The position numbers and the translations under genes were made by a program. This document shows positions 1 to 64,000 of a stretch of 64,000 bases of DNA, piece after piece. The first letter of the stretch is position 1. The number at the start of each line of letters is the position of its first letter. The notes under the pieces were generated by a model. It was not told the origin of the DNA. It made no database searches and saw nothing but the letters and a program-made list of their open reading frames with translations. The stretch comes from Kofleriaceae bacterium (GTDB lineage Bacteria; Myxococcota_A; Polyangia; Haliangiales; Haliangiaceae), in contig CBDCCZ010000004.1 of assembly GCA_965215005.1 (NCBI GenBank), positions 96,001 through 160,000 of the forward strand. The letters are read 5' to 3'.

Positions 1-1
1 G

Positions 2-478
2 GCGGCGCTGGCGCGCAATGCGGCCGGGCTCGATGACGAGCGCGGCGACACCATCGAGATCCAGACGGTGCGGTTTCATCGACCCGAGCTGCCCGCGGTT
101 GCCGCGGCGACGCCACCGGTGGGATTGCCGCTGCCGCTGCCGCTGCCCATCCTGGCGGCGATTGCCGGCGGCGCGCTGCTGCTTGTTGGTCTCACTGGGT
201 TTCTGCTCGTGCGTCGCCGCAAAGCCAAGCGGCGCGGCGGGCAGCGCGGCGAGGTGTTGCCGCTGCCGGCTTCGATCGATGCGGTCGAGCGCGCACTCGA
301 TTCGGATGAGCAGCTAACGCCGCACGAGCGGCTCGCGCAGCTAGCTGGCGGCAAAGAGGCGCTGGGGCTGCCTGGAGCCACCTTGCACGAACGCGTGGGC
401 GAGGCGGTCAAGACCGATACCGAGCAAGCGGCGCGCGTGCTCGCCGCGTGGCTCACCGAAGGAGGGGAGAAGGCATGA
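2..478 (+). CDS. fliF: Flagellar MS-ring protein FliF, 3' part (gene begins upstream of window)
   Basis: Frame open from base 2: AALARNAAGLDDERGDTIEIQTVRF (FliF G.D..RGD.I motif), a TM segment and C-terminal 'AARVLAAWL'; directly before fliG. Confidence 0.9.
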   Translation, partial: AALARNAAGLDDERGDTIEIQTVRFHRPELPAVAAATPPVGLPLPLPLPILAAIAGGALLLVGLTGFLLVRRRKAKRRGGQRGEVLPLPASIDAVERALDSDEQLTPHERLAQLAGGKEALGLPGATLHERVGEAVKTDTEQAARVLAAWLTEGGEKA

Positions 479-1488
479 CGCGAGCAAACCCCGATCTCAC
501 CGGTGCGCAAAAAGCGGCGATGGTGATCCTCGCGCTCGATGAGGAGGTCGCCTCTGCGGTGCTCAAGAACCTCGATGAGGGCGAGCTGCGGCTACTGGCG
601 AAAGCCGTCGAAAAGCTTGATCCGGTGCCTTACGAGTCGCTCAATCCCACTCTCGAAGAGTTCGAGCACAAGCTGCGCTTGCCGTCGCTGGCGCGCGGAG
701 GTCAGCGCTACATTCACAAGCTGGCGGCCAGCGCCATCGGCAAAGAGCGCGCAGATTTGCTGTTCGCGTCGCCCAAACCAAAGATCCTCAGCGCGCTCGA
801 GCGGCTCAAGACCGCCAAAGCGGGCACGCTGGCTGAGCTGCTCAGCGATGAGCATCCGCAAGTGGCCGCGGTCATCATCTCGCAGCTGCCTGCGGAGCAG
901 GCCGCGAAGGTGCTACTCGCGATGGAGGAAGATCGCCAAACCGATCTCATCGGGCGCATGGTCAGTCTCGAAGAGATTCCCGCTGAGGCGCTCGAGGTTG
1001 CGTCGGAAACGCTGCTGCGCGCGCTTCGCGATGCCGGTGGAGTCGACGCTGGCGGCGGTCGTGAGTTCGACGGCGTGGCGTTCACCGCGGCGCTCTTTAA
1101 CGAATTGCCCAAAGAAGAGGCCGACCGGCTGCTCGAAGACATCGAAGACTCTGATCCAGAGGTGGCGCCTAAGATTCGCGAGGCGATGTTCACCTTCGAA
1201 GACCTCGGCGGAATGGACACCAGGTCGCTACAGACGCTCATGCGCGAGGTCTCGAGCGATCAGCTGCTCATCGCGCTCAAGACCGCGGGCGAGGTGATGC
1301 GCGAGAAGTTCTTTGGCGCGATTTCTCAGCGAGCGGCGGCAACCATGCGCGAGGATCTCGAGTTGATGCCGCCCAAGCGGCTCTCGGAGGTAGAGGCGGC
1401 GCAGCGCGAGATCGTCGAGATCGCGATGCGGCTCGCGGGCGAGGGCCAGGTCGTGCTTCCCGGTGGCTCGGGCGAGGAGATGGTGTGA
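475..1488 (+). CDS. fliG: Flagellar motor switch protein FliG
   Basis: LTGAQKAA, EHPQ, MFTFEDL and SQRAA...EVEAAQREIV motifs; ATG at 475 overlaps fliF stop. Confidence 0.97.
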   Translation: MTRANPDLTGAQKAAMVILALDEEVASAVLKNLDEGELRLLAKAVEKLDPVPYESLNPTLEEFEHKLRLPSLARGGQRYIHKLAASAIGKERADLLFASPKPKILSALERLKTAKAGTLAELLSDEHPQVAAVIISQLPAEQAAKVLLAMEEDRQTDLIGRMVSLEEIPAEALEVASETLLRALRDAGGVDAGGGREFDGVAFTAALFNELPKEEADRLLEDIEDSDPEVAPKIREAMFTFEDLGGMDTRSLQTLMREVSSDQLLIALKTAGEVMREKFFGAISQRAAATMREDLELMPPKRLSEVEAAQREIVEIAMRLAGEGQVVLPGGSGEEMV

Positions 1489-2159
1489 AGATCGAGTCGC
1501 TGTTCGAACGGCTCTCGGCTGCGGCGACCGAGCAGCGGCCGCGAGCGCTACACGAGACGGTGTCGGCATTGCTGCCGGCGCAGAGCGAACCACTGCGGCC
1601 GCTGTTCACCCTTCCAGTGGTGGGGCCGAGCGAGGCTGACCTCGAGGCGCTCGAAGGACAACGCTTGGCGCTGGAGGCCCGACGCGGTGAAATCGAGCGC
1701 GCGCACCTCGAGGCAGTGGAGAGCGAGCAGCAAGCGCTGCGCGCGAAGTACGCGGCGGCCATCGAATCACTCGAGCAGGCCGCCGCGGGGATGCATCGAC
1801 TGCTCGCTGAGGAGGTGGTGGACCTGGCGTTGGAAGTGACGCGGGCGCTTCTCGGCAAGGAGCTCAGCGCCGATCGCGGCCTGGTGACGGAGGCGGTGGA
1901 GAAGGCGCTCGATGCGGTGTCGCCGGGTGAAATGTGTGTGGTCAAGCTGCATCCTGCTGATCACGCCTATGTCGCGGAGCATCGCCCCGAGCTCAGCGGC
2001 GCTGAGGTTCGCCTCGTCGCTGATGGAGCGATGGAAGTTGGCGGCTTCGTGCTCGAGTCGGCCAAGCGTTCCGTGGACGCGACCGCGTCCAAACGGATCG
2101 CGGCGGTGCGCGAGGCGCTCGTTGCAATGGTGAGCGATGAGCAAAAGGAGCCGGTTTGA
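1485..2159 (+). CDS. fliH: Flagellar assembly protein FliH
   Basis: Between fliG and fliI; 'VVKLHPAD' and 'VADGAMEVGGFVLES...VDAT' FliH C-terminal pattern. Confidence 0.85.
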   Translation: MKIESLFERLSAAATEQRPRALHETVSALLPAQSEPLRPLFTLPVVGPSEADLEALEGQRLALEARRGEIERAHLEAVESEQQALRAKYAAAIESLEQAAAGMHRLLAEEVVDLALEVTRALLGKELSADRGLVTEAVEKALDAVSPGEMCVVKLHPADHAYVAEHRPELSGAEVRLVADGAMEVGGFVLESAKRSVDATASKRIAAVREALVAMVSDEQKEPV

Positions 2160-3469
2160 TGGCGCGTGAGCGACGTCGGCAGCGTGTCGAGGATCTCGTC
2201 GCTACGGTTGGCGCGCCGGTCGTGACAGGGCGCGTCGAGCGAGTGGTTGGGTTGGTAGTGGAAGCGTTCGTCCCCGATGCTCGTCTCGGCGACATGATCG
2301 AGGTGCGCGGCACCGGGGGCGTGGCGCCGTGCGAGGTGGTGGGATTTCGCGATCAAGTGGCTCTGGCGATTCCGCTCGGACCGCTGGCTGGCGTGGCACC
2401 GGGCGCGCCTGCTCGAGCGCGGCCTGGAGCCGCCGAGGTCGCGGTAGGACCGGCTCTGCTCGGCCGCGTGGTGGATGCATTCGCGCGTCCCATTGATGGT
2501 TTGGGACCGCTGCACGCCGCCGATCGCGTGCCGGTGGATCCACCGGCGCCGCCGATTTGTGAACGCGGCCAAGTGGCTGACAAGTTTGCAACCGGGGTGC
2601 GGGTGATCGATGGCCTGCTCACCTGCGGCCGCGGCCAGCGCGTTGGCATCTTTGCCGGTGCGGGCGTGGGCAAGAGCGTGTTGACCGAGCAAATCGCGAC
2701 CCAGAGCTTTGCCGACGTGGTGGTCGTGGGGTTGGTCGGCGAACGTGGGCGCGAGGTGCGTGAGCTGATGCGTTCATCGCGGCGCGACACCATGGTCATG
2801 GTCGCGGCGACCTCGGATCGGTCGCCGATGGAGCGAGCCCGCGGTGCGCGCACCGCCACTGCCGTTGCCGAGTACTTTCGCGATCGCGGCAAGAGCGTGC
2901 TGCTGGTGATCGATTCGCTCACCCGCTACGCCATGGCGATGCGCGAGATCGGTTTGGCAGTCGGCGAGCCGCCAGCGACCAAAGGATATCCGCCAAGCGT
3001 GTTTGCAGCGCTGCCTCGGCTTCTCGAGCGGGTTTGCCCGATGAATCACGGAGGCTCGATTACTGGCTTCTATACGGTGCTCGTCGAGGGCGATGATTTG
3101 TCCGACCCGGTGGCGGACTCGGCGCGCTCGCTACTAGACGCGCACATCGTGCTGTCTCGGGCGCTGGCTGGGCGCGGTCAATTTCCCGCGGTCGACGTGC
3201 TCAGCAGCGCTTCGCGCGTGGCTCGGCAGGTGAGCGAGCCCGCGGCTATCGAGCTGATGCAGCGGGCGCGTGCGGTGCTCGATCAGCGCGGCGCCGTGCT
3301 CGAGCTGCAGAGTCTTGGTGCGTATCAAGCCGGCACCAATAAAGCGCACGATGAAGCGTTGGCGGTTGGGGCGCGGCTGGATGCGTGGGCGCGGCAGTCG
3401 CCGCATGAGCGTGTGGAGTATGGCGCAACGGTGAAGGCGCTGGGCGAAGCCTTGGGCGGTGCGCGATGA
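2159..3469 (+). CDS. fliI: Flagellar export ATPase FliI
   Basis: Walker A GAGVGKS, GERGREV, LLVIDSLTRYA, GEPPATKGYPPSVF. Confidence 0.96.
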   Translation: MARERRRQRVEDLVATVGAPVVTGRVERVVGLVVEAFVPDARLGDMIEVRGTGGVAPCEVVGFRDQVALAIPLGPLAGVAPGAPARARPGAAEVAVGPALLGRVVDAFARPIDGLGPLHAADRVPVDPPAPPICERGQVADKFATGVRVIDGLLTCGRGQRVGIFAGAGVGKSVLTEQIATQSFADVVVVGLVGERGREVRELMRSSRRDTMVMVAATSDRSPMERARGARTATAVAEYFRDRGKSVLLVIDSLTRYAMAMREIGLAVGEPPATKGYPPSVFAALPRLLERVCPMNHGGSITGFYTVLVEGDDLSDPVADSARSLLDAHIVLSRALAGRGQFPAVDVLSSASRVARQVSEPAAIELMQRARAVLDQRGAVLELQSLGAYQAGTNKAHDEALAVGARLDAWARQSPHERVEYGATVKALGEALGGAR

Positions 3470-3903
3470 AGCTCGGCACGTTGCAACGGTTGCAGCGGGC
3501 GCGCAAGCAGCTACGAGATGTGGCAGCGGCGCGCGCGGGACAAGCGGCGGTGGTGGTGAGTGAGGCGCGGGCCGCACGCACCGATGCCGAGGAAGCGCTG
3601 CGGCAAGCGCATCGTGCGGCCGAAGGGCAGCTGCTCGCGGCCAATGGCGTGCTGGCTCTGGAGCGCGTGGCAATGGATTTGGGCAGCGCGAAGGTGGTCG
3701 TTCGTCGAGCCGAGGAGCAGGCAGCGCATGCGGCGGCAGCGGAGCGGGCGCGGCGCAAAGAGCTGCAGCGGGCGGAGCGATCGCTACGGCAGTCAGATGA
3801 GCTGTGTGAGCGCGAGAAGCAGGCGCAGAGCCAGCGGGTGGCCAAGCATGAGCAGCGTGTCGCCGATGACTTGGCGGCGACGCGGTTTCGGAGGTTTGAA
3901 TGA
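3466..3903 (+). CDS. fliJ: Flagellar export protein FliJ
   Basis: 145-aa coiled-coil directly after fliI, ending EQRVADDLA. Confidence 0.75.
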   Translation: MKLGTLQRLQRARKQLRDVAAARAGQAAVVVSEARAARTDAEEALRQAHRAAEGQLLAANGVLALERVAMDLGSAKVVVRRAEEQAAHAAAAERARRKELQRAERSLRQSDELCEREKQAQSQRVAKHEQRVADDLAATRFRRFE

Positions 3904-5741
3904 GCGATATGATTGGTGGCTTTCCTGGGAACGGCGGCGCAGTGGAGCGAACGCGGAGCGCTGAGCTCGGCGAGACCTCGTCGCTTGGGCGGGCGGCGTT
4001 TGCGCGGGCGCTGGCGGTCGAAGGGCAGCGGCAGGAAGAGCAGCAGCCCGAGGGACAGCGGCAGGAGGGGCAGCAGGTGGCGGCCGCGGAGTGGCAAAGC
4101 CCGCTGGACGAGAGCGGGTGGCCGCGGTCGCAGGCGATGGCGCCGTCGGAGGCGGAGAAAGGCGCGAAAAAGCCGTTGCCGGGCCGCTCCACGCAGGATA
4201 GTGGCGTTGCGCTGTTCGCGGCTCTCGCTGCAGCCGCACAAGCGGCAGCGGCGGGCGCGACGCAAGCGGCGAGCACGACGCAAGCGGCGAGCGCGACGGC
4301 CGAAGCTGGCGAATCCGCCACGGCAGGAGGCGCGCCGATCGCAGCGGAAGCTGCGCAAGGAGCAAGTATCGAGGCACTGGCGGCTGCGCCGAGCGAAGCG
4401 GCTCGGTCGCAAGGAACAATGGTGGCTGCGCCGAGCGAAGCGGCTCGGTCGCAAGGAGCGATGGCGGCAGCGCCGAGCGAAGCGGCTCGGTCGCAAGGAA
4501 CAATGGTGGCTGCGCCGAGCGAAGCGGCTCGGTCGCAAGGAACAATGGTGGCTGCGCCGAGCGAAGCGGCTCAGGCGCAAGTGAAGATGGCGGCAGCGCC
4601 GAGCGAAGCATCGAAGGCACAAGGAGCAATGGCGGCAGCGCCGAGCGAAGCGGCTCAGGCGCAAGTGAAGATGGCGGCAGCGCCGAGCGAAGCATCTAAA
4701 GTGCAACGCGAGGCCTCCGCTCCTTCGGGTGAGGTCGTTAACGCGGAGCTCGAGGCCGCTACGGAGCAGGCGGTTGAGCGCTCCCAGCTGCAAACGATGG
4801 AGCGTCGCGCAGACACGCCTGCGCCTATCGGAGTACGCGCCGAACAGGTAGCCAGTGCAGCGCCGGCGGCAGTCGAGAATGCTACGGGCGACGCAGCAGC
4901 GCGTACCTCAGCGAAGGCCGCGCCGCTGGCACCACAGGATGCTCGCCGCGCTTCGAGCCACTCCGCGCCAGCGACTGCTGCCGCTCAGCAGCGCGCAGAG
5001 GAGTTGCCGGGTGCGCCGTCGAGCGTCAGCGGTGGCTCGCCAGCGGGCGACGCGGAGCAACCCCTACTCCAGAGCGAATCAGACCAAGCTCAAACGTTGC
5101 AGGCGGAGGCGCTCGTGGCCGAGGCGACGGAGCAGCCGCGGATCATCGCGTCCACTGGCCCATCCGCTACCGGACTCAGTGGCCAAGCGAGCACGGCATT
5201 CAGTGGCGCCGAAGCGGCTCCTGCGCGTTCGCTCACCTCCGCATTGGCCGACACCGGGGAGGCTTCCCAGCTCGAGTCGCCATTGGTGGCAGCGGACGAC
5301 GGTGAGCTCGAGCAATTGCGGCACGGCAGTATCAATGGCTCGTCGGCGCGCATCGTGGTCGGTGAAGGAGATGACCGCGTCGCGGTGACGGTGCGCGTTC
5401 GCGGCGACGGCGTCACCGTCGATGCGCAGCTCGCCGACGCCGATGCCGCCACCGGGCTCCGACATCATGCGCGAGAACTGGCGGCCGCGCTCGAGCGTCA
5501 CGGCCTGAGCCTGGCGCAGTTTCGCGCCGAGGGTGATGGCGCCGGACCCGGCAGCGCTGAGCGCACCGGCAATAGCGCCGACGCCCATACCGGCACTGCC
5601 CATCGCGGCGATGGGCGTGGCGACGATTCCCGCGGGCGAGGCGCGCAGCAGCGCAGCGGCGGGCAATTCTTCAAAGACAGCGAGACCGGCGCGATCGAGC
5701 GCTCGGCCGCCAACCCGCGCGGTGTGCGCGTAATTGCGTGA
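3900..5741 (+). CDS. fliK: Hook-length control protein FliK
   Basis: Between fliJ and flgD; long Ala/Ser/Glu low-complexity region, then a T3S4-like C-terminal domain (VAVTVRVRGDGVTV...LAAALERHGLSL). Confidence 0.8.
   Translation: MSDMIGGFPGNGGAVERTRSAELGETSSLGRAAFARALAVEGQRQEEQQPEGQRQEGQQVAAAEWQSPLDESGWPRSQAMAPSEAEKGAKKPLPGRSTQDSGVALFAALAAAAQAAAAGATQAASTTQAASATAEAGESATAGGAPIAAEAAQGASIEALAAAPSEAARSQGTMVAAPSEAARSQGAMAAAPSEAARSQGTMVAAPSEAARSQGTMVAAPSEAAQAQVKMAAAPSEASKAQGAMAAAPSEAAQAQVKMAAAPSEASKVQREASAPSGEVVNAELEAATEQAVERSQLQTMERRADTPAPIGVRAEQVASAAPAAVENATGDAAARTSAKAAPLAPQDARRASSHSAPATAAAQQRAEELPGAPSSVSGGSPAGDAEQPLLQSESDQAQTLQAEALVAEATEQPRIIASTGPSATGLSGQASTAFSGAEAAPARSLTSALADTGEASQLESPLVAADDGELEQLRHGSINGSSARIVVGEGDDRVAVTVRVRGDGVTVDAQLADADAATGLRHHARELAAALERHGLSLAQFRAEGDGAGPGSAERTGNSADAHTGTAHRGDGRGDDSRGRGAQQRSGGQFFKDSETGAIERSAANPRGVRVIA
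4380..4715 (+). repeat. Eight tandem 42-bp (14-aa) repeats inside fliK, consensus (A/V)AAPSEAARSQG(T/A)M
   Basis: Core gcgccgagcgaagc recurs every 42 bp. Confidence 0.95.
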
Positions 5742-5753
5742 AAGGAGCAGGCG

Positions 5754-6407
5754 ATGCGAATCGAGGGAATCACGGATATTGGCGGGGCGGCGCAAGCCGG
5801 AAAAAAAGAGGTGACGCCGGCGAGTGAGTTTCTCACGTTGCTGGTTGCCCAGCTCGAGCAGCAAAACCCACTCGACCCGCAGAGTGGGGCCGAATTCGTC
5901 GCTCAGCTCGCGCAGTTCTCGGCGGTCGAGCAGGGCGCCGAAACCAATCGGCTGCTCGGCGAGCTGCAGCTCGCGCAGGCGGCTAGCAGCCATACCGCGT
6001 TGGCCTCGTTCGTCGGCAAAGAGGCGAGCGTTAGCGCCGAAGGCTTCGAGTTGCGCAAAGCAGGCGGCGGTGTTCCGCCGCTGTCGGTCGAGCTGCCGGG
6101 CCCCGCGGCCGAGGTCTCGGTCAACGTGTTGGATGCGGCGGGTAACGTCGTTCGCAGTATTGAGCTCGGGCCGCAGGCGGGGCCCACGCTCGAGGTTCCT
6201 TGGGATGGCACCAACGCGCAGGGGATGCCGCTCGACGATGGCATGTATCGAGTCGAGGTTATCGCTCGAGATGCCGATGACCAAACCATGGACGCCCGCG
6301 CGCTGATGCGCGGCGTCATCGACGGAATTGATTTCTCGGCTGGCGGCGCGCGGCTGCGCATCGGCGGGGCTGCGTTTGCGCCCGGCGACGTGTCGTCCAT
6401 CGGCTAA
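5754..6407 (+). CDS. flgD: Hook capping protein FlgD
   Basis: FLTLLVAQLEQQNPLDP, QLAQFS, WDG...G...DGMY. Confidence 0.95.
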   Translation: MRIEGITDIGGAAQAGKKEVTPASEFLTLLVAQLEQQNPLDPQSGAEFVAQLAQFSAVEQGAETNRLLGELQLAQAASSHTALASFVGKEASVSAEGFELRKAGGGVPPLSVELPGPAAEVSVNVLDAAGNVVRSIELGPQAGPTLEVPWDGTNAQGMPLDDGMYRVEVIARDADDQTMDARALMRGVIDGIDFSAGGARLRIGGAAFAPGDVSSIG

Positions 6408-6429
6408 CCAAAGAGCAAGGAGAGAGAAC

Positions 6430-7713
6430 ATGCCTATCTGGACCAATCTGTACTCGGGAACCAGCGGCCTCGCCGCTCACGGCGATGCCATCAGCGTCGT
6501 CGGCGACAACATCGCCAACGTCTCGACCACCGGCTACCATGCATCGCGCGCGGGCTTCGAAGACGTGCTCGGTGGTCAAATCAACGGCAATCGACTCGGC
6601 GCCGGCACCCGCATGAGCCGCATCGACACCTCGTTTACGCAGGGCTCGCTGCAGTCGACGGGCGGCGTCTTGGACATGGCGATTCGCGGCTCGGGATTCT
6701 TCGTGGTTCGCGGCAACCACAACGGGATCGATGGCCAGTTTTTCAGCCGCGATGGGCGATTTCAGCTCGATGCCGAGGGCAGCTTGGTCAACGGCCAGGG
6801 CCTGAAGGTGCAGGGGTATCTAATCGATCCATCGGGCCGACAAAACACCTCGCCGGCGGATCTCAACCTCGGTGCAGGTCAGAGCCCACCGCTGCCCACC
6901 AGCGACATCACCATGGCGATCAATCTCGATGCCAACGCCACGCCACCGGCTGCATGGGATCCGGCCAATCCAGGCGATACTTCCAACTTCGCCACCTCCG
7001 CCACCGTGTACGACTCGGTCGGCGCGCCGCACCGCGTGGAGGTGTTCTTTCGCACTAGCGGCGCTGGTGCGTGGGAGTGGCACGCGATGGCGGATGGTGG
7101 CGAGCTCAACGGCGGAACGCCGGGAACTGCCACGGAGATCGCTAGCGGCACCCTTGGCTACACCACCGACGGCGCGCTCGACACCGAGGTCACCGCGGCC
7201 AGCTCCGCCGATTTCCTCAATGCAACGCCCGGCCAAGTCCTCAACTTCGACTTCGGTGACTCGATCACCACCGATGGTGGCACCGGGCTCGCCGGCAGCA
7301 CGCAATTTTCTGGTGACTCGACGGTGACTGCCGTCGAGCAAAATGGCTATGGGTTCGGCTCGCTGGTCGACGTTCAGGTCGCCGACGATGGCACCATCAC
7401 CGGCGTCTTTTCCAACGGTCAGCGCCGCCCGATGGCGCGATTGGCGCTGGCGACGTTTGCGAGCGAAGCGGGTCTGGAGCGCGCAGGAAGCTCGCTCTAT
7501 TCGGAAACCCGCGACTCGGGACAACCGATCGTGGATGCCGCCAGCGAAGGCGGTCGCGGCTCCATCAGCGCAGGCAATCTCGAAGCCTCCAACGTCGATC
7601 TCTCCACCGAGCTCGTCACACTCATCGCCTATCAGCGCGCCTTCCAAGCCAATGTGCGCACCGTGACCACCGCCGACGAGATGCTCAACGAGGTCGCCAA
7701 CCTCAAGCGATAA
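6430..7713 (+). CDS. flgE: Flagellar hook protein FlgE
   Basis: SGL...GDNIANVSTTGY N-terminus; LEASNVDL...LIAYQRAFQAN C-terminus; AGGAG upstream of ATG 6430. Confidence 0.96.
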   Translation: MPIWTNLYSGTSGLAAHGDAISVVGDNIANVSTTGYHASRAGFEDVLGGQINGNRLGAGTRMSRIDTSFTQGSLQSTGGVLDMAIRGSGFFVVRGNHNGIDGQFFSRDGRFQLDAEGSLVNGQGLKVQGYLIDPSGRQNTSPADLNLGAGQSPPLPTSDITMAINLDANATPPAAWDPANPGDTSNFATSATVYDSVGAPHRVEVFFRTSGAGAWEWHAMADGGELNGGTPGTATEIASGTLGYTTDGALDTEVTAASSADFLNATPGQVLNFDFGDSITTDGGTGLAGSTQFSGDSTVTAVEQNGYGFGSLVDVQVADDGTITGVFSNGQRRPMARLALATFASEAGLERAGSSLYSETRDSGQPIVDAASEGGRGSISAGNLEASNVDLSTELVTLIAYQRAFQANVRTVTTADEMLNEVANLKR

Positions 7714-7825
7714 GCTCGTAGGAGCCGTTTTGACGGCTGTCGGCCAATCTGGCGCGGCGTCAATGACGCCAACGCCGCGCCCCCCTTCCTCTCGTTAACC
7801 GCACGTAATCCCGCAGCTCGAGCCC

Positions 7826-7841
7826 TGGTCTGTCCGTTGCA
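7826..7841 (+). promoter_or_regulatory. Putative sigma54 -24/-12 promoter for the fliM operon
   Basis: TGGTCTGTCCGTTGCA (GG-N10-GC with TTGCA) in the 140-bp flgE-fliM gap. Confidence 0.55.
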
Positions 7842-7853
7842 CTAACGGCTTCC

Positions 7854-8834
7854 ATGGCCGAGACGCCACTTGATCCCCAAGAGCTGGAAGCCATCCAGCA
7901 AGCGATTCGCGAGGCCAGTGTCTCGCCGTCGCGGCCAAGCTCTGCGTCTCTCGAAGATGTCACGCCGCTCGCGCTGATCGCCGATGACCGCGCCGCCGAG
8001 CTCGCTCGCCCCGCTGGCCTGCGCATCGGCGAGCGTTGGGCCAATGCAGCGGCGCGCAAGCTCCGGCATCAGGTCCACACCGACCTCGACATCTCTGTGG
8101 TCAACTCGGAGACGGTCGAAGGCGGCGCGGCGCGCGATGAGCTCGCGACGATGTTTTGTTGCACCGTCGAAGCCACCGATCGCGGCGGACGCGCACTGGT
8201 GGCGCTCGGCGGGCCGATGATCGAGTCACTCGCGGCGCGGTTGTGCGGCGCGACGCGCGACGAAGAAGCCAGCGATGACGACGACGAGGACCGCGCGCCA
8301 TCGGCGACGGCTCTGTCGCTGTTTCGGCCAACAGGGGAGAGCTTGGTGGCGGCGTTGGCGACGAGCTGGTCAGAGCTGCAGAACTGCGTCGTCAAAGTCG
8401 ATGTCGATCAGGCGCGAGTGGCGCAGTCGCGGCAGGCGCTCCTCGAGTCGGACCTGCTCGTTGCGGTGACGCTGTCGGTGAGCGGTGGCCTGCGCGGGCG
8501 TATGCGGCTGTTTGCCCAGCCCAAGACGCTCGTGCCGCCAGCGGCACCCATCGAGGCGATTCCGGCGGCGCCAGGTGCGATCGATGATGCTCTGGGCGGA
8601 GTGCCTGTCGAGCTCTCGGTCGAGCTCGGGCGCGCGCGCATCAGCATCCGCGATCTCTCGGCGTTGCAAAAAGGAGCGGTTCTTCCGCTCAGCCAGTTCA
8701 TCGACGACCCGCTGCCGATCACGGTCGGCGGAGTCATTAAGGCCTATGGGCGACCGGTGGTGTATCGCGGCGTGATCGCGGTGGAGGTGGTCTCGGCACC
8801 TTCCCGTGGCAACGCCAAAAGGAGCGCAGCGTGA
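7854..8834 (+). CDS. fliM: Flagellar motor switch protein FliM (divergent)
   Basis: N-terminal LDPQELEAI resembles LSQxEIDAL; C-terminal SpoA domain (VPVELSVELGRARISIRDL); precedes fliN. Confidence 0.8.
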   Translation: MAETPLDPQELEAIQQAIREASVSPSRPSSASLEDVTPLALIADDRAAELARPAGLRIGERWANAAARKLRHQVHTDLDISVVNSETVEGGAARDELATMFCCTVEATDRGGRALVALGGPMIESLAARLCGATRDEEASDDDDEDRAPSATALSLFRPTGESLVAALATSWSELQNCVVKVDVDQARVAQSRQALLESDLLVAVTLSVSGGLRGRMRLFAQPKTLVPPAAPIEAIPAAPGAIDDALGGVPVELSVELGRARISIRDLSALQKGAVLPLSQFIDDPLPITVGGVIKAYGRPVVYRGVIAVEVVSAPSRGNAKRSAA

Positions 8835-9157
8835 GCGACAAAAAACACGACGATGAAAGCGACGACGGCATGGACTCGTTTGCCGATGCGCTGCCGCGGG
8901 CCTCGTTTCAGGAGCTCCTGCACGATGTCCCGCTCGAGATCTCGGTGGAGCTCGGGCGCGCGAGTCTGAACCTGCGCGACCTTGCGTCGCGACTCGGGCC
9001 GGGCTCGGTCATCCCGCTCAACAAGATGGCGGGCGATAAGCTCGAGGTGCGCGTCAACAAGCGCCTCATCGCCCGTGCCGAAGCGGTTGCAGTGGGCGAG
9101 AGGTGCGGCGTGCGCATCGTGGAGATCGTCTCCAGCGGCGAGGCCGATCAGTCATGA
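8831..9157 (+). CDS. fliN: Flagellar motor switch protein FliN
   Basis: LHDVPLEISVELGR...GSVIPLNKMAG...VN..LIA..E...GVRIVEI. Confidence 0.93.
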   Translation: MSDKKHDDESDDGMDSFADALPRASFQELLHDVPLEISVELGRASLNLRDLASRLGPGSVIPLNKMAGDKLEVRVNKRLIARAEAVAVGERCGVRIVEIVSSGEADQS

Positions 9158-10521
9158 AGGCCCTGAGCTTGCTGATGCCGCTGCTCATGAGCACGCCGAT
9201 GGCGCTGGCAGCGCCTTCGGTTCGCGTCGACGATCATGGTGACGCGGTCGCGGTGGTGGTGACCGATGCATCGCTTGCCAGCGAGCGGCTGCGCAACTAC
9301 GGCGACCGCATCGATGTCTCGCTTGCCGGTGCCCCCGAGGGCGTCGAGCTCAACTTTGATGACCGCACCGTCAAAGGTGTCGACGTGCGCGGCAAGCGGC
9401 CGAAGCTGAGCGTGCAGCTGCGCCATGGCCGCTCGAGCACGGCGGCGATCGCTGATGCCGCGGCGCTGCGTCCGACCGCGGATGGCTTCGCGCTCATCTT
9501 GCCGCGCGATCCCGAGCAGCCGAACGCGGTGGCGGCGGTGGCGGCGCAGCTTAGTGAGCCGCGGATGCCCGAGGCGCCGATCGCGCCGACTGCACCGGTG
9601 GCGCCCATTGCGACCAATGACGAGGCGGTCGTGGAAGTGACTGCAGAGGCGAGTGACACGGCGGCAGTGACGGCAGCGGCGGTTGAATCCGTGGATTCAG
9701 CGGCCCCAGCGGCCCCCGCGGCCCCCGCAACCAAAGGCGTAAGCGCTGCAGCGGCGCTTAGCACCGAGCTCGATCAGCAAAGCGCCGGCGGCTTCGGGAT
9801 GAGCCTGGTGCTCACGGTGCTGCTTCTCGGGGCCAGCGCCGGTTTGGTGGTGTACGCGAAGAAGAAGAAGCCGCTCGCCGAGCGTCCCGGCGCATTAGAG
9901 ATTGTCGCCAGCCGCTCGGTCGGCCCCAAGGCGCGCCTGGTGCTGATCAATGCTGGCGAGCGCGAGCTGCTTTTGTCGGTGAGCGATCGCGGCGCGCGCT
10001 TGCTCAGCGAGTGGGATGTCGGTGGCACCGGCGTGCGTGACTTCGGCGGCGAGGAAGATGAGCTCGCGGTTGCGCCGCACGGATTCGCCCCGCGGTTGCG
10101 AGCGATGACCAACCGCGCGACCACCGCCGCCATCGAACCAGACGCGCCGGCCAGCGAGCCCGAAGCACCGGCGCCGACCGCCGTCGACAAGCCGGCGTTT
10201 GCGAGCGCCAGCCGGATTCGCGAGCGTCTGGCGATGTTCGCCGCGCCGCGCGCCGCGGGCACTGGCCAGGCAACTATCGCCGACGACGCAGCACCAGAAG
10301 CTCGCGCTCGTGCGCCGCGCGCCAACACGGTCGCGCCGCGTCCCAGCGCGGCTGCCCCTCGTGCCATGACCGCCAACCATCCCGCGCTCGCCGGCCTCAT
10401 GAAGCTTCGCGCCGAGACTGCGGAGGTCAATCCAGAGGTCGCCACCGACGATGCCGGCGCCGACTCCGAGTGGGCGCGTGAGCTGCGTATGGCGACGCGC
10501 AGCGAGAGTAATCGCCAATGA
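9154..10521 (+). CDS. fliO: Extended FliO-family protein
   Basis: Between fliN and fliP; TM segment followed by FliO core LEIVASRSVGPKARLVLINAGERELLLSVS; extra N-terminal exported domain and C-terminal tail. Confidence 0.75.
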   Translation: MKALSLLMPLLMSTPMALAAPSVRVDDHGDAVAVVVTDASLASERLRNYGDRIDVSLAGAPEGVELNFDDRTVKGVDVRGKRPKLSVQLRHGRSSTAAIADAAALRPTADGFALILPRDPEQPNAVAAVAAQLSEPRMPEAPIAPTAPVAPIATNDEAVVEVTAEASDTAAVTAAAVESVDSAAPAAPAAPATKGVSAAAALSTELDQQSAGGFGMSLVLTVLLLGASAGLVVYAKKKKPLAERPGALEIVASRSVGPKARLVLINAGERELLLSVSDRGARLLSEWDVGGTGVRDFGGEEDELAVAPHGFAPRLRAMTNRATTAAIEPDAPASEPEAPAPTAVDKPAFASASRIRERLAMFAAPRAAGTGQATIADDAAPEARARAPRANTVAPRPSAAAPRAMTANHPALAGLMKLRAETAEVNPEVATDDAGADSEWARELRMATRSESNRQ

Positions 10522-11303
10522 AACGCCGCATCCTCATCGCACTCGCAATCGCGGCGACGTCGCTGCTCACCGTTGAAGCCGCGTTTGCGCAGGCCAACGA
10601 GCCGAGTGACGCAGCACTGACCGTGCCGAGCGCTGCTAGCTTGCAGCAGACCGCGAGCAACATGGGCACCGGCTCGGGGCCCTCGAGCGCGGTGCAGATG
10701 GTGGTCATCCTGGCGCTGGCCTCGCTCGCGCCGGCAATCGTGCTCTCGTGCACCTGCTTCGTTCGGTTCGTGGTCGTGTTCAGCTTCTTGCGCAGCGGCC
10801 TTGGAACGCAAGGTGCGCCGCCAAGCCAGATCATGGTCGGCTTGGCGCTGTTCATGACGCTGTTCGTGATGGCGCCGATTGCCGGCGAGGTTTACGAGCG
10901 TGCCGGCGAGCCATACATGGCGGGGCAGATTGACGAGTCGCAAGCACTGGAAGCGGCGACGCCCTCGATTCGGCGATTCTTGCTCGAGCGCACCCGCGGC
11001 AAGGATCTCGAGCTCTTTTACAGCGTTTCCACCGCCGCGCGTCCGAGCGGCCCCGATGACGTGCCGCTGCGCATCGCGGTGCCCGCGTTCATCGTTTCCG
11101 AGCTCGGTACTGCGTTTCGCATGGGCCTCATCATCCTCTTGCCGTTTTTGGTCATCGAGCTGGTGGTGGCTGCGGTGCTATCGGCGCTGGGCATGGTCAT
11201 GTTGCCGCCGCCGATCGTCTCCATGCCTATCAAGCTGCTCGTGTTCGTTGCCGTCGATGGTTGGCACCTCACGGTGTCGTCACTGCTCCGCGGAGTGATG
11301 TAA
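10518..11303 (+). CDS. fliP: Export gate protein FliP
   Basis: GLGTQGAPPSQ, PAFIVSEL.TAF.MG, LGMVMLPP...KLLVFVAVDGW. Confidence 0.96.
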   Translation: MKRRILIALAIAATSLLTVEAAFAQANEPSDAALTVPSAASLQQTASNMGTGSGPSSAVQMVVILALASLAPAIVLSCTCFVRFVVVFSFLRSGLGTQGAPPSQIMVGLALFMTLFVMAPIAGEVYERAGEPYMAGQIDESQALEAATPSIRRFLLERTRGKDLELFYSVSTAARPSGPDDVPLRIAVPAFIVSELGTAFRMGLIILLPFLVIELVVAAVLSALGMVMLPPPIVSMPIKLLVFVAVDGWHLTVSSLLRGVM

Positions 11304-11585
11304 GTGGACATCGGCAACCTCACGGATCTCTGGCGCGACGCCATGACCACCGCTGCGGTGGTTGGTGCGCCGTTCTTGCTGGTTGCCCTCGCCGTCGGCC
11401 TGTTCATGTCACTTCTGCAGGCCGCCACGCAGATTCAAGAAAACATTCTCGCGTTCGTCCCCAAGATCATCGCGATTGGCCTGGTGATGGCGCTCGCTGG
11501 TAGCTGGATCGTCGACCGCATGGCGCGCTACACCACCAGCGCCTTCGAAAAGACGGTCGACATCGGCCGCGGAGAGCGGCAGTGA
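11304..11585 (+). CDS. fliQ: Export gate protein FliQ
   Basis: LQAATQIQENILAFVPK. Confidence 0.96.
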   Translation: MDIGNLTDLWRDAMTTAAVVGAPFLLVALAVGLFMSLLQAATQIQENILAFVPKIIAIGLVMALAGSWIVDRMARYTTSAFEKTVDIGRGERQ

Positions 11586-12307
11586 CCGAGGCGGTGGTCG
11601 CCACGTTTTTGGTGGTGTTTGCGCGCGCCGTCGCGCTGTTTAGCACCATGCCGCTGCTCGGCGATCGGTCGACGCCGGGCAAGGTGCGACTGGTGGCGGC
11701 GATCGCGGTGGCCGCGGCGATCGCGCCGACTCGCGATCCGGTGGCCATGGACGAAGTCTTTGCGCTGGTGCCTCTCGAGCTCCTTGCGGGGCTGATCGCG
11801 GGGTTTGCTGGTCGACTCTGCTTGGCGGGTGCCGAGACCGCAGGCCAGTTAATTGGCCTCGGCTTTGGCCTTGGGTTGGCGCAGTCGTTCGACCCAAGCC
11901 TTGGCGAGCAAGCGCTGGTGACGCGCCGCATGGTGCTCGCGCTCGCTGCGCTGGCGTTTCTATTCGCCGGCGGGCTCGAAGCGGCGGTGCGCGTTGTGGC
12001 GGTGGCGCCGGCGAGCATGGTCAGCATTGGCGCCGGCATTGGTCACATTCTCGAGAACTCGTACCAAGTCTTGACTGCAGGCATCGCGCTCGCGGCGCCC
12101 ATCATGGTCGCCGGTCTCATCACCAACCTCGGCACCGCGATGGCCTCGAAGGCCTCGCCGGCGTTCAACCTGTTTTCCGTCAACCTGCCAGCGCTGATGA
12201 TCGTCGGCGTGTTGGTGCTGCTCACCACGGCGCCGGCGCTGGCTCGGCAGCTCGGCGATTTAGGTCGTGAAGCCAGCGCGCAAATGCTGCTGGCGACGGG
12301 GCGATGA
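11582..12307 (+). CDS. fliR: Export gate protein FliR
   Basis: Hydrophobic; AG.LIG..FGL...FDP and SKASPAFNLFSV motifs; between fliQ and flhB. Confidence 0.92.
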   Translation: MTEAVVATFLVVFARAVALFSTMPLLGDRSTPGKVRLVAAIAVAAAIAPTRDPVAMDEVFALVPLELLAGLIAGFAGRLCLAGAETAGQLIGLGFGLGLAQSFDPSLGEQALVTRRMVLALAALAFLFAGGLEAAVRVVAVAPASMVSIGAGIGHILENSYQVLTAGIALAAPIMVAGLITNLGTAMASKASPAFNLFSVNLPALMIVGVLVLLTTAPALARQLGDLGREASAQMLLATGR

Positions 12308-13368
12308 GCATGGCCGATAGCGCGCAAAAGACTCAGAAGCCGACGCCCAAGCGGCTTCGCGACTTCCGCAAGCGCGGCGATATCGCGCTTTCGAAAGATG
12401 TCATGGCGGTGGCCACGCTGCTCGGTGGCGCGGTGGCGTTGATCGCCTTTGCCGATGACGCCGGACGCGCCATTGCCGATCTGCTCAGCGTTTGCGTGCG
12501 CAAGGTCGATGGATCGGATGCAAGCGAGCTGCCGGCGGCAGCCGCGCATACCTTTGTGGTGTGCGTGATTCCGCCGTGCGTGGGCGCGATGCTCGCGCTG
12601 CTGGTGAGCGGCACGTTGCAGCTCGGATGGCCGCCAGCGCTCAAGAGCATCAAGTTCGACGTGGTCAAAATCGTCACGTTTCAGAGTGCGGCGCAGATTC
12701 TCTCGCCCAAAGCGGCGCTCGGCCGCGGCGCCAATTCTCTGGCCAAGGTCGGGCTGGTGGGCGTTGCGATGTTCATCGCGGCGCGCGGCGAGATGATGCG
12801 TTTTCTCGAGAAGCCGGCGGTCGAGCCGCGAATGCTCGCCGAGCGTCTCAGCGAGGCTGCGCTGCGCTTGGGGCTGTACTCGCTGGTGGCGCTCACCGGG
12901 CTCGCGGCGTTCGACTACCTGTGGAAGCGCCGCAGCGTGAACAACAAGATGATGATGAGCTCCGAGGAGATCAAGAAGGAGCACAAAGAGTCCGAGGGCG
13001 ACCCGCACGTCAAAGGCGCGCGTCGTCGCAAGATGCGCCAGCTGGCGCAGCGGCGCCTGGCCGTCGAGGTCAAAACCGCCGACGTCGTCATCGTCAATCC
13101 GACGCATTACGCCGTAGCGCTGCGCTATCAGACCGATAAAGAAGGCGCCCCGCGCGTCGTCGCCAAAGGACGCGGTCCGCTGGCTGAGCGCATTCGCGAG
13201 ATGGCGCGCAAGGCAGGCGTGCCGATCCTTCCGCGGCCGCCGCTCACTCGTTTGCTCTACAAGCTCGTGCCCGAAGGCCGCGAGATTCCGGCGCAGGTGT
13301 ATCAGGCCGTAGCCGAGGTGCTGGCGTTCGTTTACAAGGTGCGCCGCGGCGTTAGGAGGAGCTCGTGA
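12304..13368 (+). CDS. flhB: Export switch protein FlhB
   Basis: KTQKPTPKR, KEHKESEGDP, NPTH autocleavage motif. Confidence 0.97.
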   Translation: MSMADSAQKTQKPTPKRLRDFRKRGDIALSKDVMAVATLLGGAVALIAFADDAGRAIADLLSVCVRKVDGSDASELPAAAAHTFVVCVIPPCVGAMLALLVSGTLQLGWPPALKSIKFDVVKIVTFQSAAQILSPKAALGRGANSLAKVGLVGVAMFIAARGEMMRFLEKPAVEPRMLAERLSEAALRLGLYSLVALTGLAAFDYLWKRRSVNNKMMMSSEEIKKEHKESEGDPHVKGARRRKMRQLAQRRLAVEVKTADVVIVNPTHYAVALRYQTDKEGAPRVVAKGRGPLAERIREMARKAGVPILPRPPLTRLLYKLVPEGREIPAQVYQAVAEVLAFVYKVRRGVRRSS

Positions 13369-15437
13369 AAGCCGCCGCGGTTGGCGGTGCAGCGCCGCGC
13401 AGCGACATGCTGGTGGCCGGAAGCCTCGTCGGCATGCTGGCGCTCACGGTGTTGCCGCTGCCGCCGCTGCTCATGGACTTGCTGCTGGCGCTGAGCCTGT
13501 GCATCGCCGTGCTGGTGTTCTTGGTGTCGGTGTACATCGAGAAGCCGCTCGAGTTCTCGTCGTTTCCGGCGCTGCTGCTGTTCGTCACGCTGTTTCGCCT
13601 GGCGCTCAATGTCGCCTCGACGCGCCTCATTTTGCTCCGTGGCGATGAGGGACCGCACGCCGCTGGTGGGGTGATTCGCGCGTTCGGCGAGTTCGCCCTC
13701 GGCGGCAACTTCGTCGTCGGCGGCGTGGTGTTCCTCATTCTCGTCATCGTCAACTTCATCGTCATCACCAAAGGCGCGGAGCGAATTTCCGAGGTGGGCG
13801 CACGCTTCACCTTGGACTCGATGCCCGGCAAGCAGATGGCCATCGATGCCGACCTCGGCTCGGGACTCATCACCGAAGTCGAGGCGCGCGAGCGGCGCAA
13901 AGCGATTCAGCGCGAGGCCGACTTTCACGGCGCCATGGACGGCGCTTCCAAGTTTGTTCGCGGCGATGCCATCGCCGGCTTGCTCATCACTGGAATCAAC
14001 GTCCTGGGCGGCATCATCATCGGCGTCGCGCAGAGCGGCATGTCGTTTGGAGATGCCGCTACTACCTACACCATCCTCTCGATTGGTGATGGTTTGGTGT
14101 CGCAGATTCCGGCGCTCCTCATCTCAACCGGCGCCGCGCTGCTCACCACTCGCTCCGGCGATGACGCGCTCGGCACGCAGCTCGGCTCGCAGCTGTTATC
14201 GCGCAAGCGGCCGATGATGATTGCCGCCGGGGTGCTGTTCACCATTGGTCTCATCCCCGGCATGCCGCATTTGGCGTTCTTTGCGCTCGCTGGCGTTGCC
14301 GCGTACATCGGCAACAAAGCGAGTGGCGCGCCGGTTAGCGAGCCTGGCGCCGCGGACCGCGGTCGAGTCGCGCATCGTCCCGAGCTCGCCGACCCCAGTG
14401 ACCCCGAGGTGCAGAAGGCGGAAATCGAGTCGCTGCTGCCCGTAGAGCTCCTCTCGCTCGAGGTCGGCTTGGATCTCTTGCCGATGGTCGATGCCGATCG
14501 CGGTGGTGAGCTGCTCGGTCGTATCGCATCGCTGCGCAAGCAGATCGCCACCGACCTGGGTCTCATCGTGCCGCCGGTTCACGTCCGCGACGATTTGCGC
14601 ATGCGCCCCGGCGCGTATCGCATCGTCATCTCCGGGGTGCCGGTCGCCGAGGGCGAGGTGCGCGCTGGACGAATGCTCGCGATCGACCCCGGCGGCACCG
14701 CGACCCGCGGAATCGCTGGTGAGATGGTCAAGGAGCCAACTTTCGGGCTGCCGGCCAAGTGGATTGCCAGCGGCGAGCGCGCGCGCGCCGAGGCCGCCGG
14801 CTGCACTGTCGTCGACGCTTCGGCGGTGATCGCAACCCACCTCACGGAGATCATTCGCCGTCACGGCGGCGACTTACTCGGCCGACGCGAGGCCGCCGAG
14901 CTCATCGAGGTCGCCGCCAAACAGCATCAAAAGGTCGTCGAAGAGCTCATCCCAAATCTCATGTCGCTCGGCGAGGTCATCAAGGTATTGCGCAACCTGC
15001 TCAGCGAAAATGTCTCGGTGCGTGACTTGCGCACCATCCTCGAGACGCTGGCCGATCACGCCGGGCAGACCAAAGACCCCGCCGAGCTCACCGAGCACGT
15101 TCGCCAGCGACTCGCGCGTCGCATCACCCGCGCCAATCTCGCCGACTCGGGCGAGCTTCGCGCCATGGTGCTTGCTCCGGCTGCCGAAGAACTGTTTCGC
15201 GGTGGCGGCAGCGCGCGCGGTTTGTCCGCGCTGGCGGGTGAGCTCGAGGCCGAGTGCCGCAAAGCAATCGAGCGCGATGAGCCGCCGCTGCTGGTGGTTG
15301 CGCCCGATGTTCGCCGCACCGTCTCTGCCATCGCCGCACGTCACGTTCCCGGACTCGTGGTCATGAGTTACCGCGAGGTCGATCCCAGTGTTCCGTTCGT
15401 CACCCGTAGCGTCGTCGCTCCCAAGGAGGCCGCATGA
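13365..15437 (+). CDS. flhA: Export apparatus protein FlhA
   Basis: ARFTLDSMPGKQMAIDADL, GAMDGASKFVRGDAIAG, GDGLVSQIP. Confidence 0.97.
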   Translation: MKAAAVGGAAPRSDMLVAGSLVGMLALTVLPLPPLLMDLLLALSLCIAVLVFLVSVYIEKPLEFSSFPALLLFVTLFRLALNVASTRLILLRGDEGPHAAGGVIRAFGEFALGGNFVVGGVVFLILVIVNFIVITKGAERISEVGARFTLDSMPGKQMAIDADLGSGLITEVEARERRKAIQREADFHGAMDGASKFVRGDAIAGLLITGINVLGGIIIGVAQSGMSFGDAATTYTILSIGDGLVSQIPALLISTGAALLTTRSGDDALGTQLGSQLLSRKRPMMIAAGVLFTIGLIPGMPHLAFFALAGVAAYIGNKASGAPVSEPGAADRGRVAHRPELADPSDPEVQKAEIESLLPVELLSLEVGLDLLPMVDADRGGELLGRIASLRKQIATDLGLIVPPVHVRDDLRMRPGAYRIVISGVPVAEGEVRAGRMLAIDPGGTATRGIAGEMVKEPTFGLPAKWIASGERARAEAAGCTVVDASAVIATHLTEIIRRHGGDLLGRREAAELIEVAAKQHQKVVEELIPNLMSLGEVIKVLRNLLSENVSVRDLRTILETLADHAGQTKDPAELTEHVRQRLARRITRANLADSGELRAMVLAPAAEELFRGGGSARGLSALAGELEAECRKAIERDEPPLLVVAPDVRRTVSAIAARHVPGLVVMSYREVDPSVPFVTRSVVAPKEAA

Positions 15438-16507
15438 AGATCACGAAGTTCCAGGCAGCCAACATGCGTGAGGCTCTTGCCAAGATCAAACGCGAGCTAG
15501 GGCCGGAGGCGATGGTCATCTCGACGCGGCAAGTGCGGCGCGGTTTCCTCGGCACCGGCGTCGAGGTCACTGCGGCGGTCGACGTGGACGAGCCGGAGCC
15601 GCAGGGCCTGGCGGCGCTGCCACCAGCGAGCGCAAGCTCGGTCATGTCGTCGTCGGCGGCGCTTGCCGAAGAAGATGTCGAGCGCATCATGGCGCCGCTG
15701 CGATCGGAGCTGCGTTCGCTGCGCTCGATGCTGCGGACCTCGGGCGAGGCGCGGCAAAGTGATGAGCTGCGCCGCGAGTTGGCCGCAATGCGCCGCGCCC
15801 TGGCAACGATTCAAGTCGAGCGCGGGCAAGAGGTCGAGACCGACACCGCCTCGCTGCGGCAGCTGGCGCGGCAACATCGGATCGCCTCGTCGTCTCGCGG
15901 GCGGGTCATCGCGCTCGTCGGACCTACCGGCGTAGGCAAGACCACCACCATCGCCAAGCTAGCGGCACGCGCGGCGCTCATCGAGCACAAGTCGGTCGCT
16001 ATCATCACGCTGGATACCTATCGCATCGGCGGTGAGGAGCAGATGCGAATCTTCGCGGATTTGATCGGTGTGCCGCTTTACTTGGTGGCTGATCCCGCCG
16101 ATGTCTCCGATCAGGTGCGAGCGCTTGCCGACTACGACTTGATCTTCATCGATACCGCGGGCCGCAGTCCCCGCGACGTGCCCGCCATCAGCGCGCTGCG
16201 CCGCGGACTGGCGCAAGTCGATGATCTCGAGATTCATCTCGCGGTGTCGGCCTCGACACCGGCTGCGACCATTGACGGCATCTTCGCGCGTTATCAAGCC
16301 ATGCAAATCGACCGCCTGCTGTTCACCAAGCTCGACGAAGCCGACAACCTCGAGGAGCTGGTGCGTGCACCAGCGCGCCTAGCGGTGCCGGTCTCCTATG
16401 TCACCACGGGACAAGCCGTTCCCGAAGACATCGAAGTGGCCTCGGCCAAACGCTTGCTCACGCTTGCGAGCGCCGGACTGCCCGTCGCTACCGAGGTGGC
16501 GGCGTGA
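15434..16507 (+). CDS. flhF: SRP-type GTPase FlhF
   Basis: GPTGVGKTTT, DTYRIG, DTAGRS, TKLDE, GQ.VPEDI. Confidence 0.96.
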   Translation: MKITKFQAANMREALAKIKRELGPEAMVISTRQVRRGFLGTGVEVTAAVDVDEPEPQGLAALPPASASSVMSSSAALAEEDVERIMAPLRSELRSLRSMLRTSGEARQSDELRRELAAMRRALATIQVERGQEVETDTASLRQLARQHRIASSSRGRVIALVGPTGVGKTTTIAKLAARAALIEHKSVAIITLDTYRIGGEEQMRIFADLIGVPLYLVADPADVSDQVRALADYDLIFIDTAGRSPRDVPAISALRRGLAQVDDLEIHLAVSASTPAATIDGIFARYQAMQIDRLLFTKLDEADNLEELVRAPARLAVPVSYVTTGQAVPEDIEVASAKRLLTLASAGLPVATEVAA

Positions 16508-17385
16508 TGGCGGATCAGGCAGCAACGCTTCGTAAAATGGCCGGCGGCAAAGTGGTCGACCTGCGACCACGCCGCGACCGCGCCATCGCCATCACCGGCG
16601 GCAAAGGTGGCGTCGGCAAGAGCACGGTGGCGGTCAACCTCGCCTGCGCATATGCCAAGCAAGGCGCGCAGGCGCTCACCGTCGACGCCGACCTCGGCAT
16701 GGCCGATCTCAACCTGCTTCTGGGCGTGGCGCCGGAGTTCAGCTTGCTCGATATTTTGCGCGGCTGTCCCATCGATGACGTGCTGGTCGAAGCCCATGGC
16801 ATTCACCTGCTTCCGGCGCTCAACGGCAGCTATTCGCTCGAGAACATGGACGACGACGCCCGGGCTGCGGTGTTTGGCGCCATCTCCTCGCTCGATGATC
16901 GCTTCGATACCCTCATCGTCGACATCGCCGCAGGCATTGGTCCCAATCAAGTCGCCTTCGCCGGCGCGGTCTCGGATGTGGTCGTCGTTGCCACCCCAGA
17001 GCCGCTGTCACTCGCCGATGCCTACGCGTGTCTCAAGGTGCTCGCGACCCGCCAAAAGCTGCGCCACGCGTTCATCGCGCCCAATCGGGTGCGGTCGCGC
17101 GCGGAAGCCGAAGAAGTGGTCGCGCGGCTCAGCTCGCTGGTTGGGCGCTTTCTCGGCATGACGCTTACGCCACTGCCCGCGGTGCCCTACGACCCGCTCA
17201 TCGCCGAGGCCGCTGCCGCCGGTATTCCGCTGGTTCACTATCGGCCCGATGCGCCGGCAGCGCGCGCCATCAAACATCTGGCGCGCCGCCTCGACACCCT
17301 GGCGATGCCCGACCGCCGCGAAGGCGTGACGCGGCTGTTTTGGCGCAACGCGTTCGGTGACGCCAAAGAAGGGACTCAGTCATGA
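16507..17385 (+). CDS. flhG: MinD-like ATPase FlhG (FleN)
   Basis: N-terminal DQA..LR, GGKGGVGKS, DADLG; between flhF and fliA. Confidence 0.93.
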   Translation: MADQAATLRKMAGGKVVDLRPRRDRAIAITGGKGGVGKSTVAVNLACAYAKQGAQALTVDADLGMADLNLLLGVAPEFSLLDILRGCPIDDVLVEAHGIHLLPALNGSYSLENMDDDARAAVFGAISSLDDRFDTLIVDIAAGIGPNQVAFAGAVSDVVVVATPEPLSLADAYACLKVLATRQKLRHAFIAPNRVRSRAEAEEVVARLSSLVGRFLGMTLTPLPAVPYDPLIAEAAAAGIPLVHYRPDAPAARAIKHLARRLDTLAMPDRREGVTRLFWRNAFGDAKEGTQS

Positions 17386-18107
17386 AAGCGTACGCCCGCG
17401 CCGCTCATCCGTCGCTGAACGACCGCGACCGGCTCATCGCCGAGCACGTCGACGTGGCTCGCCGCATCGCGTTGCGAGTAGCGCGTCGCGTGCCCGATTG
17501 GCTCAGCGTCGACGACTTGGTCGGCGCCGGCATGATCGGCTTGGCCGAGGCCGCCGATCGCTACGACGGCAGTCGCGGCGAGCCGTTCATTGGCTTTGCC
17601 GAGAAGCGCATCCGCGGCGCGGTGCTCGACGAGCTGCGTCGTGGCGACATCATGCCGCGCCGAGTTCGCAATACCGCCCGTAAGGTTGGCGAGGCGATTC
17701 GCGGGCTCGAGCAGCAGCTTGGGCGCCCGCCTGAAGACGAAGAAGTTGCCGCCAAGCTCGGTGTGGGCGTTGCGGAGTATCGCGACGATCTAGCCGGTCT
17801 CACCCACGTGGCGGTGGTCGAGCTCGAGTCGCCAGAGCTGGCGCCGGAAGCGCATCGCTCGCCCGATGAAGAGTCGCCCGAGGCGCAAACTGCCAAGGTC
17901 GAGCTGATGCGGCGCATCCAGGAGTGCCTGCATCGGTTGCCCGAGCGCGACGCGCTGATCCTCAGCCTCTACTACAACGAAGAGTTCACCTACACCGAGA
18001 TCGGCGGACTGCTCGGCGTGAGCGAGTCGCGGGTGTGTCAGCTGCATTCGCGCGCCATCGCCCGATTGCGGGTCGAGATCGAGACGCCGGCCGGAGCGGC
18101 CGCCTAG
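17382..18107 (+). CDS. fliA: RNA polymerase sigma-28 factor FliA
   Basis: RIRGAVLDELR, LYYNEEFT..EIG.LLGVSESRVCQLH. Confidence 0.96.
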   Translation: MKAYARAAHPSLNDRDRLIAEHVDVARRIALRVARRVPDWLSVDDLVGAGMIGLAEAADRYDGSRGEPFIGFAEKRIRGAVLDELRRGDIMPRRVRNTARKVGEAIRGLEQQLGRPPEDEEVAAKLGVGVAEYRDDLAGLTHVAVVELESPELAPEAHRSPDEESPEAQTAKVELMRRIQECLHRLPERDALILSLYYNEEFTYTEIGGLLGVSESRVCQLHSRAIARLRVEIETPAGAAA

Positions 18108-18117
18108 GAGGCAAACG

Positions 18118-18837
18118 ATGAGCAGCGGGATCTACATAGCCACCTCGGGCGCGCGCGCGCAGCAAGACTCCATGGATGTCACGGCCAACAATCTGGCCAA
18201 CGCCTCGACCACTGGCTTCAAGCAGGCCAAGGTGGCGTTTGCGCAGGCACTGACGCAGGCCCAGGGGCAATCGCCCGACTCGCGTTTCGTGCAAACCGCC
18301 GAGGTCGGTAGTGATATGAGCGCCGGGACGTTGCGCGAGACCGGTAATCCACTCGACCTGGCGCTCGTCGGCGATGGCTTCTTTGCCGTCGATACCCCGC
18401 GCGGGCTTCGCTACACCCGCGCCGGTGACTTCCGCCTCGACGCCGGCGGCCAGATCGTCAACGTCGATGGCTATCCGGCCGCAGCGCAAGGCGGCGGCGC
18501 CATCAGCATTCCCGAGGGAACCGCGACTGTCACCGTAGACAGCAGCGGCGCCGTGTTGGCAGATGGCGCCGAGGTAGGACGCCTCGAGCTGGCGCGCTTT
18601 GCACCGGAGGCGCTGGTTCGCGAGGGCTCCAATCTGTTCGTCGCCCAGGGTGCGGCGGCCGAGGGCGAGGCACCCGAAGTGGTCGCTGGCGCGCTCGAGC
18701 AGAGCAACGTCAATGCCGTTCGCGGCATGGTCGATCTGGTCAAGGTCTCGCGCACCCATCAAGCGCTGCTGCGCATGATCGAGACCTATCGCGAAGTAGA
18801 AAGCCGCGCCGCCCGCACCCTTGGCTCCGCCAAGTAA
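18118..18837 (+). CDS. flgF: Basal-body rod protein FlgF
   Basis: ANNLANASTTGFK, TGNPLDLAL.GDGFF, YTRAG, LEQSNVN; precedes flgG. Confidence 0.9.
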   Translation: MSSGIYIATSGARAQQDSMDVTANNLANASTTGFKQAKVAFAQALTQAQGQSPDSRFVQTAEVGSDMSAGTLRETGNPLDLALVGDGFFAVDTPRGLRYTRAGDFRLDAGGQIVNVDGYPAAAQGGGAISIPEGTATVTVDSSGAVLADGAEVGRLELARFAPEALVREGSNLFVAQGAAAEGEAPEVVAGALEQSNVNAVRGMVDLVKVSRTHQALLRMIETYREVESRAARTLGSAK

Positions 18838-18852
18838 CGAAGGAGAGCAGTC

Positions 18853-19641
18853 ATGATTCGTGCCCTTTCGACCGCCGCTACCGGCATGGAAGCCCAGCAG
18901 ACCAAGCTGGACGTTACTTCCAACAACATCGCCAACGTCTCGACCGCTGGCTTCAAGAAGTCGCGCGCCGAGTTCGCCGATCTCATGTATCAAAACCTGC
19001 GTCCGGCGGGCACCGCTGCCGGCAACGGCGGCGGCCAAGTGCCCACTGGTTTGCAAGTGGGCATGGGAACGCGCGTAACGTCAACGCAGCGTGAGCACTC
19101 CGAAGGCGACTTGCGGCAGACCGGCAACCCGCTCGACGTCGCCATCGAAGGTCGCGGCTTCTACCCCGTGACGTTGCCGACGGGCGAGCAGGCATACACC
19201 CGAAACGGCGCCTTCAAGCTCGATTCCGAGGGGCGCTTCGTCAACGCCGAGGGCTATGCGCTGGCTTCGGAAATCACGCTACCACCGGATGTGCAAGGCG
19301 TGGCCATCGCCGCCGATGGCACCGTGACCGCGACGATTCCGGGCGATCCGGCGCCGGTGGAGGTGGGGCAGATCGAGATCGCGACCTTCGCCAATCCCGC
19401 GGGTCTGGAGGCGATGGGCAAGACGCTGTATCGCGCCACCGCAGCCTCGGGAGAGGCAATTCTCGGTGCTCCTGGCGAGAACGGCGCGGGAAACTTATCG
19501 CAAGGCACACTCGAGCTCTCGAACGTCAAAGTGGTCGAAGAGATGATTGATTTGATCAGTGGGCAACGCGCTTACGAGGTCAACTCACGCGTCATTCGCG
19601 CCGCTGACGAGATGCTCCAGCAAACGGCCAACCTGAAGTGA
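18853..19641 (+). CDS. flgG: Distal rod protein FlgG
   Basis: TAATGMEAQQ...NNIANV, F.DLMYQ, SNVKVVEEMIDLI..QRAYE. Confidence 0.96.
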   Translation: MIRALSTAATGMEAQQTKLDVTSNNIANVSTAGFKKSRAEFADLMYQNLRPAGTAAGNGGGQVPTGLQVGMGTRVTSTQREHSEGDLRQTGNPLDVAIEGRGFYPVTLPTGEQAYTRNGAFKLDSEGRFVNAEGYALASEITLPPDVQGVAIAADGTVTATIPGDPAPVEVGQIEIATFANPAGLEAMGKTLYRATAASGEAILGAPGENGAGNLSQGTLELSNVKVVEEMIDLISGQRAYEVNSRVIRAADEMLQQTANLK

Positions 19642-20375
19642 TGCTGATGCGCTCGCTGCTTGCAGTTGCCGCGAGCGCGATGCTGGTGTCGACCGCGCAG
19701 GCCGGCGCGAGCGAGCCCCCTTCGACCGCGGCAGCCGCGGAAGCAGGCACGGCAAGCGCGTTCGAGACCCAGCTGAGCGAGCGGCTCGCCGCTGTGTTGC
19801 CAGCGCATTTGGCGCCCGGCGCCTTGCACGTGCCGGCGAGTATCGCGCGGCTCGAGCCGCCGCCAACCATCGTGGCGGTGCGTTGGCGACGACCGCCGCG
19901 CGCCGGCCACACCACAGTAATGGTCGAGCTCGACACGGCGGAGGGCCAGCGTCGCAAGGTGTGGGTGCGGCTCGACGTGCTCGAGCGCCGTGCGGTGCTG
20001 GTGGCAGCGCGGCCATTGGTTGCCGGCATGGTTGTTGGTGCCGATGATTTGCGGGTCGCGCTGGTTGCGCTGCCGGAAGGGCAGGGACTGGAGCTATCGC
20101 CAGCGGGATTGCTGGGGGCGCGGGTGGTTGGCGCGATCGACGAAGGTGCGGTGATCGACGCCGAGGTGGTGGAGCTGCCGCCGCCGATTGCGCGCGGCAC
20201 ATCGGTTACGGTGATCGTGCGGTATGGGCGGGTGGAGGTGCGCACGCCGGCAGTGCTGGAGCGCGCCGCGCAGCTCGGTGAGCTCGCGACTGCTCGGCTC
20301 ATTAGCCAGCGACGACTTTTAAAGGGACGGCTGATCTCTGCCGATGTCGTTCTCATCGCAGGAGAAGCACCGTGA
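19641..20375 (+). CDS. flgA: P-ring assembly chaperone FlgA
   Basis: Signal peptide; SAF-like VLVAARPL..G.VV...DL and C-terminal PPIARG..VTV; between flgG and flgH. Confidence 0.8.
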   Translation: MLMRSLLAVAASAMLVSTAQAGASEPPSTAAAAEAGTASAFETQLSERLAAVLPAHLAPGALHVPASIARLEPPPTIVAVRWRRPPRAGHTTVMVELDTAEGQRRKVWVRLDVLERRAVLVAARPLVAGMVVGADDLRVALVALPEGQGLELSPAGLLGARVVGAIDEGAVIDAEVVELPPPIARGTSVTVIVRYGRVEVRTPAVLERAAQLGELATARLISQRRLLKGRLISADVVLIAGEAP

Positions 20376-21061
20376 ACCGCTCCCTCATCATCATCTTTGC
20401 GCTGGTCTCGCTCGTGCTCGGCGCGTGCGCTACTCACATTGCTCCGTATCGACCAAAGCGCCGTCACTTTGACCCCGGCAAGTACGCGAAAGCGCCGACG
20501 ACTCCCACGGGCAGCTTGTATGCCTCCGGCAGCGCTGGCTTCTTCGAGGACTCCGTGGCCTCACAGCTCGGCGACATCTTGGTGATCCGCATCGACGAGC
20601 GCGAGAGCGCGCTTCGTGATGCCTCGACCAAGCTCGATCAGCAGAGCTCTACCAGCTACGGTGTTCCTTCGGCGCTCGGTTTGATGGGTGCGCTGCAGTC
20701 GAAGTATCCCAACGTCGATCCGAGCGCGCTGTTTGGCGCCGAGAGCGACGTTGCCTTCCAAGGCGGGGGCAAGATCGCCCGCAAAGGGGCGCTCAACGCA
20801 ACGCTATCGGTTCGGGTGCAATCAGTCATGCCCAATGGCGACCTGTACGTCGAGGGCACCAAGGTGGTGATGGTGGGGCAAGAAGAGCATCACATCTACG
20901 TGAGCGGCATCGTCCGCCGCGATGACATCTTGCCCGACAACAGCGTCCGTTCGTCACGCATCGCCGATGCTGAGATCGAATACGTCGGTCGTGGCGACGT
21001 CTCCAACCAACAGCGACGGGGCTGGTTCAGTCGCACGCTCAGCAAGCTGTGGCCGTTTTGA
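20372..21061 (+). CDS. flgH: L-ring lipoprotein FlgH
   Basis: Lipobox LGAC; GDILVIRIDE, V.SSRIADA.IEY.G.G, GW...L.K.WPF. Confidence 0.95.
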   Translation: MNRSLIIIFALVSLVLGACATHIAPYRPKRRHFDPGKYAKAPTTPTGSLYASGSAGFFEDSVASQLGDILVIRIDERESALRDASTKLDQQSSTSYGVPSALGLMGALQSKYPNVDPSALFGAESDVAFQGGGKIARKGALNATLSVRVQSVMPNGDLYVEGTKVVMVGQEEHHIYVSGIVRRDDILPDNSVRSSRIADAEIEYVGRGDVSNQQRRGWFSRTLSKLWPF

Positions 21062-21072
21062 TCGGAGTGACG

Positions 21073-22176
21073 ATGAAACTCACCATGTACATCTCGATCG
21101 GCTTGGCGATGCTGCTCGCGGCGCCTACGGCGGCCAGCGCCCAGCATCGCCTCAAAGAGCTGGTGTCGATCGAAGGCGTTCGTGAGAACAGCTTAGTGGG
21201 TTTTGGCATCGTGGTCGGCTTGGCTGGCACTGGCGACGATGCACGGTCGCCGGTGGTGCAGAAGTCGCTCGCAAATCTGCTCAATCGGCTCGGCGTGAGA
21301 ATCGACCCCGCCGAGATCAAGGCCAAGAATGTGGCCGCGGTGGTGGTAACCGCGGAGCTGCCAGCGTTCGCACGCGCGGGAATGAACATCGATGTCACGG
21401 TCTCATCGATGGGCGCGGCCAAGAGCCTGCAGGGCGGCACGCTGGTGGTGACACCGCTCAAAGGACCCGACCGCGCGGTGTATGCGCTGGCGCAGGGGGC
21501 GTTGTCGCTAGGCGGGTTTGCGGTGGAGGGCGCGTCGGGCTCCACCGCCCGCAAGAACCACGCGACCGTCGCTCGCATTCCAGCCGGCGCGGTAATCGAG
21601 CGCGGCGCGCCAACGGTGTTGCCGCGCGACCGCGTCACGTTGCTCCTCAAGCAGCCCGACTTCACCACCGCTTCACGCATCGCCACTGCCATCGATGCAA
21701 CCTTCAGTGCGCCGCTGTCGATGGTGACCGATCCAGGCTCGGTGGTGGTGCAGATCCGGCCAGAGTGGAAGTCGCGCGCGGTGCACTTCATCGCCACTCT
21801 CGAGGCGATCGAGGCGGTCGCGGATGCCCCCGCCAAGGTCATCATCGACGAGCGCACCGGTACCATCGTGGTTGGCGCCAATGTTCGGCTCAGCGCCGCT
21901 GCCATCGCGCATGGGGCGCTCACGGTGCGCATTAATGAGCAGCAGGTTCCTTCGCAGCCAAATCCGCTCGCTGACGGCCAAACCGTGGTCACCGAGCAGA
22001 GCGAGATCGAGATCAATGAACAAGGCGGCGACCTGCGCGCGATTCGCGCTGCGGCGTCGGTCGGCGAGGTGGCCGCCGCACTCAATCAGCTCGGCGCCAA
22101 GCCACGCGACTTGGTCGCCATCTTCCAGGCGCTGCACGCCGCTGGCGCGCTGCGCGCTGATATCGAGGTGCTGTAG
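21073..22176 (+). CDS. flgI: P-ring protein FlgI
   Basis: GVRENSLVGFGIVVGLAGTGD, KNVAAV.VTA.LP.F, PDFTTA, ERTGTIV, AGAL.A. Confidence 0.97.
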   Translation: MKLTMYISIGLAMLLAAPTAASAQHRLKELVSIEGVRENSLVGFGIVVGLAGTGDDARSPVVQKSLANLLNRLGVRIDPAEIKAKNVAAVVVTAELPAFARAGMNIDVTVSSMGAAKSLQGGTLVVTPLKGPDRAVYALAQGALSLGGFAVEGASGSTARKNHATVARIPAGAVIERGAPTVLPRDRVTLLLKQPDFTTASRIATAIDATFSAPLSMVTDPGSVVVQIRPEWKSRAVHFIATLEAIEAVADAPAKVIIDERTGTIVVGANVRLSAAAIAHGALTVRINEQQVPSQPNPLADGQTVVTEQSEIEINEQGGDLRAIRAAASVGEVAAALNQLGAKPRDLVAIFQALHAAGALRADIEVL

Positions 22177-22952
22177 TGGCGATGCGGCTCGAGGGCGTGA
22201 CCGATCTGGCGCGCAGCCGCGGCGACGACGCGGAGACGGCGGCAACGCAGCTCGAGGCGCACTTTCTGCGCCGCATGCTTTCTGAGATGCGCCCGCAAGA
22301 TAGCGAAGGCATGTTTGGCGGCGGCATGGCCGGCGGCATGTTTCGCGAGATGCTCGACGAAGCGCTTGCAGACGCAATGGCCGACGCCGGCGGCATCGGG
22401 CTCGCTCCCATGATCTCCGATGAGCTCGATCGATTGGGCGGGGGCAAGGGCGCGATGATGACCTCCATGCCGCCCGCTGCGGACGGCTATCGCGCTGCCG
22501 CTACGCGCGCCACCGCTGCTTATCGCGCCAGCGGTCCACTTGCCGTCATGCCAGTGGATGGCCGGCAGACCTCCGATTTTGGCCCGCGCGTCGATCCGAT
22601 GAAGGGCGGCCACGGGTACCACACCGGCCTCGACATTGCCGCGCCGATGGGGACCGCCGTGCATGCCTCCGGAGACGGTGTGGTGGTGCGCGCCGGCACC
22701 GCCGGCGGCTACGGCAACATGGTGGTCATCGATCATGGCGGTGGCGTCGAGACCCGCTATGCGCATCTTTCCGAGATGGCAGTGCAGGTAGGCGATCGGG
22801 TCGCTGCCGGCGCCGTTGTCGGTGGTGTCGGCTCGACCGGCCGCTCCACGGGGCCGCACTTGCACTTCGAGGTCCGCCGCGATGGCAGCGCCGTCGATCC
22901 ACAAAAAGAGCTCGGCACCCTAAAGGATGCTGAGACCCGGCCGAGTCGTTGA
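22176..22952 (+). CDS. flgJ: FlgJ-like rod-binding domain fused to an M23 metallopeptidase
   Basis: N-terminal AATQLEAHFLRRML..MR...F.EMLD...A..MA..GGIGLA; C-terminal M23 motifs HTGLD, GYGN, YAHL, STGPHLHFEVR. Confidence 0.8.
   Translation: MAMRLEGVTDLARSRGDDAETAATQLEAHFLRRMLSEMRPQDSEGMFGGGMAGGMFREMLDEALADAMADAGGIGLAPMISDELDRLGGGKGAMMTSMPPAADGYRAAATRATAAYRASGPLAVMPVDGRQTSDFGPRVDPMKGGHGYHTGLDIAAPMGTAVHASGDGVVVRAGTAGGYGNMVVIDHGGGVETRYAHLSEMAVQVGDRVAAGAVVGGVGSTGRSTGPHLHFEVRRDGSAVDPQKELGTLKDAETRPSR
22921..22947 (+). promoter_or_regulatory. Putative sigma28 promoter for flgM
   Basis: TAAA-N15-GCCGAGTC, 21 bp before the flgM ATG. Confidence 0.7.
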
Positions 22953-22968
22953 ACTGTAGGAGGCTGCC

Positions 22969-23271
22969 ATGCGCATCCAGGGACCAAATAGTCAAGCCAT
23001 CGCCAATGCGGCCACAGACGCTGCCAGCAAAAGCAACGCCGAGCGCGCCGAGCGCAAGGAACAAGCCGCGTCTTCCAAAGCCGTGGTGGTCAACATCGGC
23101 GAAGCGGCGGGCGGCGCCTCACGCGCCTCGGCCCGCTTGAGCGAAGAAGTCGCCGCGCGGCTCGAAGAAGTGCGTTCGCAGCTGCAAGCGGGCACCTATG
23201 GAATCGACTTCGAGCGCCTCGCCGAGCGGATTGCATCGGATGAGCTAGCGAGGGCCGGGGTCGAGCGATGA
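22969..23271 (+). CDS. flgM: Anti-sigma28 factor FlgM
   Basis: ARLEEVRSQLQAGTY.ID...LAERI C-terminal motif; between flgJ and flgN. Confidence 0.88.
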   Translation: MRIQGPNSQAIANAATDAASKSNAERAERKEQAASSKAVVVNIGEAAGGASRASARLSEEVAARLEEVRSQLQAGTYGIDFERLAERIASDELARAGVER

Positions 23272-23705
23272 CGCTCACGTGGGAAGCGGTCGACGATGTC
23301 GACGCGCTTGCCCGCGTGCGGGCGTTGCTCGAGGAGCTCGGGGCGGTATTGGTCGCGGAGCGCGATGCTATCGCTAAGCTCGCCTCCGAAACGATCACCG
23401 CGCTCACTTCAGACAAAGAACGCATCTTAGTGGAGCTCGCGGCGATTGCGCAGCGGTTCCCGAGCGAGGTCGAGGACCGCGAGACGGTGACCCGACGCGC
23501 ATCGGAGCCGGTGCGCGCGTTGCGGCAGGACATTGCATTGCAGGGAATGCGAGTGCGGCTGTCGGCGCAGGCCAACGCCGCCCTTTTGCTCGATGCTGTC
23601 GATGCGGTCTCCGGGGTACTTGGCCTCGGCGGTGAAGCGGAGACGTATGATCGTCACGCGCGCAAGCTTTCGCGCAGCCGCAACTTGGGCGGCAAAGCGG
23701 CGTAG
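23268..23705 (+). CDS. flgN: Export chaperone FlgN
   Basis: Helical, L..ER.A...K, N..LL, C-terminal TYD; between flgM and flgK. Confidence 0.75.
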   Translation: MTLTWEAVDDVDALARVRALLEELGAVLVAERDAIAKLASETITALTSDKERILVELAAIAQRFPSEVEDRETVTRRASEPVRALRQDIALQGMRVRLSAQANAALLLDAVDAVSGVLGLGGEAETYDRHARKLSRSRNLGGKAA

Positions 23706-23723
23706 CCGCAGGGCAGGAGCATC

Positions 23724-25094
23724 ATGAGTGACTTGCTTCGCCTCTTGGATCTCGGCGCCGGCTCGATCGCTGCCAGCAATGCCGGCATCGCGGCAGCGGG
23801 AAACAACACCGCCAACGTCAACACCGAAGGCTACTCGCGCCAGCGCATCGACATGCGCTCGCAGCTTGCGGCGCCGCTGGTGGGTGGGGTGCTCGCGCAG
23901 GGGCCGATGCGCATGGAGGATGCGCTGCTCGCTGGACGCATGCGCACCAGCGCCGGCGCGCAGTCGATGTCCGAGGCGTTCGCTGAGGCGCTGATGTCGC
24001 TCGAGCAAGTGCTCGCCAGCTCTGGTAGCGATGTGCCTGCGGCGATGACGGAGATGTTTTCGCGCATCGGCGATGCGGCGGCCTCGCCCATGAGCAAACC
24101 AGCGCGCGAAGCGGCCATCGATGCGGCGCGGCAGCTGGCGGTCGCGGTGCGCCGGCAAGCCGCCACGCTCGAGACCGCGCGTCGAGAAGCCGATGCACGG
24201 GTCCGCGATCAAACCCGCGAGGCAAGTGCGTTGGCGGCACAAATCGCCGGGGCCAACAAGGCGCTGGCGCAAAACGCGGACCCGGTGATGATGGATCGCC
24301 GCGACTTGGCCGCACAAAAGCTGGCGGATCTGGTCGGCGGTGCGGCGCGCGTCGATCCTGATGGTCACATGCGCTTCGTGCTCAGCGGCGGCGCCGTGCT
24401 GGTCGACGGTGTTCGCGCTGCGAGCCTCGAAGCCACCTCGGATGCAACGCTGGGAAACTTCGCGCGTATCGAGGTGGTCGATGGTCAAAGTCGGCGCAAC
24501 GTCACCGGCGACCTCGACGGCGGTCGTCTCGCTGGCGAGCTGCGATTTCGCGACGAGACGGCGGTTGGACTGTTGGCCGACACCGACCAGCTCGCCTATG
24601 ACGTCGCCACCAGCACCAACGCCGTCCACGCTGCCAACGCGGCGCTCGATGGCTCGACCGGCCGCAACTTCTTCACCGCGCCCGCCGCCGTAAGCGGAGC
24701 AGCGGCGGCGCTCGAGGTCGATCCGAGCATCGCTGCCAACGCCGATCTGTTGGCGCTCGGCACGCCGGGGGAAGGGCCGGGCTCCAATGGCGGGGGCCTG
24801 GCGCTGCTTGGAGTACGCGATGCGCCGGTTGCTGGCGGTGGCACCACGACGCTCTCGGAGCAGGGCATTCGCGTCATGGCAGGCCTTGGCCGCAGCACTG
24901 CCACCGCCTCCGTCGAGCGCGAGCTTTATACCGCGCAGCGCGACACGCTGGCCGGCTTTCGCGACTCGATGGCCGGCGTGAGCGTGCAAGAAGAGCTGGT
25001 CCGCTTGTCGCAATTTCAACACGCCTCCGAAGCGTCTGCTCGCTTCATTGGCACCGTCGATCAACTGCTTGGCCGCCTCATCGAATCGATCTAA
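23724..25094 (+). CDS. flgK: Hook-associated protein FlgK
   Basis: GNN.ANVNTEGYSRQR; C-terminal RDS.AGVS..EE...L.QFQ. Confidence 0.94.
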   Translation: MSDLLRLLDLGAGSIAASNAGIAAAGNNTANVNTEGYSRQRIDMRSQLAAPLVGGVLAQGPMRMEDALLAGRMRTSAGAQSMSEAFAEALMSLEQVLASSGSDVPAAMTEMFSRIGDAAASPMSKPAREAAIDAARQLAVAVRRQAATLETARREADARVRDQTREASALAAQIAGANKALAQNADPVMMDRRDLAAQKLADLVGGAARVDPDGHMRFVLSGGAVLVDGVRAASLEATSDATLGNFARIEVVDGQSRRNVTGDLDGGRLAGELRFRDETAVGLLADTDQLAYDVATSTNAVHAANAALDGSTGRNFFTAPAAVSGAAAALEVDPSIAANADLLALGTPGEGPGSNGGGLALLGVRDAPVAGGGTTTLSEQGIRVMAGLGRSTATASVERELYTAQRDTLAGFRDSMAGVSVQEELVRLSQFQHASEASARFIGTVDQLLGRLIESI

Positions 25095-25097
25095 ATC

Positions 25098-25973
25098 ATG
25101 CGCATCACTGAAGCTCGAATGCTCGAAGTTGGTTCCGTGCAGACCATGCGCGCGCAAGAGCGTGTGGCTGCCAAGCAAGCAGAGCTCTCTAGCGGCAAAC
25201 GCGTCGAGCGGCCATCGCAGGATCCCACCGCGTGGGCCGAGGGCCGTCGGGCTCAGGTGCGGTCGCAGGCGAGCAGCCACCGCGGACAACATCTCGCGCG
25301 TTCCAATGAGCGGCTCGCCGACACCGAGCGGGTGCTCGAGAGCCTGGGCGAGGTGACGGCGCGGGCGAGAGAGCTGGCTATCCAAGGAGCCAACGCCACG
25401 CTGGATGCCGACAATCGTGCCGGCATTGCCTCGGAGATTCGCCAGCTGCGCGCTGCGGCGCTCGATGCGGTCAACACGCGCGATGCCGAGGGCGAGTATC
25501 TATTTGCGGGTTCGCGCGGCGATGTCGCGCCGTTCGATGCGGCGGGCGTGTACGTCGGCGACGACCTGCAGCGTGAAGTGGAAAGCGGCGAGGGCGCGAT
25601 GGCAACGGCCACGTTGCCAGGCTCGCGGCTCACGGCGGCTAGCGGTATCGACCTCTTCGCGCGCTTAGACGCGCTGGCCACGGCACTGGAGGCCGGCGAC
25701 GAAGCGGCAATTGCCGTGGGCGTGGGCGACATGGACGAAGCGGTTCGGCAGGTATCGCGCGCGCGCACTGAAACCGGTGAGATGATGCGCGCGTTCGACC
25801 TCGCCGATGATGCTCGCCAAGGGCTGGAGCTCGCGCTTGCCGCCACCGAAGTGCGCAGCCTCGAGACCGATGCCATCGGCGCCGCGACCGAGCTGGCGCA
25901 GGCCATGAACACGCTCGAGGCTTCCCGAGCGGTCACCTCGCGCATCATCGAGATCACCCGGCCGCGACTCTAG
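25098..25973 (+). CDS. flgL: Hook-associated protein FlgL
   Basis: MRIT, LSSGKRV.RPSQDP, N....G.YLFAG. Confidence 0.92.
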   Translation: MRITEARMLEVGSVQTMRAQERVAAKQAELSSGKRVERPSQDPTAWAEGRRAQVRSQASSHRGQHLARSNERLADTERVLESLGEVTARARELAIQGANATLDADNRAGIASEIRQLRAAALDAVNTRDAEGEYLFAGSRGDVAPFDAAGVYVGDDLQREVESGEGAMATATLPGSRLTAASGIDLFARLDALATALEAGDEAAIAVGVGDMDEAVRQVSRARTETGEMMRAFDLADDARQGLELALAATEVRSLETDAIGAATELAQAMNTLEASRAVTSRIIEITRPRL

Positions 25974-25996
25974 CTTTTTTTTTTGGATTCTCCCCT

Positions 25997-26022
25997 TAAA
26001 GGGCCCCGGAAGCGGGCGAACC
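25997..26022 (+). promoter_or_regulatory. Putative sigma28-type promoter of flagellin 1
   Basis: TAAA-N14-GGCGAACC preceded by a T10 tract; same layout upstream of flagellins 2 and 3. Confidence 0.6.
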
Positions 26023-26094
26023 AGGTAAGCGAGCGGGACGCACCACTTAGTCCCAGCCACCTGAACGCAACCCCAACGCTACCGGAGTACGACA

Positions 26095-26964
26095 ATGGCC
26101 CTTTCAATCATCACCAATCTTCCCGCTCTCAGCGCGCAACGCAACCTCGCTTCGACCACCGATGCACTCACGCAGAGCGTTGGTCGCTTGTCCTCGGGCT
26201 TGCGCATCAACCGCGCCGCCGACGACGCAGCGGGCCTTGGCATCAGCGAGAACCTTCGCGCCGACATCCGCAGCATGGTGCAGGCCAAGCGCAACGCCAA
26301 CGATGCCATCAGCCTCACGCAGGTGGCGGAAGGCGCGATGAATGAGATCCAAGGCATCGTCTCGCGCATGCGTGAGCTGGCGGTGCAGTCGGCCAACGGC
26401 ACGCTCGGGACCACCGAGCGCGGCTACATTCAGACCGAGTTCACCAGCCTGCGACAGGAAATCGACCGCATCACGGCGGTCACCGAGTTCAACGGTACCA
26501 AGCTGATCGACGGCACCATGAGCGCCGGCGTCAACTTCCAGGTAGGCATCCAAAACACCTCCAACGATCGCCTCAGCCTCAGCATCGGCGCGCTCAACGC
26601 GCAGTCGCTCGGCAGCACGGGCAGCGTCGCTACCGGCGCCGCGGGGACGGTGATTGCTTCGCAGAGCCTGTCGACGGCAACGGGCGCGCAGGCCGCATTG
26701 GCGGTGTTCGACCTGGCGATCACGCAGCTCTCGACCTCGCGCTCAAAGCTCGGCGCGATGCAGAACCGGTTGTCGGTGACCATGACCAACATCTCGGTCG
26801 CCCACGAGAACCTCTCGGCCGCCGAGTCGCGCATCCGCGACGTCGACGTCGCCTCCGAGTCTGGAAATCTGGCTCGTGCGCAGATCCTTCAGCAGGCGGG
26901 CGTGTCGCTCTTGGGACAAGCCAACCAGCTGCCCCAGGCCGCACTGAGCCTCTTGGGCAACTAG
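26095..26964 (+). CDS. fliC: Flagellin 1 (289 aa)
   Basis: RLSSGLRINRAADDAAG, RMRELAVQSANGT, AESRIRDVD, QANQ.PQ.ALSLL. Confidence 0.97.
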   Translation: MALSIITNLPALSAQRNLASTTDALTQSVGRLSSGLRINRAADDAAGLGISENLRADIRSMVQAKRNANDAISLTQVAEGAMNEIQGIVSRMRELAVQSANGTLGTTERGYIQTEFTSLRQEIDRITAVTEFNGTKLIDGTMSAGVNFQVGIQNTSNDRLSLSIGALNAQSLGSTGSVATGAAGTVIASQSLSTATGAQAALAVFDLAITQLSTSRSKLGAMQNRLSVTMTNISVAHENLSAAESRIRDVDVASESGNLARAQILQQAGVSLLGQANQLPQAALSLLGN

Positions 26965-27159
26965 TTCCACGTCCCCACGCGGCGCGCGGCGCCGAGGCCT
27001 TCGTCTGATCCCGGTAGCGGGCCGCCCAGCTGACCTCGGCTGGGCGCGCCCGCTCTTCGCATTTGTGGGTCCTGCGTACCACGGCAGCGCGATGTAGGTC
27101 GCGCCGGCAGGCTTTCGCACGCGCGCACTCGGTGCCGCGTTTTTTTTTCGCAAGCCCCT

Positions 27160-27185
27160 TCAAGAGCGCCGCGTGCGGGCGAACC
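27160..27185 (+). promoter_or_regulatory. Putative sigma28-type promoter of flagellin 2
   Basis: TCAA-N14-GGCGAACC preceded by a T9 tract. Confidence 0.6.
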
Positions 27186-27257
27186 AGGTAAGCGAGCGGG
27201 ACGCACCACTTAGTCCCAGCCACCTGAACGCAACCCCAACGCTACCGGAGTACGACA

Positions 27258-28127
27258 ATGGCCCTTTCAATCATCACCAATCTTCCCGCTCTCAGCGCGC
27301 AACGCAACCTCGCTTCGACCACCGATGCACTCACGCAGAGCGTTGGTCGCTTGTCCTCGGGCTTGCGCATCAACCGCGCCGCCGACGACGCAGCGGGCCT
27401 TGGCATCAGCGAGAACCTTCGCGCCGACATCCGCAGCATGGTGCAGGCCAAGCGCAACGCCAACGATGCCATCAGCCTCACGCAGGTGGCGGAAGGCGCG
27501 ATGAATGAGATCCAAGGCATCGTCTCGCGCATGCGTGAGCTGGCGGTGCAGTCGGCCAACGGCACGCTCGGGACCACCGAGCGCGGCTACATTCAGACCG
27601 AGTTCACCAGCCTGCGACAGGAAATCGACCGCATCACGGCGGTCACCGAGTTCAACGGTACCAAGCTGATCGACGGCACCATGAGCGCCGGCGTCAACTT
27701 CCAGGTAGGCATCCAAAACACCTCCAACGATCGCCTCAGCCTCAGCATCGGCGCGCTCAACGCGCAGTCGCTCGGCAGCACGGGCAGCGTCGCTACCGGC
27801 GCCGCGGGGACGGTGATTGCTTCGCAGAGCCTGTCGACGGCAACGGGCGCGCAGGCCGCATTGGCGGTGTTCGACCTGGCGATCACGCAGCTCTCGACCT
27901 CGCGCTCAAAGCTCGGCGCGATGCAGAACCGGTTGTCGGTGACCATGACCAACATCTCGGTCGCCCACGAGAACCTCTCGGCCGCCGAGTCGCGCATCCG
28001 CGACGTCGACGTCGCCTCCGAGTCTGGAAATCTGGCTCGCGCGCAGATCCTTCAGCAGGCGGGCGTGTCGCTCTTGGGACAAGCCAACCAGCTGCCCCAG
28101 GCCGCATTGAGCCTCTTGGGCAACTAG
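27258..28127 (+). CDS. fliC: Flagellin 2 (protein identical to flagellin 1)
   Basis: Same flagellin motifs; identical translation. Confidence 0.97.
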   Translation: MALSIITNLPALSAQRNLASTTDALTQSVGRLSSGLRINRAADDAAGLGISENLRADIRSMVQAKRNANDAISLTQVAEGAMNEIQGIVSRMRELAVQSANGTLGTTERGYIQTEFTSLRQEIDRITAVTEFNGTKLIDGTMSAGVNFQVGIQNTSNDRLSLSIGALNAQSLGSTGSVATGAAGTVIASQSLSTATGAQAALAVFDLAITQLSTSRSKLGAMQNRLSVTMTNISVAHENLSAAESRIRDVDVASESGNLARAQILQQAGVSLLGQANQLPQAALSLLGN

Positions 28128-28139
28128 TCTCACGGCTCA

Positions 28140-28165
28140 CGGCTCACGGCGCACGCCGTGAGCCG
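28140..28165 (+). terminator. Hairpin after flagellin 2 (terminator or mRNA-stabilising), built on a CTCACGG x3 microrepeat
   Basis: cggctcacggcg / cgccgtgagccg perfect inverted repeat; no U-tract. Confidence 0.45.
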
Positions 28166-28315
28166 CAAGCAACTGTCTATAGGACCATTGCTACGAAGTC
28201 TTCGCCCCGGCGTTCTCGCTGGGGCTTTCGACGTTTTCGGTCCGCGCGAGCACGCATTCGTACCGATTCGCGTCTCGTGCAGCGGCGCGTTGATCGATTT
28301 TTTTCGATTGGCTCT

Positions 28316-28341
28316 TCAAGGTCGCGCAAAACGGGCGAACC
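28316..28341 (+). promoter_or_regulatory. Putative sigma28-type promoter of flagellins 3-4
   Basis: TCAA-N14-GGCGAACC preceded by a T7 tract. Confidence 0.6.
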
Positions 28342-28408
28342 ACGATGCAACGGTGCAACTGCAATCAACAGGCGAATGCAAATTCGTATGCAAGGAGACA
28401 ATCACTAG

Positions 28409-29254
28409 ATGGCAATCTCGATAATCACCAACGTGGCGTCCCTGTCCGCTCAGCGGAACCTGGGACGCGCGCAGGAGATGCAGCAGTCCAGCGTAGGACG
28501 GTTGTCATCCGGTCTGCGTATCAACAAAGCGGCTGATGATGCTGCGGGTCTCGGCATCAGCGAATCGCTGCGCGCCGACATCCGCAGCATCTCGCAAGCC
28601 AAACGCAATGCCAGTGACGGCATCAGCCTCACGCAGGTGGCGGAAGGCGCGATGAATGAGGTGCAGGGCATCGTCTCGCGCATGCGAGAGCTCGCGGTGC
28701 AGTCAGCCAACGGCACGCTCGGCACCACCGAGCGCGGTTACATCCAAACCGAGTTCTCGTCGCTGCGGAGCGAAATCAACCGCATCAGCTCGGTGACCGA
28801 GTTCAACGGCACCAAGCTCATCGATGGCACCATCGCCTCGGGCAGTGGCTCGCAGTTTCAGGTAGGCATTCACAACACCAGCAACGACCGCTTGACGATG
28901 GCGATCGCTACCATCACCGCGAGCGCGCTAGGCAGCGGCACGATGATCGGCTCGCTGAGCCTGTCATCGGCGAGCGGCGCGCAGAGTGCAATCGGCGTCT
29001 TCGACGCCGCTATCAAGCAGCTGTCGACGGCGCGTGCTGGCATCGGTGCGATGCAGAACCGCCTGTCGGTGACGATGAACAACCTCTCCGTGTCGCACGA
29101 GAACCTGTCGGCGGCGGAGTCGCGCGTTCGCGATGTCGATGTCGCGGAAGAAACCAGTGCGCTCACTCGGAGCCAAATTCTCAGCCAGGCGAGTATCTCG
29201 CTGTTGTCGCAAGCCAATCAGCTTCCGGGCGCGGCTCTGTCGCTGCTTGGCTAG
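28409..29254 (+). CDS. fliC: Flagellin 3 (281 aa)
   Basis: Flagellin N- and C-terminal motifs; AGGAG RBS. Confidence 0.97.
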   Translation: MAISIITNVASLSAQRNLGRAQEMQQSSVGRLSSGLRINKAADDAAGLGISESLRADIRSISQAKRNASDGISLTQVAEGAMNEVQGIVSRMRELAVQSANGTLGTTERGYIQTEFSSLRSEINRISSVTEFNGTKLIDGTIASGSGSQFQVGIHNTSNDRLTMAIATITASALGSGTMIGSLSLSSASGAQSAIGVFDAAIKQLSTARAGIGAMQNRLSVTMNNLSVSHENLSAAESRVRDVDVAEETSALTRSQILSQASISLLSQANQLPGAALSLLG

Positions 29255-29296
29255 TCCCCAGTCGAACACACGTAAGAGCAAAGGCAGTACGAAACT

Positions 29297-30163
29297 ATGG
29301 GAATTTCAATTGTCACCAACGTCGCCTCGCTCTCGGCGCAGCGGAACTTGGGTCGTGCCCAGGAGATGCAGCAGTCGAGCGTAGGGCGGCTTTCCTCGGG
29401 GTTGCGCATCAACAGGGCCGCGGACGACGCTGCAGGGCTCGGCATCAGCGAGTCGCTACGGGCCGACATTCGCAGTCTGTCGCAGGCCAAGCGCAACGCC
29501 AGCGACGGCATCAGCATGACGCAGGTCGCAGAAGGCGCGATGAACGAGATCCAAGGTATCGTCGGCCGCATGCGCGAGCTGGCGGTGCAGTCGGCCAACG
29601 GTACGCTCGGGACTACCGAGCGCGGCTACATCCAGACCGAATTCAACGCGCTGCGCTCCGAGATCAACCGCATCACCGAGGTGACGGAGTTCAACGGTCG
29701 CAAGTTGATCAATGGCTCCACAGCCGCGGGTGTCGCCTTCCAAGTCGGCATTCAAAACACCACCAACGATCGTCTCACGCTGAGCATTGCGGCGCTGTCA
29801 GCAGGAGCGTTGGGTAGCACTGGCAGTGTCGCTACTGGCGCCGCAACCAACGTGGTGGGCTCTCAAAGCCTTTCCACCGCCAGCAAAGCGCAAAGCGCGA
29901 TCGCTGTTTTTGACTCAGCGATCAAGCAGCTCTCGACCGCTCGTGCCGGCATCGGCGCAATGCAGAACCGGCTCAGCGTCACCCTCAACAACCTATCGGT
30001 GTCGCACGAGAACCTCACGGCCGCGGAGTCGCGCATCCGCGATGTCGACGTCGCCGAAGAAACCAGTGCGCTCACGAGAAGTCAGATCCTCAGTCAGGCG
30101 AGCATCTCGCTCTTGTCGCAGGCAAATCAGTTGCCCGGCTCAGCGCTGGCCCTCCTCGGCTAA
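29297..30163 (+). CDS. fliC: Flagellin 4 (288 aa)
   Basis: Flagellin N- and C-terminal motifs; 42 bp after flagellin 3. Confidence 0.97.
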   Translation: MGISIVTNVASLSAQRNLGRAQEMQQSSVGRLSSGLRINRAADDAAGLGISESLRADIRSLSQAKRNASDGISMTQVAEGAMNEIQGIVGRMRELAVQSANGTLGTTERGYIQTEFNALRSEINRITEVTEFNGRKLINGSTAAGVAFQVGIQNTTNDRLTLSIAALSAGALGSTGSVATGAATNVVGSQSLSTASKAQSAIAVFDSAIKQLSTARAGIGAMQNRLSVTLNNLSVSHENLTAAESRIRDVDVAEETSALTRSQILSQASISLLSQANQLPGSALALLG

Positions 30164-30290
30164 TCGCTCTGGCTCTCCGCTCGCCCCTTCGCCAGAGCCT
30201 CACGCGTGGGGGCCGCTGCTCGCGGCTCCCACGTTGCCCTTGCCGTTTTGGGTCCATTCGTCATCCGCTCGCCCACGTCCAACCCGCACT

Positions 30291-30317
30291 TCAGAGATCG
30301 CGGCGGTCGACCGATAC
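30291..30317 (+). promoter_or_regulatory. Putative sigma28 promoter for fliD-fliS-fliT
   Basis: TCAG-N15-ACCGATAC. Confidence 0.6.
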
Positions 30318-30429
30318 ACCAAGCACTACCCGTGTCCATTTCCGCGGCTGCCATCCGTTAGCACTCAACCTCACGTCTATGCGGACGAATCAGCAGCAGA
30401 CGTCATCGTGACACGTTAGGAAGTTTTCA

Positions 30430-31761
30430 ATGCCAGGCATCTCCTTCTCCGGCCTCGCCAGCGGCCTCGACACCGGCTCCATCGTCGATCAGCTCGTCGC
30501 CCTCGAGCGTGCGCCGATTCGCCAGCTCGAGACGCGCAAGCGGCAGACCAGCACGCAAATCTCCACCGTTAGCGACCTGGTTTCCAAGCTTACGGCGCTC
30601 AAGGAGAAGGGCGATGCGCTGAAGGAACCAAGCGACATTCGCGCCTTCAAAGCCACCTCCACCGACGAGGCGGCGGTGAAGGTGGCAAGCTCGGGCTCCG
30701 CACAGCCGGGCGTCTACAACGTGCGCGTGCAGCAGCTCGCACGCGGCGAGACGACCGTGTCCGACGCATTCGCCTCTGACTCGGCGGGTATCGCTGGCAG
30801 CGGCAGTTTCACTCTCACCATGGGCAATGGTGAGGAGGTGAGTATCGATTACGACTCCAGCCACTCGCTGAGTGGGATTGCTACGTTGATTAACGACAGC
30901 GGCGCTCCGGTGGCGGCATCGGTGCTGTTCGATGGCTCGCAATACCAGCTCATGGTGAGCTCGACAGCCACCGGCTCGGACGCGGCCATCAGCTTTGGAG
31001 CCAGCTCCCTTGGTCTCGAGAAGGCTGCCAACGAGAAGGTGGCGGCGCAAAACGCCGTCATCGAGCTCAACGGCATCACCGTGAGTCGCGCGAGCAACAC
31101 CATGTCGGATGTGCTTGCCGGCGTCACACTCACGGTCGCCAAACAAACCGCGGCGACCGACCCACCGGCGGTGGTAACGGTCGCATCTGATGCCGGCGCC
31201 GTGAAGGACAAGCTCCAGAGCTTTGTCGATGCTTACAACGGCGTCGTCGACCTTCTCAATCGCGAGCTCTCGTACACCGGCACCGCGAAAGGTCAAGAGT
31301 CGCTGTTTAGTGACAGCACGTTGCAGGGACTGCAGCGGACTCTGCGCAGCCAGTTCACCGAGCAGATGTCCCACAATGGCGGCTCGATTCGCCTCGGCGA
31401 TATCGGCTTCAAGCTCGACAACGTCGGTCGCATGTCGCTCGACGCAACGAAGCTCGAGGAGGTCCTTGCAAACGACTCCGAAGCTATCGAGAACGCGTTC
31501 TCGGGTGAAAATAGCGACGGCATCACTTACAAGTTCGCCGGACTGGTCGACTCATACACACGCGCGGGTGATGGATTCCTCAGTACCAAAAAGAAGAGCC
31601 TCGAGGGTCGGATCAAAGGGTTCGATAGCCAGATCGAGCGCGTGGAGGTTCGCGCCGGCGACCTTCAAGAGCGCCTCTCGCGGCAATTTTCTGCCCTCGA
31701 GTCGATGATGATCGAGCTTCAGAACCAGGGGAACTACCTCGCATCCATGTTTGCCCGCTGA
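30430..31761 (+). CDS. fliD: Filament cap protein FliD
   Basis: ISFSGLASGLDT..IV.QL...ER.P, V.QLA, A.NA...LNG.T..R.SN, FVDAYN, L.RQF..LE. Confidence 0.96.
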   Translation: MPGISFSGLASGLDTGSIVDQLVALERAPIRQLETRKRQTSTQISTVSDLVSKLTALKEKGDALKEPSDIRAFKATSTDEAAVKVASSGSAQPGVYNVRVQQLARGETTVSDAFASDSAGIAGSGSFTLTMGNGEEVSIDYDSSHSLSGIATLINDSGAPVAASVLFDGSQYQLMVSSTATGSDAAISFGASSLGLEKAANEKVAAQNAVIELNGITVSRASNTMSDVLAGVTLTVAKQTAATDPPAVVTVASDAGAVKDKLQSFVDAYNGVVDLLNRELSYTGTAKGQESLFSDSTLQGLQRTLRSQFTEQMSHNGGSIRLGDIGFKLDNVGRMSLDATKLEEVLANDSEAIENAFSGENSDGITYKFAGLVDSYTRAGDGFLSTKKKSLEGRIKGFDSQIERVEVRAGDLQERLSRQFSALESMMIELQNQGNYLASMFAR

Positions 31762-31772
31762 GGAGATGAGAT

Positions 31773-32147
31773 ATGTACGCAAGAGCTGCAAGAGCCTACA
31801 AGCAAGTCGATCTCGAGTCGGCGCCCAAACCGCAAATCCTCGATCGGCTCTACACTCGCCTACTGCGTGATTTGGACGAAGGGAGCGCCGCCATCGCTGC
31901 GCGTGACGTCAAGGCGCGCGCCGCAGCGTTCGACCACGCGCTGCGTATCGTTACCGAGCTCAAGGCCGCGCTCGACCATGACATTGCCCCCGAGCTGTGC
32001 GGCAACCTCAGCGCGCTGTACTCCTACGTCGAGGACCAGGTCGGTGCTGCGGCGGTGCAGATGAGTCAGGAGCCGGTGGAGCTGGCGGTGGCGGTCATCG
32101 TCAATCTGCAAAGCGCGTTTCGCGAGGCGGCCTCTCAGAATCAATGA
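31773..32147 (+). CDS. fliS: Flagellin chaperone FliS
   Basis: AY....LESA, LY, I..EL..ALD, NL..LY.Y. Confidence 0.92.
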   Translation: MYARAARAYKQVDLESAPKPQILDRLYTRLLRDLDEGSAAIAARDVKARAAAFDHALRIVTELKAALDHDIAPELCGNLSALYSYVEDQVGAAAVQMSQEPVELAVAVIVNLQSAFREAASQNQ

Positions 32148-32482
32148 GTGAAGCGGCGCTTCATGAGGCGCGGCGCTTGCTTGCCGCGACCCTCGAGCAA
32201 ACCCCAGAGCCCGCCGAAGGCGCTGATCCCGAGGTCGTCGTCGAGCGTGGCCAGGCGATGCTCAGCGCACGCCGGCCGCTATTCGCCGCGCTCGAGCAGG
32301 TCGTCGAGGTCATCGGACGCGCCGCTATCGCTGCCGACGAAGCTTGCAACGTGCTGCTCGTCCAGCTCGATGAACGCCAGGAGCGCTGGAACGCGGCTAT
32401 GCGGCAAGCTCGCCACGTCGCCGGTGAGCGCCTGCGCGGAGCCTCATCGCTTCGTCGCCGCGGCGGCAGCTACGGCGGCTGA
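32144..32482 (+). CDS. Small helical protein, FliT-like by position
   Basis: ATG overlaps fliS stop (ATGA); ~112 aa, helical. Confidence 0.55.
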   Translation: MSEAALHEARRLLAATLEQTPEPAEGADPEVVVERGQAMLSARRPLFAALEQVVEVIGRAAIAADEACNVLLVQLDERQERWNAAMRQARHVAGERLRGASSLRRRGGSYGG

Positions 32483-32621
32483 GCCACCCCGCAGGTCGCC
32501 GAATCCTCCTCGCGCGCCCCGGGCTGGCCAAACGCTTCTCCGCCGTTGGCAAGGCGTCGCAGGCTCATAGCAGAACTAGCGCGCTCCTGCGGCGCTCGGA
32601 GCCTGCGAGAAGACATCGAGA

Positions 32622-33194
32622 CTACGGCAGACGCCGACGCATTAGCAGGGCAGTGTGGGGCTCGTAGCCAAGACTTTCGTAGAAACCGATGACCTCTTGG
32701 CGGCTATCTAAGAACACCGCGACCAGGCCCCGAGCACCGGCGTCGCGCTCGCAAAACTGCAGCAGCGCGACGCCCACGCCTTGGCCGCGGCAGCGCGCAT
32801 CGACGACCAGATCATCGACATGCAGGTGGGGACCACGCGCGAGCGTGTGCACCGGCCGGATGCCCGCAACGGCGACTAGTACGCCGTCGCGGGATTGATG
32901 ACGCAGAAATCCGCCACCCCGATGCGGGGCAAGGGCGGCATATTTCTGCTGCTCAGGCGCCCCCTTCGACGTCTCCCCAAGCGATTGTTGTGTTTCTAGC
33001 GGTTCACGACTTCCGCCGTGAACCACTAGCGAGCCGTTGCGAAACGCGCCGATGAGCTCATAGCCGCTCGCGCGCTGCATTTCGATTCGACGGACGAGCT
33101 CGGCTTCGTCGAGGTGCGAGCGTAGCTGCAAGAGAATGGGGGCGGCAGCGCGCACCTCATCGGCGCCGAGTCGGCGAATCTCGAGCTCGTTCAT
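32622..33194 (-). CDS. GNAT-family N-acetyltransferase with a 50-aa in-frame insertion
   Basis: Motif A HVDDLVVD..CRGQGVG..LL and motif B FYESLGY; 140 aa once the insertion is removed. Confidence 0.88.
   Translation of the reverse strand: MNELEIRRLGADEVRAAAPILLQLRSHLDEAELVRRIEMQRASGYELIGAFRNGSLVVHGGSREPLETQQSLGETSKGAPEQQKYAALAPHRGGGFLRHQSRDGVLVAVAGIRPVHTLARGPHLHVDDLVVDARCRGQGVGVALLQFCERDAGARGLVAVFLDSRQEVIGFYESLGYEPHTALLMRRRLP
32875..33029. mobile_element. ~150-bp palindromic non-autonomous element (MITE/RPE-like) inserted in frame in the GNAT gene
   Basis: ACTAG direct repeats at 32875-32879 and 33025-33029, 150 bp apart; homologous copies at 54768-55014; internal hairpins. Confidence 0.8.
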
Positions 33195-33446
33195 GGAAAT
33201 CCTCTGCTAGGAGCGGCAAGCACCTCCGCAATGGCGATGAGAAGCGAAGGCTTGGCCCGCCTCGAGCCGGCCACTTTCGCATGCTCAAGCGCGCCGCGGA
33301 TAGGCATCGCGAGCCACTGCGCTCATGCCGGCCGTGGCGACGCGTCCACTGCGTCGCGTGTCGGCGCCGAAACGAGCGAAAGCGCCGGACCATTCCGGCG
33401 CCCTCTCGGGTGCAGCGCAAATGTCGGTTGGAGACAACCGCAGGAT

Positions 33447-33947
33447 CTATTGAACGACAAACTCGGCGAAGTAGACGCGCTTGACCTTCTCGCCTTGCAG
33501 CACTTCATTTAGTCGAGCGACGATGTCGCCTTGTATCTTGAGCTTGGCTTGCTCGCCCATGGTATCGACGACCGTTAAGTCGGAGAAGTAGCGCAGGAGA
33601 TTGTCACGCACCTCTCGGCTATCTTGGGTGAGCTCGGCTAGCGCGGCATCGTCGGAGAGCTGAACTTCGACGGTCGCCTTGAGAAACCGGCCGCCGCTGG
33701 CCTCGTTGAGGTTGACGATGTACGGATCCATGGTGTGAACCGGCCCCGGAACCTCCACTGCCGCCTTGTCTTCGGCTGCGGCGGCGGTCTCGGCTGCAGG
33801 TGCCGGTGGCGGCGCTGTCATCACCTTCGCCGCGACCGCGCCGCTCGCGCCCAGGTTGAGCACGAGCAGCAGCAAGAGCAGCTTCGGCGTCTTGATCTTC
33901 ACCGCCGGTGGTTCGGGCGACTCGACTTTTTCATTCTCGTCTGCCAT
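33447..33947 (-). CDS. fliL: Flagellar basal-body protein FliL
   Basis: Single N-terminal TM, then MDPYIVNL...RFLK..V, RD.LL, V.RVYF.EFVVQ. Confidence 0.93.
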   Translation of the reverse strand: MADENEKVESPEPPAVKIKTPKLLLLLLVLNLGASGAVAAKVMTAPPPAPAAETAAAAEDKAAVEVPGPVHTMDPYIVNLNEASGGRFLKATVEVQLSDDAALAELTQDSREVRDNLLRYFSDLTVVDTMGEQAKLKIQGDIVARLNEVLQGEKVKRVYFAEFVVQ

Positions 33948-33966
33948 GGCGTCGCTGCTTCCTAGG

Positions 33967-33982
33967 AGCAAACGCCTTGCCA
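33967..33982 (-). promoter_or_regulatory. Putative sigma54 promoter for fliL
   Basis: TGGCAAGGCGTTTGCT on the minus strand (GG-N10-GC). Confidence 0.55.
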
Positions 33983-34122
33983 GGAAGCATCACGTTTCTT
34001 ATCCGCAGGTTACGCCGCGATTGCCCGTCTGGCACGTTGCCCAGATTGACGCCCAGTGCGCGCTGCGCCGGATTTTTGACGAGACGGCGCGCTCGGTCGG
34101 GTGCCGCGTTGACTGGTTGCCG

Positions 34123-37207
<3,085 letters not shown>

Positions 37208-37372
37208 GAGCGAGCGACTCCAATGGAAGGAGACGAGAGATTTGACTGCCACTTCTAGCACAGCCGCTCGGGCCATGCTCGCCGCGAGGTATTCCGGTCC
37301 CGCGCGCGCTATCGGGCAATTTCGTGAACGGTTACGGCGTGATGAGCTCGGCGGAAGGGCAGTGTCGCAGCG

Positions 37373-37819
37373 CTACGAGCGACGCCAGCTGCGGAGAAAG
37401 TCGATGAGGTCGCTGCGCAGGTTGAAGTGCACCTCGCAGCGCCCGATCGTCCGGCCGCTCCGCGCCTCGCAGACCTCGCCTGGAAGTCGCGTCAAGCTGC
37501 GCACGGGATCGCTGAGCTGCAAGTCTTTTTGTCCGTTTATCCGGTACGGCTGGCCATCATCGCCGGTGAACGCTAGCTCGTAGCGAATGAAGCGGCCGCG
37601 CACGGGGCGCAGGGTCAATACACCCTCTACGGGAACCCGCTTGGCCAGCTCCTCGGCGTGGAGGGTGCCGGCGAGGCGCGCTTTGCCATCCCGTAGATGA
37701 CGCCACAAGGAATCTGCGTGCGCCTCGACTGAGAACTCCAGCGCCCGAGGCAGCTCGGGCGCGTCGAATCGCGTCCAGGTGCCGCTCATCGTTTCAGCGA
37801 AACGGAACCCGCGTTTCAT
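37373..37819 (-). CDS. Hypothetical protein (148 aa)
   Basis: Plausible globular ORF (GFRFAETMSG...FL.SW), co-oriented with secA. Confidence 0.7.
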   Translation of the reverse strand: MKRGFRFAETMSGTWTRFDAPELPRALEFSVEAHADSLWRHLRDGKARLAGTLHAEELAKRVPVEGVLTLRPVRGRFIRYELAFTGDDGQPYRINGQKDLQLSDPVRSLTRLPGEVCEARSGRTIGRCEVHFNLRSDLIDFLRSWRRS

Positions 37820-37836
37820 TCCTGCGACCTTAGCCG

Positions 37837-37881
37837 AAAATACGAGCGGCGGAACCGGTGCTCTTCCGGTCCCGCCGCTCG
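37837..37881 (-). terminator. Intrinsic terminator after the Cys-rich lipoprotein gene
   Basis: cgagcggcgg...ccgccgctcg GC stem followed by TATTTT on the minus strand. Confidence 0.6.
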
Positions 37882-37899
37882 CGGATACTCTACGAAGCC

Positions 37900-38682
37900 T
37901 TAGCGGCGCGCTTGTAACGTGGCCGCAGGGTCCTCGTTGTCGACGCAGCCCTGATAGGCAAAGCTCTCGCAGGTGCAGTTGGACTCTTCGATGGTGCAGC
38001 TCGAGCCATCCGGCGACTCACAGTTGATGCCGCGGTAGACTGCGGAGCACGCGTCGGCGGCCAAGCACTCAGCCTCGCTGCCCAGCTCTTCGCACGTCGG
38101 TGTGCATACGCCACCTTCGCAAGGCACGCAGGTGTTGCGCTCGTCGCACTCGGAACCTTCCGGGCACTCCCCTTGCGGGTCGCACGTGCCAGTCTCGGTG
38201 CACTCGCCGGTCGAGGTATCGCAGTAGCAACCCTCCATGCACTCTTCGCTGCTCTCACACGGCAGCGGTACGCAGGTGTTGCGCTCATCGCAGGTGTAGC
38301 CAGCTCCGCACTCGTCGTCGCCCTGGCAAACGACCGAGTCCATACAGGTGCCGCTTTGCTCGTCGCAATAATCGCCGACCATGCAGTCACTGTCGGTGGA
38401 GCAACCGGTGCTCGATCCTTCGGGCACGCAGGTGCCGCGGTCATCGCACTCGAACCCGATCGCGCAGTCCCAGTCGACCGAGCAGAAGCCAGACTCTTCG
38501 CAGGTGCCTTCGGCGCCGCAGTAGCAGCCTTCGAAGCATTGATTGTTGGTTTGGCAATCGCCGCCGAATGGGTCGGCGATGCTACCTCCGGAGTCGGCGC
38601 GATCTTCAAAGTAGAGATGGCAGCCTCCAAGGGAGACTGACAGCAGCATCACGATGGCAGCAAAGAGCGTGTGTCGGGTCAT
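37900..38682 (-). CDS. Cysteine-rich repeat lipoprotein
   Basis: Signal peptide with lipobox LGGC; repeated C..D.DC..G.YCD...GTC units. Confidence 0.85.
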   Translation of the reverse strand: MTRHTLFAAIVMLLSVSLGGCHLYFEDRADSGGSIADPFGGDCQTNNQCFEGCYCGAEGTCEESGFCSVDWDCAIGFECDDRGTCVPEGSSTGCSTDSDCMVGDYCDEQSGTCMDSVVCQGDDECGAGYTCDERNTCVPLPCESSEECMEGCYCDTSTGECTETGTCDPQGECPEGSECDERNTCVPCEGGVCTPTCEELGSEAECLAADACSAVYRGINCESPDGSSCTIEESNCTCESFAYQGCVDNEDPAATLQARR

Positions 38683-38740
38683 GTCGAGCGATCCTCCGGG
38701 TAATCCTGTGTGCGCGGTCGGCTAGTTGGAACAGGCGTAA

Positions 38741-38756
38741 AGCACGGGGCGTGCCA
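38741..38756 (-). promoter_or_regulatory. Putative sigma54 promoter for the Cys-rich lipoprotein
   Basis: TGGCACGCCCCGTGCT on the minus strand (GG-N10-GC); GGAGG RBS downstream. Confidence 0.65.
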
Positions 38757-39085
38757 CGATGGCGAGCTTCTGAGAGCTCCTAAGAACAACGTGACGCGGG
38801 CGAGGGCTCGTTGCCGCGAAAGCGTCGTCGGGCTGACATGCGGGTCCGGAAATGCTGGCTGCGCGAAATCGGTCCGCGCCGCGTCCTCCCTCTCCAGCTC
38901 GGCCACGGCCGGACTGTACCACCAGGATCCGAGCTGCGAAGCGAAATCGTTAACCGGGGTTCACGTGGCGCTGTCGCCGGCGATTCACACCCGAGTGAGA
39001 CAGGCTGTCACGTGAACGACGGAAGGCATGACATTCTCGCGTCTTCGTCTACTCCGGAGCGGTCGACGATCGGCGCGGGAGACTC

Positions 39086-40039
39086 CTACATCGTGGAGTG
39101 GCTATCGACGGAGCGAATCGTGTCTCGCAAGGTGTGACGCGGCCGATATCCCAGCTCGCGCGCTGCCCGGCTGCCGTCGACCATGCAGACGTAGCGAATG
39201 AAATCGAACTGGGCGACGGGAAAGGTGCTAAGGCCGAGACGAAACGCCAGCGCCCACAGCGGCTTGGCGATCGGATGCGGCACCGGAATCGACTGCCGGC
39301 CAAGCTCACGCAGCGCCACCGAAAGCGGAATCTCGCCGGGGCCGGTGATGTTGAAGATGCCGCGGGTTCCGGGCTCGAGAGCGCACAGCACGGCCTCCGC
39401 GACGTCTTCTTCGTGGACGACCTGCATCATCGGATCGAACCCGAGCAGCACCGGAGCGGCTTTGAGGCGCAGATAGTTCGACGGAGCGTTCTTGACGCCG
39501 CCGAGGATGTGCACCGGGCGCAAGATGACAGTCTCGGTTTGACTCGCACGCCAAAAGAAGGACGAAGCCATGTGGTCGATCTCGACCAGGTCGCGCATCC
39601 GCGGAAACTCCTGCGCGGCCATCAGCGGTGCTTCTTCGGTGAGAAATTGGGTGTTCTCCGGCCGCGGTCCATAGACGTTGGCGGACGACAGCACGACGAC
39701 CTTGGGCACCCGATATGTGATGCAAGAGTCGAGGAGCTTGGCCGTGCCGCCGACATTCCAGCTGTAGAGCTCGTGGCTCGACGCGCGTGGTCCGTGCAGG
39801 AGCCCCATATGAATCAGCCCATCGATGCGGCCGTTGCGAAACACCTCACGAGCCTTCTTTGAGCGCAGGTCGACTTGATGGTGTTCGATATCTTTCGGTC
39901 GGTCTGGAAACGGCCGGCGATCGACGCCAATGACCCGATAGCGGCTCTGCCGGTGCAGGCGACGCGCGACGATCCGACCCAACCGGCCCGAGATGCCGGT
40001 GATGACGATGTTCTTCTGCTCGCCGTTACCAGAAGACAT
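39086..40039 (-). CDS. NAD-dependent epimerase/dehydratase (extended SDR)
   Basis: IVITGISGRLG Rossmann motif, NV.GT, SSANVYG, VHEEDVA, GIFNI.G. Confidence 0.9.
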   Translation of the reverse strand: MSSGNGEQKNIVITGISGRLGRIVARRLHRQSRYRVIGVDRRPFPDRPKDIEHHQVDLRSKKAREVFRNGRIDGLIHMGLLHGPRASSHELYSWNVGGTAKLLDSCITYRVPKVVVLSSANVYGPRPENTQFLTEEAPLMAAQEFPRMRDLVEIDHMASSFFWRASQTETVILRPVHILGGVKNAPSNYLRLKAAPVLLGFDPMMQVVHEEDVAEAVLCALEPGTRGIFNITGPGEIPLSVALRELGRQSIPVPHPIAKPLWALAFRLGLSTFPVAQFDFIRYVCMVDGSRAARELGYRPRHTLRDTIRSVDSHSTM

Positions 40040-40883
40040 GACGCCGCTCCTGCAACCCAACGTGGAGCATCGACTGGATGCGATTCTTGACCACGCGGAC
40101 CTTCTCGTCGAGCACCTCGGCTTCGTCGTCCGGATCGCCCTCGAAATGCATCGGCTCGCCAAAGTAGAGGCGATACTTGACCGGTAACGGCACGAGCGGC
40201 ACGAATGGCGGGTATGGCACCACCGGGAACGCCGGCGCGCGCAGCATCCGCGCGAGTGGCCGCAGATTGATGGCGGGTGCTTGTTCCTCGGAACCGACGA
40301 CGGCGATGGGAACGATGGGCGCACCGGTCTCGAGGGCCAAGCGCATGAAGCCAGAGCCAAAAGGAGCCAGCTGATAGCGCTTGCTGAACGGCTTGGAGAT
40401 GCCGCGCGCGCCCTCGGGAAACACCAGAATGGCTTCTTCTTCGTTCAGGAGCCGCCGGCAGTTTTCCGGCGTGCCGGTAATTTGTCCCCAGCGACTGAAT
40501 AAGTAGCTGGCGAAGGGCAACGTGGCGACGAAGTGCTCGACCATCGAGCGCACCATGCGCGGCGGGTCGAGCTCGAGAAATAACGCCGCCCCGATGACCA
40601 TGCCGTCGAACGGTAGCTGGCCGGCGTGATTGGCAACGAACAACACGCGCCCGGCGGGGGGAACGAGCTCGAGGCCATGGGCCTCAGCGCGAAAGTAGTG
40701 GCGGTAGAGTAGGCGCGCGACCAACGCGACACTCTTGAGGTTGTGCGGATGGAAGCCGAAGGGGTCGTAGCCATACTCGTTGCGGCGAATCGTGAGCGCC
40801 TTGGTGCGACGATCGATCTCTGGCCCCGCCAGGTGGTCGACCGTGCGATCGATGCGCTGCTTTACCCACTCGGCGACACCCAC
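40026..40883 (-). CDS. PlsC-type lysophospholipid acyltransferase
   Basis: NHAGQLPFD (HX4D), VFPEGARG, PIVP..VVG.EE. Confidence 0.92.
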   Translation of the reverse strand: MGVAEWVKQRIDRTVDHLAGPEIDRRTKALTIRRNEYGYDPFGFHPHNLKSVALVARLLYRHYFRAEAHGLELVPPAGRVLFVANHAGQLPFDGMVIGAALFLELDPPRMVRSMVEHFVATLPFASYLFSRWGQITGTPENCRRLLNEEEAILVFPEGARGISKPFSKRYQLAPFGSGFMRLALETGAPIVPIAVVGSEEQAPAINLRPLARMLRAPAFPVVPYPPFVPLVPLPVKYRLYFGEPMHFEGDPDDEAEVLDEKVRVVKNRIQSMLHVGLQERRHVFW

Positions 40884-40950
40884 GGCGGGAACGTAGTGTG
40901 CCCCTCCGAGGGTGTCAATGTGCCGGGTGCGCTGTGGTAGAGTCGCAGCG

Positions 40951-41715
40951 ATGTCGGGGGAGCAGTTCGTCGACGTGCGCTACCGTGGGCTCGAGGTTGG
41001 CCAACGCGTCAAGCTGCACGATCTCGGCCCGACGACGGGCTATTTAGAGCTACCTGCCCCACTTCCGGTGGGCTCGATCCTCGAGATCTCCACCGATGAG
41101 GGGATTCGGTTGCGAGTGCGGGTCGCGCGGGTGCAGGAGCAGGTGGCCGGTGCCGCCATCGCGCCCGGAATGCGGGTCGTGGCGCAGCTCGACAACAGCT
41201 CCGAAGGGTGGTGGCGGGAGCGGGCGCAAGGCGCCGATCCCAAGATACCCGAGCCGCGGAAGCCGCCGGTGCGCGCGGAAACTGGGCCGGTGATGGTGCC
41301 ATCGTCATCGGTTCCCGCTGCTGCGAGCGGCAACGGCGCGCACAGCGCCACTACCGCGGTGATGAGCGCGGCCGAGATCTCGGCCGCGCTCGAGCACGAT
41401 GAGGGACCTGCGGTCGTCGATGCGTCAGATGGCGCAGAGGATACGGCCGATGCCGACCGTTCTAAGACGGACCGTTCTATGACCGACCGTTCTAAGACGG
41501 AGGTGATGAGCGCCGTTGATATCGCGGCGATCGAGGCAGATGCGCGAGCGGACGCCGAAGCCCGTGCGCGAGCCGAGCAAGCGGCCGAGCAGGACGAGGG
41601 CGCAGACGGCGACGTAGCGGGCGATGGCTCCGGCAATGGCGCGGGCAATGGAGAGACCGAGTCGGGTGCTGGGAAACGCCGGCGCCGGCGCAAGAAACGC
41701 CGCACGCGCGGTTAG
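40951..41715 (+). CDS. Hypothetical protein: beta-rich, possibly PilZ-like N-terminal domain; acidic disordered tail; poly-Arg/Lys end
   Basis: DLG.TG.YL....PLPVG..L.I...V.ARV...GM.V pattern; C-terminal KRRRRRKKRR. Confidence 0.65.
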   Translation: MSGEQFVDVRYRGLEVGQRVKLHDLGPTTGYLELPAPLPVGSILEISTDEGIRLRVRVARVQEQVAGAAIAPGMRVVAQLDNSSEGWWRERAQGADPKIPEPRKPPVRAETGPVMVPSSSVPAAASGNGAHSATTAVMSAAEISAALEHDEGPAVVDASDGAEDTADADRSKTDRSMTDRSKTEVMSAVDIAAIEADARADAEARARAEQAAEQDEGADGDVAGDGSGNGAGNGETESGAGKRRRRRKKRRTRG

Positions 41716-41795
41716 GTGCGCGTGCGCGCGATAGGCGCGCGTGGGCGCTCCGCGCGTGGGCGCTCTGTGAGGGCATCGGCCGGCGGAGATCGCAA

Positions 41796-42425
41796 CTAGC
41801 GATGTTTCGCCGCGCGTCGGGCTCGCCAGCGGCGCCCGACGCCAACGCCCAAATAGATGATGGCAGCGGCGCCCAGCGCTATCCAGACCACCATGGTGTA
41901 GCGCGCAACCCAGCGCTTGAGGGTTTCGAGGTTGGCGCCGAGCAGCGCGCCGATGCCGATGAGCCCCAGGTTCCAAAGCGCGGCGGAAATGGCCGCATAC
42001 ACGGCAACCGAGAGAGCTCGCATTTGCGCCATGCCGGCCGCGACGAAGAACAGCGCGCGCAGGCCCGGCAAGAAGCGGTTGAGCACCAGATAGGCAGGTC
42101 CGCGGCGGTGAAACTTGGCGACGAGACGAGCGATGGCTTTGCCGCGCTTGCTATCGGGCCGCGGTCTTCCTCGCCTGGCGAGATAGCGGCCACCGTAAAA
42201 CGCGAGCATCGCCCCGGCCACCGAGCCGGCCAACACGGCGCTAAACACTGCCGTGAAGCTCCACTCATAGGCGGTGATGAGCACTGCTCCGAACAGGGTT
42301 ATAGTATCGCCGGGGAATGGCGGGAAGACGTACTCGATCATCGCGGACGCAGCGAGCACCAGCAGCCCCACGGGGTCGTTGGAAGACGAGACGAAGTCGA
42401 TGAGCCAGTCGGCGAGCGTGTCCAC
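41796..42425 (-). CDS. DedA family membrane protein
   Basis: [15 protein letters not shown]...FY.GR, RFLPGLR...AAG. Confidence 0.9.
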
Positions 42426-43326
42426 AGCACCACCAGTACGCGCGGGCGCTACCGTAGCGGTGTGTGCCCCTGCGAGTCCAGTGGTACCGGAGCGGCTCGC
42501 CAAGGGCCTGGAGCGGCTCGGGGCGCGGTTTCGAATCGTTACCGATCCCGGCATCTTCGAGAAGGCTCGTTATCTGGCCGGGTCCGATGAGCGCCGCGCC
42601 GCCGAGCTCAATCGCTTCTTCCGCGATCCCGACGTGCGGGCGATCATCGTTGGCCGCGGCGGGTACGGCATCATGCGTATCTTGCCGCTGCTCGATGCCG
42701 CAGCGCTTCGTGCCGATCCCAAGGTGCTGGTCGGCTTTTCAGACTGCACCGCGCTGCTGTGTTGGGCGCTCGCCACTGCCAACGTCCGCGGTATCCACGG
42801 ACCGGTCGCCAGCCAGCTGGCCGACTTACCGGCCGAAGACGCGGCCTGGCTGTATCGATTACTCGAGGATCCGCAGCCGCTCGGAACCGCGCCGTTTCAG
42901 CTGCACTCGGTGGGGCGAAGGGCGCGTGGAGCGGTGGCGGGACGCCTCGTTGGCGGCAACTTGTCGTTGCTTTCGCATCTCGTTGGCACCCCCTATGAAA
43001 TCGACCTCGACCAGGCTGTGCTACTCGTCGAAGACCTCGGTGAGCGGCCGTACGCGATCGATCGCTACTTTACCCATTTGGGTCTTGCGGGGCGTCTGGA
43101 TCGGCTGGCCGCTGCGTTGATTGGCGACTTCACCCGCTGTGAGCATGGCCTCGATGGTCCCGTCGAAGACGTGATCGACGAGCGTTTGCGTGCCTACGGT
43201 GTCGCGGCCCTGGGCGGGTTGCCCAGCGGTCACGGCGAACGCAACGTAGCGCTGCCGTTCGGAGGGCGCTGCGAGCTCGACTTCGACCGCGGACTATTGC
43301 GACTTGTCGATGCCGCGGTCGGTTGA
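42400..43326 (+). CDS. ldcA: LD-carboxypeptidase (peptidase S66)
   Basis: VCAPASP, YLAGSD..RA.EL, RGGYG, GFSD (Ser), EDLGE (Glu), GHG (His); start 42400 or 42418. Confidence 0.9.
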
Positions 43327-43336
43327 GTCGCGCGGC

Positions 43337-43630
43337 TCAGTGCACGATTGGCTCGTCGTCGCCGGAGCCGATGTCGATGGCGCCGAAGCGTTCCTCGTAG
43401 CGCTCGAGGTTCTTTTGCAAGGCGCGCACGAGCCGCTTGGTGTGCCGCGGCGATGAGATGATGCGAGCGCCCACTTTGGCGATGGCAGTGCCAGGCTGAA
43501 TGAAGGAGAAGTCGAGAACAAACTCATTCTCGGCGTGATTGATCAGCACGAGGTTGGAGTAACGGCCGGCTGCCGTGTGCTCGTCCATCTGGACCTGAAT
43601 CTTGGGACCTTTGCGAACATCGTCGGACAT
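43337..43630 (-). CDS. DUF3467-like small protein
   Basis: G.YSNL..I.H...EF.LDF....PG...AKV..RII.SP.H.KRL..AL..N..RYE..FG.I. Confidence 0.85.
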   Translation of the reverse strand: MSDDVRKGPKIQVQMDEHTAAGRYSNLVLINHAENEFVLDFSFIQPGTAIAKVGARIISSPRHTKRLVRALQKNLERYEERFGAIDIGSGDDEPIVH

Positions 43631-43788
43631 GGCGACTGTGTATCGCATTGCCGCGCCGGTGGTGGCCGTTGGCGATCGCGGCGTGCGTTGCGAACGTCAC
43701 GAGGCCGCGTCCCATGCCGCCGCTCAAGACGCGACGCGCTGGTCGGTCGCTGCGCGGAGCAAGCGCGATGACCGCGAATGGAGAGGGA

Positions 43789-43907
43789 GCGCAGCGGCCA
43801 ATCGAGCGTAACGCAACGTGCTGGGGAGGGCGGCCGGGCGAGGATTTTTGGGGGAGGGAGGTTCACCCGGCCTATATGTTGCTGCGTTACGTGACTGGCC
43901 GCTGCGC
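43789..43907. ncRNA. Candidate structured RNA, unit 1 of a tandem pair (long hairpin with two GGGGAGGG / CCCTCCCC loops)
   Basis: gcgcagcggcca/tggccgctgcgc 12-bp closing stem, cgtaacgca/tgcgttacg, ggccggg/cccggcc; strand unresolved. Confidence 0.55.
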
Positions 43908-43944
43908 GACGTCGCTCGAAAGCGACGTACAACGGAAAGAGGAT

Positions 43945-44066
43945 GCGCAGCGGGCGAGTTCTCTCACGAGACGGGGTGCTGGGGAGGGCGACCGGGCCCT
44001 ACTTGCTTGGGGAGGGATTCGAGCCCGGTCCTGTGGTTAGCCCCATGAGGGATCGCACCGCTGCGC
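43945..44066. ncRNA. Candidate structured RNA, unit 2 of a tandem pair
   Basis: gcgcagcgg/ccgctgcgc, tctctca/tgaggga, gggg/cccc, gaccgggc/gcccggtc; same two motifs as unit 1. Confidence 0.55.
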
Positions 44067-44589
44067 GTTGATACGATAACTAAACGCCGCTCGCGCTCCT
44101 GACGTTGGAGCTGCGCGTGGCGCTAACGACGCCGTCATAGACAGCGTGCGCTACCTTTGCGGCGCATTCGCCGCGTTTGCTCGCCCAACTCATTCTCACC
44201 ACCACCTGGTTCCTTCGAGCGCGGCGTTCCAATAACACCCCTCGATCGACGGCGTCCACTCCAACCAGGTGGCAAAGTTCGATCGCGTCCAACGCAGCGC
44301 AACGCGGCGACCACGCCGCTTCTGAGCGGGTCGGGGTAGGCGCGCGCGGGCTGGACACGGTCATGTCCCGCTCGCAAAGCAATCGATGTACCAAGCTCGC
44401 TACGTGCGGTAGCGAGCGCTAACCTGCCGATCCTGCGCATGCTCCCGCCCGGCTCAACCGGGCATCCTGGTGCCGCTGGCGGTTTCATTGGCCACTGCGC
44501 GCGGTTCGATCTCGCCAGTGACCGGTCGAGCAGCCACCGGCGAGCGTCACATAGGCAACATTCGGGAGTGGGCGCGCTATGGTCTGCCG

Positions 44590-45015
44590 ATGCGCGCTTT
44601 GGGCTTGGATGTCGGCATGAAGACCATTGGCGTGGCGGTATCAGACGAGCTCGGCCTCGCGGCGCATCCCGTGACGACTCTGGCGCGCCGCGGAACGGCG
44701 GCTGACGTCACGGCGGTGAGCGAGCTCATCAGCGCGCACGCCGCCGGCGCCGTGATCGTGGGATTGCCCCTGGACTTGCACGGTCACGTCGGTCCGAGAG
44801 CGCGCCGGGTGCGGGTATTTGGCGCCGCGCTGGCCGAGCGACTGCCCTCCGACGTCACGTTGGTGGAGTGGGACGAGCGGTTTTCCACGGTAGCGGTCGA
44901 GCGGGTGCTGCTCGAGGCAAATCTCTCTCGTCGGCGGCGCAAGGAGGTCGTTGACAAGCAAGCCGCGGCATTCATCCTCCAGGGGTGGCTCGACGCTCGC
45001 CGGTCGACGCTGTAA
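44590..45015 (+). CDS. ruvX: YqgF/RuvX family nuclease
   Basis: [38 protein letters not shown]. Confidence 0.95.
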
Positions 45016-45027
45016 CGTCGGTCGACT

Positions 45028-46116
45028 ATGCCCAAGCGGTCGTTCCGCATAGCCCTGGCGATTGTCGTTGGCTCGCTGCTATTCGTTGGCGCCGCCGCGA
45101 TCTACTTCACCCAGCGCGCGCTCAACTATCCCGAGACCCCGCACGCGGGCACCGGCGCAGAAGTTCCGGTCACGATCGAGCGAGGCATGAGCTTCCCGGA
45201 AATTGCTCAGCGCCTGACCGAGAACCAGATCATCGACCGGCCGCGCTGGTTTCGGCTGTACGCGATGCATCGCGGCGTGACGACCAAGATCCGAACCGGT
45301 GATTACGTCCTTGCCGACGACATGAGTCCTCGCGAGGTGCTCGACGAGCTGCTCGAAGGCGTTCAGGACGTGAGCGTGAGCGTGACCATTCCCGAAGGTC
45401 TGCACATGCTCGAGATCTTCGCCATCATCGAAGCAGCGGGTATCGCTTCGGCCGCTGAGCTCGAAGCGCTGGCGCGGGATCGAGCGTTTCTCGACGCGCG
45501 TGGCATCGAGGGCGACAACGTCGATGGTTACTTGTTCCCCGAGACCTATCGGTTTCCCGCGCCGAGTAAGCCCGAGCTGGTGCTCGACACGATGATCAAG
45601 CAGCACCGCATGGTCTGGAGCCAAGTCAAAGAAGCCAATCAGCGCTCCTACGAGCGGCTGCGCGACCAGCTCGGCTGGACCGATCGCGAGTTCTTAGTCA
45701 TGGCGTCCATCGTCGAAAAGGAGGCGGTAGTGGACGAAGAGCGGCCGCGCATCGCGCAGGTATTCATGAACCGCCTCACGATGCCTAGCTTCACGCCACA
45801 TCGCCTCGATACCGATCCGACGATTCGCTATGGCTGCATGGTGCCGGTGCAAAAGAGTGAGGGTTGCAAGATTTGGGATCCCACGCAGCGGTTGCGTCGC
45901 GCGCAGCTCGACGATAAGGACAATCCTTACAACACGTATCAGCACGATGGCTTGCCACCAGGTCCTATCGCCAATCCTGGTGAAGAAGCGATGGCCGCCA
46001 CGCTGAGCCCCGACGGCTCGAAGTACCTCTACTTCGTATCGCGCAACGACGGCACCCACGTTTTCTCGCGCAGCCGCGCCGAGCACGAGCGCGCTGTCGA
46101 TAGCTTTCAACGCTGA
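45028..46116 (+). CDS. mltG: Endolytic transglycosylase MltG
   Basis: N-terminal [28 protein letters not shown]...[16 protein letters not shown]. Confidence 0.95.
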
Positions 46117-46317
46117 GCATTGCCTACCTCACGGCACACGTGCCTGCACAGGCGCGCGCCGCATGGCGTTGCGATCTGTGGCCAGGGTGCTACGCCGTAA
46201 GAGCAAAGGGGGCGGCTAACGGTGCGTTACTTTTACCGCTCCGCGGCGGCGTGGTACCGTTTTACGAGCAGCCCTCACCGCTTCCGTGTTTTCGACTCCA
46301 CACACCGAGGAACGAGC

Positions 46318-48360
<2,043 letters not shown>

Positions 48361-48370
48361 ACCAGCGCTC

Positions 48371-48586
48371 ATGGATCCCAAAGGTGTCGGCCCGGTCACT
48401 ATCGAGCTGAACAACACCGCTGCTCAGCTCCTCGCCAGCCTGTGCGTGGAGCTGGGCACCGATGATGCGGTCGGTGTTTTGTCTCGGGCACTGGGGCTCT
48501 TCGAGATGGCCCAGCGAACGCGGCGTCGCGGCGGCCGGCTCGTGTTCATCAACGAGCGCGGCGAGGAAGCCGACGTGGTCATCTGA
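48371..48586 (+). CDS. Small protein, possibly ribbon-helix-helix (CopG-like)
   Basis: 71 aa: short strand VTIEL, helix, turn LGTDD, helix [14 protein letters not shown] 12 bp upstream. Confidence 0.6.
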
Positions 48587-48622
48587 TCACTGGCCAACCG
48601 GCGCTATGCGGGGATTTCACAA

Positions 48623-51231
<2,609 letters not shown>

Positions 51232-51271
51232 TCGTGCGGTGGACGTTGAGTCCGGCGCAGCGAGGTGTGCG

Positions 51272-52159
51272 ATGAAGCTCATGGCTTGGGGCCGCTCGGA
51301 TACCGGTCGCAAGCGGGATCACAACGAAGACAACTATCTCGTCGCGGCTGATATCGGCTTGTTTGCGGTGGCCGACGGCATGGGAGGTCATCAGGGCGGT
51401 GATATCGCGAGCAAGTTGGTGCTCGAGGTGTTGCATCGCGAGCTCATGGCCGTGGCAGGTGACTTTGCGGGCGCAGCGGAGCGCCTCGAGCTCGCAGCGC
51501 GCGGCGACGTTGGTCGCATCACGCAAGAGATGAGCACCATGACCGACGCCGAGAGCGAGAGCACCGATACCTCGAGCGGCGACGATGAGGCCACGGCAGG
51601 GGCGCTCGGAGCGCACGTACTGCAGCCGGTGACCGCGGTGCTGCGAGCCGCCGCGCGTTTGGCAGGGCAGACGGTCTTTGATACCGCGCTAGGAGAGCCG
51701 ACGCTGCGTGGAATGGGCACCACGCTCACGGCGATGCTCTACGACGCCGGCCGGATGTATGTCATCCATGCGGGTGATAGCCGTGCCTATCTGTTCCGCG
51801 ATGGCAGCCTCGAGCAGCTCACGAGCGATCATTCATGGGTATCGGAGCAGGTACGCGCCGGAGCGATGACCGAGGAAGAGGCGCGAGAATCCAAGTTTCG
51901 CCACATCATCACCCGCTCGGTTGGGTTTGAGCGCGAGGTCGAGGTCGATGTTCGCGGAGTTGCTGTCGAGCCCGGCGATTGCTTTCTCCTCTGCTCCGAC
52001 GGGATGTCTAACTATCTCGACAACGATGAGCTCGAGCGGCTGCTCGGAACCACGTGGTACCGGCGCACGCCCGCGCAGCTCATCGATCTCGCAAATCAAC
52101 GAGGTGGCGACGACAACATCACGGTCGTGGTGGTGTACGTGGCCAACGAATCGGAATGA
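51272..52159 (+). CDS. PP2C-family Ser/Thr phosphatase
   Basis: G.KR.HNED, VADGMGGH, GMGTT, GDSRAY, LLCSDG, GG.DNIT. Confidence 0.95.
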   Translation: MKLMAWGRSDTGRKRDHNEDNYLVAADIGLFAVADGMGGHQGGDIASKLVLEVLHRELMAVAGDFAGAAERLELAARGDVGRITQEMSTMTDAESESTDTSSGDDEATAGALGAHVLQPVTAVLRAAARLAGQTVFDTALGEPTLRGMGTTLTAMLYDAGRMYVIHAGDSRAYLFRDGSLEQLTSDHSWVSEQVRAGAMTEEEARESKFRHIITRSVGFEREVEVDVRGVAVEPGDCFLLCSDGMSNYLDNDELERLLGTTWYRRTPAQLIDLANQRGGDDNITVVVVYVANESE

Positions 52160-52314
52160 GGTTGCTCTTCGGTTTGATCCTGCCGTTGGTGGTGTTTGCC
52201 ATCTACGCACTTGCGGGCACGCGCTGGGCGCTGGTGGCATTGGTGGCCACCTTGACGGCGATGGCGGTGGTAGCGCTTTATGATTGGTGGCGCTGGCGCG
52301 GTCGCCGTGACTAG
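52156..52314 (+). CDS. Small membrane protein (52 aa, two TM helices)
   Basis: ATGA overlap with PP2C stop; hydrophobic with a basic tail. Confidence 0.6.
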   Translation: MRLLFGLILPLVVFAIYALAGTRWALVALVATLTAMAVVALYDWWRWRGRRD

Positions 52315-52541
52315 CGGGCGTGGGGCAGCTGCTCGGCGAACCGACGAGAAAGTTATCCTTCGAGGCCAGAAATCTGGCGGCTGTGGTGCAGGGCGTTGCC
52401 GAGGAGCCCAACCCTGGCTTCGTTGATCGCTGCTCCCGGGAGCGCGCATTTGGTGCAGCTGCGTTTGCTGCAGCGATGGGCTTTGGCGTTGTAGAGTTGC
52501 TGTGGTTGCCAAAGGTGCCGAGCCATCGATAGGAGGAGCGG

Positions 52542-53018
52542 ATGCGTAGCAGCAAGCGGAACGACGCCCGAGGGCGGGGCAGGCAGGGGCAGGGGAACGT
52601 CGCTTCAGAGGCTGCCTGCTCGGGCTTTCATTCACGTAATTCCGCGAGTCGCTCGTGGAGACTCGTGCTTCTGTGTTGGTGCCTTGGCGGCATTGCTCTG
52701 TCCGGCTGCGACGATGATTCGAGCGAGCCGCTTCCCGACGCCGGCGGTGATGTTGGCCCCGCCGCCTCGTTCACGATGGACCCGAGCTGCACCGACTCGA
52801 TCACCACCGAGGTCACCTTCACCTCGACCGCCACCGCAGCCGGCGGCGGGCTCTTGTCGTGCGAGTGGACGTTTGCCGGCGGCTCGCCCGGTACTGCCAG
52901 CACCTGCGTGGTTGAAGGAGTGCGCTTCGCCGGCCAAACCCCTTCGCAGGTCAGCCTCACCGTGACCGACGAAGCCGGCAATCGCGACACCGCGTCGATG
53001 GCGATCGGTCCCTGCTGA
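52542..53018 (+). CDS. PKD-domain lipoprotein (start uncertain)
   Basis: Lipobox LSGC; W.F.GG.P and VSLTVTD.AG PKD signature. Confidence 0.7.
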   Translation: MRSSKRNDARGRGRQGQGNVASEAACSGFHSRNSASRSWRLVLLCWCLGGIALSGCDDDSSEPLPDAGGDVGPAASFTMDPSCTDSITTEVTFTSTATAAGGGLLSCEWTFAGGSPGTASTCVVEGVRFAGQTPSQVSLTVTDEAGNRDTASMAIGPC

Positions 53019-53035
53019 GCCGCCGTCTCGCTGCC

Positions 53036-54199
53036 TCAGCCGCGTGTGATGGGTCGGTAATGCCAGCCATTGAACACGTATCCCCAGAGATTCCACGGCA
53101 CGTCGCGAGGCTGCTTGCGGCCACGCGAATCGATGGCTCGCACCGCAACTTGGGTCGCACCCGCAGCCACCGGTACACGCGCGCGCCATAGCCGCCAGCG
53201 GTACTCGATCGCCGGCGTGAGGAGCTCGGCGCGATGCCAATGGCGGCTGTCGGTGGTTACCTCGACAGCCGCTACGGTGACGCCGCGCTCTCCCGGGGCC
53301 AGGCTCCAGCCGCGCACTTCGATCATGCCGTCTGCGTCCACCGGACTCATGACTCGCAGTGCTGCATTAAGCGGAAGCCGCTGCAGCGACGCCGCGTTCT
53401 CGAGCTCGCTCGGGCGGGTCACGAGCCGATACGCGCGCGTCATGTAATGGTGGTTGGAAGGCGCGGCGCTGACCGTGATGCGACCGAGCCACTTCACGCT
53501 GCGCGCGCCGATGAAGCCAGGAACCACCGCGCGGGCGGGAAAGCCGTGACGCGGCGTGAGCGCGACGCCGTTGAGCTCGTAAGCGACGAGCGCGGGCGCC
53601 GTTGACGGCTCGAGCGCGCGTGACAACGGGATCGAGCCGGCGTAGTCAGTGCGGCTCCCGCCCGCCTCGATGGTGTCTAGGCCGTGCAGGTGTACGTGGC
53701 GCGCTCCAGCCGCGATGCCGGCGCGCGCCAACAGCGCTGCGATCGGCGTGCCCGTCCACTGTGGCGTGCCGATTGCCCCAGGACCCCATTGAGCGCCTTC
53801 TACGGGCCGTTTCGCCGAGTGCTCGCGTCTGCGGAGGCCCGCGCAGGCGAGGGTGGCGATGACGGTATGCGGGGTAAAGTCGTTGACCAGCTCACTGAGT
53901 GAAAGGACCAGCGGTCGGTGCACGAGGCCATCGACAACGAGGCGATAACGGTCGGCCGCGATGGCCGGGGTGTTGCCGTGACTGAGGACGTAGAGGTGCT
54001 CGGTAGGCGTAACCGGCGATTCGAGAAGCGCTGCGAGACACGGCTCGCCGTTGTAGGGATGACGCCAGCGCATGGCTAGAGCCGCGTGGTCGGGCGCGGG
54101 CAACCACTGCGTCGCGCCGCGAGCTGCCGCGCGGGCGGGAAGCGCCAGAAGCCCGGCGGCCGCACCGGCGGAAGCTACGAAGCGGCGCCGCGACAGCAT
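53036..54199 (-). CDS. Sulfite-oxidase-family molybdopterin oxidoreductase, Tat-exported
   Basis: SRRRF Tat motif; L.CAG.RR Mo-ligand Cys; HGFP.R.VVPG.IGARSVKWL; C-terminal dimerisation domain. Confidence 0.92.
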   Translation of the reverse strand: MLSRRRFVASAGAAAGLLALPARAAARGATQWLPAPDHAALAMRWRHPYNGEPCLAALLESPVTPTEHLYVLSHGNTPAIAADRYRLVVDGLVHRPLVLSLSELVNDFTPHTVIATLACAGLRRREHSAKRPVEGAQWGPGAIGTPQWTGTPIAALLARAGIAAGARHVHLHGLDTIEAGGSRTDYAGSIPLSRALEPSTAPALVAYELNGVALTPRHGFPARAVVPGFIGARSVKWLGRITVSAAPSNHHYMTRAYRLVTRPSELENAASLQRLPLNAALRVMSPVDADGMIEVRGWSLAPGERGVTVAAVEVTTDSRHWHRAELLTPAIEYRWRLWRARVPVAAGATQVAVRAIDSRGRKQPRDVPWNLWGYVFNGWHYRPITRG

Positions 54200-54384
54200 C
54201 ACGTCCCAGCATCAGCAAGAGCCGCGCCCGCGCTTGCCACGGCGCGAGCGGACCAGGCCGTGAGGCAAATCTCGCGGCGAGCTGACCCACTGTGACGCGT
54301 TGGTCTGCCCGCGAATCCCCCGCCATGCGAGAAGCATCGCCGCCGGTAGCGGCAGACCTCTTCCTATTCGCCGTGTTGCGTCAT

Positions 54385-54400
54385 TGGCACCGCCTCTGCA
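54385..54400 (+). promoter_or_regulatory. Putative sigma54 promoter
   Basis: TGGCACCGCCTCTGCA (GG-N10-GC), 60 bp upstream of the lipoprotein ATG. Confidence 0.65.
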
Positions 54401-54460
54401 GAGTCGGCGGCTCAGCGAGCGAAGTCTCGCTCGGTGTTACAACTCTTCAAGGAGCGCATC

Positions 54461-54772
54461 ATGCGAGCATTGACATTCATTTTGGCGGGGCTGCTCGCCT
54501 CGGCCACCGCGGCTGGTTGCAAGGATCGAGACGTCGAACACGAAGGCGCACTCGAGAACAATCTCGAACAAGCCGGCACTGACATCGGTCAGGGTGCCGA
54601 AGCAGCCGGACAAGAGCTGCAGCACGATACGCGCGAAGCGGCCCAGGATATCGAGCAAGCGGCAAAAGCGGCTGGCGCGGAAATCAATCAAGAGGCCAAC
54701 GAAATGGGACGCGAGCTCGACCATGCAGGCGACCACGCAGAGGCTGAGTTGGACGAGGAAATGGCCGACTAG
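54461..54772 (+). CDS. Small acidic helical-repeat lipoprotein (LEA/stress-like)
   Basis: AAGGAG RBS; lipobox AAGC; ~11-aa periodic 'EQAG..I' repeats. Confidence 0.8.
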   Translation: MRALTFILAGLLASATAAGCKDRDVEHEGALENNLEQAGTDIGQGAEAAGQELQHDTREAAQDIEQAAKAAGAEINQEANEMGRELDHAGDHAEAELDEEMAD

Positions 54773-55014
54773 TACGCCGCCGCGGGGCTCGTGACGCAGA
54801 AACCCCCGATGCGGGGCAAGGGCGGCAGATTACTGCTGCTCAGGTGCCCCGTTCGGCGTCTCCCCAAGCAATTGTTGTTTTTCGAGCGGTTCACGACTTC
54901 CGCCGTGAACCGCTCGTACGCCGCCGCGGGGCTCGTGACGCAGAAACCCGCCGCCCCGATGCGGAGCACGGGCGGCAGATCTCTGCTACTCGCGCGCCAT
55001 TGTCGCGTTGCTAG
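54768..55014. mobile_element. Tandem copies (one near-complete, one partial) of the palindromic element found in the GNAT gene
   Basis: Starts at ACTAG overlapping the lipoprotein stop; copy 1 at 54768-54916, partial copy 2 at 54913-~54991; next CTAG at 55011. Confidence 0.8.
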
Positions 55015-55087
55015 CGGGTTGCCGACTTACGCTGGAATCCACTCGCTCGTGACCCTGGCGCGGCTGCTGTAACACCCGCAATGTTTT

Positions 55088-55208
55088 ATTAGCCTCGGGA
55101 CCCTGCCGTGAGCAGAGGCTCGTGTTGCGTGACCGTCCAAGTCTCGTGCGAAACCGTGAGCCGAAGGGCTCCCGTAAGCACGCAGGCAACGCGGGGTCGC
55201 GAGGCTAG
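55088..55208 (+). ncRNA. Candidate ~120-nt multibranched structured RNA or small inverted-repeat element
   Basis: tagcctcgggaccctgc pairs with gcggggtcgcgaggcta; internal gagc/gctc, cgtgc/gcacg and gagcc-GAAG-ggctc stems. Confidence 0.4.
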
Positions 55209-55280
55209 TTGTCTTTGTTTATCCCCTTAACCAATAGCTCGCGTTGAGCGACGGCAAGGCTGCCGCACTACTGGGCCGCA

Positions 55281-57160
55281 CTACTGGTTGGCTCGCAGTG
55301 CGGCGGGGCAGTCCATGGCCGCTTCACCTCGCGCTCGTGCGACGATGCCGACGCGCTCCGCCGAGTCGTCGGCGCCTACCACACCGAGCCGCTCTGCCGG
55401 GAGGCCGCGCTCGACCAGGCGCGCTTTGATCGCTTCCGCGCGCTGCCTGCGAGCCGCTCTTTGCTCCCACGGCAATGAGCCACTCGGTAACCTCGGGATT
55501 GGCGCGCATGAGAAGTGCAGCTTGATCCACGATGACCTCGCCGCCGCGGGCGCAGCCTGCCACCGGCGAAGGCTGGTAGTTGCGCGAACATGAGCTTATC
55601 GCCTTCGAGCGTTACTAGCTGAGCGCCGCCGCTGTCGGGGCAGCCGTCGAAATCGTCGACGCCGTTGATCACCTCCGGCTCGCTGGGACATTGATCTTCA
55701 CCGTCGTCGATGCCATCGCCGTCGTTGTCGAGATCAGGGCAGCCATCTTGGTCTTCGAAGCCATCGATGTCTTCGCGACAGAGACTGCAGCTATCGGCAT
55801 CATCGGCGATGCCGTCGTTGTCGTTGTCGGCATCAGGGCAGCCATCTTCATCCAGAAATCCGTCGACGTCCTCACTGTCCTCTGGGCAGGCATCGACATC
55901 ATCCATCACACCATCGCCGTCTGAATCGCGCGCGCCGGCAGGACAGCCATCATCGGGTGACGGCGGCGCCCCGTCTTCTGCGTTCATGGGGCATCGGTCC
56001 TCCAGATCATTGATGCCGTCGCCGTCGTTATCGGCATCGGGGCAGCCATCGTCGTCCTCGAAGCCATCTAAATCCTCGCGCTCATTGGGGCAGCGATCCG
56101 TGGCGTCGTCGCGCATGTCGCCGTCATTGTCGTCGTCTGGACAGCCGTCGCTATCTTCGAAGCCGTCGCGATCTTCACTCACGAGCGGGCAGCGGTCGTC
56201 GCGATTGCTGATGCCGTCGGCATCGTCATCGGCATAGTCGGGCGACCAGCCGATCGCCACGAATGCCCGAACCGCAGGAGCACCGATGCCGCGCATCACT
56301 CCACCGCCACCGCCGGCAAGCACGCTGAGGTCACTGGTGGCGCGAACACGGACCGCACCGGTAAGCTCCAGAGGGCTCGACGCTTGGTCGAAGGCGGGAA
56401 TCCCGCTGCGCCCAAACAGCTCGCCAATGATGGCGACTCGACGCGTGCCTGCAACGCTAGCAGCAGCCCCATACGTGAGCTGCTGGCCGACGTCGCTCGC
56501 GTAGAGCTCGCGCGGTTTGCGCAGGATGACGCCGGCGTTGACGCCCGCACTAACGATGCCGCGAGACCACTGCGCGGCGAGTCGGCCGCGCAGAGTTGGC
56601 AGGTCGTCGCCAAGAAACTGGCTGCCACCGGCGCCGACGCTAGTCGGCAGCGTGATGCCGCCAATCGCCGCCAGCGCAACGGGACCGGATTGAGCCAGCG
56701 GTGTCTTGGCTTCGAGCCGCAGATCGCCGATGCCGGTGGACTGGATGCCGTCCAGCGCAGGACCGCCGCTGCTCGGCTCGAGTCCTTCGCCCGTGATGGA
56801 GAAAATCACCGGCAATGCGACTCCGAGCTGGAGCCGAGGCGAGAGTCCGTACGCCAGCACGGCCTCTGCGGCCAGCAGCGTCTGCACGACCTCGGTGCGC
56901 TCGCTGGTTAGGTCGTCGTCGCGAACGTTCCAGACGGTGAACGGATGGGTGAGAAACGTGACCAGTAGGTCGGCGCTGAGCGCGCCCGGACCGGTCAACT
57001 CCGCGTTGTCGACGGTGAGGAACGAGCGTTGGCCGAGCGAATACTCAAACAGCTGGACGCCGATAGCTGCATCGAACGGTGGCTCGGCCTGCGCCTGCGC
57101 TGCGTTGGCAACCGTAAGCAGCGCCAAACCTAGAATCAGCTCCCCCCGAAGCATGCGCAT
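55281..57160 (-). CDS. Outer-membrane protein with thrombospondin type-3 (Ca-binding) repeats and a degenerate OmpA-like C-terminus; two frameshifts near 55547 and 55457
   Basis: Signal peptide, beta-barrel-like region, many D.DGDG..D..D.CP...ED.DGF.D.DGCP repeats; RAEAIK..LV..G....RL continues in other frames. Confidence 0.85.
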
Positions 57161-57413
57161 GAAGCGAGTGTAGCCCCGTGGGCAGCGGGGTTCCTAGCGT
57201 GGGAAGCCGCTGGATTGCGGCGCAACGGCTGCCCCCGTCCTGGATGACACGCAGTCGCGCGAGTTTCGTACGCAGGCCTGGCGTTGGCCGCGTATTGACG
57301 CTCCGCAGCGTCGATGGTAGTCGTCGAAGGTAAGGCTCGATTGCACGCTGGACGGTCTTTGCGCCGCGCGTGCTGGCTACGCGACCGTTGCACAATACAA
57401 CACCGGGGCTGCC

Positions 57414-58052
57414 ATGCATCACACCGACACGTCTGAGATCCTGCTACGCGGAGTGCGTTCTACGCTCGAGGCATGGGCGCCTAAGCAGGGCGACCATGAA
57501 GTGCTGTATTGGGTGCTTCGGCTGCAACTTGCCGAGACGGGGCTTGCGGATGGTGCGACGGTCGCTGATGTGACCGAGCGAATTCCGGCGCCGGTGCGCA
57601 GCGCTGCGGTTGAGCAATTCCGCGCAGCCACGGAGTACTTCGACGACGTGCGCTACGCGGCGCTCGAGCCGATCACCCAGGTTTGGGGCACGCTCGTCAA
57701 TGCAGCTCGCGTCGCCGCCGATAGCGCTCGTGCCACCGCAGTGCAAAAGCGGGTGTTTGCGGTGCCCGTGGAGACGTTGGTGAGTTTCTTCCGTGCCGCG
57801 CGCGAGCGCATGGAGGTCGCCGATGAGCTGTTCCACGTGTTCAAAGCGATGCCGGCCCCGGAATGTCAGGCACTCGCGGCGTTGCTCAACGTGCACGTCG
57901 ATGCGCGCCTCGACGGCGAGACGCTGTGTCGCCTGGTGCGTCTGCTCGATCACGAGGGTCCGATGAGCGCTGAGGAGCAAGCCGATTTGCAGGCAATCTC
58001 CAACACTCGTCTGGTGCACGCCGCCTTCACGGGACTTCGCGCCAACGCTTAG
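57414..58052 (+). CDS. Hypothetical helical protein (212 aa)
   Basis: ORF with typical composition filling the gap between two minus-strand genes. Confidence 0.65.
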   Translation: MHHTDTSEILLRGVRSTLEAWAPKQGDHEVLYWVLRLQLAETGLADGATVADVTERIPAPVRSAAVEQFRAATEYFDDVRYAALEPITQVWGTLVNAARVAADSARATAVQKRVFAVPVETLVSFFRAARERMEVADELFHVFKAMPAPECQALAALLNVHVDARLDGETLCRLVRLLDHEGPMSAEEQADLQAISNTRLVHAAFTGLRANA

Positions 58053-58146
58053 CTCATCGTCATTCTCGGCGGTGAGAATCCGATGCGAGACCTGAGCGGA
58101 AATTCACCGCCCTTGCCTCGCATCGTAGCGGCCTAAGGATCACGAC

Positions 58147-58974
58147 TCAGTCGTCATCGGGCAAGCGGAAGCGAAACGTCCACACGATCGTCGAGGCAAC
58201 CGGACGATCGCTGGTGTCGATGGCAGGCTCGAAACGGAGTTTTTTTGCGAGCCGGAGCGCGAGCTCGTCGAGTCCATATCCAAGCCGAGTCACCAGCTCA
58301 CGCTCGACTACACGGCCGCGCGCATCGACCAACAGGCGCACGTTGAGGGTCCCTTCGACCTGCCGGCGGCGCGCTTCGGGAGGGTAATCTTTGCCCGCGT
58401 CGAAGAAATCCGTGTCGCCTATGGGAACGGCGCGGCGCTTGAGCGATGCCACGGAAACCGGGCGAGGCGCATCGCTGCTATCGCCTCCGCCTCCGCCGGT
58501 ATTGGTGCCGCTGCCGCCACGACCCACCGCGCGCGTGGTAGGTCGGCCAACAGCCACCGGAGGCCCGCTGCCGGCGACGCCGAGGTCGGGCATCTTGATG
58601 ACCGGAGCCGGTGGCCCCGCGGCCGACGGGGTGCCGGCCGCAGCTTCCGTGGGAGCCTGCGGCGGCGGTGCCGTGGCTACGGGTGGTGTGGGCGCAACGC
58701 GCTTTGGCTCAGGCTCGTCGATCGGCTCGGGTTCAGGCTCGGGCTCGGTAATCGGCTCGGGTTCAGGGTCGGGCTCGATGATTGGCTCAGGTTCGGGGTC
58801 GAGCTCGGGCTCGTCAACCGGCTCGGGCTCGATGAGCTCGAGCTCGATCGGCGGCTCCGGCGGCGGGCGCCGGTCGAGCCACCGGCTCGTCGCATAGAGC
58901 CCTCCTCCGAGCGTCGCGTGTATTGCCAGGGTCAAGAGAGGAGGCACCAGCCGCGACGACCACGAGCGATCCAT
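58147..58974 (-). CDS. tonB: Energy transducer TonB
   Basis: N-terminal TM with His (LAIH), (EP)n spacer, YP.EARR..VEG...V...VD..G.V, RF.PA. Confidence 0.92.
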
Positions 58975-58983
58975 CGCTGCACG

Positions 58984-59424
58984 CTACGGCTCCGCCGGCA
59001 GCTCACTGCCGAGCGGATCGCTGGTGATGGCAAACTTGCTAATGCCTGCCTGTTTGACGAAGTCGATGACCCGCATGACCTCGCCGTGAGGGACTGAGGC
59101 ATCGGCGCTAATGATTGCCTTTGCTTCGTCGTCAGCTGCGCGCAGCTCCACCACTCGTGCCTTTGCCGCCTCGTAGGAAGGGTAGGGATCGCCGTTGACA
59201 TAGACCTGCCGGTCGCGGTCGATGGTGACCTGTAAAGTGCTCTTGACCTCATTGCCGCTCGCCGTCTTTGGTTGCTCAACCTCGATACCACGCGCCACGA
59301 TGAGCTGCGCCGTCACCATGAAGATGATGAGCAGCACCAGCACAACGTCGACCAGTGGCGTGACGTTGATATCGCTGATCGCACCGGTCGACTCTTCGTC
59401 TTGATAGAGCGAGCCCCCCGCCAT
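58984..59424 (-). CDS. exbD: ExbD/TolR family protein
   Basis: INVTPLVDVVLVLLIIFMVT, I.AD..V.HG.V..V.D..K.AG. Confidence 0.93.
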   Translation of the reverse strand: MAGGSLYQDEESTGAISDINVTPLVDVVLVLLIIFMVTAQLIVARGIEVEQPKTASGNEVKSTLQVTIDRDRQVYVNGDPYPSYEAAKARVVELRAADDEAKAIISADASVPHGEVMRVIDFVKQAGISKFAITSDPLGSELPAEP

Positions 59425-60068
59425 CAGCCCACCTCACGCTCGTGCTCGCGAGCGTGCAGACCGCCGAGGATCGCGTGCGCCACCTCATCTGTGGCGATGA
59501 GTGCGGCACGAACGCGACGGTTGAAGTAGTTAAACGCGATCACCGCCGGGATGGCTACTAACAGCCCCACGGCGGTCGCCACCAGCGCCTCCGAGATGCC
59601 ACTCATCACCACGTCGGCTCCGCCTTGCGTATCCTGCGACAGATCTTCGAAAGCTTTGATGATCCCGAGGACGGTGCCAAACAAGCCGATGAATGGTGCG
59701 TTGTTGCCAAGGGTGCCGAGCACGATGAGGAGTCGCTCGTGCTCACCTCGACCCCGCGTCTTCTCGCTGTTCATCGCTTCGGCCGCGGCTTCGACCCCGT
59801 GATCGCGTTCGCGCAGCCCGCGTACCGCCACCCGGGCGGCGAGCGCTTGCGAGTCGCCATACTGCTGCTCGACCGCGCTCGGGTCATCGTCTGCAACTGC
59901 CTTGCGAGCTGCCGCTACCAAGGCTTCGGCGTCGATGCGGCGGGCGCGAAAGTACAGCGCGCGTTCGATCATCACGCCGACGGAGAGAATGGAGAGCGCG
60001 ACCAGGAGCCAGAGCACCCACTCGGCGCCGAGCAGCGTGAAGTTGAGAAACTGTTCGGTGAGATTCAT
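59424..60068 (-). CDS. exbB: ExbB/TolQ family proton channel
   Basis: [39 protein letters not shown]. Confidence 0.93.
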
Positions 60069-60128
60069 GGAAGGCCTATCGAGGAGCTGTCCGGTGCGAC
60101 CGACGCGGCGTCGAGAAGGATGCTCGAA

Positions 60129-61202
60129 TCATGCAGGAAAACCATCGACGTCTTTAATCACTTCGCGCATCACCGCGGTGGCGTACGCTCCGGCCGGCAA
60201 ATCGAAGCCGACCTCGATGCAGTCGCCGTCGACCATGACAACGGTCACTCGCCCGAGGTCCACGGCGATGGGCCGACGAGTTCCGGCCGATAGTTTGCCG
60301 CCGGCGCGAAACGTTTCCAACGTGATGCCGTTGTTAGCAAGAATCGCCTGTTCCCGCATCGCTGCCACGCTTTCCGTCGCTGGTTGGCGCATGCGGGGAC
60401 CGAACATCGGTCCCGTAGGAACCACTTCGCCAGCGTGCAGCCGCGGCTCGTCGTGCTGCGGATCTTCGCACACGAAAATCCCGCCGGAGACACGCTTTTG
60501 CAGGACGTCACCGGGCCACACGCGGGCAAAATCGCCACTCAAAATACGGTCGCGCAGGTACTCGTTGAATAGCGCCGATTGAAACGCGGAAATGAAGAGT
60601 CGTCGCTGGCGACCGCGTGCAGAACGCGGGATGTGTCCTTCGCCGGTGAGGATGGCGCGACCAACGGCGGCGTTGTCACCCGCGGAGCCAAATCGCTGGC
60701 CGCCAAACCAATTGGGCGCCCCCGGCGCGGACGCTAACTGCGCAAAGATGGCTTCAGCGCGCGCCGCGGCCTCGTCCGCTGGCACCGCTAGCTTGCGCAG
60801 TCGGAGTACGAAGCGATTGCCCCGCAAGTGCCCCGTGCGGAGCTTGTGGGGGTGACGCACCGCGCTGAGTACGGTGAGACCTTCGGAGCTGGCGGCCGAG
60901 GCTGCTTCGGGAGTTGCTGGCGGTGGTAGCGACAACATCTGCCGCGTCACTGCGTGGCGATCTTTCATGCCCGCCCAGCCGACGTCGCGGGGCTCGACAC
61001 CCACGGCGATGGCAAGTCGGCGCGCGGCTTCGGAGGTGGTGAGTCCGCGCTTTTCGATGCAAGCGAAGACGTGGTCCCCTTGTCCTTCCGGTTCGTAAAC
61101 CGGCAACTCCTCGACGTGAAAGTCCTCGGGCGTGGTGCGCAGAACGCCTCCCGTACCGGGCAGCGCGGCGGTCAGGAGTGGGAGCTCGACAGGCGCGGAC
61201 AT
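60129..61202 (-). CDS. truD: tRNA pseudouridine(13) synthase TruD
   Basis: PEDF.VEE, AG.KDR.AVT.Q, KL..GHL.GN.F, PNWFG.QRFG, SA.QS.LFN, F.LP.G.YAT. Confidence 0.95.
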
Positions 61203-61362
61203 GGCGACAGCTTACTCCAGCGTATCCCGAAGTACGACGCCGCAGCAGTTGCGAGCGCGGGCAAGGGTAGCGAGATGCTGCTGGCACCTCTACTGTTGTT
61301 CGGGTGGGATTCGGGCATGGGCACGTAGCCGCCGCGCGGCCACACCGCACAGGAGAGACGTC

Positions 61363-62325
61363 ATGAACAACATCCACGTGCTGCTGACCGCCGTGCTGCT
61401 GGCTGCAACCGGCTGCGCCGGCCGATACCCCCGCCCCGATACCGCCAAGTCCGGCGCTGCGGCAAACACCAACGCGGTGGCCGCCGCGGGACTACCCTAT
61501 CGAGTGCTGCTCGGCAAAGGCGGTCGCGAGCTCTCTGACGATGAGCTGCTCGCCCAGCTCGGCAGGGCGCAGGCGATCTGCATTGGCGAAACGCATCCCA
61601 ACCCGCACGACCACTGGGCGCAGCTCACCCTTTTGCAGCGCATTACCGCGACGCGACGTGGCCCCACCGCCCTGGGAATGGAGATGTTTCAGCGGCCGTT
61701 TCAGGGGGTTCTCGATGACTACGGCAGCGGTCGCATCGACGAAGATGCACTGCTCGTGCGCAGCGACTGGGCGTCGCGCTGGGGATTTGATTTCGCGCTA
61801 TATCGGCCGATGGTCGAGTTGGCGCGCGATCGTGGGCTGACGCTGCTTGCGCTCAACGCGCCGCGTGAGCTGACCAAGAAGGTCGCGCGGCGTGGCGTCG
61901 GAGGCTTGAGTGACGGCGAGCGCGCGCAGTTGCCGGAGATGGTGCTCGATGACGCCGAGCATCGCGCGTGGTGGGACGACATCATGGGGGGCATCGAGCA
62001 TGGTCACGGCCCGCACGGAAGCGAACGCTCTGGCGATAGCATCTACGCTGCGCAAGTCTTGTGGGATGAGACCATGGCTGAAACTGCCGCTCGCTGGCTA
62101 ACTGATCAGCCAGGCGGGCTCGTGGTCATTCTCGCCGGCAACGGCCACTGCCACGACTTGGCCATTGTGCGCCGGCTGCAGCGTCGGGGCATCGAGCGCG
62201 CGGTATCGGTGTTGCCGATTGTGGACGATGGCCAGGGCAATGTAGCTGCCGAGCTGGCGGCGCCCCTTCACGACTACTTGTTCGTAATGAGCAGAGGGGA
62301 CGAGAGTCTGGGCTCACGAGACTGA
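61363..62325 (+). CDS. ChaN/PhuW-like lipoprotein
   Basis: AGGAG RBS; lipobox ATGC; GE.H....DH..Q, LGMEMF, W.F.F.LY.P, AQ.LWD.TMA, AG.GH. Confidence 0.85.
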   Translation: MNNIHVLLTAVLLAATGCAGRYPRPDTAKSGAAANTNAVAAAGLPYRVLLGKGGRELSDDELLAQLGRAQAICIGETHPNPHDHWAQLTLLQRITATRRGPTALGMEMFQRPFQGVLDDYGSGRIDEDALLVRSDWASRWGFDFALYRPMVELARDRGLTLLALNAPRELTKKVARRGVGGLSDGERAQLPEMVLDDAEHRAWWDDIMGGIEHGHGPHGSERSGDSIYAAQVLWDETMAETAARWLTDQPGGLVVILAGNGHCHDLAIVRRLQRRGIERAVSVLPIVDDGQGNVAAELAAPLHDYLFVMSRGDESLGSRD

Positions 62326-62398
62326 CGACGGATGCGGTTGGCTTCGCTGCGGTGCAAGGGCTGCTACGGCAGGAATGACACGGGTAGGGCGCCTCGCC

Positions 62399-62593
62399 TC
62401 ATCCGACACGCCGCGCCGGTTCTTGGCGATACCGATAGGGGCGATACCAAGAACCGTCGGGATTGCGAATGGCACAGCTGTTATCTCCATAACTTCTTGC
62501 TTTATAGAGAGCTTCAGCGAGGGTTCGGAAGCGCGGTCCCCGCCGGAGACCGTGCGCATGAGAGATCCAGATTTCGTACATCGGCGCCGTCAT
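62399..62593 (-). CDS. Small hypothetical protein (64 aa)
   Basis: MTAPMYEIWIS...AIRNPDGSWY: aromatic-rich and globular-looking, unlike GC shadow ORFs. Confidence 0.5.
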   Translation of the reverse strand: MTAPMYEIWISHAHGLRRGPRFRTLAEALYKARSYGDNSCAIRNPDGSWYRPYRYRQEPARRVG

Positions 62594-62657
62594 GGCGGCT
62601 CGCCGATTGCGAAATGCGTGCCCGGGACTCGTCCCGGGCACGATGCTTCACTCGCCG

Positions 62658-63998
62658 CTAGAACAGCGTGACGCGACCGCGGGCCATGATGGTTTGGTCG
62701 ACCTGCACGTCGCTGGTGAAGTAGCCGTCTTTCTCGACTCGCAAGGAGTAGTCGAGACTTACCTCGAGGAGGTCGGTGAGGATCGGCAGTCGAAAGCCGC
62801 CCGTCGCCGAAAGCGACCACAGCAAGCGATCAACGAAGTCATCGCCGGCGCGGTCGGTGTCTTTGACCGGTGCCATGACGTCGAAGCCGGCCTTGCCGAA
62901 CAACCACCGAGTCACCGTGATTTGACCATCAGCGCCGACGACGGGGCCGTGGGTATCGTAGTCATCGACCTCATTGAGGGTGACGGTGGGGCCGGTCGAG
63001 TCGCCTTCGACCACGTACAGCCCACGCGAGAGACCTTGTCGCAAACCATAGCCAACCCGGCTAGCGACGTTGAGCTTGACCAGGAGCAGGTCGAGGCTCA
63101 CCGCTTTGAGATTGGCGCCCAGCTCCTCTTGCAGCACGATGGGCGCAAATTCGGGCGCCAGCTCGACGCGCAGATTGTCTTGATTTGCCTCGTCGCCATA
63201 GGTCTCCGTTAACGTGGTGCCATCGATTTGCTGCTTGGTCAGAGTGATCTCATCCGCGTCGCTTTGCATGAACAGATAGCTGGGGAATACGGAGGTCTGA
63301 AAGCTCGCGCGCGCGTACGGCCCAACCCAGGGATTGTTGATGTTGTAGGCGTACAGCGCTTCCGCTGAGAAGATGTCGGACGTCGCGAATGCCGAGGCTG
63401 CCTGTTGGTCGAGCAGCGTGAGCTCGAGGTCGGAGCGGACGTCGAGATAGTGATTGCCGCGGTCGAACACCAAGCCGAAGTTGGCGAAAATGCCATATAC
63501 GGCTGTCGTGCCGCTGGTCTGGCCGACGACGCTGCGCTGTTGATTGAGCATGAGCGAGCCGCCACCGCTCAGGCTGACTTCGATACCGGCAATCTTCACC
63601 CCGGTCGGCAGCGCCGTGGTCACCACGCCAGAGCCGCGGAAGTCATTGCTCACCGAATCCACGACGATGACAAAGTCGGTCGTGGCGCCGGGGGCGACCA
63701 TGACAGTGGCGAAGTTGGTCGAGGTGTTGAAAGGCGCACCCGCAGTGACGACCTTATATAGACCTGGATCGAGCTCTAACATCAGCGCTTCTTTGCCAGC
63801 GGCTTCGTCGGTCGAGGTCCCCGAGGCGACCACGCGGCGGGTGGCGACGTCATACACATCGAGCTCGACCTCGGCATACTGGTCGCGGGTGTCGAGCACG
63901 TGGAGGCGCACGCCGCTGAGCTCGGTGGCAACCGCCTCGGTTGTCGGCGTGGGCGCGAAGGGATCCGCCGGTGCCGGATCCGCCGGTGCGGGATCGAG
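62658..63998 (-). CDS. Probable outer-membrane beta-barrel protein, 3' part (5' end beyond window)
   Basis: Frame open to the window edge; amphipathic beta strands; C-terminal Phe (RVTLF). Confidence 0.75.
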   Translation of the reverse strand, partial: LDPAPADPAPADPFAPTPTTEAVATELSGVRLHVLDTRDQYAEVELDVYDVATRRVVASGTSTDEAAGKEALMLELDPGLYKVVTAGAPFNTSTNFATVMVAPGATTDFVIVVDSVSNDFRGSGVVTTALPTGVKIAGIEVSLSGGGSLMLNQQRSVVGQTSGTTAVYGIFANFGLVFDRGNHYLDVRSDLELTLLDQQAASAFATSDIFSAEALYAYNINNPWVGPYARASFQTSVFPSYLFMQSDADEITLTKQQIDGTTLTETYGDEANQDNLRVELAPEFAPIVLQEELGANLKAVSLDLLLVKLNVASRVGYGLRQGLSRGLYVVEGDSTGPTVTLNEVDDYDTHGPVVGADGQITVTRWLFGKAGFDVMAPVKDTDRAGDDFVDRLLWSLSATGGFRLPILTDLLEVSLDYSLRVEKDGYFTSDVQVDQTIMARGRVTLF

Positions 63999-64000
63999 CG

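Follow-up and report, generated by a model that had tools for sequence, protein, structure and literature searches.

The gap between a DUF3467 gene and ruvX in a Kofleriaceae genome contains two rod-shaped units (U1 and U2) that we interpret, with a probability of roughly 0.6, as a tandem-duplicated and diverged copy of a conserved Kofleriaceae small RNA, which would be driven by sigma54 and would repress translation in trans through CCCUCCCC loops acting on G-rich ribosome-binding sites. The units are likely members of a hitherto undescribed family of sigma54-type sRNAs with C-rich loops. The window, that is, the whole stretch of 64,000 nucleotides that was analysed, showed the following features at this locus:

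43337-43630, minus strand: DUF3467 gene, flanking marker (Pfam PF11950, E 2.4e-23)
43777-43788, minus strand: C/U-rich tail 3' of U1, with no intrinsic terminator beyond it (sequence, terminator scan)
43789-43907, minus strand: U1 (119 nt), rod with GCGC...GCGC ends and CCCUCCCC at the apical loop (43851-43858) and the 3'-side internal loop (43823-43830)
43909-43928, minus strand: spacer hairpin of 8 bp, with a UUCG loop on this strand (sequence and fold)
43930-43944, minus strand: pyrimidine-rich single-stranded tail 3' of U2 (sequence and fold)
43945-44066, minus strand: U2 (122 nt), rod with GCGC...GCGC ends and CCCUCCCC at the apical loop (44009-44016) and the 3'-side internal loop (43981-43988)
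44067-44367, minus strand: predicted structured leader of ~300 nt, unconserved in sequence (fold)
44378-44394, minus strand: predicted sigma54 -24/-12 promoter, TTGGTAC-N5-TTGCT, with a putative start near 44367
44489-44495, minus strand: third GTGGCCA half-site, 101 nt above the -24 box, with a counterpart in relatives
44507-44538, minus strand: predicted enhancer of tandem half-sites, resembling those that precede the sigma54 promoter in relatives, at a distance of 144 nt from the -24 box on its upstream side (profile of the relatives' upstream regions)
44590-45015, plus strand: ruvX (YqgF), flanking marker (Pfam PF03652, E 4.5e-40), followed by mltG (PF02618)

Two diverged units in the DUF3467-ruvX gap

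The putative start of the DUF3467 gene was set at 43630; the longest ORF begins at 43648, and homologues mostly align from about residue 7. Downstream of ruvX-mltG, the window also carries prkA and DUF444, both identified by Pfam, and then a 500-aa ORF (46222-51231, plus strand).

An earlier note on this DNA had described both units and the perfect hairpin between them, and its description was borne out: U1 and U2 lie where it had placed them, with a spacing of 156 nt between closing stems and 158 nt between copies of a common block, and have in common the closing stem, this 15-nt block (GTGCTGGGGAGGGCG) and a second GGGGAGGG. The alignment of the two had 69 identical columns, and their stems had diverged while pairing and loop motifs were retained, as the note had also proposed. 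Of the middle stems that it had quoted, the pairing was kept in both units, but the register of U2 differed in the minimum-energy fold of the minus strand. The 15-nt block occurred twice in the 6.2-Mb genome, both times in this gap, and four of the five CCCTCCCC sites in the window (1.65 expected) fell within the units; with only two copies at one locus, the abundant REP-like repeat that the note had feared was not what we found. A blastn search of the gap against 60 relatives gave short matches in 6 of them (E<=0.001), none over U1 or U2; a metagenome scan with the 21-mer shared by the units gave 3 matches, none with the rod or the flanking genes; and none of the 4 overlapping ORFs had a Pfam match above the cut-off.

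When both strands were folded, the z-scores of the two units against shuffles were -11.3 and -5.0 on the minus strand and -4.8 and -3.0 on the plus strand. All four CCCUCCCC motifs were predicted to be unpaired on the minus strand (probability 0.85-1.0), whereas the G-runs of the plus strand were largely paired (mean unpaired probability 0.35-0.70). U1 and U2 were single rods, each folding independently in the predicted precursor. The count of G-U versus A-C oppositions (2:0 and 0:1) was uninformative. On the folding models, the minus strand is the likely RNA, as judged from the z-scores, the loop accessibility and the UUCG loop of the spacer, in agreement with the structured minus-strand RNA with exposed C-rich, anti-Shine-Dalgarno-like loops that had been suggested. 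The GGA-bearing sponge that the same note had considered for the plus strand did not fit, the G-runs being largely paired and CsrA (PF02599) having no match in the window's genome (92.8% complete); thus neither the exposed GGA loops nor the host protein of CsrB/RsmY-type RNAs were found.

A conserved element upstream of ruvX in Kofleriaceae

Relatives of the window's DUF3467 protein came mostly from Kofleriaceae (myxobacteria), in metagenome-assembled genomes, and the DUF3467 / ruvX-mltG arrangement was widely retained among them. A conserved element was present in 48 of 58 distinct DUF3467-ruvX gaps, the window's own gap being counted among the 10 without it. A covariance model of this element (R1) found exactly one copy each in 101 of 147 genomes from the order; all of these belong to the family and they represent 5 genera; the counts of 101 and 48 take in two unpublished genomes (G084 and G085), both left out of all models. 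The element consisted of a sigma54-type box with upstream repeats, a leader, a covarying rod of ~115 nt and a terminator with a C-rich loop and a U run. By sequence match, a candidate sigma54-type site preceded all 58 elements examined (best match within 60-450 nt).

The relatives' rods were 100-124 nt long and had GCGC at start and end. Their apical loop had the consensus UUCCCUCCCCCUCAUC and ended in CUCAUC, complementary to GAUGAG, and the 3'-side internal loop read UCUCCCCC, with CCCUCCCC in its place in the genera g15 and g9. The near-invariant blocks of the rod were UUCGACUC, GAGGCAAC and AGUA, and the internal-loop blocks were no less invariant than the C-loops. In the rod alignment 97.3% of cells were paired, compared with 36-50% in slid-register controls, and there were 45 two-sided changes against 13.7 in shuffles, in a kind of test that kinship inflates. 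The length of the C-run varied by eye, which would shift the short ATG-started frame of the rod.

In 47 of the 48 gaps the element faced ruvX, and in loci L054, L140 and L068 it faced DUF3467, its own terminator included; that it was inverted along with its terminator in some relatives argues for a free-standing RNA. The same observations bear on whether the rods belong to the 5' leader of the DUF3467 mRNA and act in cis on how stable it is or how it is translated. The units share the strand of DUF3467 and lie ~160 nt from its start with no intrinsic terminator in between, and a rod found in locus L141 is also directly upstream of DUF3467. However, most relatives have the element facing away from DUF3467 and closed by a terminator, in the inverted cases the terminator stands between element and DUF3467, and in L128-L130 and L133 the element adjoins ruvX without a DUF3467 match in the locus retrieved; we therefore regard a cis-acting leader as quite unlikely.

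The canonical single-copy element, exemplified by L050:1014-1178 (minus strand) and present in 100 further genomes, is a better object for an Rfam-type family than the pair in the window. No family of Rfam 15 matched the relatives' element, and viral contigs gave 0 matches to its motif. Searches of the open-access literature turned up no description of the element, which might be covered by the M. xanthus ncRNA survey that PMC8538405 cites, by supplements of RNA-motif screens or by papers under subscription.

Some further arrangements were seen in these gaps. In genus g16 (L041-L044, L070) the gap was without the element and apparently held a small ORF. Before the rod, the leaders of g11 and g6 (L140:1540-1660, L133, L134, L136) had additional hairpins or stretches that were rich in C. 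At about 970-1050 of L240 (g13), a C-run follows a long hairpin whose apical loop is C-rich; this may be a remote relative. Simple motif searches were confounded by unrelated CCCTCCCC-bearing tandem repeats in g6 and g12 (L218, L219, L249, L251).

Promoter, leader and 3' end of the predicted transcript

Promoters recognised by sigma54 have a -24/-12 consensus, with a start site at a known offset. A box of this type was located ~310 nt upstream of U2 on the minus strand, and was the sole match in the window to a strict sigma54 consensus (0.03 expected; 3 matches in the genome), a consensus picked after the site had been seen. Taken alone, the box scored 0.7 under the first matrix of the relatives, compared with 11.9-26.7 for the training sites. 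The predicted enhancer (44507-44538) was the window's top match to the relatives' upstream profile, with an E of 1.5 that alone is not significant, and the counterpart of the third half-site stood at 98-100 nt in relatives (e.g. L039, L138, L139, L140, L069, L092). A joint promoter and enhancer matrix, trained on relatives only, ranked the 44378-44394 site 9th of 12.39 million genome positions; by our own arithmetic, the chance of a top-9 site falling in this gap and strand is roughly 0.0007. Among the other top sites, those ranked 1, 2 and 4 (plus strand) preceded long open frames and that ranked 3 was without a C-loop rod, so they were set aside.

The earlier note had proposed a sigma70-type -10 box (TATCGT, 44073-44078) at the edge of U2. 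We found 0 sigma70-type sites in 43600-44650, and the predicted sigma54-type site would move the promoter ~310 nt further up. The multi-unit precursor that it had suggested now appears probable, with two rods downstream of one predicted promoter. Among relatives the distance from promoter to core was 82-360 nt. Homologues of the 94-codon ORF in the leader were sought and none was found. The terminator scan run with the sigma70 search gave 0 terminator-like sites at the units; since the window's copy is without the relatives' terminator, its 3' end would come from processing or Rho, or transcription would read through into DUF3467.

These results also allow the idea to be weighed that the units are a decaying relic, or a hairpin pair acting at the DNA level, with no RNA function. 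The lack of a close homologue, the missing terminator and the weakness of the promoter when taken alone would agree with it, but the stems have diverged between the copies with pairing and loop motifs maintained, folding is strand-asymmetric, the units occupy a single locus, and promoter and half-sites are in register. We hold either to be very unlikely.

Relationship of the units to the element

Neither R1, nor a broader rod model (R2), nor an nhmmer profile of the relatives detected U1 or U2. Because the covariance models miss the units, homology is not shown by sequence, and the case for it is made by position, architecture and promoter model. The units are without the near-invariant blocks of the relatives' rod and without the terminator hairpin with its C loop and U run; the window's copy also differs from the element in being double, in having a loop without CUCAUC and in having a leader longer than most. 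It resembles the element in occupying the DUF3467-ruvX gap, in its GCGC-ended rods within 100-124 nt that carry an apical and a 3'-side C-rich loop, and in its predicted sigma54 box with half-sites at 144 and 101 nt, spaced as in relatives.

A rod descriptor, written with U1 and U2 known, was passed by 59 of 69 relatives' rods and by 4 of 162,140 candidate windows in the window's genome. U1 and U2 were two of these four, and the remaining two overlapped each other at a single branched locus that appears to be coding; the reversed-genome control also yielded one branched locus. When a third model (R3) was built from U1 and U2 alone, a rod of a g15 relative was the top among 74 matches, loop on loop, at E 0.07, and another rod was eighth. 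At E<1, this reciprocal search brought back 2 of the 18 canonical rods and missed the other 16. Such a two-unit model had been recommended in the earlier note; across the 147 genomes it gave no significant unit-like copy in the other 146, the matches besides U1 and U2 being 3 at E 0.3-0.96. The apical stems and loops of the units could be aligned with rods of g15, g9 and g6, over 5 consensus pairs only.

A tree of RuvX and MltG (46 rows) excluded the window's genome from the carriers' clade (support 91) and placed it in a sister group that was poorly resolved. Genera missed by R1 hold other diverged C-loop elements in the same neighbourhood. In g8, L141:1877-1987 is a rod with GCGC ends that has diverged strongly (z -5.5); its apical loop is C-rich, it lies directly upstream of DUF3467 on the strand that corresponds to that of U1 and U2, and it has no clear sigma54 site. 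In g7 (L246:2119-2296 and L247), a 559-aa ORF with a strong sigma54-type site (score 16) is closely followed by a C-rich multi-hairpin with a C-loop terminator, and a gene may have been inserted between promoter and RNA in this genus. The diverged forms of g8 and g7 were also missed by R2.

We consider it probable that U1 and U2 share common descent with the relatives' element. The competing view is that an independently evolved pair of C-loop sRNAs, with the same mechanism and rods of separate descent, displaced the family element in this gap. That no profile joins the sequences of units and element, and that the window's genome lies outside the canonical clade, would be expected from it, and according to PMC4615179 sRNAs with C-rich loops presumably have convergent origins. 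Against this, gap, length, GCGC ends and two-loop layout are identical to those of the element, promoter and half-site spacing are as in relatives, and diverged forms exist in g8 and g7, which makes an independent origin unlikely.

Comparison with known RNAs

The Rfam check that had been advised for the units gave no credible family. Pxr, which the earlier note had named for comparison, proved to be the closest parallel among known systems. The Pxr literature, in the portions available (PMC5684412, PMC5568312, PMC10217877, PMC11928866, PMC8538405), describes an RNA that blocks fruiting-body development, has a sigma54 promoter with an enhancer region and depends on its first loop to function. 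Processing of longer forms yields long and short ones, Cystobacter carries tandem paralogues, the host has no Hfq, and the reported origin is in Cystobacterineae. We compared it through its Rfam model (RF01812), published primers and descriptions. Like Pxr, the RNA studied here is myxobacterial, has a predicted sigma54 promoter with an upstream enhancer region and, in the relatives, a 3' terminator stem, and its host has no Hfq match. The primers in Table S1 of PMC5568312, as far as that source was available, give the first stem-loop (SL1) as GGTGGTTCCCCCC, which is close to GGTGGTTCCCTCCCCC of the relatives' rod, both being C-rich. Primer GV358 matches the relatives' rod over TGAGGCAAC, but this was disregarded because GV358 serves pxrA RT-PCR.

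Membership in the Pxr family was not supported. Pxr consists of three short stem-loops (SL1-SL3) in a model of 109 positions, whereas the units and the element are single rods of 100-124 nt, and it lies directly downstream of the pxrK/pxrR two-component genes, in contrast to the DUF3467 and ruvX flanks in the window. The Pxr model gave no match at E<=10 on window positions 42500-45500 and 43770-44080 and on L050 1000-1300, no match at E<=1 on 7 loci, and nothing above the cut-off over the window's genome, 5 relatives and 151 genomes of the phylum, in a scan without any positive-control match. It is doubtful, on balance, that the Kofleriaceae element, the window's pair included, is a deep homologue of Pxr.

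Three other RNAs with C-rich loops were considered. The accessible sections of PMC6486639 describe 6C (RF01066) of actinobacteria as pairing its C-rich loops with G-rich mRNA, chaperone-free, in a high-GC host, and those of PMC3771888 describe sX13 (RF02232) of Xanthomonas as having three C-rich loops that act on G-rich motifs near translation starts, with Hfq dispensable. The C-rich loops of the units are likewise predicted to be unpaired (0.85-1.0), and the relatives' RNA has three C-rich stretches, as sX13 has, if the terminator loop is counted. However, 6C is made of adjacent short hairpins in another phylum, and sX13 has three separate apical loops, unlike the long rods of the units. On L050 the 6C model scored 15.8 bits against a cut-off of 47 and the sX13 model 13.1 bits against 50, and neither matched the units. 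Cuckoo RNAs (RSs0680/CcsR), to which the earlier note had likened the units, are described in the part of PMC4615179 available as 2-4 adjacent short hairpins with the loop CCUCCUCCC in alphaproteobacteria. The units share with them repeated modules, a conserved anti-SD-like loop and variable stems, but are long rods, carry CCCUCCCC instead of CCUCCUCCC, have one copy of it in an internal loop and occur in a Kofleriaceae host, so that loop motif, hairpin layout and host all speak against the assignment. The best reading by analogy is that the element may resemble 6C, sX13 and cuckoo in mode of action, while the membership tests assign it to none of them.

Proposed mode of action

According to the proposed mechanism, an enhancer-binding protein would activate sigma54 polymerase at 44394-44378 on the minus strand, giving a precursor of ~600 nt or more that would start near 44367 with the ~300-nt leader. 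Each rod would fold alone and then probably be trimmed out, like Pxr from its longer forms. The unpaired CCCUCCCC loops would form G-C pairs with GGAGG-type ribosome-binding sites and block the translation of other genes, and this pairing would proceed without Hfq, as reported for 6C and sX13; Hfq had no match in the window's genome (92.8% complete).

In a crude gene call, GGAGG and AGGAG preceded ATG in 2.9% and 3.8% of cases, compared with 1.2-1.9% for control motifs, and the genome appears to use such sites. Of 89 genome sites with GGGGAGGG, the full 8-nt complement of the loop motif, none was located 3-12 nt before an ATG; GGGGAGG preceded an ATG at 8 of 422 sites, and the five that were tried formed predicted duplexes. 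The ribosome-binding site of a pilC-like gene reads GGGGGAGG, but 12 of 12 orthologues did not keep the G-run, and the gene was rejected as a conserved target. A scan of sequencing runs listed no RNA run, which is neutral as to expression, and a contig covering the stretch free of differences may be where this DNA came from. In L229 (genome contig C4, upstream of 299100), a perfect complement of the relatives' apical loop, not of the window's, lies just before the ATG of a 508-aa ORF with a DUF1801 domain, and L236, L237 and L239 (C23:7900, C3:145434, C3:237943) have high-scoring enhancer and/or sigma54 sites before long open frames, possibly of the same regulon.

The rod or its C-rich loops might instead titrate a protein or RNA, with no pairing to mRNA starts. 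The invariance of the relatives' internal-loop blocks, equal to that of the C-loops, suggests protein contact; moreover, no conserved mRNA target was found, and a pair of identical modules would fit a sponge. The window's units, however, retain the C-loops and lose the invariant blocks, CsrA has no match in the genome, and known C-loop sRNAs pair with G-rich mRNA (PMC6486639 and PMC3771888, in the parts available), and we hold this function to be distinctly unlikely. In the preferred reading, a diverged copy repressing in trans, the window's copy has kept C-loops and promoter, lost the otherwise invariant blocks and the terminator, and been doubled; as a natural experiment, it suggests that the C-loops are the part that works.

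In the literature examined, Pxr is the sole myxobacterial sRNA with a described developmental role and is reported to be confined to Cystobacterineae. A conserved sigma54-type sRNA in about 100 Kofleriaceae genomes is a candidate global riboregulator for a second myxobacterial lineage, through which the origin of Pxr becomes testable. If the deep homology were true, a sigma54-driven, processed C-loop gatekeeper of multicellular development would be far older than the origin in Cystobacterineae published for it, and duplications would have occurred independently in Cystobacter and in the window's lineage.
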